Shown here one piece after another: positions 1-13,239 of a DNA stretch of 13,239 bases. The stretch is from Octopus sinensis (lineage: Eukaryota). Made by a program: the position numbers and the translations under genes. Within the stretch, counting starts at the first letter, position 1; each line of letters starts with the position of its first letter. The notes below the pieces were generated by a model. That model saw only the letters and a list, made by a program, of their open reading frames with translations, was not told the DNA's origin and did no database searches. The stretch lies in the NCBI RefSeq assembly GCF_006345805.1, contig NW_021826178.1, positions 1 through 13,239 of the forward strand, read 5' to 3'.

Positions 1-203
1 CTGTCTAGAGGACGCAACTCGACCTTTTTATCGCCCAAAGGGACAGCTAGGAACATCGTATACACAGAAGTATTCGAGTGAAGAGAAGATATTGCAACCT
101 ACACATGCACCTTCGTTCCCAAGAGGGAAAGGACTAGATTGAGACTAGTCGTTGCCTACTAGGGGCTCTTACATATCCGGGCAATGCCGGGCTATGCTGC
201 TAG
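1..203 (+). mobile_element. Helitron 3' end: C-terminus of RepHel (Pif1-like helicase), subterminal hairpin and CTAG terminus
   Basis: Frame 1, 1-81, reads LSRGRNSTFLSPKGTARNIVYTEVFE*. This matches the LSR end of helicase motif VI and the N-x-V-Y-x-E-V C-terminus typical of Helitron RepHel. A GC-rich hairpin CCGGGCAATGCCGGG (177-191) lies 8 nt before CTAG (200-203), followed by T (expected A|T target). Confidence 0.85.
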
Positions 204-640
204 TATTATATAAAAGAAATGTGACAGAGAGCTGTTTCAGGCAGAATTCTTCATGGAATGGACAAGATGTATTTATTATCATGGCCCCAGCACTATAAAT
301 GTTACTGTCTATCATATGAACCTCTCTTCTACCCAGTATCATTGTTAATTCAGAATAATATCTCCTGTCTTGAATAGATCATTTCTCCTTCAAATTTTGA
401 CGACCGTGTTTGTATGGCCAACATTCGAGATGGATCACCTTCTCTACCATGGAGAGGTCGTGCCTTTGAGGACGGAAGGGGACGGAATAGAGAATAGTGT
501 TTGTTACATAATAATATAACTAAGGGTTACCATTGTGACTGGATCAGGAAATGGTAATGGAGGATGGGGTTGGTAGGTGAGAATTGCGATATAAACAATG
601 TCTGTTTCTGTCTGTCTTTCTCTGTCAGTTTGTCTATTTT

Positions 641-662
641 ACACACACACAGACGCACAAAT

Positions 663-704
<42 letters not shown>
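641..704. repeat. (CA)n microsatellite
   Basis: Direct reading; imperfect at its 5' side. Confidence 0.95.
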
Positions 705-708
<4 letters not shown>

Positions 709-731
709 TCACAAACAATGTGAAAACTTAC

Positions 732-944
732 CTGATCTAACATGGTCATGTGCTCCACCTCAGAATGAAAGTTGTTTTCTCTTTTTAACGCCAGGTGCAG
801 GCAATTATTTCCTCCATGGTCGACAGCATTTACATTCGCACCCCTGGCTATCAGCCGCTGCATTATTCCGAGGTGACCGTCCGAAACAGCTTCAAGCAAT
901 GGTGTCCTATATTCTTTGTTCACAATTTCTAAATTCACTGAATC
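732..944 (-). CDS. Ankyrin-repeat protein, internal exon 5 of window (phase 0 to 0)
   Basis: On minus: pyrimidine tract + AAG acceptor (947-945), then 71 codons DSVNLEIVNKEYRTPLLEAVSDGHLGIMQRLIARGANVNAVDHGGNNCLHLALKRENNFHSEVEHMTMLDQ, then GTAAGT donor at 731. Contains ankyrin motifs TPLLEA and NCLHLA and continues the frame of the 3871-3907 exon. Confidence 0.88.
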
Positions 945-1375
945 CTTTGTGGAGGTAAAAATGGAAAATGAAAATTTACATGAAAATCAGGGTTGATATC
1001 AATGTCATTACAGTTTTCTACTGGGTACTAGATCAAACTGATCAAATACATTTGATGTTTGTCAGTGAAATAAATCTTCCATAAGGACCTTCTATAACCT
1101 GATACATGTGTGTGTTAGAGACATGATAAACATATTAAAATGTCCTACATTTGCCCCTCACTATAGTAAGTTGTAGGGCAACAGAACTAGAGTAAACACA
1201 TGATTAGCAGATCAAGTCAAGTAAAGAAGAATTATAATTTCTAATGTCTACTTTTGATGTTGCTACATTAATAAAGGGTTCATAAAACTGCTGAGCCGGT
1301 TAGCGTCCACATGCATAAAACTAATGTGCACGCACGCACACACACATAAACATCAGTGTTACATATATAAATACA

Positions 1376-1833
1376 TATAATGAATTGGGGAAACGGAGTT
1401 CACGAGAATATGCATCACAACGACCGTTTCGACCCATCTTGCATCGGTCACTTGCGGGTGGGCTACTATACATGTTGTGTTGCATCCTCCAGTGCAGATG
1501 CATCTCATCGGGTGCCTTGTTTTAATGTAAAGATACCTCACTAAATATATTCAGTTTCACTTGACATGTTGTTGCTAGGAGCTTCTTGGATTACAACATG
1601 AGAGACAACAGCCTTCCGGCAACAACAACATTCCAAGCGAACCCGAATATATTTACAGAGGTATCTTCTTTAAAAGAAGACACCCGATGACATGCATCTG
1701 CACCGGAGGATGTATCACAACCAGTTATACAATATCCTACCTGCAAGGGACCGATGCAAGATGGATTGAAACAATCGTTGCGATGAATAAAAATTCTCAT
1801 TAACTCCATTTTCTGCTTCCCTCATTCATTATA
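1376..1833. repeat. Diverged long inverted repeat (arms ~1376-1583 and ~1610-1833, spacer ~26 nt); possibly Penelope-like pLTR-derived
   Basis: Blocks pair by eye, e.g. CCATCTTGCATCGGTC with GACCGATGCAAGATGG; CATCCTCCAGTGCAGATGCATCTCATCGGGTG with CACCCGATGACATGCATCTGCACCGGAGGATG; AAGATACCTC with GAGGTATCTT; TATAATGAAT with ATTCATTATA. The inverted repeat is directly seen; the family assignment is inference. Confidence 0.9.
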
Positions 1834-1976
1834 AACTGAACGAACACTGCAGAATACATGAAGTAGATCCAGTGTCACTTATAGCTCAACTGTGGATGAC
1901 ATGAGGTAACCGAATCAGCGAAAGATCTTTAAGTAGCATACTTCTAAATGTATACCCAAATTCCAAATATTTACAA

Positions 1977-1977
<1 letters not shown>

Positions 1978-2013
<36 letters not shown>
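1978..2013. repeat. (CA)n microsatellite at the 5' break of the LINE fragment
   Basis: Direct reading. Confidence 0.95.
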
Positions 2014-2017
<4 letters not shown>

Positions 2018-3358
2018 GGGAGGATGATGCCTTGGACGGGAAGAATTACAGAGGTATCAAACTATTAGATGAAGCAATGAAAATTACTCAGGGGGTCACA
2101 GACAAAATAATTAGGATGTGTGTTAGACCAGAAGAGATGCAATTTGGTTTTGTGCCACAGCGAAGCACCTCTGATGCTATATTCCTGGTAAGGCAGCTGC
2201 AGGAGAAGTACCTAGCCAAAGATAAACCCTTGTACATGGTATTTGTTAAACATGGAGAAAGGCTTTGATAGGATCCCTCGATCCCTTATTTGCTGGTCAC
2301 TGCAAAAACTAGGGATGGACGAATGGTTGGTGAGAGCGTTACAAGCCATGTACAGGGATGCTGTCAGTAAGGTGAGGTTTGGCATCGTGTGTAGCAATCA
2401 ATTAGGGTACAAGTAGGGGTTCATCATGGATTAGTCCTCAGCTCCTTCCTGTTTATCAGAGTCCTCCAGGCAATAACAGAGGGATTTAAGATGAACTGCT
2501 TCTAGGAGATCCCCAATGCTGATGACCTTGTTATCATAGCCGAATAACTTTCAGAACTAGGTAAATTTTATGTATATCAGTAAGGACTAGAATCAAAGGA
2601 CCCTAAACTTAGTCTAACAAAAACCAGTCTTAGTAAGTAGGAAAGCGGACAATTCACAAATCCCCTTAGGAAGATGGCACTGTTCGATCTGTAGAAAAAG
2701 CGTAGGTAGGAAGTTCATAAGATGTACCCAGTGTAAGGTATGGACACATAAGTGTTGCAGCAATATCAGAGGAAGGTTAACAGGGATAATAGTTTTTCTG
2801 TGTGGAAGGTGCACAGGTACAATAAACAGCACAAATGTAGAGAAAATAGAGCTATCAATTGCCAGGTAGGTAAGCTACTGGGAGTTGATAGTTTCCGCTA
2901 TCTAGGTGGCCACGTCAGGAGTGTGGTTGGTTGTTCTTTGAGTGTAGCTGCAAGAATAAGAATAAGACGTGCAAAGTTCAGAGTAACCTTAACTCTAATG
3001 GTAACAAAGAGCGTCTCCCTGAGATTGAAAGGCAGACGTTATGATGCCTGTGTGTAAACAACTATGTTACATGTCAGTGAAACATGGGATGTGACCTCTC
3101 TGAGGACTTCCATAGGCTTGAAAGAAATGAAGCCAGAATGCCTCGCTGGATGTACAATGTCAGTGTGCATGTACGACAGAGTATAGGAGTCTTGAGAGAA
3201 AAGATGAGCATTGAAGACATCAAATAGGGTGTGCAAGAGAGACGTCTGCGTTGGTATGGTCTTGCGATGTGTATGGACATGGACAACTGTGTAAAAAGTG
3301 CCGATCTCTAACTGTGGAAGGATCCTTTGGTAAATGAAAACTGAAAGAAGCTTCATAA
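2014..3358 (+). mobile_element. Decayed, 5'-truncated non-LTR retrotransposon (RTE clade) reverse transcriptase fragment
   Basis: Motifs across shifting frames: NYRGIKLL, QFGFVPQRSTSDAIFLVRQLQEK, FDRIPR, VGVHHG..LS..LF, NADDL (YADD-derived, 2515-2529), FRYLG, SETW, RRLRWYG. Multiple stops and frameshifts. Antisense to the host gene. End coordinate approximate. Confidence 0.9.
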
Positions 3359-3361
3359 CAG

Positions 3362-3406
3362 GTGTGTGTCTATGTGTGTGCCTATGTATATGTGTATGAG
3401 TTAGTG

Positions 3407-3437
<31 letters not shown>

Positions 3438-3452
3438 TGTGTGTGTGTGTGT
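3362..3452. repeat. (GT)n microsatellite
   Basis: Direct reading. Confidence 0.95.
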
Positions 3453-3582
3453 TGTGGTTCAGCAAAGCGGCTGAAAGGATAAGTGATATGCTTAAAATAA
3501 TAAAAGTACTGGGATGAATACAGTTGACCAAAAATTCAAGGTGATGCCCCAGCATGGCCGCAGTCAAATGCCTGAAACAATT
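3453..3582 (+). mobile_element. SINE 3' fragment (cephalopod-type)
   Basis: Core TGCCCCAGCATGGCCGCAGTCAAATGCCTGAAACAA (3545-3580) matches the reverse complement of 5388-5423 at 31/36 positions. It resembles a recurrent Octopus SINE tail (recollection, not searched). Confidence 0.7.
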
Positions 3583-3870
3583 AATATATATATATACCTG
3601 ATGTCTGTTATATTTTGGTTCATCTCATAATGATCTTGTTTCATTTGACCATTAAAGATATTATTATCAGTGGTGGAGGTCAGTTGGACTGTCAACACCG
3701 CTAATATCAACATCAACATGATCAATATACAATTCCCCACAAACACAAGGCTTTTGTAGTACATGTGATTAAATCTATTCCCATTATTTCACTGGTACAT
3801 TGGTAATATTTATATTATACAGATCAATAAGATACTGGAGAGTGTATATAATATGTATTTATTAACTAAC

Positions 3871-3907
3871 CTGGTTCAGCAATAGACACACCACTTGGTA
3901 CTCTCGC
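3871..3907 (-). CDS. Ankyrin-repeat protein, 37-nt micro-exon, exon 4 of window (phase 2 to 0)
   Basis: On minus: TTACTTTCAG acceptor, G + REYQVVCLLLNQ, then GTTAGT donor at 3870. Supplies the second helix of an ankyrin repeat and is required to reconcile the phases of the flanking exons. Confidence 0.85.
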
Positions 3908-4149
3908 CTGAAAGTAATGGATGAGGAAAGAAAAACATGAAAAAAAACCAAACATCACAGAGCTTGAGATAATAGTTATTAGGTCATTAAAGAAAACAAA
4001 TGTAATTAGGTCACAATAACTTAATTACAGCAATTATTACACACATACTCACACACACACATATATTTATTCAATACACATTCTACACAGTAGAACAATG
4101 ATATATACACACCTGAGTAAACCCAGAAATGTAAAGACAGGAAAAATAC

Positions 4150-4345
4150 TGCTAAGAATTTTGACAGCTTATATAAACATGAAATTTAGGAAGGAAAGAA
4201 GGGCTACAGGTAATCATTTGAACCTCAGTACATGACTGGTATTGTATTTTATCAACCTTGCAAAGATGGAAGGAGAAGTTGACCGTGGCAGGATTTGAAC
4301 TCTGAACGTAAAGAGTCGTAAATAAAATAACACAATATATTTTCT
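4150..4345 (-). mobile_element. tRNA-derived SINE fragment with Pol III B-box
   Basis: Minus strand has B-box GTTCAAATCC (4300-4291) followed by GGTCAACTTCTCCTTCCATCTTTGCAAGGTTGATAAAATACAATACCAGT, a degenerate version of a common SINE central domain. Boundaries approximate. Confidence 0.7.
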
Positions 4346-4399
4346 TCAAAAGTAATAAGAAACAAGAACAGGAGAAAAGTAGGAAGACAGTTTATTAAA

Positions 4400-4510
4400 G
4401 GAACCCCTGGGTATTACTGGTACAGATTATATTGACCCCAAAGTGATAGTAAATATTCTGGTAGGATTTGAACATGGAACATAAAAGGGACAAATGTAAA
4501 TACTGTAAGG
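4400..4510 (-). mobile_element. Second, more degraded tRNA-derived SINE fragment
   Basis: Same GGATTTGAAC (4464-4473), preceded on + by ACTGGTA...TATTGACCCC, colinear with the 4150-4345 copy. Confidence 0.5.
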
Positions 4511-4876
4511 GGATGATTCTGTATTTAGCCCAGGGTCGGAGTAAATAGAGAAACTACAAAGGAGAGAGAGTGAGGAAGAAAAAGAGAAAGAGAGAGAAAG
4601 TAGTTCTAGATGGGATGAAAGGAAGAAGAGAGAGGATTTGAACCTGTGACGTTGAGGAAATGGAGAACGAGATGAAGTAAAGAGTCCAGTCAGGCAACAA
4701 CAATAACAATTATGGTGATGATTAATTAATAAAGTAGATTACAGTGCGAAAGAGAGAAGGAAGACAATGACCCCATGGTGGGATTATGACATGAATGACT
4801 GAATGAAAAAGAAACAAACATTATTGAAAACATAAAAGAAACAGATTTGGATATTCCAGATCCAATGGGGACTTAC

Positions 4877-5031
4877 CGCTGAACTGCCACATGCAGTGGT
4901 GTGTCACCTTTGTTGTTCACGACATTGGCATCGATGCCATTGTGACCCAACAACAGCTCGGCAGTGTGCAAGTTTCCCTTATAACAGGCCCGGTGCAGCG
5001 GTGTTTGACCATCTTCATCTCGAGGATTAAC
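4877..5031 (-). CDS. Ankyrin-repeat protein, internal exon 3 of window (phase 0 to 2); not in the ORF track
   Basis: On minus: TTCTTTTCTTCATCAG acceptor, VNPRDEDGQTPLHRACYKGNLHTAELLLGHNGIDANVVNNKGDTPLHVAVQ + CG, then GTAAGT donor at 4876. Two canonical TPLH motifs. Confidence 0.93.
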
Positions 5032-5195
5032 CTGATGAAGAAAAGAATAAAAACATTAAAAATGGTGTCTGAAAGGGGAGTCGGGTGGTGAAGAATTAAA
5101 AGAAAAACTCACAGAAAAAGAGAAGAGAAGGAATGAAAATAATTAAACAGGTGGAATGATTGGGGTGGGGAGTAGGTAATGCAGATTTCTATTGT

Positions 5196-5355
5196 ATATA
5201 CACACACGTGTATACACACATACATATGTGCATATAAATATATTTATACACACACACACACTCATATATATAGGATGAATAACTCAATAAATAAACACAT
5301 AGAGCAGCAAAATGTGTGTGTGTGTATATGTGTGTGTTCGTGTGTGTGTGTGTGT
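5196..5355. repeat. Compound (CA)/(TA)/(GT) microsatellites
   Basis: Direct reading. Confidence 0.85.
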
Positions 5356-5365
5356 TCATAATTAC

Positions 5366-5545
5366 ATTTATTCTTTTATTCCTTCATTTGTTTCAGTCAT
5401 GTGAATGTGGCCATGCTGGAGCACTATCGTTAGTCGAGCAAATCGATCCCAGGAAGCCTAGTACTTATTTTATCGGTTTCTTTTGCAGAACCGCTAGGTT
5501 ACGGGACGTAAACATCGGTTGTCAAGCGATGTTGGGGGACAAACT
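5366..5545 (-). mobile_element. SINE 3' fragment, same family as 3453-3582, opposite orientation
   Basis: Reverse complement reads GTGCTCCAGCATGGCCACATTCACATGACTGAAACAAATGAAGGAATAAAAGAATAAA with an A-rich tail; homologous to 3545-3580. Confidence 0.72.
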
Positions 5546-5587
5546 CAGGCACACAAACACACGCACGTACACACAGACACTCACCCC

Positions 5588-5588
<1 letters not shown>

Positions 5589-5660
<72 letters not shown>
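5589..5660. repeat. (TA)n microsatellite, containing the mariner TA target
   Basis: Direct reading; the mariner TIR begins immediately after TA at 5659-5660. Confidence 0.95.
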
Positions 5661-6669
5661 CGAGGGGCGTTCAATAAGTAATGCCCCTGACCCACTTCCC
5701 ATAGCAGTAGATCAACGAAACTTGGCACAGTTATTAGTCTTTTTCTACATAGGAACCACCCATAGTTACGCATTTCTCCCATCGTTTGATGCGGCTCTGG
5801 AGACCGTTTTTGTAGAAGAACCCAGCTTGGTCCTCCAACCTCAACGTGACTTCAGAAATCAAGGCTGCATCATCTGGGAAACGCTTTCCTTTCAAAAACA
5901 ACTTCATGATTGGGAAGAGGTGAAAATCAGAGGGTGCAAGGTCAGGAAAGTAGGGGGTGGGGGGAGGAGTTCATAGCCATACGCCTGTGCTTCTGATCTG
6001 GCGACAAGCGAGTTGTGGACCGGAGCGTTGTCCTGCAGGAGGAGGATGCCTTTGCTGATCTTGCCCCGCCTCTTGATTTTGATAACTTCTCTTAATTTCC
6101 TCAAAAGTGAAGCATAATAGGCTCCTGCAATTGTGGTACCCTTTGCCAGGAAATCTGTCATCACTATTCCGTCCTGGTCCCAGAAGACTGTGAGCATGAC
6201 CTTGCCAGCGGAGGGCTGCACCCTTGCCTTCTTTGGAGGAGGAGGGTCACGGTGCTTCCACTGCATTGACTGGGCTTTGGTCTCTGGATCATCGTGATGA
6301 ACCCAGGTTTCATCCTGTGTAATCAGTCTTTTGAAAAATTTTGACTCATCTTCTTGGCACATCTCCAAATTCACCCTCGAGCATTCGACGCGTTCTTGCT
6401 TCTGGAAAGGCGTGAGCAACCTGGGAATCCATCTGGCAGACACCTTTTGCATATGCAAATGGGTCATGAATGATAGTTTCCTCAGACCCGGTACTAATCT
6501 TGACCTCATGGGCTATTTGGCGAATAATTATGCGTCGATCTTCCAAAATGGCAGCCTCAACTTGACGGACAGATGCCTCATCAATGGCAGAGGGGGGCGA
6601 CCAGATCTGGGAGCTGTTTCCACAGAGTTCCGACCATGTTTGAATTCACGATGCCAGCGTTTTACAAGG
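5661..6669 (-). mobile_element. Tc1/mariner DD34D mariner element, 5'-truncated, one TIR remaining
   Basis: TA|CGAGGGGCGTTCAATAAGTAATGC terminus, similar to the CGAGGGG start of irritans-subfamily mariners such as Hsmar2. Transposase lies on minus. No second TIR was found in the window. Confidence 0.92.
5734..6668 (-). pseudogene. Mariner transposase remnant with 3 frameshifts and missing N-terminus
   Basis: Motifs KRWHREFKHGR..PRSGRP, WIPRLL (WVPHEL-like), TQDETW, QDNAPVH, YFPDLAPSD (YSPDLAPSD-like), RWEKCVTMGGSYVEKD* with TAA at 5736-5734. 34 residues separate the 2nd and 3rd catalytic D after correcting the frameshift. Confidence 0.92.
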
Positions 6670-7095
6670 GTTAATTGCAACAAATTGCTCAAAACCACAT
6701 ACCGAAAATATTAGGAATAGCAGCCAAATAGATCACTATTTCTCCTACTAAAAAAAAAGTCTCCACAAACAAACAGAATTTGTAACCCGTATATGGTAAA
6801 GAGAAAGAAAACAACGAAATCCCAGCCTATTGGATTAATTATAGACGAATCGTTTCTGGATTAGAATCGAAAGTTCAAGGAAATGAACTTTCGGTTTTAA
6901 ATCAGAAACGATTCGTCTATAATTAATCCAATAGGCTGGGATTTCGTTGTTTTCATTCTCTTTACCATATACGGGTTACAAATTCTGTTTGTTTGTGGAG
7001 ACTTTTTTTTTAGTAGGAGAAAGAGTGATCTATTTGGCTGCTATTCCTAATATTTTCGGTATGTGGTTTTGAGCAATTTGTTGCAATTAACCCTT
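6666..7095. repeat. Near-perfect fold-back palindrome: 212-bp arms (6666-6877 and 6884-7095), 6-nt loop AGGAAA
   Basis: Arms align without gaps (paired coordinates sum to 13761). I count 6 mismatches, about 97% identity. Confidence 0.97.
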
Positions 7096-7203
7096 TATTA
7101 TAATTAATATAATTCTCACCAAATATAGTCTTTTTCATACCGAAAAATCTACTAGGTGAAATTTATCAATTTTATTAAATTAATTATATTTCACCCTTTT
7201 TTG

Positions 7204-7228
7204 TACACACACACACACACACACACAC

Positions 7229-7280
<52 letters not shown>

Positions 7281-7292
7281 CATATACATATA

Positions 7293-7375
<83 letters not shown>

Positions 7376-7396
7376 CTTATTTATATGTGTATATAC

Positions 7397-7436
<40 letters not shown>

Positions 7437-7505
7437 TTTATATCTTATAGGCATATATACAGTGTACATACGGTATATATACGATTATATATACATACCT
7501 ATATA
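7204..7505. repeat. (CA)n followed by a long imperfect (TA)n microsatellite
   Basis: Direct reading. Confidence 0.95.
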
Positions 7506-7786
7506 AGTGTGCCTCGAAGGTCGGGAGAGGAGTTGAGTAAAAATTCGCAGGAGTAGATTTTGTTTCCTCGTAATTTACCGAAAGACGGATAAATTGTTAG
7601 GAAAATTTAGAGAAAATCCTTTCGGGGAAGATTTGGATTATTTCGGAATATAATATGAATGAAGAGAAACACTAACATATGCACACCACAATATACATTA
7701 TATACACATCCATACATTTTATTTGTATATATATGTATATACACACAGACATACACACACGCATACACATATATATAGTCACTAAC

Positions 7787-7940
7787 CTCAACAGCTTTCT
7801 GTTTCATTATAGCTTTCACACCATCTGTCCATTCCGGAAATGAATCTGCAGCCAAATGGAGAGGAGTACTGCAAAAATTGGTCTTCTCGTTGACATTGCT
7901 GCCCCGAGAGAGTAATAGCTCCACAGCTTGCAGTCGACGC
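7787..7940 (-). CDS. Ankyrin-repeat protein, internal exon 2 of window (phase 2 to 0)
   Basis: On minus: TCTTTTCCTCTCAG acceptor, G + RRLQAVELLLSRGSNVNEKTNFCSTPLHLAADSFPEWTDGVKAIMKQKAVE, then GTTAGT donor at 7786. The first G completes the GG|G Gly codon from the upstream exon. Confidence 0.92.
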
Positions 7941-8010
7941 CTGAGAGGAAAAGATAGAAACAATGACTAATTTACATTAAATATGAAATTATTTTGGCTT
8001 TCAGACGAAA

Positions 8011-8426
8011 CATCATCATCATCATCACCATCATTATCACCTGCACAATTATCATCGCAATCATCATCATCAACATCATAGCCATCGTCATCATTGCCAC
8101 CACCTCCAACATTATCATCATCATCATCACCATCATCGCCATGATCACCATCATCATCATCGCCATCATCATCATCACCATCATTGCTATTATCACCATC
8201 ATCATCATCATCATTCATCACCACCATCACCATCATAATCTCCAACATTAACATAATCAACATTATCATCATCATCTTCATCAACATTCATCGCCACTAT
8301 CATCATAACCATCACCATCGGCATCATCATAGACATCATAACCATCATCAACCTCATCGTATTCATCATCATCATCACCATCATCATTATCATGATCGAC
8401 ATCATCATTATCATCATAATATCGTT

Positions 8427-8463
<37 letters not shown>

Positions 8464-8485
8464 ATCAGCATCATCATCATAATCC

Positions 8486-8528
<43 letters not shown>

Positions 8529-8604
8529 CATCATCGTTATCCTCCTCCTCCTCCTCCTCCTCCTCTCATCATCATCATTATCATCATCATCATCATCCTC
8601 ATCC

Positions 8605-8640
<36 letters not shown>

Positions 8641-8956
8641 CCAACATCATCATCATCATTATCATCATTATCATCATCATCAGCATCATCATCAGCATCA
8701 TCATCCTCATCATCCTCATCCTCATCATCATCATCATCATCCTCATCATCCTCATCCTCATCATCATCATCATCATCATCATCCTCATCATCATCATCAT
8801 CATTATCATCATCCTCATTATCCTCATCATCATCCTCCTCATCATCATCATCAACATCATCATCATCATCATCTTCCATCATCATCATCATCATCATCAA
8901 CATCATCATCAATATTATCATCATCATCTTCATCATCATATTCGTCATCATCATTA

Positions 8957-8987
<31 letters not shown>

Positions 8988-8988
8988 T

Positions 8989-9022
<34 letters not shown>

Positions 9023-9616
9023 CCATTATCATCATCATCATAATCCTCATCATCATCATAATCCTCATAATCATCATCAGCCACAGCATTATCATCATCA
9101 ACATCATCATCATCGTTATCATCATCAACATCATCATCATCGTCATCAGCATCATCATCATCATCATTATCTTCATCAACATCATCATCATCATCCTCAT
9201 CCTCATCATCATCATCATCATCTTCATCATCATTATCATCATCATCATCATCATTATCATCTTCATCCTCATCATCATCACCATCATCATCACCATCATC
9301 ATCATCATCATCATCATCGTCATTATCATCATCAGCATCATCATTATCATCTTCATCCTTATCATCATCACCATCATCATCACCATCATCATCATCATCA
9401 TCATCGTCATTATCATCATCAGCATCATTATTATCATCATCATCATCATCATCATCGTCATTATCATCATCAGCATCATCATTATCATCATCATCATCAT
9501 CATCATCATTATCATCATCACCATCATCAGCTTCATCATCGTCGTCATCATCAACATTCATCGCCACTATAATTATAATCATCATCATCGCCGTCATCAT
9601 CATCATCATCATCATC
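8011..9616. repeat. ~1.6 kb imperfect (CAT)n/(ATG)n trinucleotide array
   Basis: Direct reading; includes a (CCT)n patch near 8541-8565 and several register shifts. Confidence 0.98.
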
Positions 9617-9672
9617 GGGATTGTTATGATTGAATAATGACTAATGAATTGGATCGATGACTAAAGAGAAGC

Positions 9673-9692
9673 TTGTTGTTGTTGTTGTTGTT
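9673..9692. repeat. (TTG)n microsatellite
   Basis: Direct reading. Confidence 0.85.
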
Positions 9693-9824
9693 TGCTAGCC
9701 TGCTGTTGTGCTGTTGTCCCACTGCAATTACTATGGCCTCTTTGGATATTAAACCTGTGTCTGCAATTGCAACAAATTTACAAACAAAAACACATCTGCA
9801 GATTTTACTTGATTCTCAACTTAC

Positions 9825-9982
9825 CCCAACACAGCATAATGTAAAGCTGTATCACCCCATACGTCTTTCGATCCCACCTCGCCTCCTGCTTCGATCAATA
9901 TTTCGATGATTCTTCTATCGGCACCCACTCCACAGGCCAACATTAAAGGAGTTGGTCCATCTCCATCAATAGGTTTATTAAT
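9825..9982 (-). CDS. Ankyrin-repeat protein, most 5' exon visible (phase 0 to 2)
   Basis: On minus: CCTCACTTCATTACAG acceptor, INKPIDGDGPTPLMLACGVGADRRIIEILIEAGGEVGSKDVWGDTALHYAVL + GG, then GTAAGT donor at 9824. Ankyrin motifs TPLMLA and TALHYA. Confidence 0.92.
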
Positions 9983-10021
9983 CTGTAATGAAGTGAGGAC
10001 ATGTGAAATAGAGAAATTCCA

Positions 10022-13000
10022 TTTTCTCTCTCTCTCTCTCTCTCTTTTCTCTCTTTGTCTCTCACTCTCTTTCTCGTTTTCTTTCCTCTTTCTCTCCTTC
10101 TTTCTCTCTCTATCTCCCTCTTTCATTTCTTTCCTTCTATTTCTTTTCTCACTTTCTCTGTCTTTCTCCTTTTTCTCTCTCTCTTTCTTTCTCCTCTCTC
10201 CGTGTCTCATTTACTCTCTCTCTCTTTTCTCTCTTTGTCTCTCACTCTCTTTCTCGTTTTCTTTCCTCTTTCTCTCCTTCTTTCTCTCTCTATCTCCCTC
10301 TTTCTCCTTTTTCTCTCTCTCTTTCTTTCTCCTCTCTCCGTGTCTCATTTACTCTCTCTCTCTTTTCTCTCTTTGTCTCTCACTCTCTTTCTCGTTTTCT
10401 TTCCTCTTTCTCTACTTCTTTCTCTCTCTATCTCCCTCTTTCATTTCTTTCCTTCTCTTTATTTTCTATCTTTCTCTCTCTTTCCCTTTTTCTTTTCACT
10501 CTTTCTTTCTCTTTCTCTCTCCGTATCTCTTTTACTCTCTCTCTCTTTCTTTTCTCTCTTTTCCCATTTTCCTTTCCTCTCTTTCTCTCTCACATTTCCT
10601 TCCTCTTTCTCTTTTTCTTTTTTCTCTTATCTTTCTCTTTCTCTATTTTTCAAGTTCTCTCTTTCTCTCTCCGTATCTCTCTCTCTTTCATTTCTTTCTC
10701 TTTCTATTCTTACATGCTGTCTCTTTCCCTTTTCTTCTCTCTCTTTCTTTCTCGCTCTCTCTTTTTCCTCTTTTTCTCTCTCTCATCTTTTCTCTCTTTT
10801 TCCATTTTACTTTTCTCTCTTTCTCTCTTTTTCTTTCTCGTTCTGTCTTTTTCCATTTCTCTTTCTTTATCTCTTTCTATTACTTTTTTCTCTTTCTTTC
10901 TCTTTCTGTCTCCTTCAATTTTCCTTTTCTCTCTTTCACCCAACCTTTTTCTCTTTCGTCTCTCTTTCTCTTTAACTTGTCTCTCTTTCTTTGATGCCCT
11001 TTCTCTTTTCCTTTACTCTCTCTTTCTTCTTCATTCCTTCTCTCACATTTTCTTTTCTATCTTTCTCTCTATGTCTCTTACACTTTTTTCTCTCTCTTTC
11101 CTTCCTCTCTCTCTCTTTTCAATCTGTCTTCCTCTCTCTTTCTTTCCCACTCTCTTTTCACTCCTATATTACCCTCTTTCCCTCTCTGTCTCTTTTCTCT
11201 TTCTCTCCCTCTCCTATTCTTATCTGTCACTTTCTTTTGACCCCTTTCCCTCTTTCTTTCTCCCCATCTCTTTTTCTCTTCTCTCCTTCTCTCCCGCTCT
11301 TTTACCTTTCTCTCCTGCTTTACTTTTCTCTCTTCTTTATCTCTCTCCTTTTCTTTTCCTTCTTTCTCTCCCCTTATTCGCTTCCTTTCATCTCTCTCCT
11401 TCTTTTCTCTCTTCCTCCCTCTCCCTCTCTTTCTTTCTGTCTCTTTGTCATTTCCTTTTTCTCTTCTTTCCCTTTTTTCCTTTTCTCCCTTTAAGGGACT
11501 TACTTTTTTCTTTTCTCTCCTCTCTTGCCTTCTCACTTTCTATTCTCTCTTTCTCCCTCTTTCTTTTCTCTCATTCTCTTTATCCCTTTTACGTCTCTTT
11601 TATCCCTCTCTTTCTCATTTCTCTCTCCTTCAGTGTTTGTCTTTCCTCTTTCTTCCTCTCTCTCTCTCCCATCTTCTCTCTTTATTTCTCTCAGTACCTT
11701 TTTCTTCTCTTATCTTCCATCTTACTCTCTTCCTCTCCTTCTTTCTCTTTTACTATTCTCTCTCTCTCCCTCCCTGCTTCTTTTCTCACTCTTTTTATTT
11801 TCTGGTTTTCCTTCTCCCTATCTCTCTTTATCTTTTCCTTTTCTCTCTTTCTCTCTCTGTTTCCTTTCTCTCTCTCTCTCTCTCTTCTTTCTTTTCTCTC
11901 TTTCGCTCGTTTTCTTTGTCTGTTCTCTCTTACTCTCTCATTTCCTCATTGTCTTTCTCTTTTTCTTTTCTCTCTATCTCTCTTTCTTTTTCTCTTTCTC
12001 TGTTCCTCTCATCTCTTTTTCTCTCCCTCTTTCTTTTCTCGCACTCTCACTTTTATCTCCTCTCCCTCCTTCTCGTTTTCTTTTTATCCTTCTTCCTCTC
12101 TCTCACTCTTTCATTTCTCTCTTTCTTCCTCTCGTTTCTTTTTCTCTCTCTTTTTCCTTTCTCGCTCTCTCACTTTTTTCTCCTTCTTTCTCCCTCTCGT
12201 TTTCTTTTTATCCTTCTTCCTCTCTCTCACTCTTTCATTTCTCTCTTTCTTTCTCTCATTTCTTTTTGTCTCTCTTTCCCTCAGGCATTTTTCTCCTTCT
12301 TTCTCCCTCTCGTTTTCTTTTTATCCTTCTTCCTCTCTCTCACTCTTTCATTTCTCTCTTTCTTCCTCTCGTTTCTTTCTCTCTCTTTCCTTTCTCGCTC
12401 TCAGGCTTTTTTCTCCTTCTTTCTCCCTCTCGTTTTCTTTTTATCCTTCTTCCTCTCTCTCACTCTTTCATTTCTCTCGTTCTTCCTCTCTTTTCTTTTT
12501 CTCTCTCTCTTTCGTTTCTCGCTCTCTCACTTTTTCTCCTTCTTTCTCCCTCTCGGTTTCTTTTTATCCTTCTTTCTCTCTCTCACTCTTTCATTTCTCT
12601 CTTTCTTCCTCTCGTTTTGTTTTCTCTCTCTTTCTTTTCTCGCTCTCTCACTTTTTTCTCCTTCTTTCTCCCTCTCGGTTTCTTTTTATCCTTCTTCCTC
12701 TCTCTCACTTCTCTCTTTCTTCCTCTCGTTTTGTTTTCTCTCTCTTTCTTTTCTCGCTCTCTCGCTTTTTTCTCCTTCTTTCTCCCTCTCGTTTTCTTTT
12801 TATCCTTCTTCCTCTCTCTCACTCTTTCATTTCTCTCTTTCTTCCTCTCCTTTCTTTCTCTCTCTCCTTCCTTTCTCGCTCTCTCACTTTTTTCTCCTTC
12901 TTTCTCCCTCTCGTTTTCTTTTTATCCTTCTTCCTCTCTCTCATTCTTTCATTTCTCTCTTTACTCTCTCGTTTCGTTCTCTCTCGCTTCTTTCTCCTTC

Positions 13001-13239
13001 TTTCTCCCTCTCGTTTTCTTTTTATCCTTCTTCCTCTCTCTCACTCTGTCATTTCTCTCTTTCTCTCTCTCGTTTTCTTTTTTCAATCTCATTCTCTTTA
13101 TCTTTTCTCTCCTTTTCTCTCTCTCTTTCTCTGTTTCGTTTCTCTTTTTGTCCTCTTTATAGTTCGCTCTCACTTTTCCTTTTCTTTCTTCTATTTTTCT
13201 CTTCCTCTCTTCTTTTTTCTCTTTCTTTTTCTTTCTCTC
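10022..13239. repeat. >3.2 kb C/T-rich (GA-rich on the transcribed strand) low-complexity tract with internal higher-order repeats
   Basis: Almost pure pyrimidine on +; runs to the window end. Confidence 0.97.
12030..13075. repeat. ~120-bp minisatellite, about 9 copies, within the CT tract
   Basis: Landmark TTTTTATCCTTCTT recurs with its A at 12086, 12210, 12323, 12443, 12566, 12688, 12802, 12924 and 13024. Confidence 0.9.

What the first reader, a model, noticed from the sequence alone, without database searches (positions are those of the whole stretch)
1416..1514. Variant type-I hammerhead ribozyme-like motif in each arm of the first fold-back
Seen on minus (the host pre-mRNA strand): CAC-CCGAUGA-[GAUGCAUCUGCA...UGCAAGAUGGGUC]-GAAA-C-GGUC-G-UU-GUG. 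This gives a 3-bp stem I, a CUGANGA-like box, a long G-C-closed stem II, GAAA, a minimal near-palindromic stem III and an NUH site. The other arm has the equivalent on + (1681-1782), followed by AATAAA at 1786. Both copies share the non-consensus CCGAUGA and GUU, so these may be family traits rather than decay. Known: Penelope-like pLTRs and retrozymes carry minimal hammerheads that can act as dimers. Inference: an uncatalogued variant hammerhead family. Activity is unproven and stem I is short.
Basis: partly seen in the sequence, partly recalled or inferred. Interest (0 to 1): 0.72.

Follow-up and report, generated by a model that had tools for sequence, protein, structure and literature searches.

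The report
Branched-arm hammerhead in Hydra retrotransposon relic
The motif is real: it is the hammerhead (self-cutting RNA) motif at the end of an old Penelope-like jumping gene, likely of the Hydra group, with an unusually large second arm that is predicted to branch, but this copy is decayed and is likely zipped shut by its mirror-image partner in the host RNA, so it probably does not cut.

Summary
Observation confirmed for arm A (1416-1514, minus); arm B is a decayed homologue that has lost the G10.1-C11.1 pair. The fold-back is one old insertion of two head-to-head, 5'-truncated 3' ends of a Penelope-like element (RT and GIY-YIG-type motifs fit the Hydra clade), later copied at least 29 times with its ankyrin host gene. 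Seven subfamilies keep a type-I hammerhead with compensatory changes in stem I (U-A/A-U/G-C) and in the palindromic loop III, and a 77-nt helix-II domain predicted to branch, which published descriptors (at most 24 nt) miss. GUU is a family trait and common in published Hydra hammerheads. CCGA (U4C) is inherited from some master copies, but most of the window's own subfamily has CUGA. In the host pre-mRNA the arms pair with each other (-261 kcal/mol); ten likely A-to-I edits in RNA-like contigs fit this, so the copy is probably silent. Cleavage is untested. The scan had already noted long-armed Hydra hammerheads on other DNA of this genome. Verdict: new variant of a known kind.

The parts
1376..1589 (-). 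Arm A: 5'-truncated 3' end (pLTR) of the element, ending at the short fixed 3' end, next to a TA-rich run
   Evidence: profile hit positions 7-235; ends compared
1416..1514 (-). Hammerhead motif A, type I (order box C, GAAA, cleavage site); 3-bp stem I; predicted cut after 1419
1505..1511 (-). Core box CCGAUGA (U4C variant)
   Evidence: state across copies
1431..1504 (-). Helix-II domain (74 nt here, 77-78 nt in the family), closed by G10.1-C11.1; predicted long irregular helix capped by two hairpins; 3-nt deletion and several decay changes in this copy
1419..1430 (-). GAAA, self-complementary loop III (CGGUCG here, CGAUCG in the family) and GUU cleavage triplet
1601..1976 (+). Arm B: 5'-truncated 3' end of the same element, ending at the long fixed 3' end, next to a CA run
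   Evidence: profile hit positions 3-378
1681..1782 (+). Hammerhead motif B, decayed (10.1-11.1 pair lost, stem I mismatch, palindrome broken)
1786..1791 (+). AATAAA just 3' of stem I; a family feature (85-97% per column), lost in arm A; role not tested
1834..1976 (+). About 145-nt tail between the two fixed 3' ends; in full-length copies it runs on into the sequence before the ORF
1439..1767 (-). Ten likely A-to-I editing sites on the host strand (1439, 1542, 1650, 1652, 1653, 1654, 1711, 1738, 1742, 1767), all inside the fold-back
732..930 (-). Host ankyrin-repeat exon downstream of the insertion (upstream boundary not fixed; reading checked for 725-930)
   Evidence: contig loose end at 732
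4876..5040 (-). Host ankyrin-repeat exon upstream of the insertion
   Evidence: Pfam Ank_4 E 1.5e-16

Best explanation
The fold-back is two head-to-head, 5'-truncated 3' ends of an old Penelope-like retrotransposon, likely of the Hydra clade, and the motif is that element's type-I hammerhead, with a 77-nt helix-II domain predicted to branch; in active elements it would cut weakly and only as a pair, and this copy is likely silent. Shown: the dispersed family, two fixed 3' ends, head-to-head pairs, links to RT and endonuclease frames, compensatory changes in stem I and loop III, decay of arm B. Inferred: in a tandem element two pLTR hammerheads on one transcript pair through the palindromic loop III (A14 to U17, predicted -11.8 kcal/mol) to build helix III and cut after GUU or GUC, probably helped by the element's protein, as reported for the anole element PAc. 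The element's nuclease and RT likely inserted the two arms into a TA/CA run, one from each of two internal start sites about 145 nt apart. In the host pre-mRNA the complement of arm B is made first and captures arm A in a long duplex, which ADAR likely edits, so the hammerhead fold would not form.
For: 70 and 187 exact genome-wide matches to two 21-mers, reversed controls 0. 94 arms in 63 loci: 43 short ends, 40 long, 11 other; 28 of 28 head-to-head pairs join one short and one longer end (loci fetched with the tail query have a long arm by choice). L211 reads pLTR, RT, UTR, pLTR; L205 pLTR, RT, EN; L206 RT, EN, pLTR. 15 of 30 endonuclease loci carry the same long motif downstream on the same strand. 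Hydra motifs: RMQWK, CxCx5C, CxxC and CxH around E and N (against the definition). 80.1% of cells paired against 30-40% when slid; 78 two-sided cells against 52.8+-5.4, 0 of 500 shuffles; stem I pair 4 UA 28, AU 18, GC 4; loop III GC 53, AU 17. All seven subfamily reconstructions close G10.1-C11.1 with P>=0.94, sense z -1.5 to -3.35 against antisense -0.06 to -1.57. Fold-back -261 kcal/mol, z -23.6; the hammerhead fold costs 106 kcal/mol in it. Ten A>G changes on the host strand in RNA-like contigs, in 0 of 29 genomic duplicates.
Against: No cleavage shown. Rfam score far below gathering. RNAalifold found no consensus structure on the 85 decayed copies. The two measures that count pairs or pair types did not beat the shuffles (236 and 345 of 500): the two-sided signal rests mostly on two pairs and a few subfamily events, and the branched cap has mostly one-sided changes and several pairs broken in subfamilies S3, S6, S7. 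The GNRA-type loop drifts in S3 (AAGA 7, ATGA 6, GTGA 4 of 22). The window's own subfamily S4 is tied to an ORF only through overlapping UTR pieces, not in one locus. Clade assignment is by motifs in decayed frames; Pfam and the protein search found nothing for the endonuclease piece; no tree with reference elements was built. RNA status of the runs is a guess, no DNA of the same animals was at hand, and run X4 showed none of the ten edits.
Confidence: 0.82

Rival explanations
1. The hammerhead fold is kept as a structural element, not an enzyme: the core has relaxed (U4C in two subfamilies, A9U in one, GUU in five) while helices and the branched arm are kept because the element's RT binds them.
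For: Masters with U4C spread widely: S3 CG 9, TG 5, CA 3 of 18 and CG 10, TG 9, CA 1 of 22 in a second sample; S5 CG 7, CA 6, TG 1 of 16; S7 has U at position 9 in 6 of 9. U4C lowers in vitro activity considerably (PMC3088659). Hammerhead mutants did not affect PAc insertion in vitro (PMC11167929).
Against: The changes sit at positions where natural active variants are reported (U4C in an infectious viroid); C3, G5, A6, G8, GAAA and A15.1-U16.1 stay the majority state in all seven subfamilies, and the loop-III palindrome is kept by a two-sided change, which fits dimer cleavage.
Confidence: 0.25
2. This particular copy is an active ribozyme that cuts the ankyrin pre-mRNA after 1419 and has been kept by the host.
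For: Arm A is sense to the pre-mRNA, keeps all three helices in principle and a wobble-paired palindrome (-7.6 kcal/mol); the intron is covered in RNA-like contigs; at least 29 gene copies could supply a partner in trans.
Against: The inter-arm duplex excludes the fold and the likely edits fit the duplex; stem I is 3 bp; among duplicates the motif varies no less than the nearer flank (0.011 against 0.007) and 2 of 29 delete 18 nt of helix II.
Confidence: 0.04
3. The repeat is a non-coding retrozyme or a MITE with long terminal inverted repeats, not a piece of a coding PLE.
For: Most copies are short, non-coding and many are inverted pairs.
Against: 5' ends are variable, the two arms have unequal outer ends, no tandem monomers were seen, and long copies lead into RT and endonuclease frames.
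Confidence: 0.05
4. The motif is a non-circularly permuted (SGC or CSG) hammerhead misread as type I.
For: Earlier scan notes report such forms in this genome.
Against: The strand 5' of the box covaries with the strand 3' of the NUH site (pair 6-125), which fixes the order C, G, S = type I as defined in PMC10085705.
Confidence: 0.02

Closest known systems
Hammerheads of Hydra-clade Penelope-like elements (Craig et al. 2021, PMC8557442; passages, section 11 and File S2 read), including Hydra-1_Obim
   Same: Type I, near the 3' end, often a GUU site (10 of 26 Hydra rows), (TA)n targets, inverted 5'-truncated partner and optional tail; protein motifs RWK, CxCx5C, CxxC and CxH
   Different: All listed Hydra rows have CUGANGA, a 3-7 bp helix II with a loop of at most 10 nt and a 3-4 bp helix III; here 77-78 nt lie between the boxes, helix III is a bare palindrome, some masters carry U4C or A9U, the tail is about 145 nt in S4-S7, and the 3' UTR exceeds 1.5 kb. 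The two motif strings searched were absent from that supplement.
[quoted passage not shown]
   Same: Short helix I, palindromic helix III for dimer cleavage, G10.1-C11.1, place in the pLTR, pairs on opposite strands 100-700 bp apart
   Different: Their descriptor allows helix II of 3-7 bp, loop 3-10 nt and a fixed cuganga, so it misses this motif; no extra base between A9 and G10.1 here
PAc (Poseidon) of Anolis (Frangieh et al. 2024, PMC11167929; parts 1-2 of 4 read)
   Same: Two fixed 3' ends explained by two internal RT start sites; AT-rich targets; hammerhead in the pLTR
   Different: Other PLE clade; tail 30-40 bp against about 145 nt (about 45-50 nt in S3); ORF starts inside the PAc hammerhead but lies well downstream here
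Natural U4C hammerhead variant of a viroid (as cited in Perreault et al. 2011, PMC3088659; passages and section 8 read)
   Same: C at position 4 of the core
   Different: Here it marks whole retroelement subfamilies and arose or switched more than once on the tree; activity untested
Rfam Hammerhead_1 (RF00163)
   Same: Aligns over all 45 model positions at 1414-1517
   Different: 14.8 bits against gathering score 34; 60-nt insert in loop II

Membership tests
Type I hammerhead ribozyme | CUGANGA box | tested here: inconclusive
   Window arms CCGAUGA (U4C); canonical majority in S1, S2, S4, S6; U4C in S3, S5; A9U in S7
Type I hammerhead ribozyme | GAAA, A15.1-U16.1 pair and NUH site | tested here: met
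   (AU in 75 of 85)
Type I hammerhead ribozyme | Three helices in the order C, G, S with ends in stem I | tested here: met
   Two-sided changes in stem I pair 4 and loop III; arm A keeps the pairs, arm B does not
Type I hammerhead ribozyme | Rfam RF00163 gathering score | tested here: not met
   14.8 of 34 bits; no hammerhead hit for a GUC copy in L183
Type I hammerhead ribozyme | Site-specific self-cleavage after H17 | not testable with these tools
   Only contigs were served; they cannot show RNA ends
Type I hammerhead ribozyme | Tertiary contact between helices I and II | not tested
   none sought
Metazoan PLE minimal hammerhead (Cervera descriptor) | Helix II 3-7 bp with loop of 3-10 nt | tested here: not met
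   77-78 nt between boxes against the descriptor
Metazoan PLE minimal hammerhead (Cervera descriptor) | Palindromic helix III and short helix I | tested here: met
   CGAUCG and CAAUUG; stem I 3-6 bp
Metazoan PLE minimal hammerhead (Cervera descriptor) | Located in the pLTR of an RT and endonuclease element | tested here: met
   L211, L205, L206 and 15 of 30 endonuclease loci; for S4 itself by overlap only
Hydra-clade PLE | N-terminal RWK motif | tested here: met
   RMQWKVFFF in L211
Hydra-clade PLE | DKT in place of DKG | tested here: inconclusive
   ADMT in the one decayed copy that covers it
Hydra-clade PLE | CxCx5C linker, C-terminal endonuclease with CxxC and CxH around E and N | tested here: met
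   CSCRDxxKC in L205, L206, L211; CQLC..EE and RCxH in L151, L177, L206
Hydra-clade PLE | Insertion into (TA)n | tested here: met
   Most 3' ends abut TA, CA or related runs (seen by eye, not counted)
Hydra-clade PLE | Generally under 3 kb | tested here: not met
   L211 unit spans about 5 kb with other repeats inserted; 3' UTR over 1.5 kb in S4-S7, about 0.4 kb in S3. The paper gives this as a tendency.
Hydra-clade PLE | Placement in the Hydra clade on an RT tree | not tested
   Reference proteins were not available as stored sequences
Non-LTR retrozyme | Tandem non-coding monomers, each with a hammerhead | tested here: not met
   Head-to-head pairs and single arms, linked to ORFs
Type-SGC hammerhead | Block order S, G, C | tested here: not met
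   Order C, G, S

The most novel reading that the evidence does not exclude
In this lineage of Hydra retrotransposons the hammerhead has become a protein-gated or non-catalytic scaffold: a folded 77-nt three-way-junction domain grafted into helix II recruits the element's RT, and successful masters have repeatedly traded core bases (U4C twice, A9U once) while repairing stem I and the dimer palindrome by compensatory change. The seven subfamilies would be a natural mutational series for asking what PLE hammerheads are for.
Probability: 0.22. Interest if true: 0.7.

Novelty: new variant of a known kind. Interest (0 to 1): 0.4.

Why it matters
The role of hammerheads in Penelope-like elements is open: they cut poorly, and in the one element tested they were not needed for insertion in vitro. 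This family offers natural variants of core, cleavage triplet and stem I on one scaffold, plus a large helix-II domain that standard descriptors and Rfam miss, so counts of such ribozymes are likely too low. The locus also shows how head-to-head PLE insertions likely give the host long edited duplexes that cage their own ribozyme. The copy in the window is itself a relic.

Tried and rejected
Rfam on the whole window and on a GUC copy: no hammerhead. RNAalifold on 85 copies: no structure. Pattern scan of metagenome contigs: 0 hits, so no copies from other species were compared. Longer-protein search with the endonuclease piece: 26 candidates, none scored; Pfam none. First guess of Neptune clade dropped after reading the Hydra definition. 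First impression from 14 arms that CCGA is mere decay dropped after the dinucleotide counts. The 29 near-identical matches were dropped as independent copies because they share the flanks; C8471 (L036) is an older paralogue. No RNA holder is on record as RNA; contigs cannot show a cut site, and no listed contig bridges 1419 with 31 bases on both sides. The RNA model could not be run on the genome; it finds only the two arms in the window, by construction. Lunse et al. on PLE hammerhead variants was not held. No numbers for GUU rates were found. Earlier-finding look-ups by sequence and by nearness were empty.

Full report
Observation. A relaxed type-I pattern gives one site in the first 8 kb and none in 200 Markov controls. 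Rfam finds no hammerhead on the whole window; on 1380-1560 the best hit is Hammerhead_1 over the same bases at 14.8 bits, below its gathering score of 34. Arm B (1681-1782) is homologous, 82 of 99 bases, but has C10.1 and U11.1, an A.C mismatch in stem I and a broken palindrome. Neither arm folds better than shuffles on its own.

Setting. The window is contig C2649 of a 2.72-Gb genome, likely an octopus (inference; earlier scan notes say the same). The fold-back lies in an intron of an ankyrin-repeat gene on the minus strand. The 29 fetched near-identical matches share 2,587-3,427 bases of the first 3,400 of the window at 94-98%: they are duplicates of the host gene, not new insertions. C8471 shares the flank at 73% and is an older paralogue.

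The family. Two exact 21-mers match 70 and 187 places, reversed controls 0 (2 of the 70 are host duplicates). Since only 3 of 49 and 1 of 17 otherwise-found copies match these strings exactly, the family likely has thousands of arms; this is rough. In 63 loci, 94 arms have variable 5' ends and two fixed 3' ends (43 short, 40 long, 11 other); all 28 head-to-head pairs join a short end with a longer one (three duplicate or paralogous loci left out; loci fetched with the tail query have a long arm by choice). Ends abut TA or CA runs. This is the anatomy described for Penelope-like elements: inverted 5'-truncated partner and an optional tail (PMC8557442, passages), the tail marking two internal RT start sites (PMC11167929, parts 1-2 of 4). 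The window has the short end at 1376 and the long end at 1976; the tail is about 145 nt, against about 45-50 nt in subfamily S3 (by eye).

Parent element. Walking upstream through an AT-rich UTR reached a GIY-YIG-type endonuclease frame (L151, L147; named from recalled motifs, as Pfam gave nothing). L211 reads pLTR, RT frames, UTR, pLTR; L205 pLTR, RT, endonuclease; L206 RT, endonuclease, pLTR. Of 30 endonuclease loci, 15 carry the same long motif downstream on the same strand within the 1.5 kb held. Motifs RMQWK, CSCRDxxKC, CQLC..EE and RCxH fit the Hydra clade as defined in section 11 of PMC8557442, and by eye the frames resemble the Hydra rows printed from its supplement. No tree with references was built, and the window's own subfamily is linked to an ORF only by overlap.

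Structure. 182 profile hits reduced to 144 distinct arms; 92 covering both boxes gave a tree (bootstrap not fully settled); 88 were put in seven groups (four long-branch rows left out) and 85 aligned (three short rows left out). The distance between the boxes is 77-78 nt in every group (18 of 22 exactly 77 in a second S3 sample). Each group's reconstruction folds into a helix closed by G10.1-C11.1 (P 0.94-0.97) and capped by two hairpins, better in sense (z -1.5 to -3.35) than antisense (-0.06 to -1.57). On real copies 80.1% of cells pair against 30-40% when slid, and two-sided cells number 78 against 52.8+-5.4. The signal is concentrated: stem I pair 4 is U-A in S1-S3, A.A in the window's S4, A-U in S5-S6 and G-C in S7, and the loop-III palindrome is CGAUCG or CAAUUG. 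Against: pair and type counts do not beat shuffles (236 and 345 of 500), RNAalifold returns nothing, the structure was derived from these sequences, and the cap shows mostly one-sided changes and some broken pairs. So the type-I core is well supported and the branched cap is a prediction.

Variant bases. At positions 4-5, 101 copies read CG 24, TG 51, CA 11, TA 5, other 10, while six plain TG sites give CA 0-3 of 112-136: CA is the decay product of CG, so some masters had CCGA. By group: S3 CG 9, TG 5, CA 3 of 18 (second sample CG 10, TG 9, CA 1 of 22); S5 CG 7, CA 6, TG 1 of 16; S4 TG 15, CG 3 (two are the window's arms), CA 1, TA 1 of 20; S1, S2, S6 mostly TG; S7 has U9 in 6 of 9. The window's arms probably inherited CCGA from one template. 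U4C is reported to lower in vitro activity yet allow viroid infection (PMC3088659, passages and section 8). GUU is the state in S4 (16 of 20) and S5 (14 of 16), which were nearly all found without the GUU-bearing pattern, GUC the commonest in S3 and S7. GUU also stands in 10 of 26 Hydra rows of File S2.

This copy in its host. On the minus strand 1840-1370 folds back at -261 kcal/mol, z -23.6; forcing the hammerhead costs 106 kcal/mol there and 9.9 in arm A alone. The arms are on opposite strands, so the cis dimer of a tandem element cannot form. Among 29 duplicates the motif is no more conserved than the nearer flank and two delete 18 nt of helix II. In contigs of runs guessed to be RNA, ten T>C changes (A>G on the host strand) fall inside the fold-back and in 0 of 29 duplicates: X10 shows 10, X1 7, X3 5, X2 3, X4 0. 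Only two other listed differences were absent from all duplicates (982 G>A, 1660 G>C, X1 only). Runs X15, X17 and X19, which I take for DNA by size and even cover, show zero at the five sites listed; the other five are not listed there (three table rows in all were not shown). No DNA of the same animals was at hand, so editing is likely, not shown. It fits a duplex in vivo and a caged hammerhead.

Mechanism and comparison. Works like: a metazoan PLE hammerhead, with dimer cleavage through a palindromic helix III and low intrinsic activity (PMC4209133, parts 1-2 of 4; PMC6765202 passages), possibly protein-assisted as in PAc. Predicted dimer helices: -11.8 kcal/mol for the family palindrome, -7.6 arm A, 0.0 arm B, -7.8 S3. 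Membership: it fails the published minimal descriptor (helix II 3-7 bp, loop 3-10 nt) and Rfam gathering, and is not a retrozyme (bioRxiv 10.64898/2026.07.22.740005, part 1 of 5) nor a permuted form (PMC10085705, parts 1 and 3 of 8).

Novelty. Searches (listings only, apart from the papers named) showed no report of a branched 77-nt helix II or of U4C in PLE hammerheads; the longest arm in File S2 is about 52 nt, in a spike-moss element. Lunse et al. on PLE hammerhead variants was not held and may bear on this. The scan itself had already noted long-armed Hydra hammerheads of 51 and 85 nt on other DNA of this genome (seen after my own assignment; unchecked notes). Verdict: new variant of a known kind, in a decayed copy; interest 0.4.

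Noticed in passing
window 6666-7095: A second fold-back with 212-nt arms, 97% complementary, 6 nt apart; much younger than the first; not analysed.
   Followed up: no
window 1439-1767: Ten likely A-to-I editing sites in the fold-back, several in UAG, CAG or AAG context, seen in four of five RNA-like runs.
   Followed up: partly
G000 contigs of L002-L030; L036: The ankyrin-repeat host gene is present in at least 30 copies at 94-98% identity, mostly on small contigs, plus an older paralogue at 73%.
   Followed up: partly
L092:about 890-940; L106; L211:3050-3095 and 3415-3460: Another repeat carries a compact hammerhead with the same GACAC/GUGUU stem I and GUU site but a 22-nt helix II; it may show the state before the arm grew.
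   Followed up: partly
L046, L054, L126, L165 (subfamily S7): Core box reads CUGAAGU (A9U) in 6 of 9 copies, with a G-C at stem I pair 4 and mostly GUC.
   Followed up: partly
L205:3251-5030: An internally deleted copy in which the tail runs almost directly into the middle of RT, then the endonuclease.
   Followed up: no
L034:2294-3290: A 1-kb palindrome made of two long arms of this family, 75% alike; the longer tail is displaced by a 1.2-kb insertion.
   Followed up: partly
window about 2014-3350 (+) and about 5660-6660 (-): Stretches that look like a decayed RTE-type LINE and a mariner-type transposase; resemblance recalled, not tested.
   Followed up: no
family alignment, profile positions 1-3 (window about 1601): 21 of 94 arms reach the first three profile positions; several stop there at a TTATAG motif while others run on upstream, a possible truncation hotspot.
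   Followed up: no

What the first reader, a model, noticed from the sequence alone, without database searches (positions are those of the whole stretch)
6666..7095. 430-bp near-perfect palindrome folded back at a hammerhead-like RNA hairpin
Seen: 4 of the 6 arm mismatches cluster within 20 nt of the loop, and 3 of those 4 are G-U wobbles on the + strand. The centre thus looks like a pre-existing RNA hairpin, while the outer ~190 bp are a recent copy. The hairpin is immediately followed by GAAA-C-GAUUC-G-UC (6905-6917), which matches the 3' half of a hammerhead with a GUC site. The position where CUGANGA should be is occupied by the inverted copy. The right arm continues ~100 nt further without a partner. 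Inference: cDNA of a Penelope-like/retrozyme pLTR self-primed on ribozyme stem II and copied back. This would be a mechanism generating long intronic dsRNA or cruciform DNA. The GAAACRRT(T)CGT motif is shared with the fold-back at 1376-1833.
Basis: partly seen in the sequence, partly recalled or inferred. Interest (0 to 1): 0.75.

Follow-up and report, generated by a model that had tools for sequence, protein, structure and literature searches.

The report
Head-to-head retrozyme insertion, broken ribozyme
This palindrome is one back-to-back insertion of a common 559-base, protein-free jumping repeat whose other copies carry a predicted self-cutting RNA (a hammerhead ribozyme with a swapped core pair); it was likely pasted in by a Penelope-type enzyme copying the RNA from both ends of a DNA cut, and here the junction removed half of the ribozyme.

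Summary
The palindrome is real (212-bp arms, six mismatches as stated). It is one insertion of a dispersed ~559-nt non-coding repeat, inherited by 17 paralogous places of an ankyrin-gene duplication. No copy has CTGANGA (0 of 54), and the central hairpin is not a native stem (1 of 96 insertions). Intact copies read stem I / TTGACAA / stem II / A / GAAA / stem III / GTC: a type I hammerhead with the published U3-A8 swap plus an extra A. Covariation supports the fold, and a ~70% identical sister family has a canonical core at the same place. 51 of 96 insertions are head-to-head. In 31 of 32 with both ends at fixed sites, one arm ends at site A and the other at site B. In 22 of 51 each arm holds sequence the other lacks, so twin priming fits better than fold-back. 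Later arm homogenisation, a loop flip and deletions explain the mismatch pattern. Cleavage, RNA circles and the partner enzyme are unshown. This scan already noted such two-armed retrozymes on other DNA. Verdict: new member of a known kind.

The parts
6666..6877 (-). Left (inverted) arm: unit positions u239-452 read on the minus strand; 16 nt shorter than in intact paralogs, which end at fixed site A (u468) inside (TA)n
6876..7205 (+). Right (forward) arm: unit u231-558, ending at fixed site B (...TTCACCCTTTTTTGTA) next to the microsatellite
6876..6878 (+). Remnant C7-A8-A9 of the hammerhead core; the junction with the inverted arm removes U3-A6 and the 5' strand of stem I
6877..6884 (+). Centre AAGGAAAT (6-nt loop plus closing pair); reads the other way round in 7 of 12 paralogs examined
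6879..6903 (+). Native stem II: GGA / AAT internal loop / GAACT-TTC-GGTT(C) / TAA / (TCC); three substitutions in this copy
6904..6917 (+). Extra A, GAAA, short self-complementary stem III, GTC; predicted cut after 6917
6918..6929 (+). 3' strand of stem I (TATAAT-TAA-TCC), without its partner in this copy
7096..7205 (+). Part of the right arm without a partner: last 16 nt before site A, then the ~95-nt segment between sites A and B with a 16-bp hairpin before ACCCTTT
7205..7434 (.). (CA)n/(TA)n microsatellite target
5660..6669 (-). Neighbour: truncated mariner-type transposon joined to the shortened left arm over about 4 shared bases, in this paralog only
   Evidence: (loose ends at 6669); transposase motifs recognised from memory

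Best explanation
The palindrome is one head-to-head insertion of a ~559-nt protein-free repeat that carries a predicted type I hammerhead ribozyme, and it likely arose when a Penelope-like reverse transcriptase/endonuclease cut a TA microsatellite and primed cDNA from both DNA ends at two fixed sites on the repeat's RNA. Shown: family membership, the 559-nt circularly permuted unit, two fixed outer ends, the one-end-at-each-site rule, variable inner ends, arms longer than a unit, microsatellite targets, the conserved hammerhead fold, and loss of the ribozyme's 5' half at this junction. Inferred: the RNA template is a partly self-cleaved multimer or a circle; the two cDNAs (from site B and site A) both stopped near u231-239 and were joined through the short GTTC/GAAC complement; a PLE protein works in trans. 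After insertion the host segment was duplicated, and arm-to-arm conversion or polymerase template switching likely homogenised the arms in some lineages, flipped the loop once and deleted stems in others. The window copy would be catalytically dead and has no evident function; host pre-mRNA read from the minus strand would carry a 212-bp hairpin as a by-product.
For: Dispersed family, 1724 first-look candidates. Period 556-559 tandem and circular permutation. 210 loci = 120 places = 96 independent insertions; 51 two-armed, 43 single, 2 other. Outer ends: 47 segments end exactly at u468 and 31 at u5. Both ends at fixed sites in 32 of 51: 31 A+B, 1 B+B, 0 A+A; 18 have one end off-site and 1 both. 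Single-orientation copies end at A in 20 and B in 19 of 43, so A is a priming site by itself. 22 of 51 have 20 nt or more in the shorter arm absent from the longer. 20 arms are 568-1370 nt, longer than a unit. Both flanks are alternating microsatellite in 34 of 51. Near-symmetric junctions (within 20 nt) 8 of 51 against 4.8 by permutation, p 0.10, so this symmetry needs no special route. Hammerhead: 96.4% of 730 cells paired, 3 pairs with two-sided changes, 5/500 shuffles as high. RNAalifold found stems I and III unprompted. A sister family (66-79% identical) has CTGAAGA, stem I ACTGTA/TACAGT and the same AAT/TAA loops at the homologous place. One full unit folds at z = -7.0. Inner ends at u273-277 (predicted cut u274/275): 7 of 69 against 2.0 expected, p 0.004; 3 of 5 arms that reach a second ribozyme stop at u269-277. 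The genome holds 780-aa RT + GIY-YIG ORFs with a U3-A8 hammerhead in the 3' end and TA-repeat ends. Literature: inverted 5'-truncated copy, one-sided tail and (TA)n targets (PMC8557442); two internal RT start sites, both strands cut and extended, predicted dimer (PMC11167929); U3-A8 core (PMC4209133).
Against: No autonomous element shares sequence with the unit among 50 PLE loci (30 of 147 GIY-YIG matches plus 20 wider stretches). At this locus alone the left arm is contained in the right arm, so fold-back cannot be excluded here. The core departs from consensus twice (U3-A8; 3-bp stem II base with an extra A before G12), and RNAalifold prefers another stem II register, so the ribozyme may be weak or dead. 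The excess of ends at the cut is soft: neighbouring bins are also high (5 and 4), the sequence is AT-rich microhomology, 2 of the 4 exact u275 starts abut TA repeats, and a second hotspot at u359-378 has no ribozyme. Covariation rests on few events among related copies. Loci are the best-scoring hits of seven queries, not a random sample, and duplicates were removed partly by hand.
Confidence: 0.74

Rival explanations
1. Fold-back at this locus: a single cDNA primed at site B stalled at u231, folded on the 4-bp GTTC/GAAC complement, copied itself and joined the target at the AT-rich site A.
For: Left arm is contained in the right arm, junction nearly symmetric; both arms share 3 rare alleles; near-symmetric cases are slightly above permutation (8 against 4.8).
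Against: The native RNA has no such hairpin; 22 of 51 family inversions cannot be self-copies; site A is an independent end site in 20 of 43 single copies; the excess of symmetric cases is not significant (p 0.10).
Confidence: 0.14
2. A DNA-level mobile element (Helitron/Helentron-type rolling circle, or a foldback MITE) made the tandem and inverted copies; the hammerhead likeness is incidental.
For: Rolling-circle copying also gives more-than-unit tandems (general knowledge, recalled); AT-rich targets.
Against: Fixed 3' ends with ragged 5' ends; 43 of 96 copies are not palindromic, no fixed terminal inverted repeats; hammerhead fold kept with changed letters in a sister family.
Confidence: 0.05
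3. Assembly or long-read fold-back artefact.
For: The paralogs lie on small unplaced contigs with indel errors; polishing can homogenise repeats.
Against: Same junction in 12 or more separately assembled places whose flanks differ by 3-6%; left arm ends at the family's site A; loop orientation follows the flank tree; junction words present in two public short-read runs.
Confidence: 0.03
4. The palindrome is kept by selection as an intronic double-stranded RNA regulating the ankyrin host gene (editing, splicing or small RNA).
For: It lies between ankyrin exons of a minus-strand gene; arms are kept alike in three paralogs.
Against: 7 of 17 paralogous places have lost part or all of the stem; homogenisation is an expected mutational outcome (PMC8604942 abstract).
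Confidence: 0.04

Closest known systems
Metazoan non-LTR retrozymes (Cervera and de la Pena 2020, PMC7229834, passages seen; Li, Clavereau, Pollet 2026, 10.64898/2026.07.22.740005, parts 1 and 3 of 5 seen)
   Same: Non-coding, low-GC unit with one type I hammerhead, tandem and monomer copies, strongly folded RNA, proposed dependence on PLEs.
   Different: Unit of 559 nt against ~220-390 nt in the passages read; mostly dispersed and often head-to-head (the word 'inverted' does not occur in PMC7229834); U3-A8 core with extra A; circles and cleavage not shown here.
Penelope-like element insertions with inverted 5'-truncated copy and one-sided tail (Craig et al. 2021, PMC8557442, 12 passages seen)
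   Same: Partial tandems, adjacent inverted copy, extension at one end only, (TA)n targets.
   Different: No ORF; the 'tail' between the two end sites is about 95 nt, not 30-40; the A+B pairing rule is counted here.
Poseidon PAc mechanism (Frangieh et al. 2024, PMC11167929, parts 1-2 of 4 seen)
   Same: Two internal RT start sites, AT-rich targets, both strands cut and extended, predicted dimer.
   Different: There the template is the coding element and no head-to-head product is analysed in the parts read; the partner of this family is unknown.
Cercyon PLE hammerhead variant U3-A8 (Cervera and de la Pena 2014, PMC4209133, parts 1-2 of 4 seen)
   Same: U3-A8 in place of C3-G8; short palindromic stem III suggesting dimer cleavage; G10.1-C11.1.
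   Different: There the unpaired base is 5' of stem II (between 9 and 10.1); here it is 3' of stem II, before G12, and stems I and II both carry 3x3 internal loops.
L1 twin priming (Ostertag and Kazazian; recalled, not read)
   Same: Second target strand primes on the RNA, giving an inversion joined by microhomology.
   Different: L1 arms cover different parts of a linear RNA; here arms overlap and both start at fixed internal sites.

Membership tests
Type I hammerhead ribozyme | Core CUGANGA | tested here: not met
   0 of 54 family copies; TTGACAA in 43 of 49. The U3-A8 swap is a published natural variant (PMC4209133); the sister family has CTGAAGA.
Type I hammerhead ribozyme | GAAA and NUH cleavage triplet | tested here: met
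   A-GAAA in 44 of 49, GTC in 43 of 49; window 6905-6917
Type I hammerhead ribozyme | Stems I, II, III around the core, kept by covariation | tested here: met
   for intact copies; in the window copy stem I lacks its 5' strand
Type I hammerhead ribozyme | N11.1 directly followed by G12 | tested here: not met
   One extra base, mostly A; sister and third families have a fourth stem II pair at this place
Type I hammerhead ribozyme | Self-cleavage | not testable with these tools
   Indirect only: 7 of 69 inner ends at u273-277 against 2.0 expected
Non-LTR retrozyme | Non-coding unit with one hammerhead per repeat | tested here: met
   No long ORF in six frames; one descriptor hit per unit
Non-LTR retrozyme | Tandem or more-than-unit genomic copies | tested here: met
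   20 arms of 568-1370 nt; L029 and L035 hold two ribozymes in tandem
Non-LTR retrozyme | Expressed as linear and circular RNA | not testable with these tools
   No RNA holder on record and contigs only
Penelope-like element insertion | 5' truncation, partial tandems, adjacent inverted copy, one-sided tail, microsatellite target | tested here: met
Penelope-like element (autonomous) | RT + GIY-YIG ORF or pLTR shared with an autonomous element | tested here: not met
   No ORF; no similarity to 50 PLE loci, a small part of 5029 candidates
MITE / foldback DNA transposon | Fixed terminal inverted repeats in all copies | tested here: not met
   43 of 96 copies single-oriented; inner junctions vary

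The most novel reading that the evidence does not exclude
The family's ribozyme is an active hammerhead with a doubly altered core (U3-A8 plus a base bulged between stem II and the general base G12, braced by twin 3x3 loops in stems I and II), and a dimeric Penelope-type enzyme primes both ends of a DNA break at two stem-loop/ACCCUUU signals about 95 nt apart on one partly cleaved multimeric RNA. That would explain the unsolved tandem/inverted structure of Penelope-like insertions and make small retrozymes a steady source of long intronic hairpins.
Probability: 0.33. Interest if true: 0.62.

Novelty: new member of a known kind. Interest (0 to 1): 0.37.

Why it matters
Craig et al. 2021 (PMC8557442) call the formation of tandem/inverted PLE structures and microsatellite bias unexplained. 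This small family gives a countable rule (one arm at each of two fixed sites, 31 of 32) that fits the two RT start sites seen in vitro for PAc and names a 559-nt template to test. The paralog series also records what happens to a long palindrome afterwards: homogenisation, a loop flip and stem loss. The locus itself is a dead copy, each ingredient has a published precedent, and this scan has noted the same insertion pattern in several other families, so the gain is incremental.

Tried and rejected
Rfam found no hammerhead in the window or in 8 family loci; only below-threshold miRNA-like matches. CTGANGA upstream of the hairpin: absent. Coding capacity of the unit: only short frames. Partner search: GIY-YIG loci scanned by blastn, a descriptor and model R1; one model hit (L228, E 0.06) lay in an inverted RT piece and was dropped, and the one strong blastn hit (L248) was a sister-family insertion. 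The genome could not be searched whole with the RNA model, so distant relatives and the true partner may be missed. Expression: no RNA holder listed; of two guessed RNA runs one gave 0 and one 2 contigs, no evidence either way; editing and small RNA untested. Unitigs over 6500-7235 did not span the palindrome. Two-template origin of the arms: arm differences at common polymorphisms are 20 against 6.2 expected in 34 insertions, mostly L011, L147 and L029; the window has 1 of 6, undecided. Automatic removal of duplicates over-merged (48 and 85 groups) and was replaced by coordinates plus inspection; 24 of 120 places were dropped as paralogous duplicates. L005 was left out of the reading of the flank tree because its flank is unrelated there. 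Link to 1376-1833 rejected. Paper searches for precedent: 'twin priming'+'Penelope' 3 listings, none on this by title or abstract start; 'octopus'+'retrozyme' 2 listings; an extra base before G12 was not found in the passages of PMC3088659, PMC6155905 and PMC4918200 or the listing. Subscription papers and supplements (such as the hammerhead alignments of PMC4209133) were not seen and may hold it.

Full report
Observation. The arms 6666-6877 and 6884-7095 are 212 nt and 97% complementary. The window is the whole of contig C2649 of a 2.72-Gb animal genome, called octopus-like in earlier scan notes. The palindrome lies between ankyrin-repeat exons of a minus-strand gene (Pfam hits at 726-899, 4876-5040, 7790-7960), with a truncated mariner-type element on the left (motifs recalled) and a CA/TA microsatellite on the right.

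The family. A search with 6857-7200 gave 1724 first-look candidates, 40 scored. Mapping loci on each other showed a ~559-nt unit that occurs in tandem and circularly permuted, without a long ORF. Seven DNA searches gave 210 loci at 120 places. I dropped 24 places as paralogous duplicates, 16 of them copies of the window's own insertion, leaving 96 independent insertions. These are top-scoring hits, not a random sample.

No copy has CTGANGA within 70 nt upstream (0 of 54), and the left stem precedes AAGGAAATG only in this insertion. Intact copies read GGA-AAT-ATTATA / TTGACAA / GGA-AAT-GAACY-loop-GGTTC-TAA-TCC / A / GAAA / CGA(A)TTCG / TC / TATAAT-TAA-TCC. That is a type I hammerhead with U3-A8 in place of C3-G8, a variant described in Cercyon PLEs (PMC4209133), plus one extra base before G12. 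On 35 distinct rows 96.4% of cells pair, three pairs change on both sides, and 5 of 500 shuffles reach the pairing level; the tool warns that relatedness inflates this. RNAalifold returned stems I and III unprompted but another stem II register. The stronger support is comparative. A sister family, 66-79% identical over u271-570, gave four model hits in 25 loci. Two of them parse with canonical CTGAAGA, stem I ACTGTA/TACAGT or ACTGTG/CACAGT, a four-pair stem II base and the same AAT/TAA loops; a third has TTGAAGA. Two further loci (L260, L271) show the same loop design with CTGACGA. In the window the junction falls at 6875/6876, inside the core, so both arms lack U3-A6 and the 5' strand of stem I: this copy would be dead.

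How the inversion forms. Of 96 insertions, 51 are head-to-head, 43 single, 2 other. Outer ends pile up at two sites: 47 segments end at u468 (site A) and 31 at u5 (site B). Where both ends are at fixed sites, 31 of 32 pair A with B; 19 other insertions have one or both ends elsewhere. Single copies end at A (20) or B (19) equally. In 22 of 51 the shorter arm holds 20 nt or more that the longer lacks, so neither is a copy of the other. Twenty arms are longer than one unit. Each end site lies just 3' of a stem-loop closed before ACCCTTT (strong at B, z -4.7; weak at A). Symmetric junctions like the window's are 8 of 51 against 4.8 by permutation (p 0.10). I infer priming from both ends of a cut TA tract by a PLE-type enzyme. 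This matches the inverted copy, one-sided tail and TA targets of PLEs (PMC8557442) and the two internal start sites, two-strand extension and predicted dimer of PAc (PMC11167929). Fold-back at this one locus is not excluded, because its left arm is contained in the right.

Is the ribozyme active? Inner ends fall at u273-277 in 7 of 69 arms at risk against 2.0 expected (p 0.004), and three of five arms that reach a second ribozyme stop at u269-277. Against this, the neighbouring bins are also high, the site is AT-rich, and a second hotspot at u359-378 has no ribozyme. This is suggestive only, and favours partly cleaved linear multimers as at least some templates. One full unit folds far better than shuffles (z -7.0).

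Partner. The genome has young RT + GIY-YIG ORFs of 780-781 aa; six places of this family carry a TTGATAA (U3-A8) hammerhead in the 3' end, and the copies read end in TA repeats about 70 nt further on. None of the 50 loci shares sequence with the unit, so the partner is unidentified.

Later history. Seventeen places share this insertion; two lie 9.6 kb apart on C4566. Ten keep both arms; seven have lost part of an arm or keep only the tail. The centre reads AAGGAAAT in 5 and ATTTCCTT in 7 of 12 examined, and the centre mismatches are present in some, corrected to one arm in others. Without L005, whose flank is unrelated there, the three other unflipped copies in the tree group at 88/91 support, so one flip suffices. 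Flanks differ from the window by 2.8-6.3%. Outer arms differ at 2 of 161 sites in the window, 1 of 161 in L003 and 2 of 133 in L006, but at 4-8% in five others. The arms are therefore old and were likely homogenised, which template switching between imperfect inverted repeats is reported to do along with spacer inversion (PMC8604942, abstract). Short-read polishing could mimic part of this. Unitigs of two public runs cross the junction exactly, with the limits given in the observation check.

Comparison and verdict. It works like a metazoan non-LTR retrozyme inserted in PLE fashion (PMC7229834; 10.64898/2026.07.22.740005). It meets the sequence criteria that can be tested, fails the strict core consensus twice, and lacks proof of cleavage or circles. 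My reading was formed before the look-ups. The scan's earlier AI notes describe the same two-site head-to-head pattern for other families in this genome and U3-A8 retrozymes in other genomes; no note matched this family by sequence. New member of a known kind; interest 0.37.

Noticed in passing
window 1376-1833: Imperfect (73%) fold-back unrelated to the palindrome; about 30 near-identical copies in the same duplicated gene family and dispersed 77-83% two-armed copies; likely an old MITE.
   Followed up: partly
L248:2692-2876 and L276-L300: Sister retrozyme-like family (1938 candidates) with a canonical core, long stem II and similar two-ended head-to-head insertions.
   Followed up: partly
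L260:5489-5595, L271:4928-5035: Third hammerhead type with the same internal loops in stems I and II, core CTGACGA.
   Followed up: partly
L257:1253-4270, L260:1532-4960: Young PLE family, 780-aa RT + GIY-YIG ORF preceded by an overlapping upstream frame, U3-A8 hammerhead in the 3' end; L257 and L260 have different 3' UTRs behind near-identical ORFs.
   Followed up: partly
contigs C2649, C13178, C11012, C4566, C8194, C1030 and others: The host ankyrin-repeat segment is present in 30 or more copies at 96-99% identity; a second independent insertion of this family (L011 group) lies on some of the same contigs.
   Followed up: partly
L011, L147: The two arms differ at several common family polymorphisms (4 and 7), as if copied from two different RNA units.
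   Followed up: partly
unit u359-378 (window about 7000-7020): Second hotspot of inner junctions at a short TACTAGTA palindrome after a T run.
   Followed up: no
L003:700-1265: A piece resembling the 3' UTR of the L260-type PLE lies inverted in the TA tract beside the left arm of this paralog only (matched by eye).
   Followed up: no
window 1-205: Short hairpin followed by CTAGT, resembling a Helitron 3' end (recalled motif).
   Followed up: no
window 2020-3360: Decayed RTE-like LINE fragment on the plus strand (recognised from memory).
   Followed up: no
window 8011-9616 and 10024-13149: Very long (CAT)n tract (533 copies) and a 3-kb CT-rich array with a 122-bp period.
   Followed up: no
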